A stretch of 64,000 bases of DNA from Lysobacterales bacterium (GTDB taxonomy: Bacteria > Pseudomonadota > Gammaproteobacteria > Xanthomonadales > SZUA-5): contig JABAQR010000001.1 of assembly GCA_019187485.1 (NCBI GenBank), positions 40,359 through 104,358 on the forward strand. Reading direction: 5' to 3'. Positions within the stretch are counted from its first letter, which is position 1. The number at the start of each line of letters is the position of its first letter. The translations under genes and the position numbers were made by a program. Below the pieces are notes generated by a model. It worked only from the letters and a program-made list of their open reading frames with translations, was not told where the DNA came from and ran no database searches. Below are positions 1 to 64,000 of the stretch, piece after piece.

Positions 1-720
1 CGTCTGCAGCCCGGCGAACTGCTTGGATAACTGCGGGATGGGCGCCTGCAGGTGCTGCATGCACACGGCGATCGGCGAATCGCCCTGGAAGGGCTGGCGA
101 CCGGTCAGCAGCTCGTAGAGCATGCAGCCCAGCGAATAGACGTCCGAGCGCCCGTCGATCGGCTGGCCGCTGATCTGCTCCGGACTCATGTAGTGCGGCG
201 TGCCGAGGATGTTGTCGCCGGTGATCTCGGTGCGGTCCGGCGAGAGGTCGCGGGCGATGCCGAAGTCGGTCAGTACCGGCACCGTCCCGCGCATCATCAC
301 GTTGGCGGGTTTCAGGTCGCGGTGGACGATCCCGAGCGCGTGCGCAGCCGACAGCGCCGCCGCCAGCTGCACGATCACCGAGACCGCGTCGGCGGCGGTC
401 ATGCCGCGCCGCAGGCGCTCGCCGAGGGTGCCGCCCTCGATGTACTCCATCGCGATGTAGGCCACCTGGCCGACCTTGGCGATGTCGTAGATGCCGCAGA
501 CGTTCTTGTGCGCCAGGCGCGCGAGCATGCGGCCTTCGCGAAGGAAGCGTTTCTCGCTGCGCTCGGGATCGTGCGCGTGGTCGGCAACGCGCATGATCTT
601 GATCGCGACCTTGCGGTCCAGCGAGGTCTGCTTCGCGAGATACACGGTCGCCATGCCGCCGACGCCCAGCTCGTCGAGCAGCTCGTATCCGGGGATCTGC
701 GGGGCGGAGGGATCGATCAT
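1..720 (-). CDS. Hanks-type Ser/Thr protein kinase, N-terminal catalytic part; the gene runs off the window start
   Basis: My own minus-strand translation from the ATG (rc of cat at 718-720) gives MIDPSAPQIPGYELLDELGVGGMATVYLAKQ..RKVAIKIM..IVHRDLKPANVMM..LTDFGIARD..GTPHYMSPEQ, which covers kinase subdomains I-VIII. It is absent from the track because it is open at the window edge. Track ORF 52..1023(+) is its antisense shadow. Confidence 0.85.
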   Translation of the reverse strand, partial: MIDPSAPQIPGYELLDELGVGGMATVYLAKQTSLDRKVAIKIMRVADHAHDPERSEKRFLREGRMLARLAHKNVCGIYDIAKVGQVAYIAMEYIEGGTLGERLRRGMTAADAVSVIVQLAAALSAAHALGIVHRDLKPANVMMRGTVPVLTDFGIARDLSPDRTEITGDNILGTPHYMSPEQISGQPIDGRSDVYSLGCMLYELLTGRQPFQGDSPIAVCMQHLQAPIPQLSKQFAGLQT

Positions 721-1019
721 CGGACGGTCGGCCTGGGACTCGGCGATGGTAGCCAGCGGGCGCGACTTGCGGAAGCCGGGCGCGCAGCCGCTTCCGGATT
801 CCACCCAATCGCAGGCGTTCCGGGTTGGCTGCCGGCAACCGGCGTCCGTTGCGGCGGGGAAGGACCGCTCCGGTTGTGGGTGCCGTGCCGTACGCCATCC
901 AGGCTGCCGCCGGAACCGAGCGGAGAGGGCCGTCGACCATGCAGAGCTTTCCCCGGTGGACGCATCCGAGCCCCGGAATTTCACCGAACTCCGGGCGTCT
1001 ACGTGTTTAATGGTCGACG

Positions 1020-2342
1020 ATGAGTGACCGTCCCGACCGCCATTTCGCCCGTCTGCGTCGCCTGCCGGGCTGGGCGACCTGGACCGTATCGTTCGCGCTG
1101 GTGATCGCCTTGGCGACCCGCGGCCTGGGCGGCTGGCAGACCTTCGCGGCCTGTTTCGCGCTCGGCCTCGGTGCGGCGCTGGTCGCGATCCGGCGCGAGC
1201 GCGCGCCGACCGCGCAGCATCTGCGCGCGCTGTCGACCCTGGTCGCGGCCTGGTCCGACGCCGACTTCGCGACCTCGATCCGCGAGCCCGGCGATCCCGA
1301 CCTGCTGGAACTGACGCGCACGCTGAATGCACTCGGCGGGCAGTTGCGCGACGAGCGTGCGCGCCTGGTGCAGCGCGAGCTGCTGCTCGACACCGTGGTC
1401 CAGAACACCCCGACCGCACTGCTGCTGACCGATCCGCGCGAGCGTGTGGTCTACGGAAACCTCGCCGCCCGCGAACTGTTCGGCGTGCCCGGCAAGCTGG
1501 AAGGTTTCGCCTTCGAGGACCTGGTCGGGCGCCTGCCGGAAGCGCTCGCCGAACCGCTGCGCGCCGGCCAGGACGGCCTGGTCACGCTGAGCGTCGAGGG
1601 CGAGGAGGACGTGTTCCACCTGACCCGGCGCAGCTTCGAACTGCACGGCCGCCGCCACCAGTTGACGATGCTGCGGCGACTGACGCGCGAACTGGCACGC
1701 CAGGAGGTGGCGACCTGGAAGAAGGTGATCCGGGTGATCAGCCACGAGCTCAACAATGCGTTGGGACCGATCGCTTCGATGGCGCACACCGGGCGGGTCT
1801 ACGCCGAACGCGGCGACAAGGACAAGCTGCGGAAGATCTTCGCCACCATCGACGAGCGCGCGCGCCACCTGGAGGCCTTCATCGGCGGCTATGCGCGCTT
1901 CGCCAAACTGCCGGCGCCGCGGCTGCTGCCGGTGCCCTGGGAGGCGCTGCTCGACAGCGTCACCCAGGCGCAGGCGGTGCGCGTGCTGCACCCGCTGCCC
2001 GAGGCGCACGCGCACGTCGATCGCGCCCAGGTCGAACAGGCGCTGATCAACCTGGTCAAGAACGCGGTCGAGGCCGGCTCGCCGCCGGAGCAGGTCGAGA
2101 TCGCCGTGCAGGACGCCGGTCCGATGTTCCTGCTGCAGGTGCGCGACCGCGGCAGTGGCATGAGCGAGACCGTGCTCGAGCAGGCCTTGCTGCCCTTCTA
2201 TTCGACCAAGCGTGCCGGCACCGGCCTTGGTCTTGCGCTCGCGCGCGAGATCGCCGAAGCGCACGGCGGCCGCATTCGTCTCGCCAACCGCCCCGACGGC
2301 GGCCTCGCCGTCAGTCTCTGGCTGCCGAAACCACAGCGCTGA
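1020..2342 (+). CDS. Sensor histidine kinase: two N-terminal TM helices, HAMP/PAS-like linker, HisKA and HATPase_c domains
   Basis: The track ORF has an H-box (VISHELNNALGPI), an N-box (LINLVKNAVEA) and G-boxes (DRGSGM, GTGLGLALAREIAEAHGG). It is probably the partner of the NtrC-type regulator at 4244..5596. Confidence 0.9.
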   Translation: MSDRPDRHFARLRRLPGWATWTVSFALVIALATRGLGGWQTFAACFALGLGAALVAIRRERAPTAQHLRALSTLVAAWSDADFATSIREPGDPDLLELTRTLNALGGQLRDERARLVQRELLLDTVVQNTPTALLLTDPRERVVYGNLAARELFGVPGKLEGFAFEDLVGRLPEALAEPLRAGQDGLVTLSVEGEEDVFHLTRRSFELHGRRHQLTMLRRLTRELARQEVATWKKVIRVISHELNNALGPIASMAHTGRVYAERGDKDKLRKIFATIDERARHLEAFIGGYARFAKLPAPRLLPVPWEALLDSVTQAQAVRVLHPLPEAHAHVDRAQVEQALINLVKNAVEAGSPPEQVEIAVQDAGPMFLLQVRDRGSGMSETVLEQALLPFYSTKRAGTGLGLALAREIAEAHGGRIRLANRPDGGLAVSLWLPKPQR

Positions 2343-2449
2343 CCGGGGCGGGAAAAGGGAAACAGGAAGGCCAGCAGCAATGAGCCGACGGCCGCAGCCG
2401 CGCTGCTCGCCCTACGCACATGGTTCTTTTCCCCTGCTGCAATGCAGAT

Positions 2450-3304
2450 TCACCCGACGGCGGCCACCAACGCATCCACGAAACGCGCCGCACTGCCCGG
2501 GGCATGGTCGAAGAACAGTGAGGGTTCGGCGAGTTCGAGTTCGAGCAATACCGGACGGCCGTCGCCATCGCGCAGGAGATCGACGCGCGCGTACAGCGGT
2601 GGCTGTGCGAAAGGCAGCGCAGCCAGCACCTGGCGCGCGAGTGCGAGTTCGTCGGTGCCGGGTTCGCGTGCGACGATCTGCTCGGGGGCGAACAGTTTTT
2701 CGGTGGCGCCGGCGTTCGGCGGCAGCAGTGGGCCCTTGCGGATCGCGTGCGAATAGCGCCCGCCGAAGTGCATCAGCGCGGTCTCGCCCACCGCGTCCAC
2801 GCGTGCGAGATAGGGCTGCACGAGCACGTCGCGACCGGCACCGAGCAGCGCCTGAGCGTGCGCCCGCGCACCCGCTGGGTCGTTGCGGAATCGGCGGGCG
2901 TCGCGCGAACCGGCGCCGACCGCCGGTTTGACCACCAGTTCCGGCAGCGCCGGCAGTGCGACCGTTGCACCCGGGCGCAGCAGGGTGGTCGGTACCACTG
3001 GCACGCCGCGCCCGACCAGTTCCAGCAAATAGCCCTTGTGCAGGTTCCAGCGCAGCACCGAGGGCGGATTCAGCACATCCGTATGGGTTTCGACGCGCGC
3101 CAGCCAGGCGCAGAACTCCTCGAAACGGTCCACATAGTCCCAGGGCGAACGCAGCAGCGCGCAGCGGAAGCGCGACCAGTCCGCCTCCGGATCGTCCCAG
3201 TCGACGATTTCGTGGGGGATGGCGCGCCTGCGCAGTTCCGCACACAGCGGTGGCAGGTCTTCGTCCAGAGCGCGCGCGGCGCGGGCGGTGATCAAGGCGA
3301 TCAA
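2450..3304 (-). CDS. ATP-grasp domain protein (RimK/glutathione-synthetase-like fold), substrate unknown
   Basis: The track ORF is 2450..3370. The body (LHKGYLLELVGRGVPVVPT..VVKPAVGAGSRD..VLVQPYL..ETALMHFGG..YARVDLLRDGDGRPVLLELELAEPSL) has an ATP-grasp layout. I chose the TTG at 3304 (M-IALITARAA) as the start, so the start is uncertain. Confidence 0.7.
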   Translation of the reverse strand: MIALITARAARALDEDLPPLCAELRRRAIPHEIVDWDDPEADWSRFRCALLRSPWDYVDRFEEFCAWLARVETHTDVLNPPSVLRWNLHKGYLLELVGRGVPVVPTTLLRPGATVALPALPELVVKPAVGAGSRDARRFRNDPAGARAHAQALLGAGRDVLVQPYLARVDAVGETALMHFGGRYSHAIRKGPLLPPNAGATEKLFAPEQIVAREPGTDELALARQVLAALPFAQPPLYARVDLLRDGDGRPVLLELELAEPSLFFDHAPGSAARFVDALVAAVG

Positions 3305-3429
3305 GGCGGTTCCTGCTGCTTGGCTTCCGGGTGGTCGACGGCGACCGGCGCTTTTTCCTGCGCGCCGCAACCATCGATCGACAACCGGATTATGCTTGGC
3401 CCCACTGAACGGCCCCGTGGGAGCGCGAC

Positions 3430-4104
3430 GTGAGCGATTTGATCCGGCTCTACAGCTACTGGCGTTCGAGTGCGGCCTTCCGGGTGCGCATCGCCCTGAA
3501 TCTGAAGGGCCTCAAGTACGATTATGTCGCGGTGAACCTGGTCGAAGGCGGCGGCCAGCAGAGACAGCCGGCCTTTCACAAGCTCAATCCGCAAGAACTG
3601 GTGCCGGTGCTGATCGATGGCGAACGCGTGGTGCGCCAGTCGATGGCGATCATGGAGTATCTGGCCGAGGTCTACCACGGCGCCGGCTACGCGCTGATGC
3701 CATCGAACGCGCGCGAACGTGCGCGCGTTCGCTCGATTTCACAGCTGGTGGCCTGCGACATCCACCCGCTCAACAACACGCGCGTGCTCGGTTACCTCGG
3801 CGAGCAGTTCGGGGCCAGCCAGGCGCAGAAGGAGATCTGGGTGCGGCAATGGATCGGCAACGGCTTCGTGGCGCTCGAGGAACTGCTGGCGACCAATCCA
3901 TCGACCGGCGAGTTCTGCGAGGGCGACGAACCGACCATGGCCGATTGCTGCCTGGTCCCGCAGGTCTACAACGCGCGCCGTTTCGGTCTCGACATGAACC
4001 CGTTCCCAACCATCGGCCGCATCCACCAGCGCTGTCTGTCGATGAGTCAGTTCGGCGAAGCACTGCCTGAAAATCAACCGGATGCGCCTGGGAGAGGGCG
4101 GTGA
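3430..4104 (+). CDS. maiA: Maleylacetoacetate isomerase (zeta-class glutathione S-transferase)
   Basis: GTG start. The N-terminus LYSYWRSSAAFRVRIALNLKGL..NPQELVPVLIDGE..QSMAIMEYL is typical of the GST-zeta/MaiA family. Confidence 0.85.
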   Translation: MSDLIRLYSYWRSSAAFRVRIALNLKGLKYDYVAVNLVEGGGQQRQPAFHKLNPQELVPVLIDGERVVRQSMAIMEYLAEVYHGAGYALMPSNARERARVRSISQLVACDIHPLNNTRVLGYLGEQFGASQAQKEIWVRQWIGNGFVALEELLATNPSTGEFCEGDEPTMADCCLVPQVYNARRFGLDMNPFPTIGRIHQRCLSMSQFGEALPENQPDAPGRGR

Positions 4105-4243
4105 TTGTCCGGTAGCGACTCCGCGAGATTGCGGCTCCGTCTCGACCGTCGGGTGAAGTGGTCGTCGTGGCCGTTGAGCGGGCGCTTCAAGTCCGTGGCC
4201 GCGCTGCGCGCCTGGCACGCGCTTTCGCGTCGGGGTGTTGCCT

Positions 4244-5596
4244 CTACTCGCGTCGCACTCCGATTGCGTATTTCTCCATGCGCCGGTACAGCGCCTGGCG
4301 CGAGAGGCCGAGGGAAAGGGCGGCTTCGGCGACGACGCCGCCGGCGCGCGCGAGGGCGGCTTCGATCTCGTCGCGGCTGGGCTCGCGCAGTGCGTTGTCG
4401 GCGGCGGCAGCGGTGGCCGGGGCCGCGGGCAGGCCGAGGTCGTCGGCCTGGACCACGCCGTCGCGGCACAGCAGGCTGGCGCGCGTGAGCGCGTTCTTCA
4501 GCTCGCGCACATTGCCCGGCCAGGCGTGTGCCTCCAGCGCGCGACGCGCACCGTCGGACAGGCGTGCCTGTCCGGCCAGGAAGTGCTCGGCCAGCGGCAC
4601 GATGTCCTCGCGGCGCTCGGCGAGAGGCGGCAGGCGCACTTCGATCACGTTGAGGCGGTAGTACAGGTCCTCGCGGAAATCGCCGCGGCGGATCATCGCC
4701 GCCAGGTCCGCATTGGTGGCCGAGAGCACGCGCACCTTGACCTCGCGGGTACGATTGCTGCCCAGGCGCTCGAAGCGCCCGGTCTCGAGCACGCGCAGCA
4801 GCTTCATCTGCCCGGCCGGCGAGAGATTGCCGATCTCGTCGAGGAACAGGGTGCCGCCATCAGCCGCCTCGAAGCGCCCTTCGCGCGCCTTGCCGGCACC
4901 GGTGTAGGCTCCGGCCTCGGCGCCGAACAGTTCGGCCTCCAGCAAGTCGGCCGGCAGCGCGCCGCAGTTGACCGCAACAAAGGGGCCGTCCTTGACCCGC
5001 GAATTGGCGTGGATGATCTCGGCGATGCGCTCCTTGCCGGCGCCGTTCGGGCCGGTGATCAGCACCGGCACATCCGCCCTGGCCACCTGGCAGGCGAGGC
5101 GCAGCACGCGTTCCATCGCCGGCGCGGCGTACACCATGCCGCGCAGATCGTACTCGCGCGCCAGCGAGCGCCGGCCCTCGGATTCGCGCGCCACCAGCTT
5201 GCGCGCCTGGCGGTTGCTCTCGGCCAGCTCCAGCAGGTTGCGTACGGTGGTCAGCAGGCGCGCGTCGTCCCACGGCTTGGACAGATAATCGGCCGCGCCG
5301 GCCTTGACCAGGCCCACCGCCTGTTCGAGATGCGTCCACGCGGTCAGCAGGATCACCGGCAGGTCCGGATGGCGCTCGCGGATCTGCCGGAACAGCACCA
5401 CGCCTTCCTCGCCGCTGGTGGTGTCGGCCGAGAAGTTCATGTCCTGGATCACCAGGTCGACGGGTTCGCGCGCGAGGATGTCTAGCCCCACGCGCGGACT
5501 CTGCGCCGTGCTGACCGTGTGCCCGTCGAGGCCCAGCAGCAGTTCCAGCGCGGTGCCGATGGCGGGGTTGTCGTCGATGATGAGGATGGCGGGCAT
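4244..5596 (-). CDS. Sigma-54-dependent response regulator (NtrC/Fis family): REC, AAA+ and HTH domains
   Basis: REC domain (ILIIDDNP..DLVIQDMNF), AAA+ Walker A (GPNGAGKE), GAFTGA-like loop (GAEAGAYTGA), Walker B (LFLDEIG) and a C-terminal Fis-type HTH. Confidence 0.92.
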   Translation of the reverse strand: MPAILIIDDNPAIGTALELLLGLDGHTVSTAQSPRVGLDILAREPVDLVIQDMNFSADTTSGEEGVVLFRQIRERHPDLPVILLTAWTHLEQAVGLVKAGAADYLSKPWDDARLLTTVRNLLELAESNRQARKLVARESEGRRSLAREYDLRGMVYAAPAMERVLRLACQVARADVPVLITGPNGAGKERIAEIIHANSRVKDGPFVAVNCGALPADLLEAELFGAEAGAYTGAGKAREGRFEAADGGTLFLDEIGNLSPAGQMKLLRVLETGRFERLGSNRTREVKVRVLSATNADLAAMIRRGDFREDLYYRLNVIEVRLPPLAERREDIVPLAEHFLAGQARLSDGARRALEAHAWPGNVRELKNALTRASLLCRDGVVQADDLGLPAAPATAAAADNALREPSRDEIEAALARAGGVVAEAALSLGLSRQALYRRMEKYAIGVRRE

Positions 5597-5652
5597 GTAT
5601 CAGTCGTGAGTAGAAGTTCGGTAGGGCGCCATCAGCAACTAGCAATTGGCAA

Positions 5653-6033
5653 CTAGCGATTAGGGCGAGTTTCCTGGAGGGCTGAATTGCGGTCCAGCGA
5701 CTTTCGAAGCGATTGCAGCATCCGGCCCAGCTCGCTTGCCGAGCGCAGTACTGGATCAATGGGTTCGCGCGTCAGCTCCAGTCTCCCAGCGAGCAGGCAT
5801 TGTGTCTCCAGTTCGGCGAGAGAGCCCATTGCGATGGCGAGGAAGCGCGCGAACTCCCGGGTGAACAACCGAGATCGGCCTTCCGCGATGCACGACGGGA
5901 CGGAAACGGCGGAACGGCGTATCTGTTGCGCCAATCCATAGCGCTCTGTGTCTGGCAAGGACTGCGCAATTCGATAGGCCGCCGTCGCCAGATTCATGGC
6001 GCGTTTCCAAACGTCGAGGTCGCGATAGCTCAT
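5653..6033 (-). CDS. Four-helix-bundle protein, 23S rRNA intervening-sequence protein family (PF05635/TIGR02436; Avd-like fold)
   Basis: Start chosen at MSYRDLDVWKRAMNLA. Family hallmarks are present: YGLAQQIRRSAVSVPSCIAEG and FLAIAMGSLAELETQ. The last codons and the TAG stop (CCT AAT CGC TAG) are supplied by the left hairpin arm. Confidence 0.8.
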   Translation of the reverse strand: MSYRDLDVWKRAMNLATAAYRIAQSLPDTERYGLAQQIRRSAVSVPSCIAEGRSRLFTREFARFLAIAMGSLAELETQCLLAGRLELTREPIDPVLRSASELGRMLQSLRKSLDRNSALQETRPNR

Positions 6034-6150
6034 TGGTACGCGATGGATGATTAGGTTGCGTCGATCAGGGTGCCCCGACAAATTACTTGGCGAACCTCGC
6101 AGGCATTGAATACTCCCGTTGCCACAAACTCTCCTCAGCGCACCCTAATC

Positions 6151-6234
6151 GCTAGTCGCTAGTCGCTAGTTGCTAGTCGCTAGTCGCTAGTCGCTAGTCG
6201 CTAGTTGCTAGTTGCTAGTTGCTAGTTGCTATCT
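6151..6234. repeat. Tandem heptamer array: GCTAGTC/GCTAGTT x11 plus one degenerate unit (GCTATCT)
   Basis: Counted directly, with units starting at 6151, 6158, ... 6221, 6228. The array ends 7 nt before the stop codon (6242-6244) of the permease gene. CTAG is palindromic and the period is 7, so TAG appears in all three frames on both strands. Confidence 0.95.
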
Positions 6235-6241
6235 GCTGCTC

Positions 6242-7459
6242 TCAAGCCGAACGCGTCGCGATCGCCGGCGCGATGCGCGAGGCGCGCAGCGCGGGGCCGA
6301 GGACGGCGAGCTGGCCGAGGATCAGCACCAGCGCGCCGCCGATCGGCAGCCAGGACAGCGGCAACTGGTCGAAGCCGAAGTTCTGCACCAACCAGCCGTT
6401 GACGCCGATCGCGAGCGCCGAGCCGATGGTGATGCCGATCAGCGCGATCAGCGCGTTCTCGGTCTGGAAGTAGCGCAGGACGTCCTTGCGCCGGGCGCCG
6501 AGCGCGCGGCGGGTGCCGATCTGCTTGGTCCGTTGGGTGACCCAGAAGCTGGCCTGGCCAACGATGCCGAAGGCGGTCACAGCCAGCAAAGAGATGCCGA
6601 TCACCGCCAGCAGCACGGCCATCGCCAGATCGCTCTGGAAGGCGCTGCTGCGGATCTCCTCGAAGGCGCGGATGTTGCTGACGATGCGGTTGGGATTGAC
6701 CTTGAACAGGGTTTCCTCGACCACCTTCATCACGCGGTCGCGCTCGCCGGGCTCGGTACGCACGATGAAGCCACCGAGGCCGACGGAGGCGTGCGGCACG
6801 AACACCACGCGGTCCGGGTTGCGTGAGCGCGGCCACGGCGTGGCGATGTGCTCGGTCACGCCGATCACGCGCTGCGACGGCTCGCCCTGGTTGCCGGTGA
6901 TGTTGATCATCTTGCCGATCGCGCTTTCGCCGGGGAACAGGCGCTCGGCAAGGCCCTTGTTGATCAGCACCACCGGCGGGTTGGGCTGGTCGCCCTGCTT
7001 GAACGGGGTGATCTCGCCGGGCGTGAAGTAGCGACCCTCGATGACCTTGGCGCCCAGCGAATCCAGCAGGCGCTCATCGGCGAAATACAACGCCGCGGCG
7101 CGTTCCGGGCCTTCGATGCGTTCGCCCGGCGTCAGCGTCACCGCGGTCTGCCAGCCGTCGCGCACCAGCGGGAAGCTGAAGCCGGGGCTTGCGGCCAACA
7201 CGCCCGGGATCGCGAGGATGGCCTTGATGTCCTCCTCGTTGGCGATCACCGGATCGCGCGTGTTGCCGATGTTCTGGTTGCCGAGCACGAAGACGTTGGG
7301 CTCGTCGACACCACTGGCGATGGCCATCGTGCGGATGCGCTCGGTGACGATGAAGAGCACATTGGCAAGGATCGCCAAGGTCAGCGCAATCTGCGCGGCG
7401 ATCAACACCGCGGCCACCGGATTGCGTTTCATCGAGGAGAGGATGGGGCGGATTTCCAT
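6242..7459 (-). CDS. ABC transporter permease, MacB/FtsX-like (N-terminal TM, periplasmic domain, C-terminal FtsX 3-TM)
   Basis: The track ORF 6242..7681 was trimmed to MEIRPILSSMKRNPVAAVLIAAQIAL, with a GGAG 9-12 nt upstream on the minus strand. The upstream extension reads through hairpin B and looks non-coding. Confidence 0.88.
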   Translation of the reverse strand: MEIRPILSSMKRNPVAAVLIAAQIALTLAILANVLFIVTERIRTMAIASGVDEPNVFVLGNQNIGNTRDPVIANEEDIKAILAIPGVLAASPGFSFPLVRDGWQTAVTLTPGERIEGPERAAALYFADERLLDSLGAKVIEGRYFTPGEITPFKQGDQPNPPVVLINKGLAERLFPGESAIGKMINITGNQGEPSQRVIGVTEHIATPWPRSRNPDRVVFVPHASVGLGGFIVRTEPGERDRVMKVVEETLFKVNPNRIVSNIRAFEEIRSSAFQSDLAMAVLLAVIGISLLAVTAFGIVGQASFWVTQRTKQIGTRRALGARRKDVLRYFQTENALIALIGITIGSALAIGVNGWLVQNFGFDQLPLSWLPIGGALVLILGQLAVLGPALRASRIAPAIATRSA

Positions 7460-7481
7460 TTTGGGACTCCGGGGAAGCGAG

Positions 7482-7628
7482 AGCGGGGCAAGGGGCAGGG
7501 GTCGGGCATCAGGGCAGGGACGGACGTCGAGGTGGCTCGGGAGGGATGCAACCGCGCCATCTCCAGCCCGCGACAGCATTCGTCCGAGCCGCAGGGCAGG
7601 TCCCCTGCCCCTTGACCCTTGCCCCGCT
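7482..7628. repeat. Hairpin element 'B': AGCGGGG(CAAGGGG)n arms with a ~100-nt loop
   Basis: Left arm 7482-7501 is AGCGGGGCAAGGGGCAGGGG. The reverse complement of right arm 7602-7628 is AGCGGGGCAAGG-GTCAAGG-GGCAGGGG. The two are identical except for one extra heptad. Confidence 0.9.
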
Positions 7629-7649
7629 TTGATGGACATCGCACATGGC

Positions 7650-8963
7650 TCACTGGGTCTTGAGCTGCGACGCCGGCGCAATCCGGCAGGCGCGCCAGGC
7701 GGGATAGGCGCCGGCGGCGACTGCGCCGGCCACCGCGGTGACCAGGAGCATCCCGAACAGGCCGACGTCGAGTCGCGCGACGTCGTCGAAATTGGGCATC
7801 AGGCTGCGCACCAGGGCCAGGCCGCCGAGCGTCAGGAGCAGGCCGCAGACCGCGCCGAGCGCTCCAATCAGGCCGGATTCGGTGAGGTGCTGGGCGAAGA
7901 TCGCGCTGCGCCTGGCGCCGAGCGCGCGGCGCAGGCCGATCTCGCCGCTCTTGCGCAGGAACTTGCTGAGCAGCAAGCCGGCGGCGTTCAGCAGGCAGAC
8001 GATCAGGAAGGCCACGCCGACGCCGACGAAGATGCGGGTATCGTCCGGAACCACGTTGTTGACCGCCAGCCAGCCCATCACCGGCGTGATCCGGTGGTTG
8101 TCCGGGCGGCCGAAACGACCGGCCTTGCGCTGCTCGGCGACATAGGCGTCAAGGTAGGCCTGGTAGGCGGACACAGCGGCGGCATCCGGCAGTTCCACCC
8201 AGTATTGGGTCATGATGCACTCGGAGTCCATCAGGCCCCGGTAGCCGGGCGCCGACGGAGGCTGCCAGCAGTTGATGTTGCCGTTGATGTCCATTTCCCT
8301 GGCGGTGGCCACGGTGAATGGCAGGAACACGTCTTCCGGATCGTCGAGGGTGTTGTTGGTGACGTCGTAGAAGCGCGGGCGCAGCTCCCAGGTGTCGAGC
8401 ACGCCGGTGATGCTGAAGTCCTCGTCGTCGAAGCGGATGCGCTGGCCGACCACATCGGTCTTCTTGAACACCCGCTCGGCGAGTTCGCGGGTGATCACCG
8501 CGACACGCGCCTCGCGCTGCTCGTCTTCCTTCGACCAGCCGCCGCCATGCAGGAAGGGGGCGTCGAACATCGCGAACAGGTCGCCGCCGGTGACGCGCAC
8601 CGAGGCGTTGCGCGGGCGCACCTGCGGATCTGCCGGCACCACCACCACGGAGGACTGGTACATCCCGGCCTGGCGCAGGCCCTTGGCATCGGCCATCAGC
8701 CGGCGCGTGTCGCCGTGCGTCAGCTGGTCCGGCGGCAGCCCGCGTTCGCGGTCGTAAGGCGACTGCGGATCCCAGTTGTCCAGCTGCACCGCGTAGAGCA
8801 CATCGCTCTTGTGCGGAATCGGGTTGTTCGACAGCCGGTAGAGCACGGTGAACGAGGTCATCGCCGTGGCCAGGCCCAGCGCGATCGCCAGCACCATCAG
8901 CGTCGACAGCACCGGCGTGCGCTTGAGCGCCAGCAGGGCGAGTTTGAGGTAGTAGGTGAACAT
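7650..8963 (-). CDS. ABC transporter permease, MacB/FtsX-like (second paralogue)
   Basis: Track ORF of 437 aa. It starts MFTYYLKLALLALKRTPVLSTLMVLAIALG, has a large periplasmic domain, and ends in an FtsX-type region (LRRALGARRSAIFAQHLTESGLIG). Confidence 0.9.
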   Translation of the reverse strand: MFTYYLKLALLALKRTPVLSTLMVLAIALGLATAMTSFTVLYRLSNNPIPHKSDVLYAVQLDNWDPQSPYDRERGLPPDQLTHGDTRRLMADAKGLRQAGMYQSSVVVVPADPQVRPRNASVRVTGGDLFAMFDAPFLHGGGWSKEDEQREARVAVITRELAERVFKKTDVVGQRIRFDDEDFSITGVLDTWELRPRFYDVTNNTLDDPEDVFLPFTVATAREMDINGNINCWQPPSAPGYRGLMDSECIMTQYWVELPDAAAVSAYQAYLDAYVAEQRKAGRFGRPDNHRITPVMGWLAVNNVVPDDTRIFVGVGVAFLIVCLLNAAGLLLSKFLRKSGEIGLRRALGARRSAIFAQHLTESGLIGALGAVCGLLLTLGGLALVRSLMPNFDDVARLDVGLFGMLLVTAVAGAVAAGAYPAWRACRIAPASQLKTQ

Positions 8964-8993
8964 GGGGAGTCCTTGGAGTTTCGGGGACGTTGA

Positions 8994-9124
8994 AGCGGGT
9001 CAAGGGGCAGGGGGCAAGGGGGGCGGCACTCGGGCGCTTGCGAGCGGCTCGGCATCGACCGGACTGCGTCGAGGCTGGGGCATGCGGAGTTCTCGGTCCC
9101 CCGCCCCTTGCCCCTTGCCCCGCT
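8994..9124. repeat. Hairpin element 'C': the same AGCGGGK(CAAGGGG)n family as B
   Basis: Left arm 8994-9026 is AGCGGGT CAAGGGG CAGGGGG CAAGGGG GGCGG. The reverse complement of right arm 9098-9124 is AGCGGGG CAAGGGG CAAGGGG CGGGGG. The right arm ends 2 nt before the ATPase stop codon at 9127-9129. Confidence 0.9.
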
Positions 9125-9126
9125 TT

Positions 9127-9846
9127 TCACGCCACTGCGCGCACCCGCTCCACCGCCCGCACCGGGGCAAAGTCGTGTTCCGCGAGGTCGACCACCTGGC
9201 CGTCGACGATGTGCACGTGGCGGCGGGCGCGGCGGGCGAGTTCCAGGTCGTGGGTGACCATGACGATGGTGGTGCCCTGGTCGTTGATCTCCTCCAGCAG
9301 TTCCAGCACGCCGCGCGCCATCACGGTGTCGAGGTTGCCGGTGGGTTCGTCGGCGAGCAGCAGCTTGGGCTCGCCGGCAAGCGCGCGGGCGATCGCGACG
9401 CGCTGCTGCTGGCCGCCGGACAGCTCATTCGGGTAGTGGTGCAGGCGCGAGCCCAGGCCCACCCGCGACAGCGCCTGCTCGATGCGCCGCTTGCGCTCGG
9501 CCTTGGGGAAGCCGCGGTAGCGCAGCGGCACGTCGACGTTGTCGTACAGATCGAGATCGGCGATCAGGTTGAAGCTCTGGAAGATGAAGCCGATCTTCTC
9601 GTTGCGCAGGCGCGAGCGCGCATCGTCGTCCAGCTTCTTGACGTCGATGCCGTCGAGTTCATAGACGCCGTCGGTGTGCTCTTCGAGCAACCCGGCGATG
9701 TTGAGGAAAGTGGTCTTGCCCGAGCCCGACGGTCCGGTCACGGCGACGAACTCGCCGGCCTTGACGTCCAGCGTCAGGTCGCGCAGCGCATGGGTTTCCA
9801 CCAGCGCGGTGCGGAAGACTTTGCGGAGGTTCTGCATGTGCAGCAT
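9127..9846 (-). CDS. ABC transporter ATP-binding protein (MacB/LolD-type)
   Basis: Walker A (GPSGSGKTT), Q-loop, ABC signature (LSGGQQQRVAIARAL), Walker B (LLLADEPTGNLD) and H-loop (VMVTHD). Confidence 0.95.
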   Translation of the reverse strand: MLHMQNLRKVFRTALVETHALRDLTLDVKAGEFVAVTGPSGSGKTTFLNIAGLLEEHTDGVYELDGIDVKKLDDDARSRLRNEKIGFIFQSFNLIADLDLYDNVDVPLRYRGFPKAERKRRIEQALSRVGLGSRLHHYPNELSGGQQQRVAIARALAGEPKLLLADEPTGNLDTVMARGVLELLEEINDQGTTIVMVTHDLELARRARRHVHIVDGQVVDLAEHDFAPVRAVERVRAVA

Positions 9847-9885
9847 AGGTCGGATTCCTCTGGGCGTACTGGGCTTTGCTTCAAC

Positions 9886-10000
9886 GGAGTGAGTAGTCGC
9901 GCGGCTGCGCCGCGCTCAGTAGTGAGTGGTGAGTAGCAAAAGCCCGCAATCTGGACTCTCGCCGCTTCTGCCACTCACTACTCACCACTCACTACTCACC
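9886..10000. repeat. Hairpin element 'D': alternating AGTGAGT/GGTGAGT heptads
   Basis: Left 9918-9936 (AGTAGTGAGTGGTGAGTAG) pairs perfectly, 19 of 19 bp, with right 9978-9996. The right arm 9971-10000 is (CCACTCA CTACTCA)x2 and ends 3 nt before the MFP stop at 10004-10006. An extra left copy sits at 9886-9897 and a nested GC hairpin at 9899-9915. Confidence 0.9.
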
Positions 10001-10003
10001 GCT

Positions 10004-11269
10004 TCACCGCGTCAACAACACTTCCTCCACGCCGCGCAGATCGTCGATGCCGGCCACGATGACCTGCTGGCCGGGCGTGAGGCCGTCGACGACTTCGAAG
10101 GCGGAGACCGAACTGGCGCCGAGGCGGATCGGGTGGCGGCGGGCGACATCGCCGTCGATCACCCAGGCGAAGCTGGCGTCGCGCTCGAAGGCGGGGCCGC
10201 GCTCGACCAGCATCACGTCGGGCTTTTCCTCCAGCAGCACGCGCACCTGCACCCGCTGGTTCTGGCGCAGCGCGGCGACGTTCGCATCGCTCAGGCGGAT
10301 GCGCGTCAGCACCTGCGCGTTCTGCACCTCGGGCGAGACCAGGCGCACCTCGCCGCGCAGCTTCTCGCCGCCGACGGTGACCTCGGCACTCTGGCCCGGC
10401 AGCAGGGATTCGGCGTAGACCTCGGCGACCGCGGCCTCCACCTCCAGCTCGGTCAGGTCGACGACCGTCATCAACGCCTGGTTGGCGGCGACGCTGGCGC
10501 GGTCGGTGACCAGCCAGTTGCCGACCACGCCGTCGAAGGGCGCGCGCACTTCCAGCGCGGCGACCTGGCGCTCAAGCTCGGTCACCAGCACCTGCTGGCT
10601 GGCCAGCTGCTCGTCGAAGGACTTCAGCTCCAGCGCCAGCGCATCGCGCTCCAGCGCCAGGTCGGCCTCGGCCGTGGCCAGCGTGATCCGCGCGCTCTCC
10701 ACCGAATCCTGCGCGCGCTTGAAGTCGAATTCCGGCAGCGCGCCCAGCTTGAACGCGCGCTCGGTGCGCTCCAGCTCGCGCCGCGCGGCCATCTCGGCGA
10801 TGCGCGCGGTGTCGATCGCGCGGCGCTTCTCCAACAGGGTGCGGCGGTTGGTGATCTCCTGGCGCGAACGCTCGGCGGCCACGCGCGCCAGGGTCGATTG
10901 CTCGCGCTTGAGTTCGCTCTCCAGTTCGGGGCTGTCGACGGTCGCCAGCAGCTCATCCTTGCGCACGATCGCGCCCGGCTCGATCGCGAACTTCACGATG
11001 CCGGCCGCGGAGGTGTACAGCGAGGGCGAGCGCGCCGCCACGACCCGGCCCTGCGAGGACACGTCGCGTACCAGCGTGCCGCGCTTGACCTCGCCGATGC
11101 GCACGCGCTCACGCGGCAGAGTGCGTTCTGCACCCAGCGTAGGCGCGAGCAGCCACACGCAACCGATGAGCAGCAGGCCCACACCGCCGGTCAACGCCCA
11201 GGGCCGGCGCCAGACGGGTGCGCCGGTCTGCTGCAGGGGACGGTCGGTGGCAGAGGTATCGCGAATCAT
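10004..11269 (-). CDS. HlyD/MFP-family periplasmic adaptor subunit
   Basis: It has an N-terminal TM (WALTGGVGLLLIGCVWLL), a long coiled-coil hairpin region and a C-terminal beta-barrel. It is the first gene of the MFP-ATPase-permease-permease operon. Confidence 0.9.
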   Translation of the reverse strand: MIRDTSATDRPLQQTGAPVWRRPWALTGGVGLLLIGCVWLLAPTLGAERTLPRERVRIGEVKRGTLVRDVSSQGRVVAARSPSLYTSAAGIVKFAIEPGAIVRKDELLATVDSPELESELKREQSTLARVAAERSRQEITNRRTLLEKRRAIDTARIAEMAARRELERTERAFKLGALPEFDFKRAQDSVESARITLATAEADLALERDALALELKSFDEQLASQQVLVTELERQVAALEVRAPFDGVVGNWLVTDRASVAANQALMTVVDLTELEVEAAVAEVYAESLLPGQSAEVTVGGEKLRGEVRLVSPEVQNAQVLTRIRLSDANVAALRQNQRVQVRVLLEEKPDVMLVERGPAFERDASFAWVIDGDVARRHPIRLGASSVSAFEVVDGLTPGQQVIVAGIDDLRGVEEVLLTR

Positions 11270-11303
11270 CGTGCGCGCAGGGGCAGGGTGGTTGCAGTCG
11301 CTG

Positions 11304-11320
11304 ATGCACGCGCCGTGCCA
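11304..11320 (-). promoter_or_regulatory. Candidate sigma-54 (-24/-12) promoter for the ABC efflux operon
   Basis: The minus strand reads TGGCACGGCGCGTGCAT. Against the consensus TGGCACG-N4-TTGCW, the GG and GC dinucleotides are at canonical spacing. The -12 GC lies about 37 nt upstream of the MFP start codon, and a sigma-54 activator is encoded at the 3' end of the same gene string. Confidence 0.6.
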
Positions 11321-11371
11321 TACCGCAATTCATTGAAGGTACTGCAAACTCTGCTGCGTACGGCGATGGTC

Positions 11372-11409
11372 GGACAGGCCGCGGACGGCGGCCGGACGGT
11401 TACGGACGG
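11372..11409. promoter_or_regulatory. Four phased direct repeats GGAC(A/G)G spaced 11, 11 and 10 bp
   Basis: GGACAG at 11372 and GGACGG at 11383, 11394 and 11404. They lie 53-90 bp upstream of the candidate -24 element. One repeat per helical turn suggests a protein-binding array, possibly a UAS. Confidence 0.4.
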
Positions 11410-11478
11410 CGCTCTCGCCCCTTCCGTGAACCCAGCCTGTGCCGTAGTTTGCGGTGGGCGAACTTGCGGAGAAACGCG

Positions 11479-11856
11479 ATGAACCTGCGCTGTCCGAAAT
11501 GCCAGTCCGACATGGAAAAGGTCTCCACCGCGCATGGCGTGGTCGACCGTTGCACCCAGTGCCACGGCCTGTGGTTCGACCTGATGGAGCACGAGGAGAT
11601 GCGCGCGGATGCGGCGTTGGTCGATATCGGCAGCGAAAAGATCGGCCGCGAGCACAACACGCTTGGACGCATTCGCTGTCCGGTGTGCGCGAACACCACG
11701 CTGATCCGCATGGTCGACCCGCAGCAACCGCACATCTGGTTCGAGAGCTGCCCGGTCTGCTACGGCCGCTATTTCGACGCCGGGGAGTATCGCGATCTGG
11801 CCCAGCACACGCTCATGGATGTGTTCCGTCGCTGGCGCGCGCCGGCGCGCGACTAA
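11479..11856 (+). CDS. Zinc-ribbon protein (two CxxC..CxxC units; TFIIB-type zf, DUF-like)
   Basis: MNLRCPKCQ..RCTQCHGLWFD and RCPVC..SCPVCYGRYFD. The start was trimmed from track ORF 11449..11856. Confidence 0.65.
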   Translation: MNLRCPKCQSDMEKVSTAHGVVDRCTQCHGLWFDLMEHEEMRADAALVDIGSEKIGREHNTLGRIRCPVCANTTLIRMVDPQQPHIWFESCPVCYGRYFDAGEYRDLAQHTLMDVFRRWRAPARD

Positions 11857-11866
11857 GCGTGACCGG

Positions 11867-13087
11867 CTACATCACCCACTCCAACTGCAGCCAGAACTTG
11901 GTGGTGTCGCGCGCGAACTCGTCGCTGCGATAGTCGGCGAGTTTGACCAGGCCCGTCAGCTTGCCGTGGATCGGGAAGCTCAGTGAGGCATCCCACTCGC
12001 TGCCGTAGCGGGCGTCGCCACGGTCGGCGCGGTAATCGTGCCAGAGCACGGCCCACTTCATCTGCGAGCTCCGCTCGCCCTTGCCGAGCGCGCCGCCGGC
12101 GCCGATGTAGCGATCCTCGAGGCCCGCCGCCGGCGTCGCCAGGAACTGGTCGGCCCAACCGTTGAAGGCGTGCAGGGTAGCCAGCGGGGTCTGCAAGGCG
12201 TGTCGGCCATCGCCGCCGAGGTGCTCCCAGCCGGCCCGCCAGGCGATGCCGCGCCAGGTGTAGGCGGGTTCCAGCAGCCAGTAGCGGTGTGAGAATTCGA
12301 GCGGGTTGTCGGCGCGATCTCCCTGCCACGCGGCCTCGACGCGCCAGTTCCAGCCGCGTCCGTCCTTGACGTGGTTGGCGGTCCAACGTGCGCCCGTGGT
12401 CAGACTGGATGCGCCGGGTACGTCTTCGTCCTCGTGCGCGTAGACGTAGGCGCCGAAGGCCTGGGAGGATTGCGCGTAGCTCAGGTCCAGCAGATGGGTG
12501 TTGAGCCGGCGCTCGCGTGCCAGACGGTCGCGCGCGTCGTCGCCACCGACGCGATGCACGCGGTCCAGCCAGTAGTAGCGGGCGCTCAGCTCGGCGACGG
12601 GCTTCCATTCCAGACCGACCGCGTCGAAGGTCTGCTCGTTCTGGCGCCAGCCGACATTGCCGACCCAGCGCTGGTGGTCGAGGGCGACGCGCTGGCGGCC
12701 GAGCGTGGCGGCGAACTGGCTGCCGCGCCAGCCCGCCCAGACCTGGTTCAGCTCGGCACCGTCGGGGTCGATGATCGCGGGCCGCGTGGTCTGGCCGTTC
12801 GCGCCACTGTTGTAGCTGTCGTCGAGCGCGGCAATGCCCTCGCCCTCGATCAGCGCGCTCCAGCCTTTGCCGAAGTTCGCGCGCGTGCCGAGCCGCAGGC
12901 GCAGCGTGGTTGCCTGCGCGGTGCGAGCGAAGGCATCGTCGTCCACCGACTCGTGGCGCATGCGCGCGTTCCACTCGAAGACGAGCAACTCCGGCGCCGG
13001 AGCGGCGGCGGTCTCCGCGCCTGGCGCGGGACTGGAGAGGACCAAGGCGAGGGTCGCGTACAGCAGTTGGCATTTCAGGTGGTTCAT
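11867..13087 (-). CDS. Outer-membrane beta-barrel, alginate-export-family-like porin
   Basis: Signal peptide MNHLKCQLLYATLALVLSSPAPG. The body has alternating beta-strand-like segments rich in aromatic residues and Gly. The family assignment is from recall of similar N-terminal RxRxESVD motifs. Confidence 0.6.
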   Translation of the reverse strand: MNHLKCQLLYATLALVLSSPAPGAETAAAPAPELLVFEWNARMRHESVDDDAFARTAQATTLRLRLGTRANFGKGWSALIEGEGIAALDDSYNSGANGQTTRPAIIDPDGAELNQVWAGWRGSQFAATLGRQRVALDHQRWVGNVGWRQNEQTFDAVGLEWKPVAELSARYYWLDRVHRVGGDDARDRLARERRLNTHLLDLSYAQSSQAFGAYVYAHEDEDVPGASSLTTGARWTANHVKDGRGWNWRVEAAWQGDRADNPLEFSHRYWLLEPAYTWRGIAWRAGWEHLGGDGRHALQTPLATLHAFNGWADQFLATPAAGLEDRYIGAGGALGKGERSSQMKWAVLWHDYRADRGDARYGSEWDASLSFPIHGKLTGLVKLADYRSDEFARDTTKFWLQLEWVM

Positions 13088-13471
13088 GGCGATGGTCCGG
13101 GCTGAGAAGATCGATGTCGGCAGGTTCCACCTCCCGGCCCGCACCGGTAATGACCCACATCAAAGGGGTCCGCATGATTCGGTGAACGCCCTGCGCGCGT
13201 GCAGCGGACCACAGGACTGAAGCTGCGCAAGTCGGCGCATCTCGCAGCGATTCACCGGCGCCTTTCAACGTCGGCGCCGTGCCGCCGCGCGGTTCGGCCA
13301 GAACCCAGTGGTGTTTCGTGATCAAGTTGAAGGGCTACGGGCGGAGGCGGCATGCGGCCCCGCGCGGTGCCGTCGTCCGCCGTGCTGGCGCGACCGGTCG
13401 GCGGCAAAGGTGCACGCTTGCCGCCGGGGCGCGTTAGAGTGCGGTCCGTATGGCGGACCGGCGAGGTGCGC

Positions 13472-16315
13472 ATGAACGCGAGTCGGGAGACGATGGGTGC
13501 TTGGGGAGGTCTGCTGCTGGCGTGGCTCGGCCTGGTAGCGTCGTCGTCGTGGGCTGCGCCCGGCCGTTGGAGCAGCGCCGGCCCCTATGGCGGCCGCGTG
13601 GACAGCGCCGTTGCCGGGACGGGCGAGCCTGGCGTTGTCTACGCAAGCGCGCACCGCAGCGTCTACCGCTCGACCAATGCAGGCCAGAGCTGGAGCCCGG
13701 CTTTCGCCGGCCTGTCGACGCTGCTGCCGGGCGAGACCGTGCTCGCGGCGCACCCGACGGTGCCGCGCCTGCTGGCGCTCGCCGGCGCGCGCGGTGTGTT
13801 CCTGTCCTTCAACGGTGCGCGCACCTGGGTGCGCCGCGATCTCGGCCTGCCGGTCGGCACGGTCGGTTTTCGCAGTGTGGACGTGGAGTTCGCGAGCGGC
13901 GCACCGATGCGCCTTTATCTGGCGAGCGCCGATCACGGGCTCTACCGCAGCGACAACGGCGGACTCTCCTGGACCGCGGTCGGCGGTGCGACGCTGCCCA
14001 GCGACCTCGACCGGATCGCGGTCGATCCGGCCAATCCAGATGTGGTGCTCGCCTGGGCGCTCGAACGCAATGGCGGCTTCCCGACCAGCCTGTATCGCAG
14101 CGTCGATGGCGGCAACAGTTTCATCGGCATTCCCGGGCCGTGGGACTTCGGTGGGCCGCTCGAAGATCCGCTGGACCTGCTCGATTTCGCCCGCAACACG
14201 CCCGGGACGGTGTTCCTGAGCGGCGCTTTCGGCAATTTCCGCTCGCTCGACGGCGGGGCCAGCTTCAGTACCCTGGGGACGCTGCCGCAGGGCAACACCC
14301 AGCGTCTGCACAGCCTGGCACCGGACCCGAGCGATCCCGGCAGGATCGTGTTCGGCAGTTCGGAGGGCGTGCTGCTGACCGTCGACAATGGCACCAGTTT
14401 CCTGCCGCGCAACGGTGGTCTGTCGAATTCCGCCTTCGATCCGGCCTCGATCGGCCCGGTGCTGATCGACGCGGTCGATCCGGACCGCTGGCTGGCGTTT
14501 TCCCGGTCGGGCGAGGTGTTCCGCAGCCAGAACGCCGGCCTGGGCTGGTCCGCGTCCAGCGAAGGACTGCGCGGCACCACCGTCCAGACACTGGTCGTGC
14601 ACCCGGCGCGTCCACAGCGCGTCTACGCCGGCCTGCGCAATCTGCGACTGGAGTCGACCTCGCCAGCGCTGTTCATCTCCGACGACGATGCTCAGCACTG
14701 GCAGCGTTCGAACGCCTCCTTGGCGCTGGATACGGTCAATGCCCTGGCCTTCGATCCCGGCGCCGTGGCCGTGCCGACACTCACGCGCATTTACGTCGGC
14801 GGCGCGGACTTCGCCCCGCTCGGCGATCCGCCGACCAGTTATCGCGGCGGTGTGTTCCGCTCCCAGGACGGCGGCCTCAGCTGGCAGCCGGTCGACAATC
14901 TGGTGCCGATGCCGGCCGGCGGGCCCGCCGCCACAGGCGAGGTCACGGCGCTGCTGGTGGATCCGGACAGCGTCGAACTCGGTGCCGCGCAGGCGCTGTA
15001 CTTCGCCGCGCACGGACTGGTCCGCTGCATCGGCGGGACACCCACGCTCGAGGTGGCGCGGCTGTGGCGCAGCAGTTCGGCGGCCTTCTCGTGGACAGCA
15101 CGCGACGGCCTGCCGCCCGGCAGTTGCACCCCGCGTCTGCACTACCCCTTGCCCACATCGCTGGCCTTCGACCCCGGTGACACCCAGGTGATCTACGCCG
15201 GCACTCGCCTCGCCGGTTATTGCCGCGACTGCGGCGATCCCTTGCCGACGATCATCGGTGGCGTCTGGAAAAGCGTCGACGCCGGCCTCAACTGGACCCC
15301 GGTCAACAACGGCCTGCCGCGCATGTCCGGCAGTGGTGGCACGCTCGACGTGCTCGCACTCGCCGCAGTGCCCGGTGTGCCGGGAGCGCTCTACGCGGCG
15401 CTGGTCGATCCGAGCGTTGCGGAGTCGCAAGGGCGCGTCTACAAGACCGTCGACGGCGGCGCCAACTGGTTCCCGGCCGACGACGGCATCGTCGGTCTCA
15501 CGGTGCGCGCGCTGCTGATCGATCCGGATACGCCGAATCGCGTCTACGCGGGGGTCGCCGGCATCGAGACCACGCCCGGCGGCGTGTACGTCAGCAACGA
15601 CGGCGGCCAGAACTGGGACTCGATCAGCATCGACCTGCCGGTCGACTCGGCGCAGGCACTCGGGCTGTCGGCGCCGGCGGGCAATCCGCCAATCCTGCAC
15701 GCCGGCACCGACGAAGGCGTGTGGAGCCTGACGCGCGTGCCGGACGGCGACATCGACGGCCCGCCGGATGCCACCGAAGACGCCGCGCCGAATGGCGGCG
15801 ACGGCAACGAGGATGGCACGCCGGACCGCCTGCAGACAGGAGTGGCGAGTTTCGAGATTCCGGCGGACTTCCTCGGAGTCTTCCGGGGCGGAAATCGCAA
15901 GGGTACGGTCAGTGATTCCGAGCTCGACATCGAAGGTGGTGGTGGCTGCCAGGAAGTTCGCGACGTTGCCGCGATCGATCCGCTCGGCTTGCCCGAGGAC
16001 CTGGACTGGTCCGCCGACGCCGGCATCGTCCGCTTCGAGTACATCGACTGCACCGCCATAGACGTGGAGCTTCGTTTCCACGACGAGGTCTTCGGTCCAG
16101 AATGGCGCTTCCGCCGCTTCGGTCCCGGCGCCGCCGCCAATGTGCTGACCCTGGGCTGGTTGTCGATGGGCAATTCCGCCAGCCGCAGCGGCAACACCTG
16201 GACGCTGCAACTGGTCGACAACAGCCCCGGAGATTTGCGCCGCGAAGTTGGCCGCATCCTGTTCATCGGCGCGCCCGCGCGGCCGCTGCCGCTGCACGCG
16301 AACGGTTTCGAGTGA
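13472..16315 (+). CDS. Secreted BNR/Asp-box repeat propeller protein with a C-terminal acidic Ca-binding-like stretch and a terminal beta-domain
   Basis: Signal peptide (GLLLAWLGLVASSSWA-AP). About a dozen Asp-boxes of the SxDxGxxW type are present: STNAGQSWS, SDNGGLSWT, SVDGGNSF, SQDGGLSWQ, SVDAGLNWT, TVDGGANWF, SNDGGQNWD and others. The antisense 13322..16423 ORF is a shadow. Confidence 0.85.
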   Translation: MNASRETMGAWGGLLLAWLGLVASSSWAAPGRWSSAGPYGGRVDSAVAGTGEPGVVYASAHRSVYRSTNAGQSWSPAFAGLSTLLPGETVLAAHPTVPRLLALAGARGVFLSFNGARTWVRRDLGLPVGTVGFRSVDVEFASGAPMRLYLASADHGLYRSDNGGLSWTAVGGATLPSDLDRIAVDPANPDVVLAWALERNGGFPTSLYRSVDGGNSFIGIPGPWDFGGPLEDPLDLLDFARNTPGTVFLSGAFGNFRSLDGGASFSTLGTLPQGNTQRLHSLAPDPSDPGRIVFGSSEGVLLTVDNGTSFLPRNGGLSNSAFDPASIGPVLIDAVDPDRWLAFSRSGEVFRSQNAGLGWSASSEGLRGTTVQTLVVHPARPQRVYAGLRNLRLESTSPALFISDDDAQHWQRSNASLALDTVNALAFDPGAVAVPTLTRIYVGGADFAPLGDPPTSYRGGVFRSQDGGLSWQPVDNLVPMPAGGPAATGEVTALLVDPDSVELGAAQALYFAAHGLVRCIGGTPTLEVARLWRSSSAAFSWTARDGLPPGSCTPRLHYPLPTSLAFDPGDTQVIYAGTRLAGYCRDCGDPLPTIIGGVWKSVDAGLNWTPVNNGLPRMSGSGGTLDVLALAAVPGVPGALYAALVDPSVAESQGRVYKTVDGGANWFPADDGIVGLTVRALLIDPDTPNRVYAGVAGIETTPGGVYVSNDGGQNWDSISIDLPVDSAQALGLSAPAGNPPILHAGTDEGVWSLTRVPDGDIDGPPDATEDAAPNGGDGNEDGTPDRLQTGVASFEIPADFLGVFRGGNRKGTVSDSELDIEGGGGCQEVRDVAAIDPLGLPEDLDWSADAGIVRFEYIDCTAIDVELRFHDEVFGPEWRFRRFGPGAAANVLTLGWLSMGNSASRSGNTWTLQLVDNSPGDLRREVGRILFIGAPARPLPLHANGFE

Positions 16316-19089
16316 ACGCCGAGCGAGAAGAACCGCCGACCGCGCAGTACGGCGAGACGGTGGTGGTGCCGGGTGGCGCGCCGGCCAAGGTCGATGTGCT
16401 GGCGACGCCGCCCGCCGCCGCACCTCTGGTTGGACCGGGCGCGTGGATCGGCCGCGAGATCGATGATTACCGGATCCTGCGCCCGATCGGCGCCGGTGGC
16501 ATGGGTGTGGTCTTTCTCGCCCAGCAGCGCCACCCCAAGCGCCTGGTCGCGCTAAAGACGCTGCACGCCGGCCTACAGCAGCCGGATCTGCTGGCTCGCT
16601 TCCAGCAAGAAGCCGAAATTCTCGCGCGACTCAAGCACCCAGGGATCGCTCAGATCCACTCGAGCGGCACCACCGATGCCCAGAGCGGCGGCCTGCCATA
16701 CATCGTCATGGAGTATGTCGAGGGCGCACCGCTGCTGGAGTACAGCGGCACCCTCCCGTTGCGCGAATGCGTGCTGCTGCTGATGCGCATCTGCGACGCC
16801 GTCGAGCACGCGCACATCCGCGGCGTGATCCATCGCGACCTCAAGCCCGGCAACATCCTGGTGCAGGCCGACGGCCAGCCCAAGGTGCTGGACTTCGGGG
16901 TCGCCCGACTCACCGGCGAGCAGCCCGGCGCGGCCGAGTTGACCGGCATCGGCATGGTCGTCGGCACGGTGGCCTTCATGAGCCCGGAGCAGGCCAGCGG
17001 CGAGCCCGGCGCAGTCGACATCCGCTCGGATGTCTACGCGCTCGGCCTGATGGGTTACCGCATGCTCAGCGGGCAGATGCCGTACGAGGTCAGCCATCAG
17101 CATCTGGGCAAGGCATTGCAGCAGATCTGCGACACGGCGCCGACGCCGCTGTCGCGCCACGACCGCCGCTACCGCGGCGATCTCGAAGTGATCTTTGCCA
17201 AGGCGCTCGCCAAGGACAAGGAAGCGCGCTACCAGAACGCCGCAGAGTTTGCCGAGGATCTGCGCCGCTGGCTCGCCGACGAGGCGATCCTCGCGCGTCG
17301 CGCCAGTGTGCTCGCCGACGTGCGCCGCTTTGCGCGCCGCAACAAGGCGCTGGTCGGCGCCGCGCTGGTGGTGCTGGCTGCACTGATCGCCGCGGTCGCG
17401 GTCAGCACCCGCTTTGCGCTGCAGGAGCAGGCCCAGAGGCGGGAAGCGGACGCGATGGTCGATTTCATGCGCAGCATGCTGTCCGGCGCCAACCCGGTAC
17501 TTGCGCAAGGTCGCGACGCCAGCGTGCGCGAGCTGATCGCGCAGTCGGAACCGAAGCTCAGGCGCGATCTCGCGGAGGCTCCGATCGCGCGCGGCCGGTT
17601 GCGCGCCACCTTGGCCGAGACCCACCGTGCGCTCGGAGATGACGAGACGGCGCTGCGCTACTACGCCGCGGCCCGCGAGGACTTCCTGGCGGCGGGCGCG
17701 GGTGGAATGGAATCCGAACTGGTTGCTGTCGGAGCCGCGCGCGCGCTGCTCGAACGCGGCCGTGTGCAGGAGGCGCGTCTCGAACTCGACCGGATCCTCG
17801 CTTCGGCGGATGCTGGCGCCGACGTCACTCGGGCGATGGCCAGTCTGCACCTGGCAGTCGCGCTGGCCGATCTCGGCGAGGACGCAGACGCGCAAGTTGA
17901 GTTCGAGCGAGGCTTCGCGCGGCTACGTCGGTCACCCGGGTCCGCTTGCCCTCCGTGCCTGCCGCAATGGGAGGTGCGGATCGAGGTCTGGGCGCGCTCG
18001 CACCAGTCGGCCCTGCAACTGGGCACCGGGGACTCCGCGCGTGCCCTGGAAACCGCCGCAGCGGCCCTGGAAGTCGCCAGGAATCGTCTCGGACCGGATG
18101 ATCCGGATACCCAGGTGGCGATGGTCCATCTCTCCAACGCACTACAAGCCGTGGGCCGCCGCGACGAGGCGATCCAGTTGCTGCGCGATGCCCTTGCCGA
18201 GCGCAGGCGGGTCCTGAAGGACGGGCACTGGCTGACCATGGCGACGGCCAATAATCTGGCGATGGCGCTCAAGGATGAGGGTCAGCTCGATGCAGCGTCG
18301 GAAATGTTGCGCTTCTGGCTCGAGGTGGCGGCCGGCGCACTCGACGCCGGACACCCGCAGGTCAGTGCGATGAAGGCCAATCTGGGCACGATGCTGTTCG
18401 AACAAGGTCAGATCGAGGAGGCGGTCAAACTGCTTCAGGAAGCTTATGACCACCAGCGCGGCCACCTGGGCGAAAGTCACCCTGCGACGCTGAATAACGC
18501 AATGAACCTCGCGGTCATGTACTCACGGCTGGCGCACGCGGACCCGGCACGCTTCGACGACGCCGAGCGCCTGATGCGCGCGGCGTTGGATGGCACCATC
18601 GCACGCTTTGGCGCTGAGCACCGGCAAACCATCGGCGTGCGCTCCGAATACGCCTCGTTGCTGCGAAATCGCGACCGGCTGGACGACGCCGAACGCGAGT
18701 TCGCGGCGGCCTGGGCGCTCGCCCAGACGCAACTGCCGCCGGGCCACGACGACCGCTTGCGCGTGCTGTTCCAGTACTCGGGCCTGCTCCAGCGCCAGCA
18801 GCGTTACGTCAAAGCCGAAGCGCTGAGCGCACAGTTGCTCGCGGAGGCTGGTGCCGCCACGAATCCCAACGCGATCCACGCGCGCAAGGCGCCGCTGCGT
18901 CACGCCCGCTCACTGATCGGTCTCAAGCGCTACGACGACGCGGAGCGCCTGCTGTTGGACTACCACGCGCGCCCGGCCGTACAGGCCGACCCGCAGTTGC
19001 TGCGCCCGACCCGCGAGACGCTGGTGCAGCTCTACGAAGCCCGCGGCAGCGCCGCGCAAGCGCAGCGCTATCGTGAGCCACCTCCCTGA
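16312..19089 (+). CDS. Ser/Thr protein kinase with a TM helix and a long extracytoplasmic TPR-repeat domain
   Basis: GAGGMGVVFLA, VALK, HRDLKPGNIL, DFGVA and SPEQ motifs, then a TM helix (ALVGAALVVLAALIAAVAV) and TPR-like repeats. I chose a GTG start that overlaps the BNR gene stop (GTGA at 16312-16315). Alternative GTGs lie within ~50 nt. Confidence 0.85.
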   Translation: MNAEREEPPTAQYGETVVVPGGAPAKVDVLATPPAAAPLVGPGAWIGREIDDYRILRPIGAGGMGVVFLAQQRHPKRLVALKTLHAGLQQPDLLARFQQEAEILARLKHPGIAQIHSSGTTDAQSGGLPYIVMEYVEGAPLLEYSGTLPLRECVLLLMRICDAVEHAHIRGVIHRDLKPGNILVQADGQPKVLDFGVARLTGEQPGAAELTGIGMVVGTVAFMSPEQASGEPGAVDIRSDVYALGLMGYRMLSGQMPYEVSHQHLGKALQQICDTAPTPLSRHDRRYRGDLEVIFAKALAKDKEARYQNAAEFAEDLRRWLADEAILARRASVLADVRRFARRNKALVGAALVVLAALIAAVAVSTRFALQEQAQRREADAMVDFMRSMLSGANPVLAQGRDASVRELIAQSEPKLRRDLAEAPIARGRLRATLAETHRALGDDETALRYYAAAREDFLAAGAGGMESELVAVGAARALLERGRVQEARLELDRILASADAGADVTRAMASLHLAVALADLGEDADAQVEFERGFARLRRSPGSACPPCLPQWEVRIEVWARSHQSALQLGTGDSARALETAAAALEVARNRLGPDDPDTQVAMVHLSNALQAVGRRDEAIQLLRDALAERRRVLKDGHWLTMATANNLAMALKDEGQLDAASEMLRFWLEVAAGALDAGHPQVSAMKANLGTMLFEQGQIEEAVKLLQEAYDHQRGHLGESHPATLNNAMNLAVMYSRLAHADPARFDDAERLMRAALDGTIARFGAEHRQTIGVRSEYASLLRNRDRLDDAEREFAAAWALAQTQLPPGHDDRLRVLFQYSGLLQRQQRYVKAEALSAQLLAEAGAATNPNAIHARKAPLRHARSLIGLKRYDDAERLLLDYHARPAVQADPQLLRPTRETLVQLYEARGSAAQAQRYREPPP

Positions 19090-19430
19090 GGAGACCTGCC
19101 TGGCTCCAGGGCGCTGCCGCGGCGTCTCGGTTCCGCAAGACCGTCGCGCAACTGGGCAGGAGCGGCCACCAGCCCGGATATTTCATGAAGTCGCGAGTAA
19201 ATGGGCCAGTTGTGGTGGCGCGAAAATCTCACAACTCTCCGCGGTGACGGTCCGTACGCAGCCATGTCCCCGCGCACGCGGTCCTCGCTCCTTCCTTGCG
19301 CCGGTCTCCCCAAAGCTCGTCGCCGATCGTGTCCCTGCGGCGGCGTCCGGCCGCAGGGTCACTCGTGCATCCCTATACTGACCGCTCGCCCAGGCCAGGG
19401 GAGCCCGGGTCCGCCTGCCCGAACGCCCGC

Positions 19431-21053
19431 ATGAAAAAGACCCAGCTCTACCTTCTGGCGCTGCTGATCTCGGCCATCGGCCTGTCCTGGGCCTGGTACA
19501 AGTGGCAGGTGCTGCAGTTCCCCTTGAGTCCGCGCGAGGAGGTCGAGGTCTGGTCGATCGAGGCGCGCCTGGAGTTCCAGGGCAACGGCGGGCCGAACAA
19601 GGTGCGCCTGCAACTGCCCTCGCGTGGGCCGGGCGCGGTGCCTGGCTTCGCGGTGATCGAGGAGCGCTTGATCTCGCGCGGCTATTCCGAACAAGTGACC
19701 AAGAGCAAGGAAGGTCGTCAGGTCGAGTGGGTGGTGCGACGCGCTTCCGGCCGGCAGGTGCTGTACTACCGTGCCAACGTGGTGCGCGATACCGCGCCCC
19801 CGGTGGAGCCAGGCGAGCCCAGGGTGCTGACGCCGCCGGAACTGAGCGAGGCGCAGATCGCGGCCATCGAGACCATTTTCGAGGACGTCAAGGAACGTTC
19901 GGCCGACATCGTCACCTTCACCCGCGAGTTCATCCGCGAGTTCATCGCCGAAGAACCGCGCGACGAAGCGCGGGTGCTGCTGGACGGCCTCGACAGCGCC
20001 GAGGACCGCGCCCAGTTCATCGCCCGCGCGCTCGCCATCCGCAACATCCCGGCGCGCGTGCTGCACGGGATGTCGCTGGGCGAACCGAAGTCCTTCCAGC
20101 AGCTCTCGCCCTTCCTGCAGGTGCACAACGGCCAGGCCTGGGTGGTGATGGATCTGGCCACCGCCGAGGAAGGTCTGCCGGAGAACTTCTTCCTGTGGAC
20201 GCGCAGCCCGCGCGACCTGCTCGCGGTGGAGAGCGACAAGCGCCCGAAGATCGAGTTCGCGGTGCAGCGCAACCTCGCCGATGCGGTCGCCATCGCCACT
20301 CGCCGCACCGAGGTGCGTTCCGAGAATCTGGTCAAGTACTCGCTGCTCGGCCTGCCGGTGGAGATGCAGGGCGTGTACCGCATCCTGCTGACGGTGCCGA
20401 TCGGCGCCTTCATCATGCTGATCCTGCGCAATGTGATCGGCTTCAAGACCTTCGGCACCTTCATGCCGGTGCTGATCGCGCTCGCCTTCCGCGAGACCAA
20501 GATCCTGTCCGGCGTGATCCTGTTCTCGCTGGTGGTCTCGCTCGGCCTGCTCGCGCGCTTCTACCTGGAGCGCCTGCGCCTGCTGCTGGTGCCGCGCCTG
20601 ACCAGCGTGCTGATCCTGGTGATCCTGCTGATGAGCATCGTCAGCGTGCTCGCGCATCAGCTCGACATCCCGGTCGGCCTGTCGATCGCGCTCTTTCCCA
20701 TGGTGATCATGACCATGACCATCGAGCGCATGTCGATCGCCTGGGACGAGCGCGGACCCGGCACCGCGATCAAGGAGGGTGTCGGCACCCTGATCGTGGC
20801 CTCGCTGGCCTATCTGGTGATGACCTGGGGCCCGCTCGAACACCTGGTGTTCGTGTTCCCGGAACTGCTGCTGGTGCTGCTCGGCGTGACCCTGCTGCTC
20901 GGACGCTACTCCGGCTACCGCCTGCTCGAACTGTTCCGCTTCCGCGCGCTGGCGCGCGAGCGCGAAGCGGCGATTGCGAAAGGCAGCGTGGTGCCGCATG
21001 GCGGCACCGGCGGCACGCCCCCGCTCGGCGACGACAGCAAGCCCGCGCCATGA
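19431..21053 (+). CDS. Inactive-transglutaminase domain fused to a 7-TM domain (PF14400/PF14402-type)
   Basis: MKKTQLYLLALLISAIGLSWAWYKW, then a periplasmic domain, then a 7-TM C-terminus (ILLTVPIGAFIMLILRNVIGFKTFGTFMPVLIALAF...). It overlaps the next gene by ATGA. Confidence 0.8.
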   Translation: MKKTQLYLLALLISAIGLSWAWYKWQVLQFPLSPREEVEVWSIEARLEFQGNGGPNKVRLQLPSRGPGAVPGFAVIEERLISRGYSEQVTKSKEGRQVEWVVRRASGRQVLYYRANVVRDTAPPVEPGEPRVLTPPELSEAQIAAIETIFEDVKERSADIVTFTREFIREFIAEEPRDEARVLLDGLDSAEDRAQFIARALAIRNIPARVLHGMSLGEPKSFQQLSPFLQVHNGQAWVVMDLATAEEGLPENFFLWTRSPRDLLAVESDKRPKIEFAVQRNLADAVAIATRRTEVRSENLVKYSLLGLPVEMQGVYRILLTVPIGAFIMLILRNVIGFKTFGTFMPVLIALAFRETKILSGVILFSLVVSLGLLARFYLERLRLLLVPRLTSVLILVILLMSIVSVLAHQLDIPVGLSIALFPMVIMTMTIERMSIAWDERGPGTAIKEGVGTLIVASLAYLVMTWGPLEHLVFVFPELLLVLLGVTLLLGRYSGYRLLELFRFRALAREREAAIAKGSVVPHGGTGGTPPLGDDSKPAP

Positions 21054-22003
21054 TGAATCCCTTCACCATCGCGAAGCGGCTGCGCGAGATCGGCCTGGCC
21101 GGCATCAACCGCCGCAACGCCGACTATGTGCTGCGCTGGAACCCGCGCAAGTTCTATCCGCGCGTCGACGACAAGGTGCTCACCAAGCAGCTCGCGATCG
21201 AGGCCGGGCTGCCGGTGCCGGAACTCTATGCGGTGGTCCGCGAGGAGCACGAGATCGAGGAGCTGCACGCGAAGATCAAGGATCGCGAGGCCTTCGTCGC
21301 CAAGCCGGCGCACGGCTCCGGCGGCGACGGCATCCTGGTCATCACCGGCCGCCGCGGCGCCAAGTACCGGCGCAGCAACGGCCAACTGATGGACCAGGAG
21401 GACTTCGAGCACCATCTGTCGAACACCTTGTCCGGCCTGTTCAGCCTCGGCGGCCAGCCGGACGCGGTGCTGATCGAGTACTGCGTGCAGTTCGACCCGA
21501 TCTTCGACCACGTCAGCTACAAGGGCGTGCCGGACGTGCGCGTGATCGTGTTCCGCGGCTATCCGGTGATGGCGATGATCCGCCTGCCGACGCGCATGTC
21601 CGACGGCAAGGCGAACCTGCACCAGGGCGCGATCGGCGTCGGCATCGACATCCCCACCGGCCTCACTCGCCGCGGGGTGTGGGGCAACGAGCCGGTCAAG
21701 GAGCACCCGGACACCGAGCACTCGATCATCGGCCTCGCCATCCCACGCTGGGACGAGCTGCTGCACATCGCCGCGCGCGCCTCGGAGATGAGCGGGCTCG
21801 GCTATGTCGGCGTCGACCTCGTGCTCGACAAGACCCTCGGGCCGCTGATCCTCGAACTCAACGCGCGCCCCGGCCTCGCCATCCAGATCGCCAACGGCAA
21901 CGGCCTGATCCACCGCCTCGACAAGATCGAGAAGATCGCGACCCCCGACCCGGATCCGGCCGCCCGCGTGGCGTTCTCGCGGCGCGAGTTCCCGACGCTG
22001 TAG
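21050..22003 (+). CDS. Alpha-L-glutamate-ligase-like ATP-grasp protein (RimK-related, TIGR02291-type)
   Basis: MMNPFTIAKRLREIGLAGINRRNADYVLRWNPRKFYPRVDDKVLTK..FVAKPAHGSGGDGILV..GYVGVDLVLDKTLGPLILELNARPGL. The start overlaps the upstream stop (ATGA at 21050-21053). Confidence 0.85.
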   Translation: MMNPFTIAKRLREIGLAGINRRNADYVLRWNPRKFYPRVDDKVLTKQLAIEAGLPVPELYAVVREEHEIEELHAKIKDREAFVAKPAHGSGGDGILVITGRRGAKYRRSNGQLMDQEDFEHHLSNTLSGLFSLGGQPDAVLIEYCVQFDPIFDHVSYKGVPDVRVIVFRGYPVMAMIRLPTRMSDGKANLHQGAIGVGIDIPTGLTRRGVWGNEPVKEHPDTEHSIIGLAIPRWDELLHIAARASEMSGLGYVGVDLVLDKTLGPLILELNARPGLAIQIANGNGLIHRLDKIEKIATPDPDPAARVAFSRREFPTL

Positions 22004-22047
22004 GCGGCCCCGGCCGGTCAAACACGGAGAAAAGCCCAACCGTGGTT

Positions 22048-22076
22048 GCGCCCTCTGCGCCCTCTGCGTCTCCGCG
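22048..22076. repeat. Solo tandem 9-mer array GCGCCCTCT x2 plus GCGTCTCC
   Basis: Counted directly. The reverse-complement unit AGAGGGCGC matches the element-E unit AAAGGACGC at 7 of 9 positions. I found no inverted partner. It lies 11 nt from the cysB-like stop codon. Confidence 0.75.
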
Positions 22077-22087
22077 TTGAACCGCCA

Positions 22088-23047
22088 TCAGGAGGCGAAC
22101 CACCCCGGCTCGCCGAACTCCGCCTTCTCGAGCCCCGCCAGCACCCGCCGCAGCGCGGCGAGGTCCAGACCCGGAGACAGCCCGCGCAGCAGCGCCAGCG
22201 TGTAGTCGCGCGGCACCCGGTTGGCCGGCAGCAGCGCGTAGGTGGTGCAGGCGGCGATGCGCTCGTCGAGCGGGATCGCACGCACGCTGTCCGGGAGCCT
22301 GCGCGTGGCGAGGTCGGCGACGATGCCGACGCCAATGCCCTGTTCGACGTAGGTGCGGATCAGCTCGGCGTCGCTGGCGGTGACCGCGTATTCCGGCTTC
22401 AGTTGCTGCTCGGCGAAGGCCGCCGCCAGCGAGGAACCTGGTCGCACGGTCGAGGGGTAGACCAACAGCGGTTGAGTGGCGAGATCGGCCAGGCGCAACA
22501 GTCCGCGATCCGCGAAGGCATGCCCGGCCGGCACCAGCGCCACGCGCTTCCAGCGGAACAACGGGACCGCCAGGCCGGACTCCGGCGGCAGGCCGGCGCT
22601 GGAGGACAGCGCGACGTCGACATCACCGCCGCCAAGGGCCTCGACGATGCGCGCGGGATCGGTGGTCTCGATGGCCAGGCGCACGCGCGGGTAGCGCAGC
22701 CGCAGCGCGCCAAGCGCATCCGGCAGCACGAAACGCGCGAGCGTGTGCGTGCACACCAGGCGCAGCTCGCCCTCGGTCTCGGCGCGGGTGTTCGCGGCGA
22801 AGGCGCGGATGCTTTTCGCCTGGTCGACGATCAGGCGCGCGCGCTGCGCGACCTCGGCACCGAGCTCGGTCAGCCCGGTCAGGCGCTTGCCGTTGCGCAG
22901 GAACACCGGGAAACCGAGTTCGTCCTCGAGCGCCTTCAACTGCTTGGACAAGCCCGGCTGGGTCGCGTGCACGCGCTCGGCCGCCTGGGTGAGGTTCAGG
23001 CCGGAATCGACGATCGCAATCAGGTGGCGGAGCTGGATCAGGGTCAT
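22088..23047 (-). CDS. cysB: LysR-family transcriptional regulator, CysB-like
   Basis: HTH (LNLTQAAERVHATQPGLSKQLKALEDELG), CTHTLARFVLP and DAELIRTYVEQGIGVGIVADLA parallel the E. coli CysB motifs TSQPGISKQ, THTQARYALP and DADVIKTYVRLGLGVGVIA. It is divergent from cysG. The gene symbol is tentative. Confidence 0.8.
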   Translation of the reverse strand: MTLIQLRHLIAIVDSGLNLTQAAERVHATQPGLSKQLKALEDELGFPVFLRNGKRLTGLTELGAEVAQRARLIVDQAKSIRAFAANTRAETEGELRLVCTHTLARFVLPDALGALRLRYPRVRLAIETTDPARIVEALGGGDVDVALSSSAGLPPESGLAVPLFRWKRVALVPAGHAFADRGLLRLADLATQPLLVYPSTVRPGSSLAAAFAEQQLKPEYAVTASDAELIRTYVEQGIGVGIVADLATRRLPDSVRAIPLDERIAACTTYALLPANRVPRDYTLALLRGLSPGLDLAALRRVLAGLEKAEFGEPGWFAS

Positions 23048-23465
23048 GGAGGGGCAGTGAATGGTGAGTCGTGACTAGGCTTCGACATGCGGGATGGTCG
23101 ACGCATCCGCCAGGAAGTTACCGAAGACAGACGTCCTGGTGACTGAGTCACTCGACCGGTGCCCACCGGGTGCGTGCAGTATCCGGGTCAATCGCAGGAA
23201 GTTGCGGTGAACGGGTGCGATGGTTGCGACCCGGATATCCGATCCCTTCGTGGTGCCGGACTGTGTGCCACGCCCGGCGCGCAGACACGCAGAACTCTTA
23301 ATGGGACGTCTGGACGTCCAGTGTAGAGGCCGTGCGCCGGTGTGGACAAGGGCATCCGGCGCGTGCGGATGGCATGCCGGGTTCTCATAAGTACACGGCG
23401 TGTACTCATTTCTACGGCCGTGCCTACGGTCATACCCTGCCTGCATCCGCCTGCGGAAGCCATCG

Positions 23466-24884
23466 ATGGACCTGTACCCGCTGTTCGCCGATCTCAAGGA
23501 ACGCCGCGTGTTGGTGGTGGGCGGCGGCGCCGTCGCGACGCGCAAGATCGAAATGCTGCTGCGCGCCGGGGCGTGCGTGGAGGTGGTGGCGGCGCGGCTT
23601 TGCGGGCGTCTGCTGGCGCTGCGCCGGGGCGGGTCCATCCGCCATCGCGCCTTGCTGTTCGCGCCGCCACAGCTGGACGGCGTGTGGCTGGTGGTGGCGG
23701 CCACCGACGATGCCAAGCTGAACCAGCGCGTGGCCGCCGTCGCGGCGGCGCGCCAGGTCTTCGCCAACGTGGTCGACGATGTCGCCCTGTCCTCTTTCCA
23801 AGTGCCGGCGGTGGTCGATCGTTCGCCGCTGGTGGTAGCGGTCTCCTCGGGCGGTGCTGCGCCGATGCTCGCGCGTGCGGTGCGCGAGCGCATCGAAGTG
23901 CTGCTGGCGCCTTCGCTGGGCCCGCTCGCGCGCCTGCTCGAGCGTGCCCGCGCTCGCATCCGCGCGGCGCTGCCGTCGACCGGTCGGCGGCAATGGTACG
24001 AGCGGCTGCTCGCCGGTTCGTTGCCGGCACTGGTCGCAGCCGGCCGCGAGGACGCCGCCGCCACGGAACTGGAACGCGCACTGGTGCAGCCGCAGGCGAC
24101 TCCGGTCGGGCGCGTGACCTTGGTCGGCGCCGGCCCCGGCGCCGCCGGTCTGCTGACGCTCGACGCGCTGCGCGCCTTGCAGCAGGCGGACGTGATCCTG
24201 CACGACGCGCTGGTCTTGCCCGAAGTGCTCGATCTCGCCCGGCGCGATGCCGAGCGCATCGACGTCGGCAAGCGCGCCGGCGGCGTCGGCACCTCGCAGG
24301 CGCGCATCCACGAGTTGCTGCTCGAGCACGCCCGCGCCGGGCGCGCGGTGGTGCGCCTGAAGGGCGGCGATCCCTGCGTGTTCGGGCGCGGCGGCGAGGA
24401 GATGCAGGCGCTACGCGCGGCCGGCATCGCGTACACGCTGGTGCCCGGCGTGACCGCCGCGCTCGCCTGCGCCGCCTATGCCGGCATTCCGTTGACCCAT
24501 CGCGGGCATGCACAGTCGCTGCGCCTGCTCACCGCGCACTGCGCCGATTCGATCGACAGCCTCGACTGGCGTGCGCTGGCCGCCGAGCGACAGACGCTCG
24601 CGGTCTACATGGGCAGCCAGTGCTCGCAGCGCTTGCGGGATCGCCTGCTCGCGCATGGCCGTCCCGCGGACACGCCGGTCGCGTTGATCGAAAACGGCAC
24701 GTGCACCAACCAGCGCGTGCTGCGCGGCAGTCTCGACGAGCTGCCGGCATTGGCGCATGCGCTCACGCCCGGCGCGCCGGCACTGTTGGTCATCGGTGAG
24801 GTGGCCATGCTGACCGACGCGTTGCATTGGTTCGGTGATCCGCCGAGTCGCCTGCCGGCGGCAGGGCTGGCGCGGGCGGCGTGA
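23466..24884 (+). CDS. cysG: Siroheme synthase (uroporphyrinogen-III C-methyltransferase / precorrin-2 dehydrogenase / ferrochelatase)
   Basis: MDLYPLFADLKERRVLVVGGGAVATRKIEMLL (Rossmann N-domain) and a C-terminal SUMT domain (VTLVGAGPGAAGLLTLDALRALQQADVILHDALV..RLKGGDPCVFGRGGEE). Confidence 0.92.
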   Translation: MDLYPLFADLKERRVLVVGGGAVATRKIEMLLRAGACVEVVAARLCGRLLALRRGGSIRHRALLFAPPQLDGVWLVVAATDDAKLNQRVAAVAAARQVFANVVDDVALSSFQVPAVVDRSPLVVAVSSGGAAPMLARAVRERIEVLLAPSLGPLARLLERARARIRAALPSTGRRQWYERLLAGSLPALVAAGREDAAATELERALVQPQATPVGRVTLVGAGPGAAGLLTLDALRALQQADVILHDALVLPEVLDLARRDAERIDVGKRAGGVGTSQARIHELLLEHARAGRAVVRLKGGDPCVFGRGGEEMQALRAAGIAYTLVPGVTAALACAAYAGIPLTHRGHAQSLRLLTAHCADSIDSLDWRALAAERQTLAVYMGSQCSQRLRDRLLAHGRPADTPVALIENGTCTNQRVLRGSLDELPALAHALTPGAPALLVIGEVAMLTDALHWFGDPPSRLPAAGLARAA

Positions 24885-24936
24885 GCTGCTGACTGCGGTC
24901 AAGGCAGCTTCCGGGAACGGCGGTTACGATGCCGCC

Positions 24937-26328
24937 ATGGACATCCGCTTCGACGCCGATCTGATCCGTCGTTACGACCGGCCCGGCCCGCGCTACACCT
25001 CCTATCCAACGGCCCCGCAGTTTCACGGCAACTTCGGCGCGCAGGACTATGTGGCGCAGGCGCGTGCCAGCAATGCGGGCGGTCGCCCGCTCTCGCTCTA
25101 CCTGCACATTCCTTATTGCCGATCCTCCTGCTACTACTGCGGCTGCAACCGCATCATCACCCGCAACCGCGAACGCGGTCGCACCTATCTCGACCGGCTG
25201 CTGGTCGAGATCCGGATGCAGGCGGCGTTGTTCGATCGCAGTCGCGCGGTCGACCAGTTGCACTTTGGCGGCGGCACACCGACCTACTACACGCCCGAGG
25301 AACTGGGCGAGATCTTCACCGAGCTGCGCGCGGGCTTCGGCCTGCACGCCGGCAGCGGGCGCGATTACGGCATCGAGATCGATCCGCGCACCGCCGATCC
25401 CACCGCACTGCGCGCGCTGGTCGAGCTCGGCATCAACCGCATCAGCCTCGGCGTCCAGGACTTCGACCCGGCGGTGCAGCGCGCGGTCAATCGCGTGCAG
25501 TCGGTCGACGAGACCGCGTGCCTGGTACAGGAAGCGCGCGCGGCCGGCATCCGCTCGATCAACTTCGATCTGATCTACGGGCTGCCGTTGCAGACCGTCG
25601 CCAGCTTCGAGGGTACTCTGGAGCAGGTGTTGGCGCTGCGCCCGGACCGGATCGCCGCCTACAGCTACGCGCACCTGCCGGAAATGTTCAAGGCGCAGGC
25701 GGTGATCGACCCCGCCACGCTGCCGGCGGCGGACACCCGCATGGCTCTGCTCGAAGCCACCATCGCGCGCCTGACGGCGGCTGGCTACGTGCACATCGGC
25801 ATGGACCACTACGCGCTGCCCGGGGAGGAACTCGCGGTCGCCCAGCGCGACGGCAGCCTGCAACGCAACTTTCAGGGCTACACCACCCACGGCGGCTGCG
25901 ACCTGATCGGTCTGGGCATGAGCGCGATCGGCCAGGTGGGCGATTGCTACGCGCAGAACGAGAAGCACGAGATTTCCTGGCTGCACGCGCTCGGCAGCGG
26001 CCGCCTGCCGATCCAGCGCGGCCTTCTCATCGACGCCGACGACCGCCTGCGGCGAGAGACGATCGGTCAGATCATGTGTTTCGGGCGCATCGACTACGAC
26101 CAGTTCCGCGCGCGCCACGGGATCGACTTCCGCGAGTATTTCGCGACCTCGCTGACGCGTCTGCGGCAACCCTGCGCAGATGGCCTGGTGGAGTTGCGCG
26201 ACGACGGCCTGGCGGTGACTCCGGCCGGCGCATTGCTGCTGCGCGTGATCGCGATGGCCTTCGACGCCTACCTGTCCGGCGACCGCCAGGCTCAGGCGGT
26301 GCCGGCGAGGTATTCGCGGGTGGTGTGA
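24937..26328 (+). CDS. hemN: Oxygen-independent coproporphyrinogen III oxidase (radical SAM)
   Basis: YDRPGPRYTSYPTAPQF, the radical-SAM cluster motif (YLHIPYCRSSCYYCGC) and HFGGGTPT. The start was trimmed from track ORF 24835..26328. Confidence 0.92.
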   Translation: MDIRFDADLIRRYDRPGPRYTSYPTAPQFHGNFGAQDYVAQARASNAGGRPLSLYLHIPYCRSSCYYCGCNRIITRNRERGRTYLDRLLVEIRMQAALFDRSRAVDQLHFGGGTPTYYTPEELGEIFTELRAGFGLHAGSGRDYGIEIDPRTADPTALRALVELGINRISLGVQDFDPAVQRAVNRVQSVDETACLVQEARAAGIRSINFDLIYGLPLQTVASFEGTLEQVLALRPDRIAAYSYAHLPEMFKAQAVIDPATLPAADTRMALLEATIARLTAAGYVHIGMDHYALPGEELAVAQRDGSLQRNFQGYTTHGGCDLIGLGMSAIGQVGDCYAQNEKHEISWLHALGSGRLPIQRGLLIDADDRLRRETIGQIMCFGRIDYDQFRARHGIDFREYFATSLTRLRQPCADGLVELRDDGLAVTPAGALLLRVIAMAFDAYLSGDRQAQAVPARYSRVV

Positions 26329-26633
26329 GCCTCTCATCGAGGCGTCCGACCCGCGAGGGATGGATCGTGATCGCCCCATCTGGAGCGGAAGTACGTCAAG
26401 GAAATGGCATCGCGCGCAGGGCGCGTGCCCGGTCGGATCGAACCGGTTTCTTCCTGGAGCGGGGGTACGGGAAAGCCCGCCGGTTGCCGCCTCGGTGCCA
26501 GGGAAAGCGCATCGATCGGGTCGGAGTGCCAACTCCGCTCACCCGCAAGCTCCCGTGGCCGGCGCCGTCGCGTCTCACTCGCATTCATCCCGAACCTGCT
26601 AGCTTGCGCGCAGCCACCTTGTGGAGCCGCGCC

Positions 26634-26951
26634 ATGAAAGTCCTGCCGATCATCCTGACCCTCTCCGTGCTCGGTTGCAGCGCCTGCACCTGGGTGGCGC
26701 TGGAACAGTCGGGCGCTGGCGTGCGCGTGGCGGCCGTCGATGAATCGCTGGCGCGCTGCCAGTTCCGCGGCGACATCACGGTCACCGTGACCAACCGCGT
26801 GGCCGGCGTCGAGCGCAATTCGATCAAGGTCGCCGACGAACTGGAGACGCTCGCGCGCAACGAGGCGGCGACGCTGTCGGCCAACACCATCCAGGCGAAG
26901 AGCCAGCCGGCTGGCGGCGAACAGGCCTTCGCGGCCTACGCCTGTCCCTGA
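26634..26951 (+). CDS. Small lipoprotein, DUF4156-like
   Basis: It lies at the tail of track ORF 25116..26951. MKVLPIILTLSVLGC has a lipobox, and the protein ends ..GGEQAFAAYACP. Confidence 0.7.
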   Translation: MKVLPIILTLSVLGCSACTWVALEQSGAGVRVAAVDESLARCQFRGDITVTVTNRVAGVERNSIKVADELETLARNEAATLSANTIQAKSQPAGGEQAFAAYACP

Positions 26952-26959
26952 GCCCGACG

Positions 26960-29900
26960 ATGCCGCGTCCGGCCCGCATCGCGGTGCTGGCGTGGCTGCT
27001 TGGTGTCTTTGCCCCCACATTGCCTGCCGCCACCGAGTACACGGTCGCCGAAGGACTGAGCCAGAACTCGGCGTTGGCGCTGGCGCGCGATGGCGACGGC
27101 TTCCTGTGGATCGGCACCGAGGACGGCCTCAACCGCTTCGACGGCTACGAGTTCCGCGTCTATCGGCCTTCCGACCACGATCCCGGCGCGACCGCCGCGG
27201 CCTACATCCGCGACATCGTCGTCGACGGGCGCCATCTCTTCCTCGCCACCAACGGCGGCGGTGTCGGCATCTACGACCGCCACACGGAGCGCTTCCGCAC
27301 CATCGGCATCGCCGACGGCCTGCCCGCGGACCACTACAACGCACTCGATCGCATCGGTCCGGGCACCTTGTACCTGGCCTCGCGTACGGGTCTGGCGCGC
27401 ATCGACTGGCGAGGAGATCCGATGCGCGCCGAATTTGCTGTCCGTCGCATCGAGGTCGGCAGCGATCCGCCGCGCACCGACATCTGGACTCTGCGGCGTG
27501 GCCCGGGCGGCCTGTGGGTGGGGAGCGGCGATGGTCTGTTCAGAGTCGATGCCGCCGACCGCGTGCACCCGGTGGACGTGCCCGGCGCGGAATCGCCTTT
27601 CAACGTCGATGCGCTGCTGGAGGCGCCCGCGGGCGTGCTCTGGATCGGCACCTGGAACCACGGATTGTTCCGGATCGAACTCGCCGACCGGCAGGTGCGC
27701 CGCTTTCTGCCCGGCACGGCGGATGCACCGGGGCTGCGTACACGTCGCATCATGAGTCTGGCTGCCGGCCCGGGCGGCAGCGTCTACGTCGGCACCGAGC
27801 GCGGCCTGACCTGGTACGACCCCGGCTGCGACTGCCTGAAGGCGCTCGACCACGTCCGCTCGGCGCGTGTGGCCGGGCGCGGCTTCCTGGTCGAAGCGCT
27901 CGACGTGGACGAGCGCGGTGGCGTGTTCGCCGGCCAGTGGGGCGAGGGGCTGGTGCGCTTCACGCCCTCCGACCTGATCTTCCACGTCGAGCGCGACCGC
28001 GACGAAGGCCTGCCCGGCCTGGCGCAAGGGCGCGTGCGTGCGGTGCTCGAGGATCGCCGGGGCGATCTGTGGGTAGGCAGTTTCGGTGGCGGCGTGCAGC
28101 GCGCCGCGGCGGCCGTGCGGCGCGAGGGGATCGAGTGGCCCTTCGAAGCCTTGCCATTCCCGGCCGGCACGCCGGAGGCTGCGCGCCTGGTGTGGAATCT
28201 TCAGCAGGACCGTGTCGGCCGCATCTGGGCGGCGACCGACAACGGTCTCTACTGGACCCTGCCGGAGGATCCGAGCTGGCGGCCCGAGCCGCAGCCGCCT
28301 CCACCGCAGCGCAGCGGTGGCACCCGGGTGCTGTTGCAAGACTCGCGCGGGCGACTGTGGGTGGGCTCCTCCGCCGGATTGTGGCGGATCGACGCTTTCG
28401 GTCAGCCGCGTCGGCCGGTGCCGCTGGTCAGGCCGGGCGAGGATCCGCAGTACGTGCAGCAGGACCGCAGCGTGTACGCGCTGCACGAGGACGCCGAGCA
28501 GCGCTTGTGGGTGGGTACCTCCGCTGGTCTGCACATCCTCGACCCCGAGGGCGTCTCGCTGGCGCGCCATCGCGTCGGCCCCGGGCGCCTGCCGGGCTCG
28601 ATCGTCTGGGACATCCATCGCCACACCGACGGTCATCTGTTCATCGGCAGCAACGGCGGGCTGGTGCGGGTGCTCGATGCCGATCGTCCCGATGCGCTGC
28701 GCTTCGATCCGCTCGGGCGCCTCGCCGGACTGCCGAGCGGCATGGTCTACGCGATCGCCAGTGACCGCAGCGGCCACCTCTGGCTGACCACCAACCGTGG
28801 CCTGATCCGCTTCGACCCGGCGAGTCTGCAGCACCGCATCTGGCGACGCCGCCACGGCATCGCCTCGGACGAGTTCGCGAGCGGGGCGGTCGCCGCCGGC
28901 AGCCAGGGCTGGCTCTACTTCGGCGGCATCGACGGCCTCACCGCGGTGCGTCCCGAACACCTGCACGAGACCCCGGAATTGCCGCGCCCGAGCCTCGCGC
29001 GGCTGGTCGAAGGCGGGCGCGCCGTGGCGAGTGCCGGGCGGTCGGGGCAGCCGCTGGAGCTGGTTTTCGCGCACGCGCCGCTGACGCTGGACTTCACCGG
29101 TCTGGTGTTCGATGCCCCGGACCGTGCGCGCTTTCGTTATCGGCTGGATCCGGCGGCGCCTTACCGCGAACTCGGCAGCCGCCGTACGCTGATTCTCGAC
29201 CGACTGCCGGTCGGCGAGCATCGGCTCGAACTGCGCGTCGACAACGACGAGCGCGGCGCCGCGCGCGAACTGCTGCGCCTGCGAGTCGCCCCACCGCTGT
29301 ATGCCACCTGGACCTTCCGCATCGCGATCACGTCGCTCACGCTGCTGCTGCTGGCGCTGATCTATCTGTGGCGGGTGCGCGAGATCAACCGGCAACGGCA
29401 TGCGCTCGCCGCCGAGGTGGCGGCGCGCACGCGTGAGCTGCGCGCGCAGAAGGAGGCGCTGGAGGCGACCGCCGAGGCGCTGGCCGGCGCGAACGCGCGA
29501 TTGCGCACGCTGTCGACCATCGATCCGCTGACCGGCCTGCCGAACCGACGCGCGCTGATGGAGCGCATCGAGCACCGTCTGCGCGCACCACTGGCGCCGC
29601 TGGCGCTGGCGCTGATCGACCTCGACCACTTCAAGCGGATCAACGACAGTCACGGCCATCTCGCCGGCGATGCCGTGTTGCGCGATTTCGCCGCGCTGGC
29701 CGACGGCCATCTGCGGGGCGAGCAGACGCTCGGGCGCTGGGGCGGCGAGGAATTCCTGGCTTTGCTGCCGGACATCGACGCCGCCGCTGCGCTGGCCTGG
29801 GTCGAACGTCTGCTGGCGCAGGTGCGCACGCGCCGCGTGGCCATCGGTGAGGCCACAGTGGGCTATCGCCTCAGCGTCGGCATCGCGCTGTCCGCAGCCG

Positions 29901-29992
29901 GCGACGACGCCGACCTCCTGATCGCCCGCGCCGACCGTGCGCTCTATCGCGCCAAGGACGAGGGGCGCGATCGGGCGGTGTGCCAGGCGTGA
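26960..29992 (+). CDS. Ligand-binding sensor diguanylate cyclase: two-component-regulator propeller repeats, Y_Y_Y domain, TM helix and GGDEF domain
   Basis: N-terminal signal, repeated (W/L)W(I/V)GT..GL propeller motifs, a TM helix (ITSLTLLLLALIYLW), a coiled coil, and a GGDEF domain with an intact GGEEF (RWGGEEFLALLPD). Confidence 0.9.
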   Translation: MPRPARIAVLAWLLGVFAPTLPAATEYTVAEGLSQNSALALARDGDGFLWIGTEDGLNRFDGYEFRVYRPSDHDPGATAAAYIRDIVVDGRHLFLATNGGGVGIYDRHTERFRTIGIADGLPADHYNALDRIGPGTLYLASRTGLARIDWRGDPMRAEFAVRRIEVGSDPPRTDIWTLRRGPGGLWVGSGDGLFRVDAADRVHPVDVPGAESPFNVDALLEAPAGVLWIGTWNHGLFRIELADRQVRRFLPGTADAPGLRTRRIMSLAAGPGGSVYVGTERGLTWYDPGCDCLKALDHVRSARVAGRGFLVEALDVDERGGVFAGQWGEGLVRFTPSDLIFHVERDRDEGLPGLAQGRVRAVLEDRRGDLWVGSFGGGVQRAAAAVRREGIEWPFEALPFPAGTPEAARLVWNLQQDRVGRIWAATDNGLYWTLPEDPSWRPEPQPPPPQRSGGTRVLLQDSRGRLWVGSSAGLWRIDAFGQPRRPVPLVRPGEDPQYVQQDRSVYALHEDAEQRLWVGTSAGLHILDPEGVSLARHRVGPGRLPGSIVWDIHRHTDGHLFIGSNGGLVRVLDADRPDALRFDPLGRLAGLPSGMVYAIASDRSGHLWLTTNRGLIRFDPASLQHRIWRRRHGIASDEFASGAVAAGSQGWLYFGGIDGLTAVRPEHLHETPELPRPSLARLVEGGRAVASAGRSGQPLELVFAHAPLTLDFTGLVFDAPDRARFRYRLDPAAPYRELGSRRTLILDRLPVGEHRLELRVDNDERGAARELLRLRVAPPLYATWTFRIAITSLTLLLLALIYLWRVREINRQRHALAAEVAARTRELRAQKEALEATAEALAGANARLRTLSTIDPLTGLPNRRALMERIEHRLRAPLAPLALALIDLDHFKRINDSHGHLAGDAVLRDFAALADGHLRGEQTLGRWGGEEFLALLPDIDAAAALAWVERLLAQVRTRRVAIGEATVGYRLSVGIALSAAGDDADLLIARADRALYRAKDEGRDRAVCQA

Positions 29993-30047
29993 GCGTCGGC
30001 GCAGGCTGAAGCCCGCGTCAGGCTGGGGGTGCCCGCCTTTGCCGCGT

Positions 30048-31016
30048 TCACGCGACGGGCCGCGTGTATCCGGTCAACGCCAGGGTCAGCAACTGCTTCA
30101 TCTCTTCGCGCAGCGAGACCGGGGCGACGACCTCCGCGTCCGGGCCGTAGCGCAGCACGTCCATCAGCAGTTCGCGGGCGTTGCCGAAAGGCAGTTGCAA
30201 CTCATAGCGGCCGTCGGCGAGCAGGCGGCCTTTTTGCTGCGAGTGCCAGCGCTCGTCGGCCACCCAGCGTGCCGCATGGGCGGAGAAACGGATCGTGGCC
30301 CAGGCGCGCGCGGGGCCGGAGAAAATGCCGTAGCTGTCGGCGAAATGTGCGTCGAGTTCTGCCTCCGGCCAGTCGTTCGCCGGCTTGGGCAGCATGCGCG
30401 CGGCGCTGATGCGGTCCAGCGCGAAGGAGCGCAGGGCGCGCTTGTCGAGATCGAAGGCGTCCAGATACCAGTTGTCGCGATAGTGCGTCAGTCGCTGCGG
30501 CGAGGTGTTGCGCACGCTGCCTTCGCCGGTGGAGCGCGCGCGATAGCTGAAGCCGAGTTGGCGGCGCTCCAGCACGGCGGTCGTAACGACGTGGAAGACC
30601 GCGTGGTCGAGCGCGCGACTGCCCTGGCGCAGCACGCGGATGCGCGCGAGCTGGTCCACGCGTTCGCCGACGAGTACGCGCAGACGCGGGCCAAAATCGC
30701 CCAGCGCCTCGGCCAGCGCGCCCTCGTGCCGCGCCGTCAGCGCTTCGCGCGCCACCAGCAGTGCGTAGATCTCGTCCGGCGAGAGCCACAGGCCGGGCAG
30801 TTCGAACACTCGATCCTCGTCGTGGGAATAGCGGAAATGGTGGGTTTTCTCGTCGATCGTGATCGGCGCGCCGAGACTCTCGCGCAGGAAGGCGATGTCG
30901 CGATAAACGGTGGCGCGCGAGGATCCGGTTTCCTCGATCGCGCGCTCCAGACTGAGTCCGGTGCGGTTGATCTTGAGTAGCCGGTGCAGGTGGACGATGC
31001 GTTCGTGGCGATCCAT
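30048..31016 (-). CDS. WYL-domain transcriptional regulator (HTH-WYL-WCX, YafY-like)
   Basis: MDRHERIVHLHRLLKINRTGLSLERAIEETGSSRATVYRDIAFL is the HTH. The WYL core is RLTHYRDNWYLDAFD. The track ORF 30048..32018 was trimmed to this start (rc cat at 31014-31016). Confidence 0.85.
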   Translation of the reverse strand: MDRHERIVHLHRLLKINRTGLSLERAIEETGSSRATVYRDIAFLRESLGAPITIDEKTHHFRYSHDEDRVFELPGLWLSPDEIYALLVAREALTARHEGALAEALGDFGPRLRVLVGERVDQLARIRVLRQGSRALDHAVFHVVTTAVLERRQLGFSYRARSTGEGSVRNTSPQRLTHYRDNWYLDAFDLDKRALRSFALDRISAARMLPKPANDWPEAELDAHFADSYGIFSGPARAWATIRFSAHAARWVADERWHSQQKGRLLADGRYELQLPFGNARELLMDVLRYGPDAEVVAPVSLREEMKQLLTLALTGYTRPVA

Positions 31017-31265
31017 GTATGCAGCGTCGCTTCGTTGAGGCCCTGGGGAGACGGGCGGGATGGAACACCCGATCCCGGTTCCCGTCGGCGCATACGGGGG
31101 ATCGGCCCTGCGCGTGCCGCCCGCTTGCGCTCCGTTCGTGGAACACCGGGATACCCAGCGCGCAGGTACACAGGATGTTAGCGACCAGGCTGCGCCTGGG
31201 CACGCAGCACGCGTCTTCGGGGGCCACCTATACTCGCCGCCCATTCCCGGACACCGGAACCGCGC

Positions 31266-32192
31266 ATGCGCGCGCTGGACGCCGTCGACCTCAAAAAAAC
31301 CTACAGCGGCAAGGTCGATGCGCTGAAGGGCATCTCCCTGCAGGTCGAGGAGGGCGATTTCTTTGCGCTGCTCGGGCCCAACGGTGCCGGCAAGTCGACC
31401 CTGATCGGCATCGCCGCCTCGCTGGTGCGGCCTTCCGGCGGCAGCGTGCGGATTTTCGGCAAGGACGTGGTCGCCGAACGCAGCGCCGCGGTTGCGCACG
31501 TGGGCCTGGTGCCGCAGGAATTCAACTTCAACCAGTTCGAGAAGCCCTTCGAGATCCTGGTCAACCAGGCCGGCTACTACGGCGTGCCGCGGCCGCTCGC
31601 GCGCGAACGCGCCGAGCAGTACCTGAAACAGCTCTCGCTGTGGGACAAGCGCGACGCCGCTTCGCGCTCGCTGTCGGGCGGCATGAAGCGACGGCTGATG
31701 ATCGCGCGGGCGATGATGCACGCGCCGCGACTGCTGATCCTCGACGAGCCCACCGCCGGGGTCGACATCGAGATCCGGCGCTCGATGTGGGTGTGGCTGC
31801 GCGAGATCAATCGCCTCGGGACCACCGTGATCCTGACCACGCACTACCTCGAGGAAGCCGAGAGCCTGTGCCGCAACATCGCCATCATCGACCACGGCAC
31901 GATCATCGAGCACACCACCGTCAAGGGCCTGTTGGCGACGCTCGACAAGGAGACTTTCGTGTTCGACCTGTCGGCGCCGCAGGCGCAGCCGCCGGAGTTG
32001 CCGGGCTGCATCGTGCACCGGGTGGACGACACCACCCTCGAGGTCGAGGTGCCGCGCGGCACCGAACTCAACGGCCTGTTCGGTGCGCTCAGCGCGGCCG
32101 GCATCGGCGTGCGCTCGATGCGCAACAAGGCCAACCGCCTGGAGGAACTGTTCGTGCGCCTGCTCGAGAAATCGCCCGGAGCCGCCGCTTGA
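31266..32192 (+). CDS. ABC-2-type exporter ATP-binding protein (YadG-like)
   Basis: Walker A (GPNGAGKST), signature (LSGGMKRRLMIARAM) and Walker B (LLILDEPTAGVD). Confidence 0.92.
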   Translation: MRALDAVDLKKTYSGKVDALKGISLQVEEGDFFALLGPNGAGKSTLIGIAASLVRPSGGSVRIFGKDVVAERSAAVAHVGLVPQEFNFNQFEKPFEILVNQAGYYGVPRPLARERAEQYLKQLSLWDKRDAASRSLSGGMKRRLMIARAMMHAPRLLILDEPTAGVDIEIRRSMWVWLREINRLGTTVILTTHYLEEAESLCRNIAIIDHGTIIEHTTVKGLLATLDKETFVFDLSAPQAQPPELPGCIVHRVDDTTLEVEVPRGTELNGLFGALSAAGIGVRSMRNKANRLEELFVRLLEKSPGAAA

Positions 32193-32962
32193 GCGCCGCC
32201 GTCCGCTGGGTCCCGTTCAAGACCATCGTCATCAAGGAGGTCAACCGCATCCTGCGCATCTGGGGCCAGACCCTGGTGCCGCCGGCGATCACGATGACGC
32301 TCTATTTCCTGATCTTCGGCCAGCTCGTCGGCAGCCGCATCGGCGAGATGGGCGGCCACCGCTACATGGATTTCATCGTGCCTGGCCTGGTCATGATGAG
32401 CGTGATCCAGAACGCCTACGCGAACGTGGTCAGCTCCTTCTTCGGCAGCAAGTTCGGTCGCTACGTCGAGGAACTGCTGGTGTCGCCGACGCCGAACTGG
32501 ATCATCCTCGCCGGCTACGTGTCCGGCGGCGTGCTGCGCGGCTGCATGGTTGGCGGCATCGTGCTCGCGGTCTCGCTGCTGTTCACCGATCTGTCGATCG
32601 CGCACCCGCTGGCGATGCTGGGTTCGGTGCTGCTGGCCGCGGTGCTGTTCTCGCTGGCCGGCTTCGTCAACGCGGTCTACGCGAAGAAGTTCGACGACAT
32701 CTCGATCATCCCGACCTTCATCCTGACCCCGCTGACCTACCTCGGCGGCGTGTTCTATTCGATGTCCCTGCTGCCGGAGTTCTGGCGCAACGTGTCGCTC
32801 GCGAACCCGATCCTGTACACCGTCAACGCCTTCCGCTACGGCGTGCTCGGCGAGAGCGACGTGCCGCTCGGGCTGGCCTTCGCGATCATGCTGGCGATGA
32901 TCGCCGCGCTCGGCGCCTACTGCCTGCGCTTGTTGCACCTGGGCGTCGGCCTGCGCGCCTGA
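32189..32962 (+). CDS. ABC-2-type exporter permease (YadH-like)
   Basis: It lies at the tail of track ORF 31019..32962. I chose a TTG start that overlaps the ATPase stop (TTGA at 32189-32192). It is a 6-TM ABC-2 membrane protein (VPFKTIVIKEVNRILRIWGQTLVPP...). The start is uncertain. Confidence 0.8.
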   Translation: MSAAVRWVPFKTIVIKEVNRILRIWGQTLVPPAITMTLYFLIFGQLVGSRIGEMGGHRYMDFIVPGLVMMSVIQNAYANVVSSFFGSKFGRYVEELLVSPTPNWIILAGYVSGGVLRGCMVGGIVLAVSLLFTDLSIAHPLAMLGSVLLAAVLFSLAGFVNAVYAKKFDDISIIPTFILTPLTYLGGVFYSMSLLPEFWRNVSLANPILYTVNAFRYGVLGESDVPLGLAFAIMLAMIAALGAYCLRLLHLGVGLRA

Positions 32963-33032
32963 GGCGCCGGTGGCGGTCTCAGGGACCGCGTGCCACCTGG
33001 CAAGCGCTGCCGGCGCTGGCTGCTTCGGCGCT

Positions 33033-35231
33033 TCAGCCGGCCGGAACCCTGGCCACCGGTCGCGACTGCGCGTCGAGGATCTGCAGACGCAGATCACGTG
33101 CGCCGCTGGCACCGTAACTGGGCTGTCCGAGCACGCGCACACTGGCGAAGTGCGCACTCGCGAGGCAGAAACCAGCGAAGCCGGATACCCCGCCGAAGGG
33201 ATGCGTGGCGTGGTAGCCGCCGACGACCGCGCCGCCCTGGAAGCCGCCGCCGGGTCGATCCACGAAGTTGCTGGTCAACTCGAAGAAGAACTGGCCCTCT
33301 GCCGCGCCACCGGCCTGCTCGCTGCCGGCGCCCTCGGCCGCGACCGCGGCCACGTAGAAGCCCGGCGGAACGACCACCGAGGCGGTGCTTGCCTGAGCCA
33401 TGCGCAAGGGCAGGACCGCATCGTAGACGGTCGGGCCATCGCTGCCGCGGCGAATCGTCACGCGCGCCTGCAAGGTGGCATTGGCATCGTTCGCCGGGCT
33501 GCCGCGCAGCGACAGGTCGAGGCGCTGGTTCTCGTTCGCCGGATTGGCGATGTTGAAACCGGCAAAGCCGACCTGGCCGGCGTCGACGAGGCCGCCGAAG
33601 TTGAGGCCGCCGGCGAGCAGGCGCGTGCCCGGATCGTCCAGCAGCAGTTCGACGCCGAAGATGCCGGGCGTGAGGCCGGCCCCGGGGCCGTCCTCGACAC
33701 TGGCGACGAAGAAGCCGGCCGGGCAGCTCGCCAGCGCCGGGATCGGCGCCGGCAGCGCGTAGCGGGTCAGTTGCGGCTCGTCCTGCGCCTGGTTCGGGGT
33801 GCCGAGCTTCTGCAGCGCAGCGACCGCGTCGACGCGGCCGTGACCGAAGATCGGATTGGGCACGGTGGTTGCCGCCACGCCGCCGCAGCTCTCGGCAGTG
33901 ACGATGTCGGCCACCGCCGAGGAGCGCAGCAGCGCCTCGACGCGCGCCGGGTTGCGTTTGAGGCTGGGATCGGCCGACATCAGCAGCGCCGCGAGTCCGG
34001 CCACGTGCGGACCGGCCATGCTGGTGCCGCTGGCCAGCGCGTAGCCGCCGCCGGTAATCGAAGAGCGCGTGTTGACGCCGGGCGCGACCACATCGGGCTT
34101 CATGCGGTTGCTGCCGTCGACAGCGACCGGGCCACGGCTGCTGAAGGGCGCCATGCTGGTGTCGTCGATCGCACCGACGCTGAAGCTGGCGGCGTAGTGT
34201 GCCGGCGCGGTGTCGATGCTGGCGCAGCCAGGACCGCTGTTGCCGGCCGACACGACCACCAGGATTCCGGCGTCGCGCACATTTTCGACCACGCTGCGCA
34301 GGATCTCGGGCTGGGTGCAGCCTTCCGAGGGCGGGCAGCCCCAGGAGTTGTTGATCACGTGCGGCGCGCGCGCCGGGTCCGGATTGTTGCCGTTGCGGTC
34401 GGTCGGCGCCAGGAAGAACTGGAAGCATTCGCTGTAACTGACCGGCGTGCCGATGCCCCGGTCCATGTTGCGACAACCGATCCAGCGCGCTTCCGGGGCC
34501 ACGCCGATCTGGTTGCCGAGACCGTCGTCGCCGACCATCGTGCCCATCGTGTGCGTGCCGTGGGACCCGTCGTCGCAGGGCTCGACGGCGTTCGCGCCGC
34601 AGCGGCCGCCGCCGCTGTGGATCGCGTCGTGCCAGTGGTAGTCGTGGCTGACGACGCTGCCGTCCCAGCCGGCATAGCGCGACTTGATCGCCGCGTGATT
34701 CCAGTCGTAGCCGCTGTCCTGGCCGCCGATCAGCACGCCCTGGCCGCGATGGCCCAGCGCCCAGGCGGCCGGCGCGTTGATCCGGGCGACGCCGGCCTCG
34801 ATCGCCTGCGCGCGCTTGGTGGCGGCGTGGAATGCGACCGGTCGCTGCTGGTGCAGGCGGGTGTTGGCCTCGATCGCAACCACGTCCTTGCGCGCGGCGA
34901 GCGCGTCGAGCAGCTCGGCGTCCGCCCGCAGTGCGAGGAAATTCGCGACCCAGAAGGCCTGGTACTCGACACCGCGCGCGTCCAGCCAATCGCGCAGGGG
35001 CTTCTGGGTGCGTTCGGCCTGGGCGCGCAGGCGCGCGACCGCGGCCGCGACGCGATCGTCGCCGGCGAGCTTGTCGGCGATCTCGCCGAGTTGCGCCTGC
35101 GGCAGCACCACCAGCACTTCGACCTGCCCCGATTGGCGCAGTCCGGCCGCGACCGGCGCGGCGATCTTCGCCGGCGGGGTGGCGGTGACGCCGGCCGACA
35201 GCAGCAGGGAGAGCAGCAACAGTTTGCGCAC
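33033..35231 (-). CDS. Secreted S8 (subtilisin-family) serine peptidase with an I9-like propeptide and a C-terminal extension
   Basis: Signal peptide MRKLLLLSLLLSAGVTA. The catalytic triad contexts are GGQDSGYDWNH (Asp), SHGTHTMGT (His) and SGTSMAGPHVAG (Ser). Confidence 0.9.
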   Translation of the reverse strand: MRKLLLLSLLLSAGVTATPPAKIAAPVAAGLRQSGQVEVLVVLPQAQLGEIADKLAGDDRVAAAVARLRAQAERTQKPLRDWLDARGVEYQAFWVANFLALRADAELLDALAARKDVVAIEANTRLHQQRPVAFHAATKRAQAIEAGVARINAPAAWALGHRGQGVLIGGQDSGYDWNHAAIKSRYAGWDGSVVSHDYHWHDAIHSGGGRCGANAVEPCDDGSHGTHTMGTMVGDDGLGNQIGVAPEARWIGCRNMDRGIGTPVSYSECFQFFLAPTDRNGNNPDPARAPHVINNSWGCPPSEGCTQPEILRSVVENVRDAGILVVVSAGNSGPGCASIDTAPAHYAASFSVGAIDDTSMAPFSSRGPVAVDGSNRMKPDVVAPGVNTRSSITGGGYALASGTSMAGPHVAGLAALLMSADPSLKRNPARVEALLRSSAVADIVTAESCGGVAATTVPNPIFGHGRVDAVAALQKLGTPNQAQDEPQLTRYALPAPIPALASCPAGFFVASVEDGPGAGLTPGIFGVELLLDDPGTRLLAGGLNFGGLVDAGQVGFAGFNIANPANENQRLDLSLRGSPANDANATLQARVTIRRGSDGPTVYDAVLPLRMAQASTASVVVPPGFYVAAVAAEGAGSEQAGGAAEGQFFFELTSNFVDRPGGGFQGGAVVGGYHATHPFGGVSGFAGFCLASAHFASVRVLGQPSYGASGARDLRLQILDAQSRPVARVPAG

Positions 35232-35360
35232 GGGCGCCTCGTCGTATGCAGTGTGTCACAACTCTAAACGCCGCCGCGGGCTGCTGCCCGCACCGCGGCT
35301 GAACGGCCGGATCCCGGTCCGCGCGATATGCTGATCGTCCCTCGTCTGCGGAGGTTCCCG

Positions 35361-36143
35361 ATGCCAGCCCTCGCGAAGTCCAACCCGCGCAGCCGGGCCC
35401 CGAAGGCGCGCATGAGCCATGCCGAGGCGATCGCCGCTCTGGAAGCCGCCGGCACCGAGCAGAACCGCAAGGTCTACCGCCGCCACGGCGCGCCGGACCC
35501 GCTCTACGGGGTCAGTTTCGCGCACCTGAAGGCGCTGCTGAAGAAGATCGGGGTCGACCACGAACTCGCCTGCTCGCTGTGGCAGACCGGCAACTACGAC
35601 GCGCGCAACCTGGCGATGAAGATCGCCGACCCGAAACAGTTGTCGCGGGCGGACCTCGATCTGTGGGTGCGCGGCAGTGCCGCGCGCATGTGCAGCGGCT
35701 ATGTGCCGGCGCTGGCCTGCGAGTCCGGGCACGGACCGGCCTGCGCCCAGGCCTGGCTGGCGTCCGGCGAGACTGGCCTGCGCAGCGCCGGCTGGACCAC
35801 GGTCGGCACCCTTGCGATGCACGACCTGGAGATGGCAGACGACTGGTTCGGCGAGCGCCTGCGCGAGATCGAAAGCCGGGTGCACACGGCCCACAATGAC
35901 GAGCGCGATCCGATGATCCGCGCGCTGATCGGCATCGGCTGCCGCAACCCGGCCCTGCGCGAGGCCGCGCTCGCCGCGGCGCGCCGCATCGGCAAGGTCG
36001 ACGTCGACTACGGCGAAACCGGCTGCAAGCTGCCGGACGCGGCGGGCTCCATCGCGAAGGCCTGGGAGCACTCGCTCGCCAAGGGCTACACCAGCCCCGC
36101 CGAACACGAGCGCGCACGCGAGCCGATGCGGCTGCGCTGCTGA
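35361..36143 (+). CDS. DNA alkylation repair (AlkD-like HEAT-repeat) family protein
   Basis: The start has a GGAGG 7 nt upstream. The N-terminus (AEAIAALEAAGTEQNRKVYRRHGAP..YGVSFAHLKALLKKIG..LWQTGNYDARNLA) is typical of PF08713-type proteins. Confidence 0.7.
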   Translation: MPALAKSNPRSRAPKARMSHAEAIAALEAAGTEQNRKVYRRHGAPDPLYGVSFAHLKALLKKIGVDHELACSLWQTGNYDARNLAMKIADPKQLSRADLDLWVRGSAARMCSGYVPALACESGHGPACAQAWLASGETGLRSAGWTTVGTLAMHDLEMADDWFGERLREIESRVHTAHNDERDPMIRALIGIGCRNPALREAALAAARRIGKVDVDYGETGCKLPDAAGSIAKAWEHSLAKGYTSPAEHERAREPMRLRC

Positions 36144-36185
36144 GGGCGTTGGCGGAGGCAACGCCCGGCGCGCAGCCGCGCCGGG
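36144..36185. terminator. Two adjacent GC hairpins between convergent genes; a likely bidirectional terminator
   Basis: GGGCGTTG-GCGGAGG-CAACGCCC at 36144-36166 and CCCGGCGCG-CAGC-CGCGCCGGG at 36164-36185. No U-tract follows either hairpin. Confidence 0.5.
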
Positions 36186-36196
36186 CGTGCGTGCGC

Positions 36197-36988
36197 TCAG
36201 CAGGGCGCGTGCTGGAGCTTGATGATGTAGATGCCGCCGCCGGTGGGATCGTCGAGGCGGGCGATGCGGCCGACGCCGGGGGCGTCGAAGGCGGGCACGC
36301 AGGCCTTGCCGCCGAGTTCCTGGGCGCGTTTGAGGCAGGCGTCTACATCGGCGACCGGGATGTACAGCGACCAGTGCGAGGGCATCTCGCCCCATTCGGC
36401 GCTCATCGGCAGGATCCCGCCGAAGCGGGTGCCGGCGACCACGTATTCCTGGTAGTCGAGGCCGGGGATCGGGTGGGTCGACGGCGGGAACTCCCAGCCG
36501 AGCAGCGCGCCGTAGAAGGCTTTCGCGGCGGCCGCGTCGCGCGTGGCGAGTTCCACCCAGCCGATCGCGTGGTCCTCGAACATGGTGAAGTCGCCGGCGT
36601 CGGCGCTGGCCGGCTGCCACAGGCTGAAAACCGCGCCGGTCGGATCGGCGAGCACCACGCCGCGACCGTGACCGGGCACGTCGAAGGGGCCGAAGACCAG
36701 TTGGCCGCCGAGCTCCTGCGCCCGCGCGAGGCTCGCGTCGACATTGGCGACCGCGAAGTAGACGTTCCAGACCGAGGGCCGGTCTTCGCTGCCGGGCGGC
36801 ATCCCGCAGAGTGCGCCGACGGTGCCGCTGGCGTTGCGCAGGAAGGTGTAGTTGCCCATCTCGCCCATGTCGTTGTGCACGTGGCTCCAGCCGAACAGGG
36901 CTTCGTGGAAGGCCAGCGAGGCGTCCGCGTCCCTGCTCGACAATTCGAACCAGCAGGGGGCGCCGGTGGGTGGGGTCAGATGCGGCAT
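36197..36988 (-). CDS. VOC-family protein (tandem glyoxalase/bleomycin-resistance/dioxygenase-fold domains)
   Basis: Two repeats with the pattern WFEL..D..A..FY..LFGW..P..G..F.DP.G..F. The track ORF 36197..37321 was trimmed to MPHLTPPTGAPCWFEL. Confidence 0.8.
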   Translation of the reverse strand: MPHLTPPTGAPCWFELSSRDADASLAFHEALFGWSHVHNDMGEMGNYTFLRNASGTVGALCGMPPGSEDRPSVWNVYFAVANVDASLARAQELGGQLVFGPFDVPGHGRGVVLADPTGAVFSLWQPASADAGDFTMFEDHAIGWVELATRDAAAAKAFYGALLGWEFPPSTHPIPGLDYQEYVVAGTRFGGILPMSAEWGEMPSHWSLYIPVADVDACLKRAQELGGKACVPAFDAPGVGRIARLDDPTGGGIYIIKLQHAPC

Positions 36989-37056
36989 GGCGGAGACTCC
37001 GGGTGCGGGAAGGGAAGGTTGCGCGCGCGACCGGAAACGGGCAAGCACGACCGGAG

Positions 37057-37275
37057 TCAGGAGTTGATCCGCTCCCAGTCGAAGTCGCCGTAGATGCCGC
37101 CATGCGGGATCAGGTCCACCTGCCAGGCGGTGCCGCAGACCCTGCAGCGCAGTCGCCAGGTGTCCGGGTAGCTGGTGTCGTGTGCCTCCACCAGCAGTTC
37201 CGGGTGCGCGCGCGGCGCATTGCCCTGGAAGTGCGCATATTCCTGCTGGCTGCAGAAACAGATCGGTGCGTTCAT
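37057..37275 (-). CDS. Small hypothetical protein (72 aa, Cys-containing)
   Basis: The start was trimmed to MNAPICFCSQQEY. GC is strongly enriched at third codon positions. I recognise no family. Confidence 0.5.
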   Translation of the reverse strand: MNAPICFCSQQEYAHFQGNAPRAHPELLVEAHDTSYPDTWRLRCRVCGTAWQVDLIPHGGIYGDFDWERINS

Positions 37276-37465
37276 GGCCGGCCCCCTGCGACCGTCCGAG
37301 TGTCCTGCCGCTGCCGCGCACCCGACTGTGTCGGCCGTCACGGAATGGCCTCGGGCCCGGAACTGCGCGATGCGGCGCGGAGCGCGGCCGGGCTGTGCGC
37401 GCGTCGTTGCCCTCGCGCAGGCTCGACCGCTAAGCTGCGGTGGCCAGCCGCGACCAGGGACGGCG

Positions 37466-39511
37466 ATGCCTCTGCTCACCCTCATCGGCGGGATTCTGAT
37501 CGGCGCGCTGTTTTACGCCGCCTGTTTCCATGTGGTCGCCGGCTTCGGGCGCAGTGGGCGCTCGCGTCACCGGCTGGTTGCGGCCATCTGCATCGTCGCG
37601 CTCGGCTTCTCGTTCGTCATGCTGCTGGCCCTGCGCGAGGCCTCTGCGGCGCGCTTGCTGCTGCTGAATCGCATCGGCCTGTGTTTGTCGGTGCTGGTGT
37701 TCCCGCTGATGGTGTACTTCTACGATGACGCCCGGCGGCGCTTGTCCTGGCGTTGGCGCTGGATACTTGGGGCCTCCGCGCTGCTGCTGCTGATCAACCT
37801 GTGGTTGCCGCAGGGCCTGCAGTTCGCGCAGGTCAGCGGGGTGCGCTGGCACCTGCTGCCCTGGGACGAGCGCTATGCGGTGCTGCATGGTCGTCTGCAC
37901 CCATTTTTCGGCATCGGTGCGGCCTGGACGCTGGCGCTGACGCTGCTGTCCGCTGCGTTGCAGTGGAGCAACTGGCGCCACTCGCGCCGTCCCGCCGAAC
38001 TCGTGCTGCTGGCCGGCGTCGGCGTCTACCTGGTCTCGATGGGACTCGGCATCGCCTCGCGGGCGGGCCTGCTGAACCTGCATTTCGCCGGGGTCTACGG
38101 GCTCGCGGCGATGGTGCTGTCGATCAGCCTGGTACACGTGCACGACGACCGTCGCGGGCGTCAGCACGAGGCGCAGGAGAAGCAGCGTCATCGTGCGCGC
38201 CTGGATTGGCTGGCGCGGCACGACGCGCTCACCGGTCTGCCCAACCGGGCCGCGCTGGAGGAGTCGCTGCAGGCGGTTCCCCTCTCCGGCGGCGCCCTGC
38301 TCGCCCTGCTCGGCATCGACCGTCTCGGCCGCATCAACGAAGCTTTCGGTCACGACTGCGGCGATGCCGTGCTGCGTGCACTGGTGCAGCGGCTGCAGGC
38401 ACCCTTGCGCACCACCGACCGCATCGCCCGCCTCGGCGGCGACCTGCTGTGCCTGTTGCTTGATGGCGAGCAGCCGCAGCGGCGTTTGCAGGCGCTGCTG
38501 GCGGCGACGCGCGCGCCGCTCGTGTTGGAGAACGGGCTTTCGCTCGAACTCGGCGTCAGCGGCGGGCACACCGCACTCGCTCCGGGAACGGTCGATCTCG
38601 CCGCGCCGCTGCAGGAGGCGGAATCGGCGCTGGCGCTGGCCAAGCGCCTGCGACGCGGCAACCTCGCCGCCTTCGATCCGCAGCAGTTCGAACGCAGCCG
38701 GCGCTGGACCGAGCTCGGCGCACGCATGCGCAGCGCGCTCGCCGCCGGCGAGTTCCGTCTGGTCTACCAGCCGCGCCTGCGCCTCGCCGACGAGCGCCAC
38801 GCGGGCTTCGAGGCCCTGCTGCGCTGGCGCGCCGCCGACGGCGAGATCGAACCCGGCGAGTTCGTGCGCATCGCCGAGGAATCCGGCTGCATCGTCGAAC
38901 TCGGTGAGTTCGTGCTGGCCGGCGCGCTCGCGCAACTGCTGTGCTGGCGCGCGCAGGGCCTCGCGCCCGGCCGCCTCGCGCTGAACCTGTCGATGCGCCA
39001 ACTGGCCGACCGCGGGCTCGCCGAGCGCATCGCTGCCGCGGTCGCCGCGCATGGTCTGGCGCCCCGCGAGATCGAGTTCGAGCTGACCGAGACCGCGGCG
39101 ATGGAACAGGCCGACTTCGTGCTCCCGCAGCTCGACGCGCTCGCCGCGGCCGGTTTTACCCTCGCCCTCGACGACTTCGGCACCGGCTACTCCTCGCTGG
39201 CACGCCTGCAGGGCCTGCCTTTCGGCGTGATCAAGATCGACATCTCCTTCGTGCAGCGTCTGGGCAGCGCCGGCGGCGAGCAGTTGATGCGCGGCATGCT
39301 CGGCCTGGTCCACGACCTCGGTCGCGAAGCGGTGGCCGAGGGTGTCGAGACGCCGGCCCAGCGCGACTGGCTGCGCGCGGCCGGTTGCGCTGAAGCCCAG
39401 GGCTGGCTGTACGCGCGCGCGCTGGAGGCGGAGGCCACGGATGCATGGCTGCGGGCGCGAAGCTGCTCAGGATCGTCCATGGATGTCCACGACGATCATG
39501 CAGCCGATTGA
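37466..39511 (+). CDS. Membrane sensor with a degenerate GGDEF domain and an EAL phosphodiesterase domain
   Basis: A multi-TM N-terminus precedes a GGDEF domain whose A-site reads GGDLL while the I-site RxxD is kept (RTTDRIARLGGDLL). The EAL domain looks intact (FEALLRW, DDFGTGYSSL, KIDISFV, AEGVET). Confidence 0.88.
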   Translation: MPLLTLIGGILIGALFYAACFHVVAGFGRSGRSRHRLVAAICIVALGFSFVMLLALREASAARLLLLNRIGLCLSVLVFPLMVYFYDDARRRLSWRWRWILGASALLLLINLWLPQGLQFAQVSGVRWHLLPWDERYAVLHGRLHPFFGIGAAWTLALTLLSAALQWSNWRHSRRPAELVLLAGVGVYLVSMGLGIASRAGLLNLHFAGVYGLAAMVLSISLVHVHDDRRGRQHEAQEKQRHRARLDWLARHDALTGLPNRAALEESLQAVPLSGGALLALLGIDRLGRINEAFGHDCGDAVLRALVQRLQAPLRTTDRIARLGGDLLCLLLDGEQPQRRLQALLAATRAPLVLENGLSLELGVSGGHTALAPGTVDLAAPLQEAESALALAKRLRRGNLAAFDPQQFERSRRWTELGARMRSALAAGEFRLVYQPRLRLADERHAGFEALLRWRAADGEIEPGEFVRIAEESGCIVELGEFVLAGALAQLLCWRAQGLAPGRLALNLSMRQLADRGLAERIAAAVAAHGLAPREIEFELTETAAMEQADFVLPQLDALAAAGFTLALDDFGTGYSSLARLQGLPFGVIKIDISFVQRLGSAGGEQLMRGMLGLVHDLGREAVAEGVETPAQRDWLRAAGCAEAQGWLYARALEAEATDAWLRARSCSGSSMDVHDDHAAD

Positions 39512-39749
39512 TTGGACGATGGATTTACTTCCGACGCAGGCATTGCGTGCAAGCATCCGCCGGCGACTTTGGAGGCTGTTTTTCCGCAATGGATGCCGGC
39601 AAGTCGGTCCCCAGACGGTGTTGAAAGCGCGGATTCGCGCCGACCAGGCCGCGACCAGTCGGCCGCTCGCGGCTGCCACCACCGCCGGCTTGCAGCCAAT
39701 GCCTGCCAGCCACGATGCTTGCGCCACCCACCGCCACAGGACCGGGTGA

Positions 39750-40706
39750 GTGCAGGCTCCGGCATTGATCGTCGTGACCCCGGTGTTCGAGGACGCGCAG
39801 GCGGCCGCGCGCCTGTGCGCGGACCTCGCCGGCGTTTGTGTGCCGCCGCCGTACATCGTGGCGGTCGACGACGGCTCGGTGCGGCAACCGCTGTCGCCAC
39901 GCATGATCGCCGGCGCCGGCCTCGCCGGGCGTGTGCTGCGGCTGAAGCGCAACGTCGGCCATCAGCGCGCGATCGCGATCGGGCTGGACCACGTCGCCCG
40001 CCACTGGCCGCAGGCGCCACGCGTGGTGGTGATGGACTGCGATGGCGAGGACCGGCCGGCCACCGTACCGGAGCTGCTCGCCGAGCTGGAGGAAGCGCAG
40101 GTCGACGTGGTGGTTGCGCGCCGGCGCGGCCGCGTCGAGAGCCTGCACTTCCGGCTGTTCTACTGGTTGTACAAGGGCCTGTTCCGACTGCTGACCGGAC
40201 GCCAGCTCGCCTTCGGCAACTTCATGGCGCTGAAACCGGCGGCGCTCGCGCGCCTGACCGCGATGGGCGAACTCGCCACCCACGTGGCCGGCAGCGTGCT
40301 GATCTCGCGGCTGCGCTGGCGTGCGCGGCCGCTCGACCGCGGGTCGCGCTACGCCGGCAACAGCCACATGAACTTCGTGGGTCTGGTGCTGCATGGTTTC
40401 CGCGGCCTGATGATCTTCGCCGAGGATGTGCTGGTTCGAGTCGGCACCGCCTGCGCGCTGGTGGCGGCATTGGCGGTGGCCGGCGGCAGCACCGCGGTGG
40501 TGCTGAAGTCGATCGGTTACGCGACGCCGGGCTGGTTCTCGGTGGCGCTCGGCATCCTGTTTCTGGTGTTCCTGCAAACGGGCGCGATCACGCTGATGAC
40601 GCTGATGCTGACCGGTGTGGTGCGCGCCGGCAGCGTGCAGCCGCAGGATCACGCGGCGCTGGTCGATGCGGTGCTCGCGACCGGCGACGATGCGACCGCT
40701 GCCTGA
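39750..40706 (+). CDS. Family-2 glycosyltransferase with two C-terminal TM helices (GtrB/ArnC-like polyprenyl-phosphate glycosyltransferase)
   Basis: GTG start. Motifs VVTPVFED, VAVDDGS and DCDGEDRP (DxD) are followed by C-terminal TM segments. Confidence 0.8.
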   Translation: MQAPALIVVTPVFEDAQAAARLCADLAGVCVPPPYIVAVDDGSVRQPLSPRMIAGAGLAGRVLRLKRNVGHQRAIAIGLDHVARHWPQAPRVVVMDCDGEDRPATVPELLAELEEAQVDVVVARRRGRVESLHFRLFYWLYKGLFRLLTGRQLAFGNFMALKPAALARLTAMGELATHVAGSVLISRLRWRARPLDRGSRYAGNSHMNFVGLVLHGFRGLMIFAEDVLVRVGTACALVAALAVAGGSTAVVLKSIGYATPGWFSVALGILFLVFLQTGAITLMTLMLTGVVRAGSVQPQDHAALVDAVLATGDDATAA

Positions 40707-41085
40707 GCGCGCGGCACAGCCGCTGCGCTTCATCGTCAACGGCCTGGCCGCGACGGTGGTCCACTACGCCGTGCTGCACGTCTGCATCGAGGACGTCGGG
40801 CTGCCTTCGGCGGGAGTTTCCAACCTCATCGCCGCCTGTTTCGGTATCAGCGCCTCGTTCCTCGGCAATCGCTGGTACGTGTTCGCGGCCACGCGCGAGC
40901 CGGTCTGGCGCCAGTTTGCGCGTTTCTCGCTGCTGTACGCCGGACTGGCGTTGATGCAGGGTGGCCTGCTCGCCCTCTGGACCGACTTCGCCGGTCTCGA
41001 CTACCGTGCCGGCTTCCTGCTCGGCATCGGCTTGCAGGTGCTGGGTTCCTGGTATGGAGGCAGGCATTGGGTGTTCCGGCGATGA
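40690..41085 (+). CDS. GtrA-family membrane protein
   Basis: FIVNGLAATVVHYAVLHV..NLIAACFGISASFLGNRWYVF is a 4-TM GtrA-like pattern. It overlaps the glycosyltransferase gene by 17 nt. Confidence 0.75.
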   Translation: MRPLPERAAQPLRFIVNGLAATVVHYAVLHVCIEDVGLPSAGVSNLIAACFGISASFLGNRWYVFAATREPVWRQFARFSLLYAGLALMQGGLLALWTDFAGLDYRAGFLLGIGLQVLGSWYGGRHWVFRR

Positions 41086-41714
41086 AGATCTGGCTGAGCC
41101 TGCTGGGCTGCGCGGCTTATGCGCTGCTGCTGCTTGTGGGGTACGCGCTGCACGCGCGTTTCCTGCCGGTCGACGTGGTGTTCTACAGCGCGCTCGCGGA
41201 CGCGGTCCTCGCGGCCGCGCTGCTGGCGCTGCCGCTCTACCGCGTGCGCACCTTCGCCAGCTTCAGTGCGCTCGAGCGCCTGCAACTGCTGGCGATCTGG
41301 CTGCTCGCCGGCTACGCCTTCGCGATCAGCGTGCCGACCGTGCTCGATCGCTCATTGTCCTTCTACATCCTGGAGAAACTGGAGCAGCGCGGCGGCGGAA
41401 TTCGCGCCGAAGCGATGTCGCGGGTGTTCACCGACGAATACCTGCGCGAGCACCGCCTGGTCGACGTGCGCCTGACCGAGCAACTGGAATCCGGCACCAT
41501 CGAGATCGTCGGCGGCTGCGTGCGCCTGACCGCGCGTGGCGCGCGCCTGGCACGCGCCAGCCGCTGGTTCCGTCTGCACCTGTTGCCGCGCCAGCGGCTG
41601 CTCGCCGGCGAGTACACGGACGCGCTGACCGATCCCTTCCGCGAGAGCCGCGCCGAGGTCGACTACGCCTGTACGCCGGCCGCGACGGAGCCCGACCGGG
41701 ACGGTGCGCGATGA
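41082..41714 (+). CDS. Membrane protein with a cytoplasmic winged-helix-like segment, function unknown
   Basis: MKIWLSLLGCAAYALLLLVGYAL is followed by about 3 TM helices and then SFYILEKLEQRGGGIRAEAMSRVF.. It has ATGA overlaps at both ends (41082-41085 and 41711-41714). Confidence 0.65.
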   Translation: MKIWLSLLGCAAYALLLLVGYALHARFLPVDVVFYSALADAVLAAALLALPLYRVRTFASFSALERLQLLAIWLLAGYAFAISVPTVLDRSLSFYILEKLEQRGGGIRAEAMSRVFTDEYLREHRLVDVRLTEQLESGTIEIVGGCVRLTARGARLARASRWFRLHLLPRQRLLAGEYTDALTDPFRESRAEVDYACTPAATEPDRDGAR

Positions 41715-42232
41715 GCGTGCGTGCCCTCGACTTGCCGGAGCGCGCGCTGCTGCAGCGCTACCGGACCATGCCCGGCGCCTACAGCGACTGCTACGCGCTC
41801 GACCTGCCGCGCGCCGTCGCCTTGGCCGACTACGTGCACGCGTTCTATTGCACCTGGCTGTTCCGGCTGGAGCGGCTGGTGCTGCGACTGGCGGTCGCGC
41901 GCCCGTCCACCGACGCGCAGGCCGCCGAGCTCGGCGCCGGCACGCGCAGCGACTTCGCCGCCTGGACCGTCGAGGTGCGCGCGCCGCAGCAGTTGCTGCT
42001 GTGCGACCTTTACGGACGCACGCGTTCCTGGTTGATGACCGAAGCGCTGGCCGACGGCGGCACGCGCTGCTATTTCGGTTCCGCGGTGGTGCCACGCCGG
42101 GATCCGGGCGCGCGCGAGCCGCGCCTGGGCGGCGGCTACAGCGCGCTGCTCGGCCTGCACCGGCTGTACTCGCGCGCGCTGCTCGCGGCCGCCGCCGCGC
42201 GGCTGCGGCGCACCCCAGGAGACCTGCGATGA
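41711..42232 (+). CDS. Hypothetical protein (173 aa)
   Basis: It lies at the tail of track ORF 40961..42232. It has ATGA overlaps with both neighbours and high third-position GC. I recognise no family with confidence. Confidence 0.55.
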   Translation: MSVRALDLPERALLQRYRTMPGAYSDCYALDLPRAVALADYVHAFYCTWLFRLERLVLRLAVARPSTDAQAAELGAGTRSDFAAWTVEVRAPQQLLLCDLYGRTRSWLMTEALADGGTRCYFGSAVVPRRDPGAREPRLGGGYSALLGLHRLYSRALLAAAAARLRRTPGDLR

Positions 42233-42561
42233 CCGCCGACGAATTCCGCCAGCTCGCTCTCGCGCTGCCCGATGTGGTCGAACAGGCGCACATGCAGCAC
42301 CCGGACTTCCGCGTGCGCGGGCGCATCTTCGCGACCCTGGACCGGGCGGGCAGGCAGGGCATGGTCACGCTGGCGCCGGCGCAGCAGGCGGCGCGCATCG
42401 CCGCCGACCCGGGCAACTGGTCCGCGGCGAGCGGTGCCTGGGGGCGCCAGGGCTGCACGTGGGTGGTGCTGGCGCAGGCCGACGCCGGAGTCGTCGGCGA
42501 AGCCCTGCGCGACGCCTGGGAGCGCCAGGCGGCCAAGCCGCCGGCGCGTCGGCGCGGCTGA
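42229..42561 (+). CDS. MmcQ/YjbR-family protein
   Basis: MTADEFRQLALALPDVVEQAHMQHPDFRVRGRIFATL matches the N-terminal pattern of the YjbR/MmcQ family. It is the last gene of the overlapping five-gene string. Confidence 0.7.
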   Translation: MTADEFRQLALALPDVVEQAHMQHPDFRVRGRIFATLDRAGRQGMVTLAPAQQAARIAADPGNWSAASGAWGRQGCTWVVLAQADAGVVGEALRDAWERQAAKPPARRRG

Positions 42562-42600
42562 GCCCGCGGCTCTGTGGGGGTACCAGTGGGAGCATGTCCT

Positions 42601-42625
42601 GCGACCGCGCGGCGCCTGCGGTCGC
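42601..42625. repeat. GC-rich palindromic unit (REP-like)
   Basis: GCGACCGC-GCGGCGCCT-GCGGTCGC, preceded by CTGTGGGGGTACCAGTGGGAGC. Confidence 0.5.
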
Positions 42626-42683
42626 GGGATAGACCAGCTCTCCAAACACCCGATGACTCGCAGATCTTCGGACAGCAGATTGG

Positions 42684-42757
42684 TCCGCAAAGGACGCAAA
42701 GGACGCAAAGGAATCAAGAGCTTCTGCTTTCTTCGCGTCCTTTGCGTTCTTTGCGGA
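42684..42757. repeat. Hairpin element 'E': 30-nt arms built from three CGCAAAGGA 9-mers, with a 14-nt loop
   Basis: Left arm 42684-42713 is TCCGCAAAGGACGCAAAGGACGCAAAGGAA. The reverse complement of right arm 42728-42757 is TCCGCAAAGAACGCAAAGGACGCGAAGAAA, matching at 27 of 30 positions. It lies between convergent gene ends. Confidence 0.9.
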
Positions 42758-42847
42758 CAAGAAGCTCCTGTCGGTAGATGATGCGCGTGTCACGTAGTCC
42801 GCGTTGCGGACAACGTGACCTACGAAAACAATGACTTGTCGGATGTT

Positions 42848-42876
42848 CTGTGGGAGCGGGTTCATCCCGCGACAGG
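42848..42876. repeat. REP-like palindromic unit CTGTGGGAGCGGGTTCATCCCGCGACAGG
   Basis: The GCGGG-TTCAT-CCCGC stem-loop has CTGT/ACAG outer pairing. It resembles the TGTGGGAGCG..CGCGA-type REPs I recall from Pseudomonas/Xanthomonas-type genomes. Confidence 0.55.
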
Positions 42877-42934
42877 CATGCGGATGCGTCACCGGATGAG
42901 CCGGCTTCCACGCCTTCGATGTCCGGAGGCGCGC

Positions 42935-43567
42935 TCAGGATGCGGGCTTGATCTCGATCGGATACTCGGCCGCGGCCCCGTCGCCGCAGCTCACCCGCAC
43001 CAGTGCCTGGCCGCCCTGCAGCGCGCCCGCGGCGATGACCACGCTGGCGTAGCCGTACTCGTCGGGCACCGCGGTCGTCACCAGCGGCGCACGGCCAGGC
43101 TGCTGCACCTCGATGCGCGCCTCGCAGGCGTCCAGTTGCGCCACCGGCACCATCAGCACGACCGGCCGCGTCGCCCCGACGCGGGCCGCGGTCGCCGCAT
43201 CGCCGCTGCGGGTCTTGTCGACGTACAGCAGTTGCGCGCCGCCCGCGACCTGCGGTGGCACGCGCAGCAGCCAGCCACCGCCGACGCCGACCGCGAGCAG
43301 CAGGCTCGCGGCCATCGCCAGCGGCGCCCAGCGCGCGGGCCGGTGCAGCGGCACCACGTTGGCGCCGGCACCCGCGGCGGGATCGGCCGCGGAGCCACCG
43401 GCGGCTTTGGCTGCGCTCGCCAGGCCCAGGCGCAGCGCACTGTCGGCATCGACCATTTCCGCGAGGTCCGGGCGTTCCAGCAACAGCAGTTCGAAGGCCT
43501 CGCTCGCGGCGGCGTCGAGTTCGCCATCGAGGTAGGCGCGCAGCAGATAGTGGTCAAGAGCCGTCAT
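42935..43567 (-). CDS. Putative anti-sigma factor (single TM, periplasmic C-domain)
   Basis: MTALDHYLLRAYLDGELDAAASEAFELLLLERPDL is a typical anti-sigma N-terminal helix. It has a TM helix (WAPLAMAASLLLAVGVGGGWLL) and an ATGA overlap with the upstream ECF sigma gene. Confidence 0.7.
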   Translation of the reverse strand: MTALDHYLLRAYLDGELDAAASEAFELLLLERPDLAEMVDADSALRLGLASAAKAAGGSAADPAAGAGANVVPLHRPARWAPLAMAASLLLAVGVGGGWLLRVPPQVAGGAQLLYVDKTRSGDAATAARVGATRPVVLMVPVAQLDACEARIEVQQPGRAPLVTTAVPDEYGYASVVIAAGALQGGQALVRVSCGDGAAAEYPIEIKPAS

Positions 43568-44181
43568 CGGGACGCCCCGGTGTTGCTGCGGAAGGGGAGA
43601 GGGGCGGCCGCGGAACCTCCCACTGCGCGTTTTCCGGCATTCAGCTTTTCGAGCATCAGTTCACGCATGCGGCCGCGTGCCCGCGAGATCACGCGGTCGA
43701 ACTGGTCCTTGCCGAGTTCGAATTCAGCCATCAGCTCGGGTTTGCCGCGACCGTCGACATAGAAGCCGCGGATCAGCGCGCGATCGCGCTCGGTCGGCAG
43801 TTCCGCCAGCACCTGGCGCGCCAATGCGCGAATCTCGCCCTCCTCGCAGCATTCCAAGGGCGTCGGCTGGCGTTCGGCCCAGGCCGATTCGGCTTCGGGC
43901 AGTTCGTCGAAGGTGGCGGGACGCGGCTTGCGGGCATGTGCGAGCGCCGCGTTGCGGGCGCACTGCAGCGCATAGGCCGGCAGCGCCGCGGCGTCGCGCA
44001 GGCGCCCGGCCTGGATCGCCTGCCAGGCGGCGAAGGTGACTTCCTGTGCGAGATCGTTGGTGGCTTCGACATCCCGGGTCATGCGCAGCAGCAGCGCCCT
44101 CAGGCCGGGCACGCAGCGCATCAGCGCGTCGAAGGACGCACCCGAACCCTGCATTGGCGATTCCGTGTCGGCATCGGCCAT
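43564..44181 (-). CDS. ECF-type RNA polymerase sigma factor (sigma-70 family, regions 2 and 4)
   Basis: Region 2-like (ATNDLAQEVTFAAWQ) and region 4-like (LPTERDRALIRGFYVDGRGKPELMAEFELGKDQFDRVISRARGRMRE). Confidence 0.75.
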   Translation of the reverse strand: MADADTESPMQGSGASFDALMRCVPGLRALLLRMTRDVEATNDLAQEVTFAAWQAIQAGRLRDAAALPAYALQCARNAALAHARKPRPATFDELPEAESAWAERQPTPLECCEEGEIRALARQVLAELPTERDRALIRGFYVDGRGKPELMAEFELGKDQFDRVISRARGRMRELMLEKLNAGKRAVGGSAAAPLPFRSNTGASR

Positions 44182-44458
44182 GCCTGCGACGACTCCTGAT
44201 GCTCCGTCTCGATTCTGGACAATTTGGACCGGGAAGGCGAGTGGGCTTCACACTGGGGCTCCGGCCCGCGAGGGATGCAGCGTGGTCGCTCCGGTCGGGC
44301 TGAACAGCTTTGGACGCAAAGGGTGCGGCGGGACTTCGTGCGGCATGCCGTGCGCCGCAGGCCCGCGAAGTGTCGGCAGCATCCTTGCAGGGGCGGCATC
44401 ACCCGATCGCCCGCCGCGCGCCCGGACGTGTGCGTGCAGGCTCGCTATCGTCGCGCGC

Positions 44459-46219
44459 ATGCCCGCCCATCCGCTGCGCCGACTCGCCGACTACGCCTCC
44501 GCCCACCGCGCGCGCGCCTGGCGCGCAGCGAGTTTCTCGGCGCTCAACAAGGTCTTCGACGTCCTCCCGGAGCTGCTGATCGGGGTCGCGGTCGACGTGG
44601 TCGTCAACCAGCGCGACTCCTTCCTCGCGCAGCTCGGCGTGGTCGATCCGGTCACCCAGTTGTGGCTGCTGACGGCGCTGACGATCGTCATCTGGGTGCT
44701 GGAATCGAGCTTCGAGTACCTGTACGCGCTGAACTGGCGCGGGCTCGCGCAGGACCTGCAGCACGGCCTGCGCCAGGGCGCCTACGAGCACCTGCAGCAA
44801 TTGCCGCCGGACGCGGTCACACGCGCGCGCAGCGGTCGGCTGATGGCGCTGCTGAACGAGGACGTCAACCAGATCGAGCGCTTCCTCAACACCGGCGCCA
44901 ACGATTTGATCCAGGTGTTCGTGTCCTCGCTGCTGGTCGGCGCGGTGTTCTTCGTGCTGACACCGACCCTCGCGCTGCTGGCGATCCTGCCGGTGCCGCT
45001 GATCGTCGCCGGCGCCTTCTGGTTCCAGGCGCGCCTGCAGCCGCGCTACGCGGCCGCGCGCGAGGCGGCGGCGACGCTGTCGGCGCGGCTGGACAACAAC
45101 CTGCGCGGGATGGCCACGATCCAGGCCTACACCGCCGAGCGCTTCGAAGCGGCGCACCTGGCCGCCGCTTCGGACGGTTTTCGCGCGAAGAACGCCGATG
45201 CGATCCGTTTCTCGGCCGCGATCACGCCGGTGATCCGGATGGCGATCCTGCTCGGCTTCGTGGCCACGCTGCTGTACGGCGGCGTGCTGACGCTGCGCGG
45301 CGAACTCGGGGTCGGCAGCTACTCGGCGCTGGTCTACCTGACCCAGCGCCTGCTGTGGCCGATGACCCGGCTGGCCGACATGACCGACTTGTACAACCGC
45401 GCCATGGCCTCGGTGCAGCGCGTGCTCGACCTGCTCGACACGCCGCCGCCGGAACGCCGTCGCGGCCCGCTGCCGAAGCCGCTGCGGGGCGCCCTCGCAT
45501 TCCGCGATCTGCACTTCGACTACGAGGGTCGCGCGGCGCTCGCCGGCGTGTCCTTCGAGGTGCCGGCGGGCAGCACGGTCGCGCTGGTCGGCGCCACCGG
45601 CAGTGGCAAGAGCACCGTGTTGAAGCTGCTGTTGCGTTTCCTCGAACCGCGGCGCGGACGCATCGAACTCGACGGCGCGGACATCGCCGGCATCGATCCG
45701 GCGGCGCTGCGCGGGATCATCGCCTATGTCGGCCAGGAGCCCTTCCTGACCGATGGCAGCATCGCCGACAACATCGCCTACGGCGAGCGTGCGCCCGATC
45801 CGGTGCGGCTCGCGGCGGCGGCGCGCGCCGCCGAGGCCGCGGACTTCATCGCCGCGCTGCCGCAGGGCTGCGCGCAGCCGGTCGGCGAAGGCGGTGCCGA
45901 ACTCTCCGGCGGCCAGCGCCAGCGCATCGCGCTGGCACGCGCGCTCTACCGCGACCCGCGCATCCTGGTGCTCGACGAAGCCACCAGTGCGATCGACAAC
46001 GAGACCGAGGCCGCGATCGCGCACTCGCTGCGCAGCGCGGCGCGTGGCCGCAGCGTGCTGGTGGTCGCGCACCGGCTGTCCACCGTCCGCCACGCCGACC
46101 GCATCCACGTGCTGGAAGCCGGGCGGATCGTGGAATCCGGCAATCACGAGGAACTGCTGGCGGGCGCTGGCCAGTACGCGCGGCTGTGGCGGCTGCAGAC
46201 CGGGGAAGGCCTGGATTGA
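44459..46219 (+). CDS. ABC exporter, fused permease/ATPase (MsbA-like type I exporter)
   Basis: A 6-TM N-domain, then Walker A (GATGSGKST), signature (LSGGQRQRIALARAL) and Walker B (ILVLDEATSAID). The track ORF 44036..46219 was trimmed to MPAHPLRRLADY. Confidence 0.9.
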   Translation: MPAHPLRRLADYASAHRARAWRAASFSALNKVFDVLPELLIGVAVDVVVNQRDSFLAQLGVVDPVTQLWLLTALTIVIWVLESSFEYLYALNWRGLAQDLQHGLRQGAYEHLQQLPPDAVTRARSGRLMALLNEDVNQIERFLNTGANDLIQVFVSSLLVGAVFFVLTPTLALLAILPVPLIVAGAFWFQARLQPRYAAAREAAATLSARLDNNLRGMATIQAYTAERFEAAHLAAASDGFRAKNADAIRFSAAITPVIRMAILLGFVATLLYGGVLTLRGELGVGSYSALVYLTQRLLWPMTRLADMTDLYNRAMASVQRVLDLLDTPPPERRRGPLPKPLRGALAFRDLHFDYEGRAALAGVSFEVPAGSTVALVGATGSGKSTVLKLLLRFLEPRRGRIELDGADIAGIDPAALRGIIAYVGQEPFLTDGSIADNIAYGERAPDPVRLAAAARAAEAADFIAALPQGCAQPVGEGGAELSGGQRQRIALARALYRDPRILVLDEATSAIDNETEAAIAHSLRSAARGRSVLVVAHRLSTVRHADRIHVLEAGRIVESGNHEELLAGAGQYARLWRLQTGEGLD

Positions 46220-46326
46220 GGAGGAGCGGTGCGGGGGCGCATGGCGACCGCGGTGCAGGCTGCGCGCACGCGTTCCAGCGTCGCCACGCATCGCCGCGAA
46301 CCGGCCCGTTGGCCCGGCGTTCCGCG

Positions 46327-46358
46327 AGACCGTCCGCGCCGGCAGGCGCGGACGGTCT
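46327..46358. terminator. Perfect 14-bp GC hairpin between convergent genes
   Basis: AGACCGTCCGCGCC-GGCA-GGCGCGGACGGTCT. It lies 10 nt from the stop of the 46368..47333 gene. No U-tract follows. Confidence 0.55.
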
Positions 46359-46367
46359 TGATCGGAC

Positions 46368-47333
46368 TCAGGAACGACGGGTCAGCGCCACCCCGGCGAG
46401 CGCCAGCAGCGCGAGCGCGAGAGCGGCCAGGCCCCAAGTGCCGATGGCGGGCGCGGGCACCGCATTCTGCGAGCCGCCGATGATCGTCGGGATCGCGCCG
46501 AAGGAGGTCGCGGCCTGCAGAGTCACACTGGCGCCGGCGGGGACGTTGATATCCCACTGCAGGGCCGCACCGTTGTCGGTGCAGGCCGCGGGATTGACCG
46601 TGTTGTTGAGCGCGGCGGCGCCGATCTGGGTCCAGATGCTGTCGTATCCGTCGGCGCTGAAACCGCTCGGTGCGACGCTGCCCTGGGGGATGTGCAGAAT
46701 CGTGTATTCCGGCGTCACCCCGGCGCAGGTGCGACCGCCGGGCGAGCCGGAATTGGGTTCGCGGTAGGGCGTGCCGTCGTCGCTGTTGGCGAGGTAGATG
46801 TCGCTGCCCAGGAACACGCGTGCGCCGACGGTTCCCCCGGTGGTGTTGGTCAACGTGAAGGACTTGCGGAAGAAGTTGTCGCCATTGACGTAGCTCACCA
46901 CCTGGCTGACGTCGAACTGGGCGGTCTCGCCGGTCACGGTGACGCTGAAGGGCGTCGCTGCGCTGCCGTTGCCGCCGACGGCGCTGACCGAACGGTAGGC
47001 GTAGGTGCTGAAGGTGCCGATGCTGCTGGTGGCGGTACCGCTCGGGTGATCGCCGAAGGCCGGTGCGGTCAGTGCGCCGCCGGTGTCGATGAACCAGCCC
47101 ATGTCGGCGAGGGTGGCGCCCTGCGGGTAGATCTGGCCGAGCGTGCCGGCGCTGATCTCGGTGTTGTAGACCTGGAAAGCCTGGTCGGCGCCGACGTTGA
47201 TGATCAAGGGTGTGCCGCTGATGGTGGTCACGCTGACCGAGCCGCGGTCTGGATTGATGGTGCCCTTGGCCTGCAGGCCGGCTGCAGCCAGCGCGGCGAC
47301 CAGGGCAGTGACAGTCAGGAGTCCGTTTCTCAT
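46368..47333 (-). CDS. Secreted protein of unknown function with an IPTL-CTERM-like C-terminal sorting signal
   Basis: Signal peptide MRNGLLTVTALVAALAAAGLQA. The C-terminus reads ..IPTIIGGSQNAVPAPAIGTWGLAALALALLALAGVALTRRS, that is motif, hydrophobic helix, then a basic tail. The track ORF 46368..48671 was trimmed. Confidence 0.75.
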   Translation of the reverse strand: MRNGLLTVTALVAALAAAGLQAKGTINPDRGSVSVTTISGTPLIINVGADQAFQVYNTEISAGTLGQIYPQGATLADMGWFIDTGGALTAPAFGDHPSGTATSSIGTFSTYAYRSVSAVGGNGSAATPFSVTVTGETAQFDVSQVVSYVNGDNFFRKSFTLTNTTGGTVGARVFLGSDIYLANSDDGTPYREPNSGSPGGRTCAGVTPEYTILHIPQGSVAPSGFSADGYDSIWTQIGAAALNNTVNPAACTDNGAALQWDINVPAGASVTLQAATSFGAIPTIIGGSQNAVPAPAIGTWGLAALALALLALAGVALTRRS

Positions 47334-47510
47334 GTTTTTCAGTCCGTGGCGTGGGCGGGTGCGCCCGAATACGAAGAATACGTGAAGGGGCGCGTGCCGG
47401 TCAGCTACGACCGGCCTTGCGGGTGAGCGCGTGCATGCGGCTCCCTGCAATCCGTTACCGCGACGCCCAGGCGCAGCGCCTACACTGCGGATTCCGAGGG
47501 GGAGCGCCGC

Positions 47511-48635
47511 TTGAGCATCGAGGGTTTCGCGATCGTCTATCTGTGCGCGGCGCTGATCAACCTCACCAGCGCCGGCATGCTCGCGGGTCTTGCGCCCGGG
47601 ACCACTGTACGCAAGGCGCTGTGGATCTACGCCGGCGGTCTTGCGTTGACCGGCACCGCAATGCTGACGATGGCGCTGCGTGTGCCCTGGGGCCTGCCGG
47701 AGACCGGCTGGCTGCCGACCAATCTGTGCTTCTGGTGCGGCGCGCTGCTGCTGTGGCTGGCGGTATTCCGTCTGTTCGAGCGGCCCGCGCCCTTGCGCAC
47801 CTTTTTCATCACCGGTGTCCTGGGAGGACTGCTGTTGATGCTGCTTCACGACGATCCGCGCTGGCGCGGGGCGCGCAACCTGCTGGTTCTGGGTGGGCTG
47901 TCCGCCTCGATGCTCGGACGCGCCTGGCTGGCGCTGCGCCATCATCGCGCCGACGAGCGCGCACCGGCGCTGGCGCTGGCGGCGCTGCTGGGGACCAACG
48001 CATTGGTGATGGTGGTCGCGCTCGTCAGCCTGCAACGCTGGCCGCAATGGGTGGCTCCGGTGGGGCTGTCGGCGCTGTCCGCCGCGATCATCTCGGTGCT
48101 GGTACTGGTGGCCCTGTTGATGTTGGTGAATCGACGCATGCAGCGCTTCCTGCGCGAACTGGCCGATTACGACAGTCTGACCCGGGTACTCACCAGGCGC
48201 GCCTATTTTGAACGCGCCGAAGCGCGTTTTCGCGCCAGTACGTCGGGTCTGGACTGGATCGCGATGCTCGATTTCGATCACTTCAAGCGCATCAACGATG
48301 TGCACGGTCACCTCGCGGGCGACGCCGTGCTTCAGGCCGGCATCGCCGCCCTGCGCGCCGCACTGCCTCCGGAGGCCCTGCTTGGACGCTACGGGGGCGA
48401 GGAATTCGTATTGCTGTGGCCGGCGCAGGCGCCAGCGCCACCGGCCGCCCTGGAAGCCATCCGGTGTGCCGTCGGTGTGGCCGCCAGCGCCGCGATCAGC
48501 GAACGCGCGAGTGTGTCCATCGGGCTTGCCCGGCGCCTGCCCGTCGAAACGCTTGCGGCCACCATAGCGCGCGCGGACGCCACGCTTTATCGCACCAAGC
48601 AGCACGGCCGGGACGCGCTGCTGGTCGCTGCCTGA
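47511..48635 (+). CDS. Membrane-anchored diguanylate cyclase (GGDEF)
   Basis: TTG start, a multi-TM N-terminus and a GGDEF domain with an intact GGEEF (RYGGEEFVLLWP). Confidence 0.85.
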   Translation: MSIEGFAIVYLCAALINLTSAGMLAGLAPGTTVRKALWIYAGGLALTGTAMLTMALRVPWGLPETGWLPTNLCFWCGALLLWLAVFRLFERPAPLRTFFITGVLGGLLLMLLHDDPRWRGARNLLVLGGLSASMLGRAWLALRHHRADERAPALALAALLGTNALVMVVALVSLQRWPQWVAPVGLSALSAAIISVLVLVALLMLVNRRMQRFLRELADYDSLTRVLTRRAYFERAEARFRASTSGLDWIAMLDFDHFKRINDVHGHLAGDAVLQAGIAALRAALPPEALLGRYGGEEFVLLWPAQAPAPPAALEAIRCAVGVAASAAISERASVSIGLARRLPVETLAATIARADATLYRTKQHGRDALLVAA

Positions 48636-48754
48636 GCGCGGCTTCCGGCGCAAGTCTCGTCCGTGCAACACCGCCCGGCGCCTTGCTTGCGGCCATTGAG
48701 TAATCCCTGCTGCGCCCCCATCCTGAACGGTCCGACCCGCAGCGGACGTTCGCC

Positions 48755-50128
48755 TTGAGTTCCCCGACCGACAGCCGCAACGCGCCGCCGATCAGCGATC
48801 TCGGCGAGCTGGTCGACCATCTCGCACAGGGCGCGCGACCGGTCGAGCAGTGGCGCATCGGCACCGAGCACGAGAAGTTCGGCTTCCGCAGCGACGATTT
48901 GCGCGCGCCGACGTACGAGGGTCCGCGCGGCATCGGCGCGCTGCTCGACGGCATCGCCGAACGCTACGGCTGGGAGCGCGCCTTCGACGGCGAGCACGTG
49001 GTCGCCCTGACGCGCCCGGGTGCGGGTTCGATCACCCTCGAACCGGCCGGCCAGCTGGAGCTGTCGGGCGCGCAACTGGAGACCATCCATCAGACCTGCT
49101 GCGAGGTTGAATGCCATCTGCGCGAGGTGCGCAGCGTCGCCGACGAGCTCGGGCTCGGCTTCCTCGGCATGGGCTTCCAGCCGAAATGGAAACGCGAGGA
49201 CATGCCGTGGATGCCCAAGGGCCGCTACGGCCTGATGCGCGCCTACATGCCGACGCGCGGCAAGCTGGGTCTGGACATGATGACGCGCACCTGCACCGTG
49301 CAGGTCAATCTCGATGTCGGTTCCGAGGCCGACATGGTCCGGAAGTTCCGGGTGTCGCTGGCGCTGCAACCGGTCGCGACCGCGCTGTTCGCCGATTCGC
49401 CCTTCACCGACGGCGTGCCGAACGGCTATCAGAGCTATCGTTCGCAGGTGTGGACGGACACTGACCCGGACCGTACCGGGCTGCTCGACTTCGTGTTCGA
49501 GGACGGCTTCGGCTACGAGCGCTATGTCGACTACATGCTCGACGTACCGATGTACTTCGTCTACCGCGACGGCGGTTATGTCGACGCGCTCGGACAGAGC
49601 TTCCGCGATTTCCTCGGCGGGCGCCTGCCGGCACTGCCGGGCGAGCGACCGACGATTTCCGACTGGGCCGACCACCTGACCACCGCCTTCCCCGAGGTGC
49701 GCCTGAAGCGTTATCTGGAGATGCGCGGCGCGGACAGCGGGCCGTGGAACCGCATCTGCGCGCTGCCGGCCTTGTGGGTCGGGTTGCTGTACGACAGCGT
49801 TGCACTCGATGCCGCCTGGGAGCTGTGCAAGGACTGGACGCTCGCGGAGCGCCACCACCTGCGCGACCAGGTGCCGCGCCTCGGCCTGCGTACCCGGCAC
49901 CGTGGCGAGCATTTGCGTGCGCTCGCCGAGCGCGTGCTCGCGATCAGCGCCGAGGGCCTGCGCCGGCGCGCGCGTCTGAACCGCAACGGCGCGGACGAGC
50001 GGATTTACCTGGAACCACTGCTGGAACAGGTCGTTGCCGGGATCTCGCCGGCGGACCGCAAACTCGCGCTGTACCATGGCGCCTGGGGCGGCGACATCGA
50101 TCGCGTATTCCGCGAATTCGCGTACTGA
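48755..50128 (+). CDS. gshA: Glutamate-cysteine ligase, plant/proteobacterial GCS2 type
   Basis: TTG start. WRIGTEHEKFGF..ITLEPAGQLELSGA..TCTVQVNLD..LKRYLEMRGAD is typical of the GCS2-family enzyme of about 455 aa. Confidence 0.9.
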   Translation: MSSPTDSRNAPPISDLGELVDHLAQGARPVEQWRIGTEHEKFGFRSDDLRAPTYEGPRGIGALLDGIAERYGWERAFDGEHVVALTRPGAGSITLEPAGQLELSGAQLETIHQTCCEVECHLREVRSVADELGLGFLGMGFQPKWKREDMPWMPKGRYGLMRAYMPTRGKLGLDMMTRTCTVQVNLDVGSEADMVRKFRVSLALQPVATALFADSPFTDGVPNGYQSYRSQVWTDTDPDRTGLLDFVFEDGFGYERYVDYMLDVPMYFVYRDGGYVDALGQSFRDFLGGRLPALPGERPTISDWADHLTTAFPEVRLKRYLEMRGADSGPWNRICALPALWVGLLYDSVALDAAWELCKDWTLAERHHLRDQVPRLGLRTRHRGEHLRALAERVLAISAEGLRRRARLNRNGADERIYLEPLLEQVVAGISPADRKLALYHGAWGGDIDRVFREFAY

Positions 50129-50140
50129 ACTGGAAAGCCC

Positions 50141-51778
50141 GTGAGCGAACTCCCCGAAGACGAGCGTCCCTCGCCGCTGGCGCCGCTGTTCACGCCCGCG
50201 GAGGGCGAGGAACTGGCCATGCTGATGCTGTCCTTCGATGGGGGCATGCTCGATTACGGCGAGCTCGACGGCTTCCTGTCGGCGCTCGCGGTGGCGCCGC
50301 AGCCGACCACGCTGGAACGCTGGTGGAACGCGCTGTTCGGTCCGGAGCCCGAGTGGGAGACCGAACACGAACCGGTGCGCGCGAAGGCGCTGGTCGAGCG
50401 CTACTACGCGATGGTGCAGGCGCGCGTTGCGGTCGACCCCGTCGAACTCGGCGTCCATGCGATCCCGCCGCTGGAGAGCGTCGGCGAGAATCTGGACTGG
50501 GCCGACGACGCCGACGACGTCGAGGATCTCGCAAGCCCGGCGCACCAGCGTGGCAGGTCGCTCGCGACCTGCGGCGGTGCCCCCGGCATCGACGTCGGGA
50601 GCGTCGAGGATGAGGGCGGCGAGTTCGCCGCCGCCGATGAGGCCGTCGACGACGACGAGAGCGACGAGGACGCGTATGGCGGGCAGGAGATCGAATTCGG
50701 CTACGGCGAGACCTGGCTGTCCGGATTCCGCTATGCGCTCTCGCTGCAGGCCGACGACTGGCGCCGTGTGCTCGACGAGGAACCGGCGCTCGCGCGCTGG
50801 TTGCACGCGTTGTGGGTGGCCGCCGATGCGGCCCAGGGCGAGGGCGGGCCACTGGATGCATTGCCGGCGATGGCGCCCACCGCCGCGGCACCCGAGGATG
50901 CCGGCTTCCTGACGCTGGAAGCGGCGCTGCGCGAGCGTGCCGCGCAGGCCGAGGCGCTCGATCCGCTTGACGAGGACGCGCTGACGGTGTTGCTACCGCC
51001 GCTGCTGCACCAGTTGTGGAGGCGCCACCGCAGGCAGGCCGGTGTGGTGGCCGCGAAGATCGCGAGCGCCTTCGCGGACGGTCTGCTCGGCGTCCGCGAT
51101 TACGACGAGGACCGTCTGCACGAGTTGCTGCGCCAGCACGCGGGTGCCGACGGCATGAGCCTGGAGCGTCTCGACGGCTGGTGGTCGGCGCAGCGCGCCG
51201 CCGGTCTCGAAGTCTCGCCATGGGACAGCCTCGAACGCATCTTCGGCGGAGACAAGGTGTGGGAGGACGTCGCGGACGCGCGTGAGGTCATGAGTGAGCT
51301 GCTGATGCACTGGAATCGCCTTGGCGAGCGCCTGCAGCGCAAGCCGGATCCCGACGATCCGCTGTGCGACCCCTTCATCGACTATCCGGTCGGCGAAGAC
51401 CCATCCGCGCACCCGCAGCGTCCCTACGGACGGGAGTTCGCGCAGGGTTTCCTCGCCGCCGTGGGGGAATTTCCGCGTTCGGCGCAATTGCTGCTGATGG
51501 ATCCCGAGGCGAAGCACTGGCTGGCGCCTTTCGAAGCCCTCGCCCACGGCCGCAGTCTCGAGAAGAAAGGCAAGCGGCTCGATTACGAGGAACGCATGGG
51601 GTTGATCGCCGAGTTGCCCGAGTGCATCGCCGAGCTCGGGCGCTTCTGGACCGCCGGCAGCGGCACCCCGCGCCCACCCGTGCGCGTCGAGCCGCTACCC
51701 GGCCGCAACGATCCTTGTCCCTGCGGCAGCGGCCGCAAGTACAAGAAGTGCCACGGGGCGCCGGAGCGGCTGCACTGA
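50141..51778 (+). CDS. YecA/UPF0149-like protein with a C-terminal SEC-C metal-binding motif, unusually long
   Basis: UPF0149-like segments ([19 protein letters not shown].. and [16 protein letters not shown]..), an acidic central region, and a terminal [20 protein letters not shown]. Confidence 0.75.
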
Positions 51779-51791
51779 CGGTGCCGGTATG

Positions 51792-51847
51792 GGTTGATGG
51801 TGCTGGATTCGCAGCCCATGCGCGTGGATCCAGCACCCACATCAACC
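51792..51847. terminator. Long hairpin between convergent genes (17 bp with a 3-nt bulge)
   Basis: GGTTGATG-GTGCTGGAT at 51792-51808 pairs with ATCCAGCAC-CCA-CATCAACC at 51828-51847. The arms are G/T-rich versus C/A-rich. Confidence 0.5.
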
Positions 51848-51890
51848 ACCAACACCAAGGCAATCGCCGCCCCCGACGGTGACCGCGGCT

Positions 51891-54062
51891 TCAGCCCTTC
51901 GGTTCCAGCCCGCGGCGCTTCAGCAGCGGCTCGATGGACGGTTCGCGACCGGCGAAGTCCTGGTACTGCTGCATCTGCGGCTTGGTGTCGCCGCGCGAGA
52001 GCACGAGGTCGCGGAAGCGCGCGCCGTTCTCGGGCTTGAGGCCGCCGTTGGCCTGGAACCAGGCGTTGGCGTCGGCGTCGAGCACCTCGCTCCACAGGTA
52101 GCTGTAGTAGCCGGCGCCGTAGCCGCCCGGCCAGATGTGGGCGAAGTAGCTGCTGCGGTAGCGCGGCGGCACCGGGGCGAAGTCGACCTGGTACTTGGCC
52201 AGGGTGTCGCGCTCGAAGGCCTGCGCGTCGGCGATGACCGCGCCGGCCGGCTGCAGATGCCACTCCATGTCGAGCAGCGCGGCGCCGAGGTATTCCATCG
52301 TGGCGAAACCCTGGTTGAACTTGCCGGCGGCCTCGATCTTGGCGATCAGTTCCTCCGGGATCGGCTCGCCGGTCTGGTAGTGCTTGGCGTAGTTGCGCAG
52401 CACCTTCGGGTCGAGCGTCCAGTTCTCGTTCCACTGCGAGGGGAACTCGACGAAATCGCGCGGCACATTGGTGCCGGTCAGCAGCGGATAACGCACGTTC
52501 GAGAACAGCCCGTGCAGCGCGTGGCCGAACTCGTGGAACAGGGTGTTGGTGTCGTCGAAGCTGAGCAGCGTGGGCTCGCCGGCCGGCGGCTTGGGCACGT
52601 TCAGCACGTTGACGATGACCGGCTTGGTGCCGAGCAGGCCGGCCTGGTCGACGAAGCTGTCCATCCAGGCGCCGCCGCGCTTGGCGGCGCGCGCGTAGTA
52701 GTCGGCGTAGAACAGGCCGAGCGTGGACCCATCGGCATTGAACACCTCGAACACGCGCACGTCCGGGTGGTAGACCGGCAGGTCCTTGCGTTCCTTGACG
52801 GTGATCCCGAAGAGCTGGTTCGCGGCGTAGAACACGCCGTCGTTGAGCACACGTTCGAGCTCGAAGTAGGGGCGCACCGCAGCGTCGTCGAGGTCGTACT
52901 CGGCCTTGCGCACCTTTTCGGCGTAATAGGCCCAGTCCCAGGGCTCGAGCTGGAAGCCACCGCCCTCGGCATCGATCATCGCCTGCAGCTTGGCGGCCTC
53001 GGCCTCGGCATTGGCGCGCGCGGCCGGCACCAGGCCGGTCATCATCGCCATCGCCTTTTCCGGCGCCTGCGCCATCTGCGATTCCAGGGTGTAAGCGGCG
53101 TGGTTCGGCGCACCCAGCAGCGCGGCGCGCTCGGCGCGCAGCTTGGCGATCTCGACGATCAGCTGGTTGGTGTCGTTCTCGTTGCCCTGGTTGCCGCGCA
53201 TCGACGAGGCCTTGTACAGGCGCTCGCGCACTGCGCGGTTCTTCAGGTTGGTCAGCGCCGGCTGGCCCGTGGGCAGCTGCAGCGCGATCACCCACTTGCC
53301 TTCCAGGCCGCGCTCCTTGGCGGTTTCGGCAGCGGCGGCGATGTCGCCCGGCGACAGGCCATCGAGTTCCTCGGCGCTGTCGACGATGAGCGCGCTGGCA
53401 TTGGTGTCCTTCAGCAACTGCTCCTGGAAGGTGGTCTGCAGCGAGGACAGCTTCTCGTTCAGGCCACGCAGCTGGGCCTTCTGTTCCTCACCCAGGGTGG
53501 CGCCGCCGCGCACGAAGTTCTGATGGTAGCGCTCGATCAGGCGCACCGATTCGGCGTCCAGGCCCAGGGTGTCGCGGGTGTCGTAGAGCGCCTGGATGCG
53601 CGCGAACAGGCGGCCGTCGAGCAGGATCGCGTCCTGGTGCTGCGCCAGCTTCGGCGCCACCTCGGCCTGGACCTTCTGGATCGTCTCGTTGGTGTTCGAC
53701 TCGGTCAGGTTGAAGAACACCTTGGCCACGCGGTACAGCACAGCGCCGGAGCGCTCCATCGCCTCGATGGTATTGGCGAAGGTGGCCGGCTCGGTCTGCG
53801 CGGCGATCGCCTCGATCTCCGCGCGGTGCTGCTTCATGCCTTCCTCGAAGGCCGGCAGGTAGTGCTCGTCCTTGATCTGGTCGAAGTGCGGCGCCTGCAG
53901 CGGCAGCGTGCTCTGGGTCAGGAACGGGTTGGCGGCAGCGGCCGGCGTGGCCGGCGCCTGGGTGGCGGCAGCGTCTTTGGGAGCCATGGTGGTGTCGGTC
54001 GCAGGTTCGGAACAGGCGGCGAGGGCGCTGACGATCAGCGCGGCGAGCAGGGTCTTGCGCAT
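51891..54062 (-). CDS. dcp: M3-family peptidyl-dipeptidase (Dcp), lipoprotein signal
   Basis: MRKTLLAALIVSALAAC has a lipobox. The zinc motif is TLFHEFGHALHG. The track ORF 51891..54197 was trimmed. Confidence 0.9.
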   Translation of the reverse strand: MRKTLLAALIVSALAACSEPATDTTMAPKDAAATQAPATPAAAANPFLTQSTLPLQAPHFDQIKDEHYLPAFEEGMKQHRAEIEAIAAQTEPATFANTIEAMERSGAVLYRVAKVFFNLTESNTNETIQKVQAEVAPKLAQHQDAILLDGRLFARIQALYDTRDTLGLDAESVRLIERYHQNFVRGGATLGEEQKAQLRGLNEKLSSLQTTFQEQLLKDTNASALIVDSAEELDGLSPGDIAAAAETAKERGLEGKWVIALQLPTGQPALTNLKNRAVRERLYKASSMRGNQGNENDTNQLIVEIAKLRAERAALLGAPNHAAYTLESQMAQAPEKAMAMMTGLVPAARANAEAEAAKLQAMIDAEGGGFQLEPWDWAYYAEKVRKAEYDLDDAAVRPYFELERVLNDGVFYAANQLFGITVKERKDLPVYHPDVRVFEVFNADGSTLGLFYADYYARAAKRGGAWMDSFVDQAGLLGTKPVIVNVLNVPKPPAGEPTLLSFDDTNTLFHEFGHALHGLFSNVRYPLLTGTNVPRDFVEFPSQWNENWTLDPKVLRNYAKHYQTGEPIPEELIAKIEAAGKFNQGFATMEYLGAALLDMEWHLQPAGAVIADAQAFERDTLAKYQVDFAPVPPRYRSSYFAHIWPGGYGAGYYSYLWSEVLDADANAWFQANGGLKPENGARFRDLVLSRGDTKPQMQQYQDFAGREPSIEPLLKRRGLEPKG

Positions 54063-54262
54063 GGAGGCATGGGCGGGCGAAAGCGGGGCTCGGATGCTAG
54101 CCCGGATGTTCCGTGAAGTCGCGAGGAAATGGCCCGGTTTCGTTGTGGCGACGCGGAAAACCGCCAACTCCCCGCGCTGGCGGAGCGCACGCACCATTGC
54201 TCCGTACCCGGAATCCGGAACGCACGACTATCCTCCAAGGTCCATCACCATGATCGCGCGAC

Positions 54263-54961
54263 ATGCCCCAGCTTCTGCTCGTCCGCCATGGTCAGGCGGG
54301 TGCGACGACCGCCAACTACGATGAGCTTTCGCCGCTCGGGCACACCCAGTCGGCGCGGCTCGGGGAATGGCTGGCGGCGCATCGGCGCGAGTTCACGGCG
54401 GTCTATGTCGGCGGCCTGCGGCGCCAGCGCGAGACCCTCGCCGGCATCGCCGACGCCTACGCGCGGGCGGGGCTCGCGTTACCGTCGGGTGAGGAGTTGC
54501 CGGAACTGGACGAGTTCCGTTTCGTCGAACTGGTGCGCGCTTTCGCGAACGCGCAGCCCGACCACCCCGACCTGCTGCGCTGGCAGGCGGCCCCGGATGA
54601 CCGCGGCCACTGGCCGACGCTGCTGCGCTCGACGCTGCACGCCTGGGCCGCAGGTACGGTGACCGAGGTCGGTGAGGACTACGCGGCCTTCCGCGCCCGC
54701 ATCGCCCGGGCACGCGAGCGCCTGCAATGGCAACTGGAAATCGGGCCGGTGCTGGCGGTGAGTTCGGCAGGCGTCATCAGCCATTTCCTGCAAGACGTGC
54801 TCGGCCTGTCGACCGACGCCACCATCGACATCAACCTTGGCTACGCCAACACCGGCCTGTCCGAGTACCGCCTGACCCGCGCCGGCCTCAAGCTGGCGCA
54901 GTGGAACGCCTTGCCGCACCTGAGCGCGCCGCAGGATCGCGAACTGGTGACACTGGTCTGA
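54263..54961 (+). CDS. Histidine phosphatase family protein (phosphoglycerate-mutase-like)
   Basis: The LLLVRHGQA catalytic RHG motif sits at the N-terminus. The length is about 230 aa. Confidence 0.8.
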   Translation: MPQLLLVRHGQAGATTANYDELSPLGHTQSARLGEWLAAHRREFTAVYVGGLRRQRETLAGIADAYARAGLALPSGEELPELDEFRFVELVRAFANAQPDHPDLLRWQAAPDDRGHWPTLLRSTLHAWAAGTVTEVGEDYAAFRARIARARERLQWQLEIGPVLAVSSAGVISHFLQDVLGLSTDATIDINLGYANTGLSEYRLTRAGLKLAQWNALPHLSAPQDRELVTLV

Positions 54962-55039
54962 ACCGCGCAACCTGGTTGTGCCGGCGGGCCGCACGGATGC
55001 GAGCAGCGCGGGCGCTCCCGCGCCGCTCACCACGACGGC

Positions 55040-56092
55040 TCAGAGGGTGTGCGGTCGCGGCACCTGCGGTGCCTGCATCGGATGCGCTCCCGGTGCGGCC
55101 GGCGGCGCGGGCGGTTCAGGCGGTTCAGGCGGTTCAGGCGGTGCCGGCGGCAGCCTGAAGGCGTGCTTCTCGGGCACGCGCACGGTTACTCGTTGCGCGG
55201 CGCGTTCGCGCTGCAACAGCAGTTCGACGCGCTCGCCGGAATCCTGGTTGGCGAGCTCGCGCATCGCCGCGCGCGGGTTCTCGACCGCCTTGCCGGCGAC
55301 CTCGAGGATCACATCGCCGGGCTCGATGCCCTGGTAGCGCTCCGGATCGACTTCGAGCACGAGCGCACCCCTGGCGACGCCGAAATAGCGCGCGAGGCCG
55401 GGATTCAGCGAGACCAGGCGCAAGCCGCCCATGCCGATCATCGACAGCATGTCGAGACGGTTGCCGACGCCCTCGCCGACACGGCGCTCGATGATCGCCT
55501 CGATGCGCTCGCCCATGTCTTCGAGTGCGCTCCAGTCGCCGACGAAGTCCGCATCGTCGAAGACGAAGGCCTTCGCTTCCGGTCCGCCGAAGAAGGCGAC
55601 GCTGCCCTGGCGCTCCGCGGTCAGTTGCGCGGTCTGCTCGCGACCGTCGCGGCGATAGACGATCGCGACCTGGTCGCCGGCCTTGAGGTCCTTCAGGGCC
55701 TCGCGCAGCGCCTGCAGCGGGCGCTCGCCGGCGAGACGCGCGCCGCGCACGGCGACGATGGTGTCGCCGGCGCGCAGGCCGGCCTTGTCGGCCGGGCCGT
55801 CGGGGGTGACGCCACCGACCCCGACGCCATCGCTGCCGCCGTCGGCAAGGATCACGCCGATCACCGCGCGATCCGGGTTGCCGAGGTAACGGAACATCTG
55901 CACGCGCGCTGAATCGTCGCCGATCTGGGCAGAGAGTTCGGCGACGCGCCGGCCGACCTCGGCCAACTGGCGCTTGGCCTGCGCGAGGTCGCGCCGCAAC
56001 TGCTCGCCGTCGGCATCGGCGTTCTGCGCCGCGACACCGCCGGCGCAGGCCAGCGCCAGCGCGACGCACAGGCTCTTGAGGGTGTGGGACAT
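55040..56092 (-). CDS. Periplasmic protein with a coiled coil, two PDZ domains and a Pro-rich tail; no protease domain recognised
   Basis: Signal peptide MSHTLKSLCVALALACAGGVAA. PDZ-like segments are GVTPDGPADKAGLRAGDTIVAV and VDPERYQGIEPGDVILEVAGKAV. The tail reads PPAPPEPPEPPEPPAPP. Confidence 0.8.
   Translation of the reverse strand: MSHTLKSLCVALALACAGGVAAQNADADGEQLRRDLAQAKRQLAEVGRRVAELSAQIGDDSARVQMFRYLGNPDRAVIGVILADGGSDGVGVGGVTPDGPADKAGLRAGDTIVAVRGARLAGERPLQALREALKDLKAGDQVAIVYRRDGREQTAQLTAERQGSVAFFGGPEAKAFVFDDADFVGDWSALEDMGERIEAIIERRVGEGVGNRLDMLSMIGMGGLRLVSLNPGLARYFGVARGALVLEVDPERYQGIEPGDVILEVAGKAVENPRAAMRELANQDSGERVELLLQRERAAQRVTVRVPEKHAFRLPPAPPEPPEPPEPPAPPAAPGAHPMQAPQVPRPHTL
55111..55137. 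repeat. Coding 9-bp tandem repeat GCGGTTCAG x3
   Basis: Counted directly. It encodes the (PEP)3 part of the Pro-rich tail of the PDZ protein on the minus strand. Confidence 0.9.
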
Positions 56093-56183
56093 CGTTTGCC
56101 GCTCCTGGATTCGGGGGTGTGCCTGGGTTGCCGGCGAGCCGGCTCGATATCGACGTCGATCCATCGACGCCTCCGCTGCTGTG

Positions 56184-56699
56184 TCAGTCCAGGCGGGCCT
56201 GCAGCAGCAGCGGACCGGTGTCCGTTTGCGAGGCGGTGCGCAGTTCTTCCAGCAGGCGCACGCGCTCCCGCCACAAGGCTTCAGTCTGGCCGTCGGCCGC
56301 GAGACCGACGTCGATCAGCGCGAGATCGCCCTCGATCGCGCGCTCCCATTCGTACTGCGCCTCGGCGAGTTCGACGCCGTTCGCGCGCAGCGCGCGGATC
56401 TGCGCCTCCAGCGCCTGCGAGCGCCGCATCAGGGCCGCCAGTTGTGGCGCGCTCGCGACCGCCTGCGGTGTGGGCCGCGCCGGTGGCGGCAGTGGCGCGC
56501 GCTGCAACTGCGGCAGCACCAGCACCGCGACGAGGCCGGCGGCGAGCGCCAGCCACCCCGGCGACGCCCGTCGCGATGCACGGGGCGGCTGCGACCGGCG
56601 CAGGCGCGCGCGCAACTCGCTCCAGCCGGCCGCCGGTGGCGATTCCAGCGGCAGGGCGGCGAGGCGCTCGCTCAGCAGGGCATCGTCGCGGGATTCCAT
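56184..56699 (-). CDS. Putative anti-sigma factor / membrane protein
   Basis: It has a single TM helix (WLALAAGLVAVLVL) and a coiled-coil C-terminus. It lies directly downstream of the ECF sigma gene and overlaps it by 28 nt. Confidence 0.6.
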   Translation of the reverse strand: MESRDDALLSERLAALPLESPPAAGWSELRARLRRSQPPRASRRASPGWLALAAGLVAVLVLPQLQRAPLPPPARPTPQAVASAPQLAALMRRSQALEAQIRALRANGVELAEAQYEWERAIEGDLALIDVGLAADGQTEALWRERVRLLEELRTASQTDTGPLLLQARLD

Positions 56700-57250
56700 G
56701 TCGCATCCTCCTGATCCAGCAGGTCGCGCAGACGCGCGCCGGCGCGCGCCACCTGCGACTTCGAGAAACTCACGGTGCGGTCGAAGGACTGCGCAATTTC
56801 CTCATGCGTGTAGCCCTCGACGTGGTACAGCCAGAGCACCGCGCGCGACAGCGCCGGCAAGCGCCCGAGCGCGCGCTTGAGGTCTTGCGCGCAGACCATC
56901 GCCAACGGATCCGGCCCGCCGTCGGCGGTGTGGTCGAGCATCGGCGCATCCAGTTCATCCAGCGGTCGGCGGCCGCGCAGGCGCATCAACGCGGCGTTGA
57001 CGACGATGCTGCGCAGCCAGGACCAGAACGGCGCCTCGGCGCGGAAGGACGCGATCTGCTCGAAGACCTTCAGGAAACTGTCCTGCAGCAGATCGTAGGC
57101 CTCTGCCTCGTTGCCGAGCAGGCGCAGCGCGAGCGTGTACACCGGGCGGTCGAACAGCCGGTAGACCTGCTCGAAGGCGTCGAGGTCGCGCCGCTTCAGG
57201 CGCGCGACCAGCAGCTCCGGGACATCGATGGCGAAGGACGAGGTGCTCAC
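56672..57250 (-). CDS. ECF-type RNA polymerase sigma factor (sigma-24 family)
   Basis: Region 2 (FEQVYRLFDRPVYTLALRLLGNEAEAYDLLQDSFLKVF) and region 4 (LPALSRAVLWLYHVEGYTHEEIAQSF..SKSQVARAGARLRDLL). Confidence 0.88.
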   Translation of the reverse strand: MSTSSFAIDVPELLVARLKRRDLDAFEQVYRLFDRPVYTLALRLLGNEAEAYDLLQDSFLKVFEQIASFRAEAPFWSWLRSIVVNAALMRLRGRRPLDELDAPMLDHTADGGPDPLAMVCAQDLKRALGRLPALSRAVLWLYHVEGYTHEEIAQSFDRTVSFSKSQVARAGARLRDLLDQEDATWNPATMPC

Positions 57251-57424
57251 GGCATCTCAGGATGCGCCCGACCGCGAGCACGTCGCAGTACCGGTGCTCG
57301 CGTTGCGAAGAGTTGCAAATGAGGCGGTCGTGGAGTTCCGGTGCGGCTCATCCCCGCGTGTGTCTTGACACCCTCTCCGCCTCCCCCGAGCCTCGCTCTC
57401 CCGACTGCGCTCCACCGTGATCGC

Positions 57425-58213
57425 ATGCGCATCATCACCCTCAACCTCAATGGTCTGCGTGCGGCGGCGCGCAAGGGCGTGCTGCCCTGGCTGGCGGCCC
57501 AGGACGCGGACGCCATCGCGTTGCAGGAAACGCGCTTGCAGGAGCCCGAGCGGGCGGCCGAGGATTTCGGTATTCCCGGCTACACCGGCTATTTCCTCGA
57601 CGCCCAGGCCAAGGGTTACAGCGGCGTCGCGCTGTATCTGCCGCAGCGGCCACAGCACTTCGTCACCGGCATCGGACTGACTGAGTTCGATGCCGAGGGA
57701 CGCTGGCTGCAAGCCGATTTCGGCGAGTTGTCGATCATCTCGCTGTACCTGCCGTCGGGCTCTTCGGGCGAGCACCGCCAGGCCGCCAAGTTCCGTGCGA
57801 TGGACGCATTGCGCGTGCGCCTGGACGCCCTCAGAAGCGACGGTCGGCGCTACATCGTGTGCGGCGACTGGAACATTGCGCACCGCGCCATCGATCTGAA
57901 GAACTGGCGCGGCAACCAGAAGAACTCGGGCTTCCTTCCGGAAGAACGCGCCTGGATGGAGGATCTGCTGGTGCGCGACCGCTGGGTGGACACCCATCGC
58001 CAGCTCAGACCGGATGCCGCCGAGTACACCTGGTGGAGCAACCGTGGGCAGGCCTGGGCGAAGGACGTCGGCTGGCGTATCGACTACCAGATCGCCTCGC
58101 CGAATCTTGCCGGTGCTGCACGCACCGTACGCGTCCACCGCGCCGAGCGGTTTTCCGACCACGCACCGCTGATCGTCGACTACGAACTCCCACGCCTGCG
58201 GCCCCCACGCTGA
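57425..58213 (+). CDS. xth: Exodeoxyribonuclease III (AP endonuclease family 1)
   Basis: MRIITLNLNGLRAA..DADAIALQETR..CGDWNIAH..FSDHAPLIVDY. The track ORF 57341..58213 was trimmed. Confidence 0.9.
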   Translation: MRIITLNLNGLRAAARKGVLPWLAAQDADAIALQETRLQEPERAAEDFGIPGYTGYFLDAQAKGYSGVALYLPQRPQHFVTGIGLTEFDAEGRWLQADFGELSIISLYLPSGSSGEHRQAAKFRAMDALRVRLDALRSDGRRYIVCGDWNIAHRAIDLKNWRGNQKNSGFLPEERAWMEDLLVRDRWVDTHRQLRPDAAEYTWWSNRGQAWAKDVGWRIDYQIASPNLAGAARTVRVHRAERFSDHAPLIVDYELPRLRPPR

Positions 58214-58280
58214 AACCCTTGCGTCCATTCAGGCCTTCGGCCACGATGGCGCCGCTGGATCCGACCGACGAGGGCAAGCG

Positions 58281-58748
58281 ATGTGGCAATGGCTCAAGCG
58301 CCTGTTCAGCCCAGGTGCCGCCCCCGCGGAACCCGCACCCCAGGTCTGGAACTTCCGCATCAAGGGCGGCCGCGCGGAGATCGGTGCGGTCAACGATGCG
58401 CTGGAGCGCGCGGCGATGGCCGGCGAGGTGCCCGAAGCAGCGATGCGCGCGATGCAGGTGGCGCTCGACGAGCTGCTGACCAACGCGATCACGCACGGTT
58501 CGGTCAGCCTCAACGATCCGATGCAGGTGGACCTGATCATCCACAAGAGCGCACTGCGCGCGATGATCAGCCACGCCGGCCCCGCCTTCGACCCCACCGA
58601 AGTCGCCGCACCCGACCTCGAGGGTAGCCTGCAGGACCGCCAGATCGGTGGTCTCGGCATTCACCTGGTGCGCTCGATGATGGATGAGTTCAGCTACGAG
58701 CACGCCGACGGGCGCAATGTGCTGAAGCTGGGGAAACGCTTCAAGTAG
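58281..58748 (+). CDS. RsbW/SpoIIAB-like anti-sigma regulatory Ser kinase (HATPase_c_2)
   Basis: N-box-like (ALDELLTNAITHG) and G-box-like (GGLGIHLVRSMMDEFSYE). I found no STAS or PP2C partner in the window. Confidence 0.7.
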   Translation: MWQWLKRLFSPGAAPAEPAPQVWNFRIKGGRAEIGAVNDALERAAMAGEVPEAAMRAMQVALDELLTNAITHGSVSLNDPMQVDLIIHKSALRAMISHAGPAFDPTEVAAPDLEGSLQDRQIGGLGIHLVRSMMDEFSYEHADGRNVLKLGKRFK

Positions 58749-58848
58749 CCTGCTTCCTGGTCGACGCGGGGCAAGCACGACTCCAGCCACTCGCAACCTT
58801 TCCTTGCCGCACCGGGAACACGCCCCGTAAACTCCCGCGCCCTGCGGC

Positions 58849-58923
<75 letters not shown>

Positions 58924-58937
58924 TCCTTCGAGAAGCT

Positions 58938-59023
58938 GGAAAAAGGGAAAGGGAAAAAGGAAAAAGGGACTTGCGTCCCGGTGGCGCGCCTTCCCCTTTT
59001 TCCTTTTTCCCTTTCCTTTTTCC
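58938..59023. repeat. Hairpin element 'F': 32-nt all-purine arm and all-pyrimidine arm
   Basis: Left arm 58938-58969 is GGAAAAAGGGAAAGGGAAAAAGGAAAAAGGGA. The reverse complement of right arm 58992-59023 is GGAAAAAGGAAAGGGAAAAAGGAAAAAGGGGA, differing only by a shifted G. The 22-nt loop contains a GGGAC-TTGC-GTCCC mini-hairpin. The element starts 14 nt after the tRNA-Lys and ends 13 nt before the trpS ATG. Confidence 0.92.
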
Positions 59024-59036
59024 TGACCCGCTCCCG

Positions 59037-60368
<1,332 letters not shown>

Positions 60369-60390
60369 TGGGCTGGGGGCGGGCGCGCTG

Positions 60391-60669
60391 ATGGCCGCGT
60401 TCGTCGGCGTGCTCCTGCTCGCGCCGCTGCTCGCGGTGCTGCTCGGCATCTACCACTACGCTGCCACCCGCGCCGCGCGCACGCCGGCGCAACGCCGCCA
60501 CGACCGGTGGGTGGCGGCCATCGCCAGCGTCCTCACCGTGCTCGCCGCGGTGCTGGCCTTCCACACCGCGCCGAGCGCGCGCGGCCCGATCTGGCCACAG
60601 GTCTATGCCGTGCTGGGCGGATTCTTCGCGATGCTGCTGGCGCTCGGCCTGGGCTGGCGGCGGCGCTGA
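60391..60669 (+). CDS. Small membrane protein (3 predicted TM helices), unknown function
   Basis: A 92-aa track ORF with strong third-position GC and hydrophobic segments. Confidence 0.55.
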   Translation: MAAFVGVLLLAPLLAVLLGIYHYAATRAARTPAQRRHDRWVAAIASVLTVLAAVLAFHTAPSARGPIWPQVYAVLGGFFAMLLALGLGWRRR

Positions 60670-60758
60670 GCGCGCTGGAAAGCCTTAGTCCCGCTCCGGT
60701 GCTCCGAGCGGAAACAGCGGCCGGAAGGGGCGCGCCTCGTCCACGCAGTGCGCGAAGG

Positions 60759-60929
60759 ATGGACGCTGGAGCAGCCGCGATCGGTAGCCGCGCTGCCTGC
60801 GGCGCGCGACTGGTTGGCTGGCTGGCGCATTACGCCATCGCCTTCGTCGCGCTGCTGCCGGTGGCCTTCGTCGCGGTGACGCTGGTCGCGCCCTGGGTCA
60901 GGAAAGTGGTGGCGCGGGTGACCGCATGA
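60759..60929 (+). CDS. Possible small membrane protein (56 aa)
   Basis: It lies at the tail of track ORF 60507..60929. The hydrophobic part (LVGWLAHYAIAFVALLPVAFVAVTLVAPW) has high third-position GC. The start is uncertain. Confidence 0.3.
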   Translation: MDAGAAAIGSRAACGARLVGWLAHYAIAFVALLPVAFVAVTLVAPWVRKVVARVTA

Positions 60930-60947
60930 TGCGGGCGGGAAGTTGAC

Positions 60948-61526
60948 CTACCAGGTCCACGTCGCACCCACCAATGCCAGCGTGCGATTGGCATCGGGCA
61001 TGTCGCCGGCGTCCAGGTGCAGCGCCTGCAACTGCAACTGCCAGCGGTCGTTCACTCGATAGCTGGCGCCTGCGCCCAGGTAGGCACCGCTGTCGTCGAT
61101 GCGGATGCGCGCGGCTTCGTAGAGGTTGATTTCGGGTGGCACCGAGGTAACCCGGAAGGTGTGCAGGTCGCCCTCGGAGCGCGCCCAACCAGCACGCACG
61201 AATGGCGTCCAGCGGGCGCCATCGAGGGCGAACTCGTAGCGCACGCCGACGCCCGCCGTACGCCGCCAGTCGACTCGGTAGGGCTCGTCGATGAACTGCA
61301 GGTCATCGCGCCCGAGCCGGTTGCTCCCAGCCAGCCAGGCTTCGGCCGACCAGCGTGGGTGCACCGGGATGCGCAGTCCGAGGATGCCTGTGGACTGTCT
61401 GCCGTCGTCGGCGAACGCGGTGCCTGCGGCGAACTCGAGGCTGGCGGCATCGGCCTCGGGCACGAAGCCCGGGACCAGCGGAAGGCTGGGCATGGCCAGA
61501 ATGCACAGGCGCATGAAACGTGACAT
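60948..61526 (-). CDS. Outer-membrane beta-barrel protein (small, 8-10 strands; family uncertain)
   Basis: A signal-like N-terminus (MSRFMRLCILAMPSLPLVPGFVPEADA), alternating beta-strand pattern and a C-terminal ..LVGATWTW. Confidence 0.6.
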   Translation of the reverse strand: MSRFMRLCILAMPSLPLVPGFVPEADAASLEFAAGTAFADDGRQSTGILGLRIPVHPRWSAEAWLAGSNRLGRDDLQFIDEPYRVDWRRTAGVGVRYEFALDGARWTPFVRAGWARSEGDLHTFRVTSVPPEINLYEAARIRIDDSGAYLGAGASYRVNDRWQLQLQALHLDAGDMPDANRTLALVGATWTW

Positions 61527-61601
61527 GTGGGACTCCTCTCGGGCGGGCGGCCGGGATGGCTGCACTGCACCAGAGGCAACAGCACTGGGTCAGAAGTTCC
61601 A

Positions 61602-62894
61602 CTACTCGCGCGCGTCCCCGCGGCGTACCAACCAGGCGAACAGCGCGATGCCGGGCAACGCGAGCAGCGTGGTCAGCAGGTAGAACTGCACATAGCCGAT
61701 GCTCTCGATCAGCGCGCCGGCGCTGGTGCCGGTGGCGAGCCGTCCGAGCACGCTGGCGCCGGCCGAGATCAGCGCGTACTGGCTGGCGGTGTAGCGCAGA
61801 TCGCACAGCGCCGAGAAGTACGCGACCACGGTGACGCCACCGATGCCGCTGGCGATGTTCTCGAAGCCGATCGCCGCCGCCATCGCCCAGTTCGAATGGC
61901 CGATGGTGGCGAGGCCCGCGAAGCTCAGGTTGGACACCGCCATCAGCAGCAGGCTGATCATCACCGAGCGGCGCATCCCGAGGCGCGCGTACAGCACGCC
62001 GCCGATGAAGATGCCGATCAGATAGGCCCAGAAGCCCATGCCGACGTCGTAGATCGCGATCTCGTCGTTGCTGTAGCCAAGATCATTGAACAGCAGCCGA
62101 AAGGTCAGGTTCGCGAGGGTGTCGCCGATCTTGTGCAGCAGGATGAAGGCCAACAGCAGCAGCGCGCCGCGGCGGGCGAAGAACTCGAGCAGCGGGTCGA
62201 CGATCGAGCGCCACAGCTCGGCCAGGCCGCCGCGGTGGCTGGGTTCACGATGGCGCGCCGGCTCGCCCATGGCGAGCGCGGTCAGCATCGCCGGCAGCGC
62301 GAATGCGGTGCAGGCGCCGTAGGCCCATTCCCAGCCGCCGCGCTGCGCGATCACCAGCGCCAGCGCACCGGCGGCGACCGAGCCGATGCGCCAGCCGTAC
62401 TGGCTCATGCCGGCGCCGACGCCGAGTTGGCGCGGTTCCAGCAGTTCGATGCGATAGGCGTCGATGACGATGTCGAAGGTGGCGCCGGCGATGCCGACCA
62501 GGAGCGCCGCACTGACCGTCGCGGCGAGGTCTGCGCGCGGATCGACCAGCGCCAGGTTCAGCACCGCGGCCATCACCAGCACACCGCTGAGCCAGAGCCA
62601 GGACACCCGCTGGCCGAAACGCTCCAGCAGCGGCAGCCGCAGGCCATCGACCATCCACGCCCACAGGAACTTGAGGTTGTAGACCAGGAAAGCGAGCGAG
62701 AAGGCGGTGACCGTCTTCTTGTCGATGCCATCCTGGGCCAGGCGCGTGGTCAGCGTGGCGCCGATCAGGGCATAGGGGAAGCCGCTGGAGATGCCGAGGA
62801 ACAGAGCCGCGAGCGGTGCGCGCTCGCAGTATGGGCGCACGCCGACCGGCAGCAGGCGGCGCCAGTCGCGGATGCAAGCGTCTTCGTCGGGCAT
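61602..62894 (-). CDS. ampG: AmpG-family muropeptide MFS permease
   Basis: LFLGISSGFPYALIGATLTTRLAQDGIDKKTVTAFSLAFLVYNLKFLWAWMVD is the typical AmpG N-terminus. About 12-14 TM helices. Confidence 0.88.
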   Translation of the reverse strand: MPDEDACIRDWRRLLPVGVRPYCERAPLAALFLGISSGFPYALIGATLTTRLAQDGIDKKTVTAFSLAFLVYNLKFLWAWMVDGLRLPLLERFGQRVSWLWLSGVLVMAAVLNLALVDPRADLAATVSAALLVGIAGATFDIVIDAYRIELLEPRQLGVGAGMSQYGWRIGSVAAGALALVIAQRGGWEWAYGACTAFALPAMLTALAMGEPARHREPSHRGGLAELWRSIVDPLLEFFARRGALLLLAFILLHKIGDTLANLTFRLLFNDLGYSNDEIAIYDVGMGFWAYLIGIFIGGVLYARLGMRRSVMISLLLMAVSNLSFAGLATIGHSNWAMAAAIGFENIASGIGGVTVVAYFSALCDLRYTASQYALISAGASVLGRLATGTSAGALIESIGYVQFYLLTTLLALPGIALFAWLVRRGDARE

Positions 62895-63020
62895 GCGCGC
62901 AGACTACGGGATGGCGCGCGCCGCGTGCGTCGGTGATGCGCGACCGTTCGCATTCCGGGGGTGGACAGCACCAGTGCATCGCCGCAGCATTGCCGCCGGT
63001 CGCAACTCCCTGCCTGGTAC

Positions 63021-63290
63021 ATGCCCGATTTCCTGGTCCGCGGGATCGAAGAGCAACTGGCGCTGCGCATCAAGGACTATGCGCGCGACCGCCAGTTGAC
63101 GCTCAACGACGGGGTGCTCGAACTGATCGCCGCCGGGCTCGATTCGCGCGCGGCGCACGTCGCCCTCAGCGGCGGCCCGCGCGCCGAGGGCGGTGATCGC
63201 GAGGTGCGCACCATCGGCGGCAGTTGGGACAGCTCCGAGGCGAGCGCCTTCGCCGACGCGCTGCGCGCGCTGGAGCGGCTGCCGCGTTGA
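63021..63290 (+). CDS. Ribbon-helix-helix (Arc/MetJ, FitA-like antitoxin-type) protein, orphan
   Basis: MPDFLVRGIEEQLALRIKDYARDRQLTLNDGVLELIAAGL has a beta-strand plus two-helix pattern. No toxin gene is adjacent. The track ORF 62961..63290 was trimmed. Confidence 0.55.
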   Translation: MPDFLVRGIEEQLALRIKDYARDRQLTLNDGVLELIAAGLDSRAAHVALSGGPRAEGGDREVRTIGGSWDSSEASAFADALRALERLPR

Positions 63291-63309
63291 GGCGCTTGGC
63301 GCGTCGCCG

Positions 63310-64000
63310 CTACGCCGTTTCAAGAGCCTGCGCGAGGGCTTCGATGCGCCGCTTGCGCAGCACCTCGCCGAGCGCGCGGCCGGCCAGTCCGCGTTCCAGC
63401 AAAGGCTCGGCGTCCACCGTGCGCGCCGCGGTCAGCGCGGCCAGCAGCCGCGCGCCTTGCGGGTAGGGGCGTTCGGACATGCCCAACCGACCGCGGTGAT
63501 CGGCCTCGCAGGCGAGCGCGAAGCGCCGCACGCGATCCGGCTTGCGCAGACCGTCCAGGCGCTCCAGCAGTTTCATGACCGAAGCCGGTCGCAACTCCGC
63601 GAAGCGGTGCATGACGAGGTGCTGCTCGCAGACCAGCGCGCCGAGCTCGCGGTGCTCTGCCGGGATCTTCAGGCGCGCCGCGAGCGCGCGCGCCGGCGGC
63701 ACGCCGCGCCGCTCGTGCAGCAGGTGGCGCGGCAGTTCTTCCTTCGGCGTCAGTGCTTTGCCGAGATCGTGCACGAAGGCCGCCCACGCCACTTGGTCGT
63801 CGTCCGGCGCCAGCCGCGGACACTGGTCGAGCACCAGTTCCAGGTGTGCGCCGGTGTCGACTTCGGGATGGAACTCGGCGCGTTGCGGCACCCCGTAGAG
63901 CGCGTCGACTTCGGGAAACAGGCGCGCCAGCGCACCGCATGCGCGCAGCGTCTGCAGGAAGGCGCTCGGGCGCGCCTCGATGAGCGCGCGCCGCAGTTCC
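63310..64000 (-). CDS. cca: Multifunctional CCA-adding enzyme, C-terminal HD-domain part; the N-terminus lies beyond the window end
   Basis: The HD region reads EFHPEVDTGAHLELV..AAFVHDLGK. The frame stays open upstream of the track start (..LFPEVDALYGVPQRAEFHPE) through to position 64000. Confidence 0.85.
   Translation of the reverse strand, partial: ELRRALIEARPSAFLQTLRACGALARLFPEVDALYGVPQRAEFHPEVDTGAHLELVLDQCPRLAPDDDQVAWAAFVHDLGKALTPKEELPRHLLHERRGVPPARALAARLKIPAEHRELGALVCEQHLVMHRFAELRPASVMKLLERLDGLRKPDRVRRFALACEADHRGRLGMSERPYPQGARLLAALTAARTVDAEPLLERGLAGRALGEVLRKRRIEALAQALETA

Follow-up and report, generated by a model that had tools for sequence, protein, structure and literature searches.

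Organization of the locus

The 64,000-nucleotide stretch of Lysobacterales DNA analyzed here (hereafter, the window) carries on its minus strand the gene string of the sigma-54 efflux operon that had been read from the sequence alone, namely MFP, ATPase, two permeases, a four-helix-bundle (4HB) gene and an NtrC-type regulator, and Pfam and NCBIfam searches agree with these assignments (Table 1). The spacer lengths reported for this operon, 157, 163, 190 and 645 nt, are also correct. The accompanying statement that co-directional genes elsewhere in the window overlap holds for six pairs, which do so by 4 nt, but not for the others, which are separated by gaps of 8 to 360 nt. The promoter-like site upstream of the MFP gene is the sole sigma-54-type match in the window and, taken alone, is not above chance; the orthologous operon L004 has TGGCATGGGTCATGCA at the equivalent position. 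The operon sequence is 99.96-100% identical over its full length in 10 contigs from different samples and assemblies, which rules out an assembly artefact, and no copy-number variation was found among these ten assemblies.

Table 1. The operon, its hairpins and further repeats (positions within the window)
Feature	Position	Strand	Details
Sigma-54-type promoter-like site TGGCACGGCGCGTGCA	11305-11320	-	36 nt upstream of MFP start
HlyD-type membrane-fusion (periplasmic adaptor, MFP) gene	10004-11269	-	Pfam, NCBIfam
Hairpin D	9883-10003	-	GTGAGTA/GTGAGTG heptamer arms (rotation AGTGAGT)
ABC ATPase gene	9127-9846	-	Pfam, NCBIfam
Hairpin C	8993-9125	-	GGGGCAA heptamer arms (rotation AGGGGCA)
MacB/FtsX-type permease 1	7650-8963	-	Pfam, NCBIfam
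Hairpin B	7482-7628	-	arms near-identical to hairpin C
MacB/FtsX-type permease 2	6242-7459	-	Pfam, NCBIfam
Element A, 5' arm	6143-6231	-	12.4 tandem copies of GCAACTA/GCGACTA and inner unique stem half GCGATTAGGG
4HB gene, PF05635/TIGR02436 ('23S rRNA intervening-sequence protein' family)	5653-6033	-	in element A loop; E 1.6e-31
Element A, 3' arm	5634-5665	-	inverted heptamers GCTAGTT/GCCAATT/GCTAGTT
NtrC-type sigma-54 activator (response regulator)	4244-5596	-	Pfam, NCBIfam
Solo array, 9-mer GAGGGCGCA (minus strand)	22047-22072	-	period 9
Solo array	about 23050-23082	-	
Hairpin E	42683-42758	.	arms of three copies of 9-mer CGCAAAGGA; between convergent genes
Hairpin F	58938-59023	+	GGAAAAA/GGGAAA arms; between tRNA-Lys and TrpRS-like gene starting at 59037

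Long inverted repeats with tandem-heptamer arms are indeed present at all four operon junctions, with a period of 7 in A, B, C and D alike. The arms of hairpin D (9978-10002 and 9912-9936) are 92% complementary, outer pairing extends to 9883, and the fold is predicted at -74.5 kcal/mol (z -8.1 versus shuffles). Complementarity amounts to 86% in hairpin C (9098-9125 and 8993-9020; z -3.7) and to 84% in hairpin B (7604-7628 and 7482-7506), whose folding z of -2.1 is weak alone but whose repeat is conserved in orthologues. The arms of B and C are near-identical over 38 nt, and their loops are unrelated. As claimed, the arms start immediately after the stop codons, albeit at slightly different distances: 1 nt after the MFP stop for D, 1-2 nt after the ATPase stop for C, 21 nt for B and 7-10 nt for A, against the 3, 2, 21 and 7 nt given earlier. 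The tails that precede the next ATG (22-38 nt) contain GGAG, AGGA or GAGGA motifs, for example AAGGA after C and GGAG after B.

No terminator-like or sigma-70-like sites were found at the operon junctions, no Rfam family matches the hairpins, and a domain search of the operon detected no recombinase, transposase or reverse transcriptase. The hairpins are not terminators; they are transcribed-strand insertions within an operon, without terminator or promoter features.

In element A, the 5' array (tandem score 132) pairs with the 3' arm so that the 4HB ORF lies between them; the 3' arm overlaps the final codons (RPNR*) and the stop of this ORF. The two arms are 88-90% complementary in several registers, and this long-range pairing is present in the minimum free energy fold of the whole spacer (z -3.7 versus shuffles). 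The closest PDB entry to the 4HB protein is 2GSC (XCC0516; E 1.4e-24), and its hits to PF22296 (bAvd) are weak; we know of no catalytic activity in PF05635 proteins. The dN/dS values of 0.05-0.11 indicate that the protein is under purifying selection, and the GC3 of the gene is 0.69, compared with 0.90-0.92 in the adjoining genes.

Of the copies reported outside the operon, E and F are both present as hairpins, but E has period 9, not 7, and its membership in the family is uncertain for this reason, although it shares the architecture (folding z -9.5/-8.4 versus shuffles). Hairpin F combines periods 7 and 6 (z -5.1 versus shuffles). Both solo arrays are present as well, the first beginning ~14 nt downstream of the stop codon of the minus-strand gene 22088-23047. 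The unit of element A itself differs at 2-4 positions from those of the other period-7 hairpins in the window (B, C, D and F).

Gain, loss and unit change in orthologous operons

The junctions of orthologous operons are either 7-9 nt long or filled. Hairpin B is identical in L082, has an orthologue in L001 and is absent from L002, L003, L006 and L009, where the junction measures 7-9 nt; the orthologues of hairpin C in L004 and L078 have GGGGCAC units; at junction D the unit is GTGAGTA in the window, GTGAAAA in L003 and GGGGCTG in L004. Hairpins C and A have been retained in lineages whose proteins diverge by ~25%. Hairpins have been gained or lost while the flanking protein ends were untouched. 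Comparison of orthologous junctions revealed no target-site duplication, and copy-and-paste of whole elements is not supported because the loops are unique and B and C have only their arms in common.

Heptamer palindromes in Lysobacterales and Xanthomonas

Across 977 kb (~1 Mb) of Lysobacterales DNA, 45 period-7 arrays are intergenic and 17 coding, whereas arrays of other periods are mostly coding or absent. In co-directional gaps, the G-rich array adjoins the upstream stop in 18 of 19 cases and the C-rich array the downstream start in 14 of 19, so that placement directly after stop codons, first noticed in the operon, is a rule of the family. The Lysobacterales copies have boundary motifs in common, a 5' TGA-AAGC and a 3' GCTTC, and solo half-arrays are frequent.

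The operon hairpins correspond to a previously described class, the 'inverted pairs' of heptameric SSRs, for which Rehm et al. (2015, PMC4692102) gave the unit GGGAATC in Xanthomonas and GGGGAYT in Nostoc. Related repeats are the STRR heptamers of cyanobacteria and the TAACTGA units known from Beggiatoaceae, cyanobacteria and Bacteroidetes (MacGregor, 2015, PMC4679880). Each Xanthomonas genome contains 70-75 convergent pairs between aligned ORFs, with the G-rich strand at most 50 bp downstream of the stop; transcripts of the arrays exist, but a function was not identified, the arrays are generally unassociated with mobile elements, and conservation between Xcc and Xac reaches 83% of them, the loci being unusually stable (PMC4692102). 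The likeness to the Xanthomonas repeats, which come from the same order (Lysobacterales/Xanthomonadales), extends to period 7, location between co-directional ORFs, a G-rich array a few nucleotides after the stop with a C-rich array shortly ahead of the following start, pairs that can often form stem-loops, and array length that varies between relatives at a conserved locus. In contrast, the window units (GTGAGTA, GGGGCAA, GCAACTA) are not GGGAATC, most of them are incapable of forming G-quadruplexes (G4s), and one copy, A, encloses a gene.

Rehm et al. proposed that four G-tracts fold into G4 or i-motif DNA or RNA that modulates transcription or translation. Oligonucleotides of GGGAATC and GGGGAYT form G4 in vitro (PMC4692102), and the GGGGCAA arrays of B and C, with at least four tracts, could do the same. 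However, D (GTGAGTA), A (GCAACTA), E (CGCAAAGGA) and F (GGAAAAA) lack four tracts of at least three G, and many units that flank 4HB genes elsewhere (AGATATC, AGTTTTC, ACGTTCA, AGTATTA) are G4-incapable too. Therefore, G4 potential is not the shared property of the family, and we regard this explanation as very improbable.

Heptamer stems enclose PF05635 genes in unrelated loci

We surveyed 73 PF05635/TIGR02436 loci, 69 of them unrelated metagenome loci that represent relatives 35-55% identical to the window 4HB protein. An inverted repeat encloses the 4HB gene in 45 of the 73 loci, compared with none of 105 decoy positions; its best period is 7 in 40 of the 45 and 8 in four. The other 28 loci have no significant enclosing repeat, and a heptamer array is present in a flank of 54 of the 73. 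The link was replicated in 26 loci from the IMG/VR viral collection. Thus, the tie between the hairpins and the 4HB cassette suspected in the sequence-only reading is both far stronger and more general than claimed. In the same loci, 55% of the 4HB-adjacent gaps contain arrays versus 20% of the other gaps (p=2e-6), and ORF-less distal arrays near a 4HB gene carry its unit in 39% of cases against a null of 4%. The 5' arm has G>C in 40 of the 45 loci with an enclosing repeat, the upstream neighbor is co-directional in 50 of 61, and none of 80 metagenome 4HB loci lies in rRNA. The units differ by locus, with a loose AGKGGTY consensus (AG in 34 of 40, 49% expected). The view that the copies share architecture and not sequence is accordingly right in that architecture defines a single family but too strong, given this consensus and the boundary motifs of Lysobacterales. 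Individual cases include the glyA-4HB-nrdR arrangement of Lysobacter yangpyeongensis, with GGGAATR arms, and locus L117, where a TAACTGA array abuts the 4HB ORF. PF05635 4HB genes are not mentioned in PMC4692102 or PMC4679880, our literature search found no description of a link between them and heptamer palindromes, and the link appears to be new.

Conceivably, heptamer slippage caused by an intrinsic polymerase bias, together with quasi-palindrome correction, builds hairpins anywhere in permissive intergenic DNA, with no dedicated relationship between protein and repeat; the 4HB genes would then insert into, or survive best in, pre-existing hairpin loops, comparable to IVSs in rRNA tetraloops. 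Rehm et al. refer to polymerase slippage as a rationale for heptamers (PMC4692102), the unit turnover at junction D points to concerted evolution, loops are not shared between hairpins, and the stems are strand-symmetric (see below). Nevertheless, such a by-product would hardly account for heptamer arms that accompany 4HB genes, with a separate unit each time, in hosts that differ widely in lineage and GC content, for the AG-anchored consensus and fixed G-first polarity, for the 4HB unit recurring in nearby ORF-less arrays ten times more often than chance, or for the terminal motifs conserved among Lysobacterales copies, and we consider this origin rather improbable.

Strand symmetry of the stems

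Among 17 junction hairpins of known transcription sense, the stem mismatches comprise 23 G:U, 25 A:C and 43 others; around 4HB genes the numbers are 64 G:U versus 47 A:C (p=0.13). The G-rich-arm-first orientation is identical on both strands. In the absence of a G:U excess, stem complementarity looks DNA-level and strand-symmetric, and not RNA-selected. The original inference of RNA-level elements maintained for a function in mRNA is not backed by these counts, by the strand-independent orientation or by the 7-9 nt junctions of sister lineages. Hairpin-bearing transcripts must still fold, and the precedent of ORF-bearing 23S rRNA intervening sequences (IVSs; PMC4990558) makes RNase III processing plausible.

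A host-selected alternative is that RNA elements process, stabilize or translationally uncouple mRNA segments and thereby determine the ratio in which the pump subunits are made, with the 4HB gene as a passenger. It is consistent with the fixed hairpin position relative to stop and SD/start, with the persistence of hairpins at junctions C and A across diverged lineages, with the conservation of the Xanthomonas arrays, and with changed units that stay complementary (GGGGCAA/TTGCCCC in the window versus GGGGCAC/GTGCCCC in L004 and L078; an A-U to G-C double change in hairpin B between the window and L001). However, besides the missing G:U excess, the arms can be grossly unequal (12 units versus 3-4 in A), half-arrays often stand alone, sister lineages with short junctions have identical protein ends, and RNA function would not explain like stems around 4HB genes in unrelated genomic contexts. 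We therefore deem this alternative unlikely.

A putative protein-repeat partnership

We favor, with a probability of roughly 0.5, the reading that 4HB genes and heptamer palindromes are partners in the manner of RAYT genes and REP sequences; operons would tolerate the palindromes, and RNase III would probably cut them as it does 23S IVSs. Hairpins D, C and B would be ORF-less members, and A an ORF-bearing member, of a single widespread palindrome family with tandem-heptamer arms, G-rich arm first. These palindromes would be DNA-level, strand-symmetric, self-propagating or self-renewing repeats, with the 4HB pentamer as their cognate protein and its gene related to them as a RAYT gene is to the REP/REPIN sequences that flank it. 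They would settle in the first nucleotides after a stop, between co-directional genes, where the snap-back hairpin may keep the stop adjacent to the next SD/start and supply its own SD-bearing tail, so that operon expression survives. Stems of 25-45 bp in polycistronic mRNA are expected RNase III substrates, as experiments have established for 23S IVSs with the same gene family, which makes segmentation of the operon transcript at the junctions, and separate release of the 4HB message, probable. The differing units could result from slippage and concerted evolution of both arms. Several observations count against this reading: the lack of a recombinase, transposase or reverse transcriptase in the operon, the lack of a visible target-site duplication, the unshared loops, the distance of the other window units from that of A, the constant copy number among the ten assemblies, and the 28 4HB loci with no significant enclosing repeat. 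In addition, the persistence of C and A and the 83% array conservation in Xanthomonas could mean host function, not selfishness.

REP/REPIN sequences with RAYT (TnpA-REP) offer a similar picture: short extragenic palindromes scattered immediately downstream of genes, one protein gene bracketed by inverted copies of these repeats, and non-coding copies in large excess over the gene. In place of the HUH/Y1 transposase of REP systems, however, the flanked gene here encodes a four-helix bundle; tandem heptamers of variable unit form the arms, where REP sequences have one conserved 20-40 nt palindrome; and the loops are unrelated. Avd of diversity-generating retroelements (DGRs) is a homologous pentameric four-helix bundle that works with a nucleic-acid partner (PMC10053308); flanking heptamer arms are, however, not a described DGR feature, and neither a reverse transcriptase nor a TR/VR pair was found beside the 4HB gene in the window or in operon orthologues.

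The ORF-bearing 23S IVSs of Leptospira, Coxiella, Brucella and Xanthomonas-type S23p (PMC4990558) resemble element A in their terminal inverted repeats, which form a long stem with a PF05635 ORF in the loop, and in being embedded in a host transcript whose continuity is harmlessly interrupted. The Coxiella IVS has a 28-bp stem around the S23p ORF and is cut mid-stem, and those of Salmonella, Leptospira and Alphaproteobacteria are removed by RNase III (PMC4990558). In contrast to these IVSs, which occupy helix 9, 25 or 45 of 23S rRNA, element A lies in mRNA between two protein genes, and whereas the Coxiella ORF is thought to be untranslated (PMC4990558), the window 4HB ORF shows the signature of strong purifying selection.

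Heptamer-Armed Hairpins at the Junctions of the Efflux Operon

As the sequence-only reading had described, each of the four spacers of the minus-strand efflux operon (157, 163, 190, and 645 nt) contains an inverted repeat (D, C, B, and A, respectively) with arms composed of tandem heptamers. TRF finds in all four tandem 7-nt units, in at least two copies and in non-coding DNA, and reports periods of 7/6 and 9, respectively, for F and E, two elements outside the operon that show the same architecture. The 5′ arms begin 1 (D), 1–2 (C), 21 (B), and 7–10 (A) nt past the upstream stop codon, which bears out the placement originally claimed for them, and the 3′ arms end 22–65 nt ahead of the next start codon, with tails of 22–38 nt that carry GGAG or AGGA. 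The array of A pairs across ~480 nt with GCTAGTT-type units that overlap the final codons of the four-helix-bundle (4HB) ORF located in its loop. Hairpin B is weak on its own, and its repeat is conserved in two related loci, L001 and L082. The contrast drawn previously with the rest of the window, where genes were said to overlap, holds only in part.

Hairpins B and C share 38 nt of near-identical 5′ arm (AAAGCGGGGCAAGGGKCAAGGGGCRGGGGACC) and have unrelated loops, a pattern that favors array-to-array conversion, or arms that were seeded separately, over the copying of an entire element. Several candidate explanations were rejected. Deletion derivatives of 4HB cassettes do not account for the ORF-less hairpins, given that the loops of B, C, and D show no nucleotide or protein similarity to such cassettes or to one another. 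Transposition of the entire element is contradicted by the sharing of an arm but not of a loop and by the lack of a target-site duplication; MITEs, whose terminal inverted repeats the arms resemble, fail on the absence of target-site duplications at filled versus empty sites and on the unique loops of B, C, and D. Likewise, no U-tracts and no terminator-like or sigma-70-like sites were found at the four junctions, and the 3′ arms run into tails bearing Shine-Dalgarno (SD) sequences, not into T runs, which eliminates intrinsic (Rho-independent) terminators. A search of the whole window against Rfam at gathering threshold detected only tRNA-Lys and no rRNA, and at E ≤ 1 over positions 4000–11500 there was only sub-threshold noise.

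Features of the window and of related loci (window unless a locus is named)
Feature	Position	Strand	Details
Sigma-54-type promoter-like site	11320-11305	minus	TGGCACGGCGCGTGCA
HlyD-type adaptor gene	11269-10004	minus	Pfam/NCBIfam profiles
Hairpin D			unit GTGAGTA; -74.5 kcal/mol, z -8.1
ABC ATPase gene	9846-9127	minus	Pfam/NCBIfam profiles
Hairpin C	8993-9125		unit GGGGCAA; z -3.7
MacB/FtsX permease gene 1 (PER1)	8963-7650	minus	Pfam/NCBIfam profiles
Hairpin B	7482-7628		unit GGGGCAA; z -2.1
MacB/FtsX permease gene 2 (PER2)	7459-6242	minus	Pfam/NCBIfam profiles
Element A			12.4 copies of GCAACTA/GCGACTA; long-range pairing in MFE fold, z -3.7
4HB gene, 126 aa	6033-5653	minus	PF05635/TIGR02436 profile matches
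NtrC-type activator gene	5596-4244	minus	Pfam/NCBIfam profiles
Element E	42683-42758		between convergent genes
Element F	58938-59023		between tRNA-Lys and a TrpRS-like gene
Zinc-ribbon gene	11449-11856	plus	Zn_ribbon_TFIIB type
ORF overlapping the zinc-ribbon gene	11266-11808	minus	probably not real
Gene between two solo arrays	22088-23047	minus	
Solo array, C-type	23050-23082		degenerate heptamers
Solo array, G-type	22047-22072		9-mers
Recombination breakpoint	6242-6231; L082 2716-3000		at 5′ arm of A
Palindrome, NtrC/kinase junction of L082	4803-5027		unit GGGTTGT
Array of L176	10356-10573		CAGTTGG/CAGATGA units
TCTCC(A/G)AAGGAGA module, L033	7458-7510		
TCTCC(A/G)AAGGAGA module, L075	1-60		
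TCTCC(A/G)AAGGAGA module, L057	276-330		
TCTCC(A/G)AAGGAGA module, L010	1240-1290		

The source organism is represented by a Xanthomonadales/Lysobacterales MAG, and the operon is 100% identical in contigs of GCA_963204805.1, GCA_020848135.1, and GCA_021404805.1 and 99.96–100% identical in seven further fetched contigs from other read sets and metagenomes. Such identity across ten contigs, drawn from several read-set and three GCA assemblies, excludes an assembly artefact or a strain-variable SSR, and no phase-variation-like length polymorphism was seen among them. The L004 orthologue has TGGCATGGGTCATGCA at the place corresponding to the sigma-54-type site. Divergent from the promoter of the window lies the zinc-ribbon gene; the minus-strand ORF that overlaps it, and that would have lengthened the operon on its upstream side, is probably not real. 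Elsewhere in the window, a single minus-strand gene is preceded directly before its start by a C-type heptamer array and followed, ~14 nt past its stop, by a G-type 9-mer array; this is the arrangement that the decay of two flanking palindromes, each to a single remaining half, would leave.

The 4HB protein is a bona fide member of its family, scoring 109 bits against PF05635 (cut-off 33.8) and 109 against TIGR02436 (cut-off 24), retaining the conserved motifs QxxRSxxSxxxNIAEG and GSLxEL, and matching PDB 2GSC with an E-value of 1.4e-24. The dN/dS of 0.05–0.11 indicates that the ORF is under purifying selection. The gene differs in composition from its neighbors (GC3 0.69 and GC 0.61, versus a GC3 of 0.90–0.92), and such an atypical gene has occupied the PER2-NtrC junction since before the divergence of lineages with saturated dS; either repeated replacement by recombination or selection against host-like codon composition could be responsible. 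No second copy was detected in the 64-kb window, and among 77 ABC-operon loci the sole copy was in L004.

4HB Genes Inside Heptamer-Armed Stems

Because A is built like the 23S rRNA intervening sequences (IVSs) that bear an ORF, we asked whether 4HB genes generally sit in heptamer-armed stems. Metagenome contigs were scanned with a 34-sequence alignment of 4HB relatives, yielding 80 loci; the analysis covered 73 loci, comprising 69 with usable flanks and four operon loci (the window, L004, L078, and L082). A significant inverted repeat (z ≥ 7, arm of at least 18 nt, within 350 nt upstream to 300 nt downstream of the ORF) encloses the 4HB gene in 45 of the 73 loci, compared with 0 of 105 decoy positions placed ±900 nt away in the same loci. 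The best period of the arms is 7 in 40 loci and 8 in four, and a heptamer array is present in at least one flank of 54 of the 73, with other periods essentially absent. The 5′ arm ends a median of 42 nt ahead of the 4HB start codon, the 3′ arm starts a median of 12 nt past the stop, often within the last codons of the ORF, and the upstream neighbor, as called by simple ORF and GC3 heuristics, is co-directional with the 4HB gene in 50 of 61 loci. These results were replicated with 26 loci from a viral-contig collection (best period of 7 in 22, z ≥ 7 in 19), the metagenome and viral samples both consisting of relatives 35–55% identical to the window protein and including a few near-duplicates. 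Residence of these genes within rRNA was rejected, the conserved 23S motifs near helices 25 and 45 being absent from all 80 metagenome loci.

Nearly every 4HB locus has a unit of its own. AG is present in 34 of 40 units against 49% expected (p = 4e-6), with a loose consensus A-G-K-G-G-T-Y, and the 5′ arm has G > C in 40 of 45 loci (p = 8e-8). The units of the window (AGTGAGT, AGGGGCA, and AGCAACT) fit this consensus and so, in our own comparison and read on the other strand, do TAACTGA (AGTTATC) and the Nostoc unit GGGGAYT (AGTCCCC); a nine-unit TAACTGA-type array begins 3 nt past a 4HB ORF in locus L117. Heptamer arrays occur in 55% of the gaps beside a 4HB gene versus 20% of the remaining gaps of these loci (Fisher p = 2e-6), and distal arrays carry the unit of the 4HB arm (cyclic distance 0–1) in 27 of 69 cases versus 4% across loci.

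Gain, Loss, and Turnover at Orthologous Junctions

A neighbor-joining tree of PER1, PER2, and NtrC has the topology (((WIN,L082),L001),(L002,L003),(L004,L078)), then L006, then L007/L009, with WIN denoting the window. The PER1-PER2 junction consists of TGA, 7–9 nt, and ATG in L002, L003, L006, and L009, of a 190–210 nt GGGGCAR hairpin in WIN, L082, and L001, and of a 97–134 nt GAGGGCA hairpin in L004 and L078, while the encoded protein ends, ...ASQLKTQ* and MEIR, are identical across all compared junctions. This distribution requires either one precise loss or two gains. The other junctions show turnover among related units, with arms that remain complementary: GTGAGTA in WIN, GTGAAAA in L003, and GGGGCTG in L004 at junction D, and GGGGCAA in WIN and GGGGCAC in L004 and L078 at junction C. 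The PER2-NtrC junction harbors the 4HB gene in WIN, L082, L004, and L078 (65–87% amino acid identity), an ORF-less GTGAAAT hairpin in L001, and solo arrays in L003.

Over both permease genes, as far as the PER2 stop, L082 (GCA_016713135.1) shares 98% identity with the window; beyond it, in the 4HB and NtrC genes, identity drops to only 84%. Thus, a recombination breakpoint coincides with the 5′ arm of A. The spacer of L082, 280 nt long, is degenerate and differs from that of the window. In L082, a cognate PAS/HATPase kinase gene lies downstream of the NtrC gene; in the window, no kinase occurs there and a convergent GST-like gene comes next. The NtrC/kinase junction of L082 holds a further heptamer palindrome with ~78 paired columns.

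Is the Pairing Maintained in RNA or Generated in DNA?

The polycistronic RNA will fold into these stems, and duplexes of 25–45 bp are classic RNase III substrates. Mid-stem cleavage by RNase III has been demonstrated for IVSs that carry the same gene family (PMC4990558), and, by analogy, the junction stems would probably be cleaved in the transcript as well. The sequence-only reading had gone further, taking the hairpins for RNA-level elements that act on the polycistronic mRNA. Selection for pairing in RNA is not supported by the present data. The 17 junction hairpins of known sense contain 486 Watson-Crick, 23 G:U, 25 A:C, and 43 other columns, and the stems around 4HB genes have 64 G:U versus 47 A:C (p = 0.13), so that the test for an RNA-strand signature is negative in both sets. 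Furthermore, G-first polarity does not differ between the strands, the two arms can differ greatly in length (12 units versus 3–4 in A, and the reverse in L004), and solo half-arrays are common. Together with the sharing of arms without loops by B and C, these observations suggest that the pairing is not maintained by RNA-level selection. The complementarity appears to have arisen at the DNA level, through a process symmetric between the strands, for which common origin, arm-to-arm conversion, and recognition of repeated sites in inverted orientation are the candidates. We consider it rather unlikely that the hairpins are mRNA regulators selected by the host.

In every copy, the G-rich strand runs 5′ to 3′ towards the center from both sides, and arms are shared but loops are not. 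This geometry would even fit a telomere-like process in which repeats are added from a template to two DNA ends and the ends are then joined. Slippage with quasi-palindrome correction could also have produced the palindromes, the 4HB genes merely lodging in the loops, an explanation with which the unrelated loops agree; given the recurrence of the arm's unit in distal arrays, it appears unlikely to us.

Relationship to Known Repeats and Mobile Elements

Arrays and hairpins of this kind are, as such, members of an already described, unexplained class. Rehm et al. (2015; PMC4692102) reported GGGAATC heptamer SSRs in Xanthomonas, with ~186 arrays per genome, including 70–75 convergent pairs able to form stem-loops. 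Transcribed and enriched between aligned ORFs, the arrays have the G-rich strand up to 50 bp past a stop codon and the C-rich strand ahead of the following ORF. From one species to another the loci persist but array lengths vary; an association with mobile elements is generally lacking, and no function was found (PMC4692102). The hairpins of the window likewise lie between aligned ORFs as convergent arrays, G-rich within 50 nt past the stop and C-rich near the next start, but their units are GTGAGTA, GGGGCAA, and GCAACTA/GCGACTA rather than the G-tract GGGNATC, and tracts capable of forming G-quadruplexes occur only in B and C. A G-quadruplex function, for which those tracts would qualify, is therefore very unlikely and can be rejected as a general property, as most units cannot form the structure.

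The array, stop, and start rules of Rehm et al. are reproduced in 977 kb (~1 Mb) of Lysobacterales DNA surrounding permease orthologues and paralogues. Seven is the only period enriched in intergenic DNA of this sample (45 intergenic versus 17 coding arrays), and between co-directional genes the G-rich array adjoins the upstream stop in 18 of 19 cases, at 2–39 nt, and the C-rich array the downstream start in 14 of 19. Many copies have boundary motifs in common, namely TGA-A(A)AGC ahead of the first unit and GCTTC past the last, often with an SD-bearing tail such as TCTCCAAAGGAGA. GGGAATC arrays are present in related Rhodanobacter and Dyella loci, and a 4HB gene of Lysobacter yangpyeongensis (glyA-4HB-nrdR) has GGGAATR arms, that is, the unit type of Rehm et al. 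In many GGGAAT-type palindromes, the 3′ arm is followed, a few nt before the next start, by a small, conserved palindromic SD module, TCTCC(A/G)AAGGAGA, and the filled junctions in the clade of the window have gained GGAG/AAGGA and CCCC before the ATG; from these sequences, the element seems to bring a ribosome-binding tail along.

Like the ORF-bearing IVSs (PMC4990558), A consists of terminal inverted repeats that form a long stem around a PF05635 ORF; unlike 23S rRNA IVSs, it lies between permease and regulator genes, not in helix 9, 25, or 45. In REP/REPIN-RAYT systems, the repeats flank an HUH/Y1 RAYT transposase gene; here, the flanked gene encodes only PF05635, and no operon gene has a transposase domain. 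Unlike in the context of Avd, the accessory protein of DGRs, the neighbors in the window and all orthologous loci are permease and NtrC genes, with no adjacent reverse transcriptase or TR/VR pair. A literature search, subscription-only papers aside, turned up no paper in which heptamer repeats or STRR are connected with PF05635, S23p, or 4HB. Three features appear to be new: how diverse the units are, that a single operon has hairpins at all its junctions and, most importantly, that heptamer arms accompany PF05635 genes in general.

A Putative Repeat-Protein System

Cyanobacteria were the first bacteria in which heptameric tandem repeats were noticed, under the name STRR; Xanthomonas, Nostoc, and Beggiatoa were later found to have hundreds of copies. 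To our knowledge, the repeats have no assigned function or origin. The PF05635 "23S rRNA IVS protein" family, although large and structurally solved (XCC0516, 2GSC), is not known to have a role outside DGR Avd. The two belong together, in that a heptamer-armed stem normally surrounds the gene and the unit of the stem recurs in ORF-less arrays nearby.

We propose that A and the junction hairpins belong to one family of heptamer palindromes associated with 4HB genes, A being the form that bears the ORF and the others the form that lacks it, in a relationship that resembles that of REP/REPIN to RAYT. In this model, the hairpins are tolerated directly past stop codons because the snap-back stem keeps the stop and the next SD and start adjacent and supplies an SD-bearing tail. 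Tentatively, with a probability of about 0.3, we further suggest that pentamers of PF05635 are the dedicated partner of the arrays, a new repeat-protein system in which they would recognize AG-anchored 7-nt units, plausibly one unit per subunit, and direct the creation, renewal, or spread of the arrays. If true, this would explain the excess of heptamer SSRs (STRR, GGGAATC, and TAACTGA) in cyanobacteria, xanthomonads, Beggiatoaceae, and Bacteroidetes, the ORFs inside 23S rRNA IVSs, and the thousands of orphan "Avd-like" genes across operons, cas operons included. The association of arrays and gene itself links these three unexplained observations and opens them to experiment.

The palindromes create recombination breakpoints and place 100–250 nt of strong structure between translationally coupled genes with no apparent harm. 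Within operons, those of cas genes included, they can also be mistaken for functional associations of the 4HB gene. A gene of this family has been noted between cas genes (PMC3936711; PMC10910872), an occurrence that fits an operon-junction hitchhiker. At locus L176, where a type I-C cas operon adjoins a PemK/RHH toxin-antitoxin pair, a 4HB gene comes after that pair and is followed by more than 20 G-type units oriented as the upstream arm is, and then by a short C-type array, forming a very lopsided palindrome beside the ORF rather than around it.

Follow-up and report, generated by a model that had tools for sequence, protein, structure and literature searches.

Proteins of the very large PF05635/TIGR02436 family, which have no assigned function, are encoded throughout bacterial genomes, in rRNA intervening sequences (IVS), and in cas operons. 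That heptanucleotide repeats are over-represented has been recognised for decades without a mechanism, both as STRRs in cyanobacteria and as inverted GGGAATC repeats in Xanthomonas, and Vioque is said to have reported in 1997 an STRR inside RNase P RNA. In the IVS of Coxiella burnetii, the 5' part of the stem carries tandem heptamers (GACAGAT, two to three copies) in strain-dependent number, and RNase III cleaves the stem in vitro, with the cut at the first repeat (PMC4990558). Rehm et al. 2015 described GGGNATC-type heptamers of 2–26 units in Xanthomonas and Nostoc, mostly intergenic between aligned ORFs, often arranged as convergent pairs able to form stem-loops, and with a strand preference in Xanthomonas (PMC4692102). 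A supplement row of the same study, and that row only, concerns XCC0516, the PF05635 protein of X. campestris, whose gene adjoins bccP and has a GGGAATC-type repeat overlapping its start (PMC4692102). Family members annotated as 23S_rRNA_IVP also sit among cas genes, e.g., between cmr3 and cmr2, and share the helix-face motif G..R...S...N..E (PMC3936711). Our literature search, with subscription journals outside its scope, found no paper joining the PF05635 gene family to heptamer repeats. An earlier note on this DNA had stated that it knew of no description of heptad-armed carriers; this holds for the link to the gene family, but Coxiella IVS heptamers together with their RNase III cleavage (PMC4990558), inverted heptamers in Xanthomonas and Nostoc (PMC4692102), and the XCC0516 row are already published. 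A possible HEPN link of the family gained no confirmation from the literature and is not claimed.

The locus lies in a window of 64 kb, i.e., the whole stretch of DNA that was analysed, from an uncultured member of the Xanthomonadales. In the direction of transcription, the relevant features are as follows.

6242..7459, minus strand: MacB/FtsX-type ABC permease B, upstream (Pfam FtsX and MacB_PCD; 405 aa as called in L001)
6143..6234, minus strand: 5' arm (sense), an inner box plus 11 perfect heptamers and 1 degenerate heptamer (TRF, inverted repeats, and direct reading)
6034..6142, minus strand: leader, 109 nt long, from the 5' arm to the ATG (inverted repeats I11 and I14)
6033..5656, minus strand (5653..6033 with the stop): four-helix-bundle gene with an ATG start, 126 codons, and TAG at 5655..5653
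5634..5665, minus strand: 3' arm of 3 units, sense CCCTAATCGC TAGTTGC CAATTGC TAGTTGC T
4244..5596, minus strand: NtrC-type sigma-54-dependent response regulator, downstream (Pfam Response_reg, Sigma54_activat, and HTH_8)

The protein encoded at 6033..5656 is a member of the PF05635/TIGR02436 family. The HMM search that the earlier note had proposed for its 126-codon ORF, on the strength of hallmark four-helix-bundle motifs, gave matches of about 109 bits to both models, each above its cutoff (PF05635, E=1.6e-31, 109.1 bits, cutoff 33.8; TIGR02436, E=1.2e-31, 109.2 bits, cutoff 24). The best match among solved structures was XCC0516 (PDB 2GSC, E=1.4e-24). Of the helix-face motif, R40, S44, E51, and G52 are kept in the family alignment, and the motif N is replaced by C in the Xanthomonadales clade (PSCIAEG). 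The dN/dS of the gene among orthologues was 0.05–0.18, which shows that the protein is under strong purifying selection. As had been noted, the GC content inside the cassette is lower than that of the flanks (0.55–0.63 vs ~0.68–0.72), and the GC3 of the gene is 0.68 vs 0.90–0.92 in four neighbour genes. Rfam found no rRNA over 5400–10200, giving chance matches only, so that neither a 23S helix 25 nor a helix 45 location applies and the earlier placement of an IVS-type cassette between co-directional protein genes, outside rRNA, is supported. A PADLOC scan called no system.

The inner box of the 5' arm reads CGATTAGGG in the sense direction (CCCTAATC on the plus strand, 6143–6150), and the unit is AGCRACT in sense, corresponding to GCTAGTY on the plus strand. 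Direct reading confirmed 11 perfect GCTAGTY units at 6151–6227 followed by the degenerate GCTATCT at 6228–6234, 7 nt short of the permease stop (6242–6244), while TRF delimited the array to 6145–6231 (period 7, 12.4 copies, 95% matches). The two arms are inverted complements as first described, with 88% complementarity over 32 nt (5634–5665 and 6143–6174), and 5634–5665 pairs better still with the distal units at 6194–6223 (30 nt, 90%). A terminal inverted-repeat stem of the IVS kind is thereby present, with arms of 30–32 nt and 88–90% complementarity; inverted repeats this strong (score 21) were absent from all 253 shifted windows that served as controls at related loci. The 3' arm also provides the last three codons of the gene, CCT AAT CGC (P-N-R), and its TAG stop, again in agreement with the earlier reading. 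With its period of 7 (TRF), variable unit number, and convergent arms, the array belongs to the heptameric SSR/STRR class.

Folding of 5600–6260 on the minus strand, a control likewise suggested beforehand, gave −256.4 kcal/mol compared with −237.4 ± 7.7 for shuffled sequences (z=−2.47), indicating that the stem region is predicted to be more stable than the shuffles, though only modestly so at full length. In the minimum-energy structure, the distal heptamers are paired with the 3' arm and enclose the gene. The leader holds a degenerate copy of the 3' box at ~6062–6078, which is predicted, in six of six orthologues and in the full fold, to be capable of pairing with the 5' box in a local hairpin whose loop would span ~56–80 nt. 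No Shine-Dalgarno sequence is evident upstream of the ATG at 6033, and a scan of 5400–6400 returned neither a consensus promoter nor a terminator-like site, intrinsic terminators included. In Tahibacter, an intrinsic terminator occurs at the same permease/regulator junction, a point against co-transcription.

The reading that we favour, with a probability of roughly 60%, is that the locus represents a widespread compact cassette, in which a PF05635 gene is set within inverted 7-nt arrays in the design of an ORF-bearing 23S IVS and the stem is, as we infer, processed by RNase III. Lacking a promoter, a terminator, and a ribosome-binding site of its own, the cassette is probably transcribed along with the host operon. 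The 5' arm of the RNA would then pair either with the internal box before the ATG, giving the small hairpin, or with the 3' arm so as to enclose the gene, and with 12 units both pairings would be possible simultaneously. By analogy to the Coxiella IVS in vitro, the stem of ~30 bp would be cleaved by RNase III, which would set the four-helix-bundle mRNA free and separate the transporter message from that of the regulator. Like Avd, a distant relative, the protein itself is likely to bind nucleic acid and would act on such stems.

Gene-less hairpins with heptamer arms occupy all the remaining spacers of the operon, and a further one lies elsewhere in the window.

7482..7628, minus strand: gene-less heptamer-armed hairpin in the permease A/permease B spacer (unit GGGGCAA-like; fold z=−3.1)
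8993..9125, minus strand: gene-less heptamer-armed hairpin in the ABC ATPase/permease A spacer (unit GGGGCAA; fold z=−4.1)
9912..10002, minus strand: gene-less heptamer-armed hairpin in the adaptor/ABC ATPase spacer (unit AGTGRGT; fold z=−7.8)
58938..59023, plus strand: gene-less heptamer-armed hairpin, 15 nt past tRNA-Lys (unit GGAAAAA; fold z=−5.8)

The operon hairpins are of the same class as that of the cassette, and gene-bearing and gene-less hairpins thus fill adjacent spacers of one operon. Strict detection of array pairs under-called short arms, and an inverted-repeat-first search was used in its place. The hairpin at 7482..7628 has its G-rich arm on the 5' side with respect to the operon, as do 14 of the 15 heptamer hairpins of the clade's operon loci and 60 of 67 cassettes family-wide, a bias in line with the strand preference reported for Xanthomonas (PMC4692102). 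The window cassette departs from the family polarity in that its 5'-arm unit is not G-rich.

The cassette is found at the identical site in L009, L013, and L096–L100, all from one uncultured Xanthomonadales clade. Alignment of the orthologous junction, which the earlier note had recommended for defining the empty site, identified the outgroup operons L103 and L104 as lacking the cassette, with the ABC genes only 10–25 nt apart and a divergence too high for exact insertion boundaries. The comparison shows a derived yet ancient insertion, inherited vertically within the clade, its age and vertical descent following from dS>1 between orthologues. With regard to the foreign or mobile origin put forward earlier, the locus is a derived insertion but not a recent foreign arrival, although its GC3 is still atypical. 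As a separate observation, '...RPNR*' together with heptamers in the RR/HK spacer of L013 and L100 may be what is left of a second cassette.

The arms have changed considerably within this clade. The 5' and 3' arms comprise 12 and 3 units here, and the asymmetry is reversed in L100 (3 vs 8) and L013 (~4 vs ~11), so that the expanded arm switches side between species. Eight independent assemblies of the source organism were identical over 740 nt, with no heptamer copy-number variation among them; of the slippage-driven variable stem that had been proposed, gain and loss of units between species are thus observed, but variation between strains is not. L009 and L100 differ by a dS of only 0.11, yet every 5' unit has changed from AACTGGC to AACTAGC, with the 3' units changing too. 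Unit sequence and copy number turn over while complementarity stays, which looks like slippage and homogenisation with the two arms changing matchingly. Across six orthologues, 92.9% of the cells of a 33-pair stem pair, compared with 19–51% with a slid partner, and one inner pair takes A-U, G-U, and G-C forms; a covariation shuffle control on the same six was not significant (85/500). Among the non-Watson-Crick positions of the clade, 19 were G.U and 5 A.C, and the sense stem was more stable than the antisense stem in five of the six, a signature that refers to six related sequences. Family-wide, arm mismatches had no sense-strand wobble excess (62 G.U vs 82 A.C), so the RNA-level signature is claimed within the clade only. 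Duplex energies of whole 300-nt flanks in the sense and antisense directions (~−178 kcal/mol) proved meaningless, and arm-only tests were used.

These data bear on whether the arrays act at the DNA level, as terminal inverted repeats of a transposon- or MITE-like unit, with the four-helix-bundle protein serving as a DNA-binding mobilisation or maintenance factor, the gene-less hairpins as non-autonomous copies, and the RNA structure being incidental. We regard this as unlikely. It would account for the derived state of both the cassette and the gene-less hairpins and for their absence from the outgroups, for the differences in unit from one cassette to the next, for the lack of a G.U excess across the family, for the GC3 that remains atypical, and for the possible relic mentioned above, and the same architecture is found on cultured cyanobacterial plasmids and in 16–21 of 26 IMG/VR loci. 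However, transposase, integrase, and nuclease domains are absent and no reverse transcriptase lies nearby, direct repeats beside the gene resembling target duplications are not general among related loci, and a single site has been retained through dS>1. Arm polarity also tracks the direction of transcription, and the wobble excess within the clade is on the sense strand, both in favour of the IVS-like cassette.

An improbable explanation is coincidence, in which hairpins made by slippage abound in Xanthomonadales spacers and the gene merely happens to lie inside one. Heptamers are the most over-represented long SSRs in many bacteria (PMC4692102; PMC4679880), Xanthomonas has many inverted pairs of them between aligned ORFs (PMC4692102), the window alone has four gene-less hairpins, and heptamer arrays were present in 9% of the other intergenic gaps of related loci. 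Against this, we surveyed 75 related loci from many phyla, with 253 shifted windows as controls. A period-7 array was present on at least one side of the gene at 79% of the loci vs 7% of the shifted windows, a figure that may fail family-wide because the 80 genome loci were picked via two peptide motifs of close-ish relatives, and on both sides at 40% vs 0%. No period but 7 was enriched, periods 4–6 and 8–10 each reaching at most 4%. Inverted-repeat scores of at least 12 were obtained at 79% of the loci and 2% of the shifted windows (Mann-Whitney p=5e-28), answering the earlier question of whether PF05635 genes elsewhere are flanked by inverted arms. As the shifted windows are mostly coding, neighbour-ORF and intergenic-gap controls were added, both of which depend on crude longest-ORF gene calls: 8 of 164 neighbouring ORFs (5%) scored at least 12 and 6 of 164 at least 14, two of these six being additional PF05635 genes, and the gap control gave the 9% mentioned above.

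Two further regularities speak against chance placement of the gene. At many loci, its C-terminal codons and stop come from the arm, and CGC CCY AAT CGC TAG, which includes the P-N-R-stop codons, is identical in six of six orthologues even though dS is saturated. In favour of the IVS-like cassette, the units share the degenerate consensus Y-R-G-K-N-R-Y (4.42 bits vs 3.62 ± 0.10 for the null), which the window unit TAGTTGC matches, and as a precedent a 23S_rRNA_IVP gene of Anabaena 90 is located between cas6 and cas4. The survey shows the heptamer-armed hairpin to be a hallmark of the PF05635 family as a whole, recurring in different phyla, on plasmids, and on viral contigs, and not a peculiarity of this locus.

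It is very improbable that the repeat is a contingency or G-quadruplex element whose heptamer number switches expression of the downstream sigma-54 regulator. Unit number does vary between species and between Coxiella strains, and G-rich heptamers of the GGGNATC class form G-quadruplexes in vitro (PMC4692102), but the AGCRACT unit is not G-rich and thus makes a quadruplex impossible, the eight assemblies are identical, and the conserved gene inside would be left unexplained; the published analysis, moreover, deemed a phase-variation-like role unlikely (PMC4692102). Membership as the Avd accessory gene of a diversity-generating retroelement (DGR), to which weak similarities point (NF033474, E=0.004; phrog_3206, E=2e-4; weak bAvd matches of homologues), is refuted by an NF033474 score of 17.4 bits, where the cutoff is 80, and by the absence of an RVT domain or TR/VR pair within 10 kb of the gene.

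The locus and its relatives show the gene and its heptamer-armed hairpin moving together as a single module across phyla. Culturable carriers, such as X. campestris with XCC0516 and Nostoc, provide a testable handle. For annotation, the arrays are misread as N-terminal extensions of adjacent genes, and we suspect that they could mimic CRISPR-like arrays.

Among the known systems, Avd resembles the cassette protein in its four-helix-bundle fold family and weak sequence similarity and differs as described above; in addition, the DGR definition includes no heptamer arms. REP/BIME elements with RAYT offer an analogy only: there, too, a gene lies between inverted repeat copies and the repeats also occur gene-less in operon spacers, whereas the cassette has no Y1 transposase and its tandem heptamers vary by site instead of forming one conserved palindrome. 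A speculative extension, which we hold to be doubtful, is that PF05635 proteins and heptamer hairpins constitute one RAYT/REP-like system, in which the protein binds the stems in cis or in trans and either drives or stabilises their creation, expansion, or spread or gates their processing by RNase III. If true, this would explain the excess of 7-nt repeats in bacteria (the STRRs of cyanobacteria and the GGGNATC repeats of Xanthomonas), the ORF-bearing rRNA IVS, and what a very large 'hypothetical' family does.

The gene-less hairpins of the operon and the arms of the Xanthomonas and Pseudoxanthomonas cassettes (L050, L077, and L095) are of the GGGNATC-repeat kind; the window unit, in contrast, is not G-rich and does not match that consensus, fitting only the wider Y-R-G-K-N-R-Y. 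The papers on heptamer repeats treat them as G-quadruplex-forming SSRs without a tie to any gene family. XCC0516 and the IVP genes of cas operons are intercistronic insertions like the cassette, but in different host operons. Compared with the 23S IVS, the host of the cassette is a spacer between protein genes and not helix 25 or 45, its array, with 12 units, is far longer, its protein is under strong purifying selection whereas Coxiella S23p was judged to be decaying, and its processing is proposed by analogy. The ORF-bearing 23S IVS of C. burnetii (S23p) and Leptospira share with the cassette a PF05635-family ORF in the loop of an inverted-repeat stem and the lack of any evident promoter or ribosome-binding site belonging to the element.

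The window operon reads, on the minus strand, adaptor, ABC ATPase, permease A, permease B, four-helix-bundle (4HB) gene and sigma-54 response regulator (RR). The 4HB gene and its arms were placed as follows.

6033..5656, minus strand: 4HB ORF of 126 codons, with its TAG at 5655..5653 (read from the sequence)
6145-6231: period-7 array, sense-upstream of the ORF (5' arm), 12.4 copies with 95% matches (TRF)
5634-5665: 3' arm of 32 nt, 88% complementary to 6143-6174 and 90% to the distal units 6194-6223

Direct reading resolved the array into the box CCCTAATC, 11 GCTAGTY units without mismatch and a single degenerate one; 7 nt lie between its end and the upstream permease stop codon. The last three ORF codons and the stop are contained in the 3' arm. 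The ORF matched PF05635 (1.6e-31) and TIGR02436 (1.2e-31), both with scores far over the cutoffs, and was the only PF05635 gene in the 64-kb window. The nearest solved structure was XCC0516 of Xanthomonas campestris (PDB 2GSC; 1.4e-24). Identity with the DGR protein Avd was excluded, its similarity being weak and under the cutoff. At residues 44-52 (5880-5900), PSCIAEG replaces the family motif PSNIAEG, and the near-invariant Asn is Cys in 6/6 orthologues. GC content was 0.55-0.63 in the cassette interior versus ~0.70 outside, and GC3 was 0.68 in the 4HB gene versus 0.90-0.92 in neighbouring genes. The 661-nt sense RNA had a predicted fold of z=-2.47 relative to shuffles, in which pairing joins the distal heptamers to the 3' arm and the leader makes its own local hairpin. 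The earlier note had described the ORF, array, arms, arm-borne stop and lower interior GC accurately; its family assignment and its hairpin are supported, and its core reading, an IVS-like cassette between protein genes, is upheld. The locus is a genuine, well-defined IVS-type PF05635 cassette outside rRNA.

Heptamer arms are a hallmark of the PF05635 gene family. An alignment-based scan with one genome per species yielded 80 loci, spanning Acidobacteriota, Planctomycetota, Chloroflexota, Clostridia, Bacteroidota, several proteobacterial classes, CPR and others, and statistics were calculated on the 75 with enough flank.

Repeat arms beside 4HB genes and in shifted control windows
Period-7 array on at least one side: 4HB genes 79%, shifted control windows 7%
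Period-7 arrays on both sides: 4HB genes 40%, shifted control windows 0%
Complementary arms (inverted-repeat score at least 12): 4HB genes 79%, shifted control windows 2%

Periods of 4-6 and 8-10 were each found beside at most 4% of the 4HB genes. Among neighbouring ORFs used as controls, complementary arms occurred in 8/164 and two-sided arrays in 0/164, and two of the armed neighbours were themselves further PF05635 genes; heptamer arrays were present in 9% of the other intergenic gaps at these loci, versus 50% beside the 4HB gene. The units vary by locus yet fit the degenerate consensus Y-R-G-K-N-R-Y (4.42 bits versus a null of 3.62 +/- 0.10). The 5' arm typically ends 10-60 nt ahead of the 4HB start and the 3' arm typically begins at -30 to +40 relative to the stop, so that many 4HB genes take their end from the arm. 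Arm polarity tracks the direction of transcription: the G-rich arm lay upstream of the 4HB gene in 60/67 loci, and 5' in the operon direction in 14/15 heptamer hairpins, mostly gene-less, at the operon loci of the window clade. The upstream neighbour was co-oriented in about 45/57 loci by a crude ORF call. Multiple cassettes with differing units were observed in one genome (L044 and L080, from the same Sulfotelmatobacter MAG) and at one locus (L019, 1248-1598 and 2661-3008), which is evidence against recognition of a single specific unit sequence by the 4HB protein.

The exact window 4HB protein occurs in uncultured Xanthomonadales MAGs and metagenomes. The 740 nt across the cassette were identical in 8 independent assemblies; no strain-level difference in unit number can therefore be seen, and the earlier suggestion that stem length could vary between strains was not borne out. 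The gene occupies the same junction in the comparison loci L009, L013 and L096-L099 (4HB protein identity 87-65%) and in L100, whose protein was scored against L009 (dN 0.007) and not directly against the window. Strong purifying selection acts on the 4HB protein (dN/dS 0.05-0.18 among orthologues, with dS mostly >1).

Arm units in the window and orthologous cassettes
Window: 12 units in the 5' arm, 3 in the 3' arm
L009: about 3 in the 5' arm, about 3 in the 3' arm
L100: 3 in the 5' arm (AACTAGC), 8 in the 3' arm (TAGTTGC)
L013: about 4 in the 5' arm, about 11 in the 3' arm

Arm expansion has arisen independently, on one arm or the other. L009 and L100, although close (dS 0.11), differ by the same base in all three 5' units (AACTGGC versus AACTAGC), and their 3' units differ correspondingly, a concerted and compensatory change. 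The C-terminal RPNR and the stop are encoded by the same codons, CGC CCY AAT CGC TAG, in all six orthologues, and the sole variable base among them covaries with its 5'-box partner (A-U, G-U and G-C states). In a 33-pair stem across the six orthologues, 92.9% of cells were paired versus 19-51% with a slid partner, non-Watson-Crick positions comprised 19 G.U versus 5 A.C, and the sense stem was stabler than the antisense stem in 5/6; a covariation shuffle control on this stem was not significant with so few sequences. Arm complementarity is kept despite unit turnover, and the 4HB gene with its inverted heptamer arrays is a conserved module. L098 and L099 encode an identical 4HB protein, yet their cassette leaders differ by a 129-nt non-heptamer insertion (L098 3770-3900), positioned exactly between GCGCGCTAA and TCGCC of the internal box. 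The L100 leader carries a tandem duplication of 63 nt.

Gene-less versions of the hairpin colonise neighbouring operon spacers, and each spacer of the window operon holds a hairpin with 7-nt-repeat arms. The gene-less heptamer hairpins of the window were the following.

9912-10002: operon spacer, unit AGTGRGT
8993-9125: operon spacer, unit GGGGCAA
7482-7628: operon spacer, unit GGGGCAA
58938-59023: hairpin 15 nt past tRNA-Lys(ttt) (58849-59023 with the tRNA), GGAAAAA/CCTTTTT, 28-nt arms, 96% complementary

These four had fold z values of -3.1 to -7.8, and the last may be the terminator of its tRNA gene. The seven top-ranking inverted repeats of the 64-kb window all scored 16 or more; five of these were heptamer-armed and a sixth had 9-nt units. 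A strong period-9 hairpin (42683-42758; z=-9.1) has the same build as the heptamer hairpins, with three copies of CGCAAAGGA paired with TCCTTTGCG around a 20-nt loop. The N-terminal extension of permease B (window 7460-7681; 3395-4792 in the comparison locus L002) is a heptamer hairpin misread as coding; the lengths of 479 aa (mechanical ORF list) and 465 aa (gene call of one MAG), versus 405 aa, are an annotation artefact because the upstream repeats were read as coding. The spacer between the RR and histidine kinase (HK) genes of L098 contains a clean heptamer hairpin without a gene. The same spacer in L013 (5855-6250) and L100 (6747-7234) contains G-rich heptamers (CGGTTGT/CGGTTGC), then nested hairpins and, further on, a '...RPNR*' reading on the box GCGCCCTAATCGC followed by further heptamers; this stretch is likely what remains of the 3' end of a second 4HB cassette that has lost its gene body.

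The outgroup operons L103 and L104 (Tahibacter aquaticus; permease identity 49% and 46%) share the gene order and lack the 4HB gene, giving the empty site; their ABC genes are spaced merely 10-25 nt, and a search of both loci for heptamer hairpins found none. In the window clade, both the cassette and the gene-less hairpins thus represent derived insertions, and the cassette is an old insertion at the permease-regulator site. Cultured Calothrix, Nostoc and Anabaena carry the same architecture on plasmids, and it also occurs on IMG/VR viral contigs (arrays in 16/26, complementary arms in 21/26). On the Anabaena sp. 90 plasmid pANA02 (L107, 1125-1489), about 40 heptamers CAGGTGA/CAGGGAA lie ahead of a 4HB gene that has been inserted in a type I-D locus, where cas6 and cas4 flank it. 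23S_rRNA_IVP genes have been reported between cas genes (PMC3936711), and we suspect that arrays beside IVP genes, as on this plasmid, contribute to their reported 'CRISPR-associated' status. Such derived and plasmid- or virus-borne insertions, the likely RR-HK relic and the lack of a wobble bias family-wide make a DNA-level mobile element a possible explanation, although the cassettes are without a transposase, flanking duplication is not general and the cassette has long been stable at one site. Phase variation or a G-quadruplex role fits the window unit poorly, and the gene-arm association across phyla contradicts chance overlap with ordinary simple-sequence-repeat hairpins.

For the IVS-type cassette, no consensus promoter, terminator or Shine-Dalgarno sequence was found, and it is therefore probably carried on the host transcript, as a passenger of the operon RNA. 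The Tahibacter permease-regulator spacer contains a classic intrinsic terminator, so co-transcription across this junction is not to be assumed. In the clade, a second, degenerate version of the 3' box lies in the leader directly ahead of the ATG and thus offers the 5' arm two pairing options, namely a small leader hairpin, predicted in 6/6 orthologues, or the large gene-enclosing stem. In the predicted fold, 12 units let both coexist, which is a possible purpose of the extra units. A stem of about 30 bp would be a plausible RNase III substrate by analogy with Coxiella, and cleavage would release the 4HB message and split the transporter from the regulator messages. More speculatively, the G-rich-first polarity might keep C-rich RNA from Rho.

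The 23S IVS of Coxiella burnetii encodes the PF05635-family member S23p; tandem GACAGAT units, 2-3 depending on the strain, lie in the 5' part of its stem, and the first repeat is the site of RNase III cleavage in vitro (PMC4990558). In Xanthomonas, GGGAATC-type heptamer repeats number about 185 per genome, of which 70-75 form convergent pairs; the repeats are transcribed, lie mainly between aligned ORFs, resemble those of Nostoc and were read as G-quadruplex formers (Rehm et al., PMC4692102). One repeat in the supplement of that study, on which its text does not comment, lies 6 nt from bccP (XCC0517) and overlaps the start of XCC0516, the protein of PDB 2GSC. Work cited in PMC4679880 noted that, among long simple-sequence repeats of bacteria, heptamers are the most abundant, and proposed polymerase slippage as the cause. 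The earlier note knew of no heptad-armed carriers of this gene family; in view of the Coxiella heptamers and the XCC0516 entry, this holds only in part. Literature searches outside subscription journals found no paper tying the PF05635 gene family to heptamer repeats. The hallmark result unites several of these published, hitherto unconnected observations and is testable in culturable bacteria.

Follow-up and report, generated by a model that had tools for sequence, protein, structure and literature searches.

Hairpin F (58938-59023), the inverted repeat between the tRNA-Lys and trpS genes of the 64-kb window (the whole 64,000-nt stretch of DNA analysed here), very probably belongs, as a member without an ORF, to a class of intergenic inverted repeats with arms made of tandem repeats of about 7 nt. 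The arm rich in G or purines always leads in this class, and the unit sequence differs by element. Heptamer-armed repeats of this kind are typical of Xanthomonadales/Lysobacterales, and part of them was known earlier as the Xanthomonas GGGAATC pairs. The same architecture brackets genes for S23p / 23S rRNA intervening-sequence (IVS) proteins, as in element A of the window and in the Coxiella 23S rRNA IVS, and the kinship of hairpin F with such IVS-type elements is one of architecture and co-occurrence, without sequence homology. By analogy, the stem may be cleaved by RNase III in a tRNA-Lys/trpS co-transcript, a step put forward tentatively, while class membership and this mechanism taken together form an explanation whose chances are close to evenly balanced. 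Hairpin F is probably neither a special trpS switch nor a triplex device.

The 5′ arm GGAAAAAGGGAAAGGGAAAAAGGAAAAAGGGA (58938-58969, + strand) is 100% purine (G = 13, C = 0) and holds about 4.3 tandem GGAAAAA units, in which G runs 2-3 long are spaced by A3-5. The loop CTTGCGTCCCGGTGGCGCGCC (58970-58990, + strand; 21 nt) is G+C-rich, and the 3′ arm (58991-59023, + strand) is 100% pyrimidine, with tandem CCTTTTT units paired over 31 bp with the 5′ arm. Tandem Repeats Finder reports period 7 for both arms, with 4.3 + 4.4 copies of the units GGAAAAA and CCTTTTT. The arms are 81% complementary over 32 nt when aligned ungapped and 96% complementary over 28 nt with a 1-nt shift (58941-58968 / 58994-59021), where the sole mismatch, G opposite T, is a G.U pair in + strand RNA. 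The main stem of the minimum-free-energy fold comprises 31 pairs (18 A-U, 13 G-C) and one bulge, and the coordinates hold for the all-G/A left arm and the complementary right arm with one shift that were described in the sequence-only reading. The extremely stable RNA stem expected there is borne out by folding at about -56 kcal/mol with z about -5.5 (-57.4 / -55.9 kcal/mol; z = -5.1 / -5.5), as none of 200 dinucleotide shuffles folds as well (0/200); the opposite strands fold about alike (-55.9 vs -61.3 kcal/mol). The hairpin sequence is 100% identical in one NCBI MAG and in the assemblies of four SRA runs; these five independent assemblies carry an identical TrpS and are 100% identical over 3-5 kb around the hairpin, so that an assembly artefact is ruled out.

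Hairpin F lies between two co-directional + strand genes. The upstream one encodes tRNA-Lys with anticodon UUU and an encoded CCA (58849-58923, + strand; ARAGORN; Rfam RF00005, 73 bits), and its 3′ end is separated from the hairpin by a single-stranded trailer of 14 nt (58924-58937, + strand). The downstream one, trpS (tryptophan--tRNA ligase; 59037-60368, + strand; NCBIfam NF008923, E = 2.8e-197), begins after a gap of 13 nt (TGACCCGCTCCCG; 59024-59036, + strand). Both distances had been noted before and are confirmed, and the gap is, as had also been claimed, devoid of a Shine-Dalgarno sequence. A putative sigma-70 promoter of tRNA-Lys (TTGCCG, 18 nt, TAAACT; 58804-58833, + strand) was read by eye and scores under the promoter-scan threshold, and its -10 element is conserved as TA[AGC]ACT upstream of the tRNA in the relatives L001-L005. 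The promoter scan found no promoter-like site in 58000-60800, and we infer that this putative promoter is the only plausible one for trpS too. At the gathering threshold, Rfam matches only the tRNA in the hairpin F region, and permissive E-values add just sub-threshold look-alikes of eukaryotic pre-miRNA hairpins. As it matches no Rfam leader model, hairpin F was rejected as a T-box/riboswitch or other aminoacyl-tRNA-synthetase leader.

The arm design had been said to be shared with elements A-E, and the window indeed contains five further tandem-armed inverted repeats, giving six with hairpin F, whose units of 7-9 nt vary between elements. Element A (5634-6238, - strand) has heptamer arms GCAACTA/GCGACTA that place, in sense orientation, 13 units ahead of and about 4 behind a gene (5653-6033, - strand) for a four-helix-bundle protein (TIGR02436, E = 1e-31; PF05635 23S_rRNA_IVP), and lies 53 kb from hairpin F. 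Element B (7482-7628, no strand assigned) is a hairpin that lacks an ORF, has GGGGCAA-type arms and occupies the spacer separating the two MacB-type permease genes; its paralogue, element C (8993-9125, no strand assigned), is likewise ORF-less with GGGGCAA-type arms and ends 1 nt past the ABC ATPase stop codon. Element D (9912-10002, no strand assigned) is an ORF-less hairpin with GTGAGTA arms, 1 nt past the stop codon of the HlyD gene, while element E (42683-42758, no strand assigned) has 9-nt units GACGCAAAG and an 8-nt loop. Four of these elements occupy consecutive spacers of a single HlyD / ABC / MacB / MacB / sigma-54-regulator operon, and the G-rich arm is the 5′ one in 6/6 window elements. 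A detector for tandem-armed inverted repeats returned 5 in the window vs a mean of 0.15 in 20 Markov-1 resamples, and, as it overlooks weakly periodic elements (B in the window; that of relative L006), its counts are lower bounds. A pattern search of the 64 kb with up to 3 mismatches (<=3) matched the hairpin F arm only to itself and its own partner, and tblastn detected no trace of a four-helix-bundle gene in any of the ORF-less loops, that of hairpin F included, the only match being element A.

The adjacency of tRNA-Lys and trpS is kept among relatives, and the spacer between them is variable. Hairpin F is absent from L001, L003, L005 and L007, with hairpin-free spacers of 12 nt from the tRNA CCA to the trpS ATG in L001 and of 46 nt in L005. 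L002 contains a decayed copy (z = -0.8), L004 an orthologous GGAAAAA hairpin (-62.5 kcal/mol, z = -6.7) in which run lengths differ in both arms and the loop is not conserved, and L006 an unrelated GGTTCTC hairpin. Between L004 and the window the arms stay complementary while their sequence drifts, and so does the inner stem of element A, which reads TTAGGG/CCCTAA in the window and L092 vs TTGGGG/CCCCAA in L086 and L089; such complementarity could stem from DNA-level template switching in quasi-palindromes and not from RNA selection. With a spacer of only 12 nt in L001, transcription of trpS in this clade has to come from the tRNA promoter by read-through. As the hairpin is missing, decayed or replaced in relatives with the same gene order, it is dispensable and turns over, and any function must be weak or replaceable. 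A special role, to be judged by just this spacer comparison, is therefore not upheld, as the same gene order occurs with short hairpin-free spacers (L001 and L005) and with a decayed copy (L002). Hairpin F was gained recently in the ancestry of the lineage and was lost or decayed in close relatives, and such gain and loss mark a tolerated dispensable insert rather than a conserved regulator.

The link to IVS-type elements was surveyed at 82 TIGR02436-type gene loci from diverse bacteria (36-69% G+C), where an inverted repeat was called at a Smith-Waterman (SW) score >= 30. Inverted repeats bracket the four-helix-bundle gene at 62/82 loci, against 1/82 in the mismatched-flank control, and the period of these 62 repeats is 7 in 53/62 and 8 in 7/62. 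The 5′ arm is G-rich in 57/62 gene-bearing loci (p = 6e-14). The upstream gene is co-directional at 45/51 loci vs 25/46 for the downstream gene (Fisher p = 2.5e-4), a bias in keeping with cassettes that rely for their transcription on read-through from the preceding gene. In two metagenomic loci, L117 and L126, the four-helix-bundle genes stand between GGGATT-type units, a point of likeness to the cyanobacterial heptanucleotide repeats. In the literature, in which subscription journals were thinly covered and earlier descriptions may thus exist, the Coxiella case was the only one found in which four-helix-bundle/IVS-protein genes had been linked with heptamer inverted repeats.

Inverted heptameric GGGAATC pairs were described in Xanthomonas campestris / X. 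axonopodis by Rehm et al. 2015 (PMC4692102). These repeats are transcribed and consist of tandem 7-nt units, of which there are typically about 4; in 70-75 cases per genome two arrays converge as an inverted pair whose G-rich arm leads on either strand, and they are enriched between co-directional ORFs, <=50 bp from the neighbouring gene, with a position that is conserved between species and a length that is variable (PMC4692102). Hairpin F shares with them the 7-nt period, the copy number (4.3/4.4), the convergent arrays with the G-rich array 5′, the bacterial order, and an intergenic position between co-directional genes less than 50 bp off. However, its unit is GGAAAAA and lacks the four G3 tracts that give GGGAATC its G-quadruplex potential, so that hairpin F is a variant and no member of that family in the strict published sense. 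Rehm et al. covered a single unit and read the repeats as G-quadruplex formers of unknown function (PMC4692102), but as five unit types occur in the window alone, quadruplex potential is no common denominator. The links to a four-helix-bundle gene and to RNase III were not drawn in that study (PMC4692102).

The IVS in helix 45 of the Coxiella burnetii 23S rRNA carries an S23p ORF, and its terminal stem of 28 bp, with one mismatch and one bulge, contains tandem GACAGAT heptamers whose number varies by strain (Warrier et al. 2016, PMC4990558). It is excised in vitro by Coxiella and E. coli RNase III, with ends that map mid-stem, and Salmonella IVSs are cited as RNase III-cut in the same paper (PMC4990558). 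Hairpin F resembles it in the near-perfect stem (31 bp with one bulge, against 28 bp in Coxiella) and in the tandem heptamers within the stem, and the cargo gene of the Coxiella IVS is of the same family as that of sister element A. Unlike the IVSs, which reside inside 23S rRNA helices, hairpin F occupies a tRNA-mRNA spacer, and unlike those with S23p, it encloses no PF05635/TIGR02436 ORF. Given its 21-nt loop and the lack of a gene remnant by tblastn, it is at most an ORF-less relative of IVS-type elements. ORF-less IVSs occur in Salmonella and other bacteria.

Other intergenic repeats share fewer features. The cyanobacterial STRR / heptanucleotide repeats (GGGGA[C/T]T in Nostoc; TAACTGA in Beggiatoaceae and cyanobacteria) are intergenic tandem heptamers like hairpin F, but are mostly described as single direct arrays, with few inverted pairs in Nostoc. 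REP/BIME and MITE elements are likewise small intergenic palindromes within operons that are able to affect mRNA ends. REPs and MITEs are present in a genome as numerous near-identical copies that share a conserved head or terminal repeats, GTAG/CGTC in the case of REPs (PMC3733652), whereas the arm of hairpin F is unique within the window and each element has its own unit. Hairpin F was rejected as a REP/BIME or MITE, as its arm is single in the 64 kb and no duplication is seen at its borders against the empty site in L001.

In the proposed mechanism, tRNA-Lys and trpS would share a single transcript that starts at the promoter ahead of the tRNA, and the near-perfect 31-bp dsRNA stem would form once the pyrimidine arm is transcribed. 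RNase III would then cut the stem, as modelled on IVS stems and on the E. coli metY-rimP hairpin, and this cut would part the tRNA precursor, subsequently trimmed, from a trpS mRNA with a short U/C-rich leader that lacks a Shine-Dalgarno sequence. If left uncut, the stem would border on the ribosome-binding region at a distance of 13 nt from the AUG (5-9 nt in L004 and L006), so cleavage or melting would be needed for normal trpS translation. We infer both the co-transcription and the effect on trpS. The earlier suggestion of a processing signal is the reading favoured here, with its RNase III step resting on analogy. The E. coli metY-nusA-infB operon has an RNase III hairpin between the tRNA gene metY and rimP, just as hairpin F lies between a tRNA gene and a protein gene. 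At rimP-metY, cleavage frees the tRNA from a shared transcript and determines both where the downstream mRNA begins and how stable it is; tufB, too, belongs to a tRNA operon. RNase III sites at rimP-metY and tufB were reported by Gordon et al. 2017 (PMC5371410). A further experimental precedent comes from Xanthomonas, where transcripts start or stop more often at long than at short heptamer repeats, with either strand transcribed (PMC4692102). The E. coli hairpins differ from hairpin F in being conserved, free of tandem repeats and unrelated in sequence, and the likeness would be functional only.

Hairpin F alone is a dispensable hairpin, and its value is in what it points to. The intergenic heptanucleotide repeats of Xanthomonas and cyanobacteria have been without an accepted function for decades, and the G-quadruplex idea fails to cover units such as GGAAAAA, GTGAGTA and CTAGTCG; the function and origin of rRNA IVSs and of the S23p protein family are likewise unexplained. 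These three problems are joined by one architecture, namely 7-nt tandem arms, the G-rich one leading, in a position behind a co-directional gene, in which one gene family is embedded at about three quarters of the sampled loci, across phyla, and for which one fate, RNase III excision, has been demonstrated experimentally (Coxiella IVS, in vitro). The result is a concrete testable hypothesis for heptamer repeats, rRNA IVSs and the S23p family together. As a bolder and somewhat improbable extension, heptamer-armed repeats, whether or not they carry a four-helix-bundle gene (S23p, Avd-like), may all belong to a single widespread class of promoterless cassettes that are carried along on host transcripts and cut out by RNase III, with hairpin F as an ORF-less copy. 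If so, the 23S rRNA IVS would be the rRNA-resident tip of a larger family found in operon spacers, 3′ UTRs and tRNA-mRNA junctions, and the cargo protein, being homologous to Avd of diversity-generating retroelements, might aid the spread or upkeep of the repeats. For annotators, long 'perfect' hairpins in such genomes are to be taken with caution as house style and not as bespoke regulators of neighbouring genes.

Hairpin F could also be a functionless by-product of mutation, in which heptanucleotide slippage and quasi-palindrome template switching copy the arms and the product is harmless in a spacer, an account considered somewhat unlikely. It is consistent with unit numbers that are unequal between arms and orthologues (13:4, 3:3 and 4:12, arm:arm, for element A), with the presence, absence or decay of hairpin F among close relatives, and with the non-Watson-Crick positions on the sense strand of the 62 stems, compared as a gauge of RNA-level selection, where the bias to G.U over A.C is not significant (86 vs 65, p = 0.10). 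Heptamers have been cited as the most frequent long SSR of many bacteria, with polymerase slippage as their cause (PMC4692102, PMC4679880). Such an origin would, however, leave unexplained the G-rich-arm-first polarity (57/62 loci), the placement behind co-directional genes (45/51), the association with one gene family (62/82 vs 1/82), and the three unrelated heptamer hairpins (GGAAAAA, GGTTCTC and GGGGCTA) that different lineages have a short way ahead of trpS. The by-product account is compatible with RNase III processing of a class member when taken to explain origin and not effect.

Alternatively, and rather unlikely, hairpin F acts as an RNA 3′-end structure of the REP/BIME or leaky-terminator type, which blocks 3′-to-5′ exonucleases or partly stops RNA polymerase, thereby shielding the upstream RNA and reducing read-through into trpS. 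The U-rich 3′ arm is in line with this, as is the tendency of the family to begin close behind a gene (1-21 nt past the upstream stop codon for the four operon-spacer elements, 14 nt past the tRNA for hairpin F), and a highly transcribed tRNA ahead of an aminoacyl-tRNA synthetase gene would be expected to profit from attenuation. Against it, the terminator scan of 58000-60800 found no + strand terminator-like site, its sole match being on the - strand with 1.3 matches expected by chance, and no unpaired U-tract follows the stem, the next letters being TGACCCGC / UGACCCGC; on these grounds hairpin F was rejected as an intrinsic terminator. The stems of intrinsic terminators and REPs are 5-14 bp long, and the 31-bp stem of hairpin F is two to three times the usual length. 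Xanthomonas transcripts do often end at such repeats (PMC4692102), but any termination at hairpin F must be weak, because trpS has no other promoter. The strong tRNA terminator proposed in the sequence-only reading is thus unlikely to be the purpose of hairpin F, given the lack of a + strand site and the read-through demanded by the 12-nt spacer of L001.

Dedicated control of trpS translation, in which the stem 13 nt from the AUG gates 30S binding and the freed pyrimidine arm could serve as an enhancer bound by ribosomal protein S1, is very doubtful. The stem ends close to the AUG (13 nt in the window, about 9 nt in L004 and about 5 nt in L006), and none of the tRNA-Lys-linked relatives (L001-L006) has a Shine-Dalgarno sequence before trpS, but this lack is independent of the hairpin, as L001, L003 and L005 have neither, and the earlier suggestion of such control is not supported. 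Moreover, no alternative pairing, ligand-sensing element, T-box or other Rfam family was found, and the sister elements precede genes with ordinary Shine-Dalgarno sequences outside the stem.

A DNA-level non-B structure (H-DNA from mirror repeats, or a cruciform) acting as a replication/transcription barrier or recombination hotspot is highly improbable, as the homopurine make-up is peculiar to hairpin F, with mixed units in A-E and nearly all of the 62 gene-bearing elements, and as tandem (GnAm) repeats are mirror-symmetric by construction, even though the 100% purine / pyrimidine arms hold perfect mirror repeats of 23 nt (58938-58960) and 18 nt (58994-59011), of the length (at least about 15-20 bp) that H-DNA-forming tracts call for, and a recombination breakpoint coincides with element A (identity of the window with L092/L093 falling from 98% to 84%). 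Bacterial intrastrand triplex motifs require three segments (PMC4666352), and hairpin F, which has two, was rejected as such a motif. Of the H-DNA suggested earlier, the mirror repeats are thus real, while H-DNA as the purpose of hairpin F is unlikely; as the five sister elements A-E are not homopurine, its homopurine composition is a quirk of its own unit.

Hairpin F (58938-59023), an inverted repeat between the genes for tRNA-Lys and TrpS, is a real and very stable member of a heptamer-armed class that is abundant in this genome. As described in the sequence-only reading, its left arm (58938-58969) consists of G and A only and its right arm (58991-59023) of C and T only; that the right arm is the complement of the left apart from one shifted G holds as well: the ungapped 32-nt arms are 81% complementary, and a 1-base shift gives 28 nt at 96%, where the sole mismatch is a G opposite T. 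Both arms have a 7-nt period, with about 4.3 copies each of the units GGAAAAA and CCTTTTT (Tandem Repeats Finder). The high stability expected of F as RNA is borne out, as the 113-nt spacer folds at -55.9 kcal/mol (z = -5.5; 0/200 shuffles fold as well), with a main stem of 31 pairs (18 A-U, 13 G-C) and one bulge, while the minus strand folds equally well (-61.3 kcal/mol), which is true of any inverted repeat. The tRNA-Lys(UUU) gene, with encoded CCA, ends at 58923 and trpS (NF008923, E = 3e-197) starts at 59037, so the gaps of 14 nt and 13 nt reported on the two sides of F are exact, and the latter (59024-59036) indeed lacks a Shine-Dalgarno (SD) sequence. The region is 100% identical in the MAG GCA_963204805.1 (contig CAUJHI010000014.1) and four assemblies from separate SRA runs, F thus being no assembly artefact. 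The loop contains an 8-bp palindrome, GGCGCGCC (58983-58990), beside which GGGAC-TTGC-GTCCC is able to form a small alternative hairpin.

The arm design of F is shared by five further inverted repeats in the window, as had been noted, all with arms of short tandem units: A (5634-6238; unit CTAGTCG/CTAGTTG), B (7482-7628) and C (8993-9125), both with GGGGCAA, D (9912-10002; GTGAGTA) and E (42683-42758; the 9-nt unit GACGCAAAG). A simple detector that looks for tandem tracts with a 6-9-nt period and an inverted counterpart no more than 700 nt away counts 5 elements in the window, against a mean of 0.15 in 20 Markov-1 resamples. A minus-strand operon encoding, in order, HlyD, an ABC ATPase, two permeases of the MacB type and a sigma-54 response regulator has A-D in four successive spacers, where they start 1-21 nt past the stop codon of the preceding gene. 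B and C are paralogues whose outer arms (AGCGGG.CAAGGGGCAGGGG ... CCCCTTGCCCCGCT) are nearly identical. The orthologous operon spacer in two relatives, L086 and L089, carries hairpins of drifted ~8-nt units (GGGCACGA / GCCCTCAT). Element E has three units on each side of a mere 8-nt loop, and its surroundings (41.1-42.9 kb) yield no confident gene by a GC3-based call. G exceeds C in the left arm of every window element and, as an inverted repeat reads identically on both strands, transcription from either side reaches the G-rich arm before the other. Speculatively, this order might keep C-rich RNA that loads Rho from lying exposed while its partner arm is still to be made.

Element A, situated between the genes of MacB-type permease 2 and the sigma-54 response regulator, carries a minus-strand ORF (5653-6033; 126 aa) of the four-helix-bundle (4HB, S23p) family TIGR02436 (E = 1e-31), homologues of which match Pfam PF05635 (23S_rRNA_IVP) and, weakly, bAvd. 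The nearest solved relative of the protein is the pentameric XCC0516 from Xanthomonas campestris (PDB 2gsc; alignment profile, E = 1e-42). The heptamer arms comprise 13 units on one side and ~4 on the other. Orthologues of the ORF (87, 76 and 65% identity) occupy the identical site, between permease 2 and regulator, in three other MAGs; the orthologous arms keep the GCAACTR/YAGTTGC units in widely differing upstream:downstream counts of 13:4, 3:3 and 4:12, and the inner stem shows a compensatory change (TTAGGG/CCCTAA vs TTGGGG/CCCCAA). The MAGs GCA_016713135.1 and GCA_009612995.1 have permease genes that match the window at 98% identity. In loci L092 and L093, identity to the window drops from 98% to 84% exactly at the 4HB element (window 6246; locus ~2216-2500) and stays low through the regulator gene, which looks like a recombination breakpoint; relative to L093, L092 also has a ~130-nt insertion in the 4HB gene leader.

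The heptamer-armed architecture also brackets S23p-family genes across bacteria. Eighty metagenomic loci (L096-L175, 36-69% G+C) were fetched with an alignment of the 4HB family, and 82 loci from these plus L086, L089, L092 and L095 were evaluated. The upstream and downstream flanks of the 4HB gene form an inverted repeat (Smith-Waterman score >= 30) in 62/82 loci, compared with 1/82 for flanks paired across different loci and 4/82 in direct orientation. Of the 62 bracketed loci, 53 have arms of period 7 and 7 have arms of period 8, nearly every locus with a unit of its own; a G-rich 5' arm is seen in 57 (p = 6e-14). By a crude ORF call, the neighbour is co-directional with the 4HB gene in 45/51 cases upstream vs 25/46 downstream (Fisher p = 2.5e-4), which is how cassettes without a promoter, transcribed by read-through from the upstream gene, would be expected to lie. 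Five more ORF-less heptamer hairpins lie within the fetched loci. An incomplete literature search found no published general association of the 4HB family with heptamer-armed inverted repeats, which does not show that none has been described. That F is a pure mutational by-product is plausible with regard to its origin but leaves polarity, placement and gene association unexplained. The G.U vs A.C mismatches on the sense strand (86 vs 65, p = 0.10) do not distinguish selection on RNA from template switching at the DNA level.

In a TrpS scan with one genome per species, seven Lysobacterales/Rhodanobacteraceae MAGs keep tRNA-Lys(UUU) immediately 5' of trpS (TrpS identity 69-85%), with spacers radically unlike one another. 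The hairpin is absent from the spacers of L001 (12 nt, ACTCGATAGCCC) and L005 (46 nt), significant structure is absent from those of L003 (77 nt) and L007 (122 nt; both z ~0), and L002 (89 nt; z = -0.8) has lost the purine arm and retained the pyrimidine arm. L004 (124 nt) possesses a complete orthologous GGAAAAA hairpin (-62.5 kcal/mol, z = -6.7), which differs from F in the run lengths of both arms and has an unrelated loop, while L006 (127 nt) contains an unrelated heptamer hairpin, GGTTCTC/GAGAACC (locus positions 2874-3000; -57.8 kcal/mol, z = -6.1). In L008, where the tRNA is absent, a GGGGCTA hairpin (locus positions 2822-2965; -91 kcal/mol) stands 5' of trpS, the same kind of site being taken by three different units (GGAAAAA, GGTTCTC, GGGGCTA). 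Among 80 trpS loci (534 kb; ~60 from Burkholderiales by record title), convincing hairpins were found only in L004 and L008, besides two weak period-6 matches. The empty-site L001 nests among hairpin bearers in a neighbour-joining TrpS tree, so the hairpin has been both gained and lost; with spacers differing so radically, F is lineage-specific, dispensable and turning over. An essential role is contradicted by the same gene order with short, hairpin-free spacers of 12 nt (L001) and 46 nt (L005).

Transcription of trpS in this clade very probably starts at the promoter of the tRNA gene and reads through, as only 12 nt separate CCA from ATG in L001; a putative promoter 5' of the tRNA (TTGCCG-18-TAAACT) is conserved, and a promoter scan found no promoter-like site in the F-bearing spacer. 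An SD sequence before trpS is absent in every tRNA-linked relative; in Lysobacterales further removed, GAGAG stands at -8 to -12. The SD-less trpS with its ATG 12 nt past CCA in L001 suggests a short-leader mRNA made by tRNA processing. Within the tRNA-Lys/trpS co-transcript, the 31-bp stem of F would form and would presumably be cut by RNase III, which may free the tRNA precursor and give the trpS mRNA a short leader rich in pyrimidines. In E. coli, RNase III cleaves between tRNA metY and rimP, and also at tufB (PMC5371410). The hairpin stems in L004 and L006 end just 5-9 nt before the AUG of trpS, an essential gene, an arrangement which argues that they have to be removed or opened and which favours processing over a static structure.

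It is possible that F is an exonuclease barrier or a leaky terminator, but trpS needs read-through, and the scan found no terminator signature on the plus strand, which also counts against the tRNA terminator proposed earlier. The sole terminator-like match of that scan is the GGGAC-TTGC-GTCCC hairpin with a T-run on the minus strand. Dedicated control of trpS translation initiation, also proposed, is unlikely, as the SD sequence is missing with or without the hairpin in tRNA-linked relatives and a sensing element is absent. H-DNA is likewise unlikely as the purpose of F, whose arms do hold perfect 23-nt and 18-nt mirror repeats but whose homopurine composition is peculiar to its own unit and not family-wide. 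The sequence-only reading is confirmed in what it observed and supported in part in its interpretation, the very stable hairpin being real and a role in processing the favoured explanation.

F is a homopurine-unit, ORF-less, tRNA-mRNA-spacer variant of a known but unexplained kind. Xanthomonas genomes each contain ~185 GGGAATC heptamer arrays, 70-75 in convergent inverted pairs; transcribed and enriched between co-directional ORFs, close to the adjacent gene, they occupy conserved positions across species but differ in length (Rehm et al., PMC4692102). Rehm et al. suggested G-quadruplexes and found no function, and reported transcript starts and stops to be more frequent at longer than at short arrays, whichever strand is transcribed (PMC4692102); such strand-independent ends fit a dsRNA feature better than a G-strand feature. 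The Coxiella 23S rRNA intervening sequence, which carries an S23p ORF, is closed by a terminal stem of 28 bp, interrupted by a single mismatch and a single bulge, and contains tandem GACAGAT heptamers in strain-dependent number; in vitro it is cut out by RNase III from either Coxiella or E. coli, with ends in mid-stem (Warrier et al., PMC4990558). The greater interest lies in the general tie of heptamer-armed hairpins, S23p/4HB genes and RNase III-processed intervening sequences, which opens the function of all three to direct tests.

A 9/18-nt tandem repeat at 55101-55150 (GGCGGTTCA, 4.6 copies), within the minus-strand coding region 55040-56314, was once a weak false positive of the detector and is probably a repetitive peptide segment.
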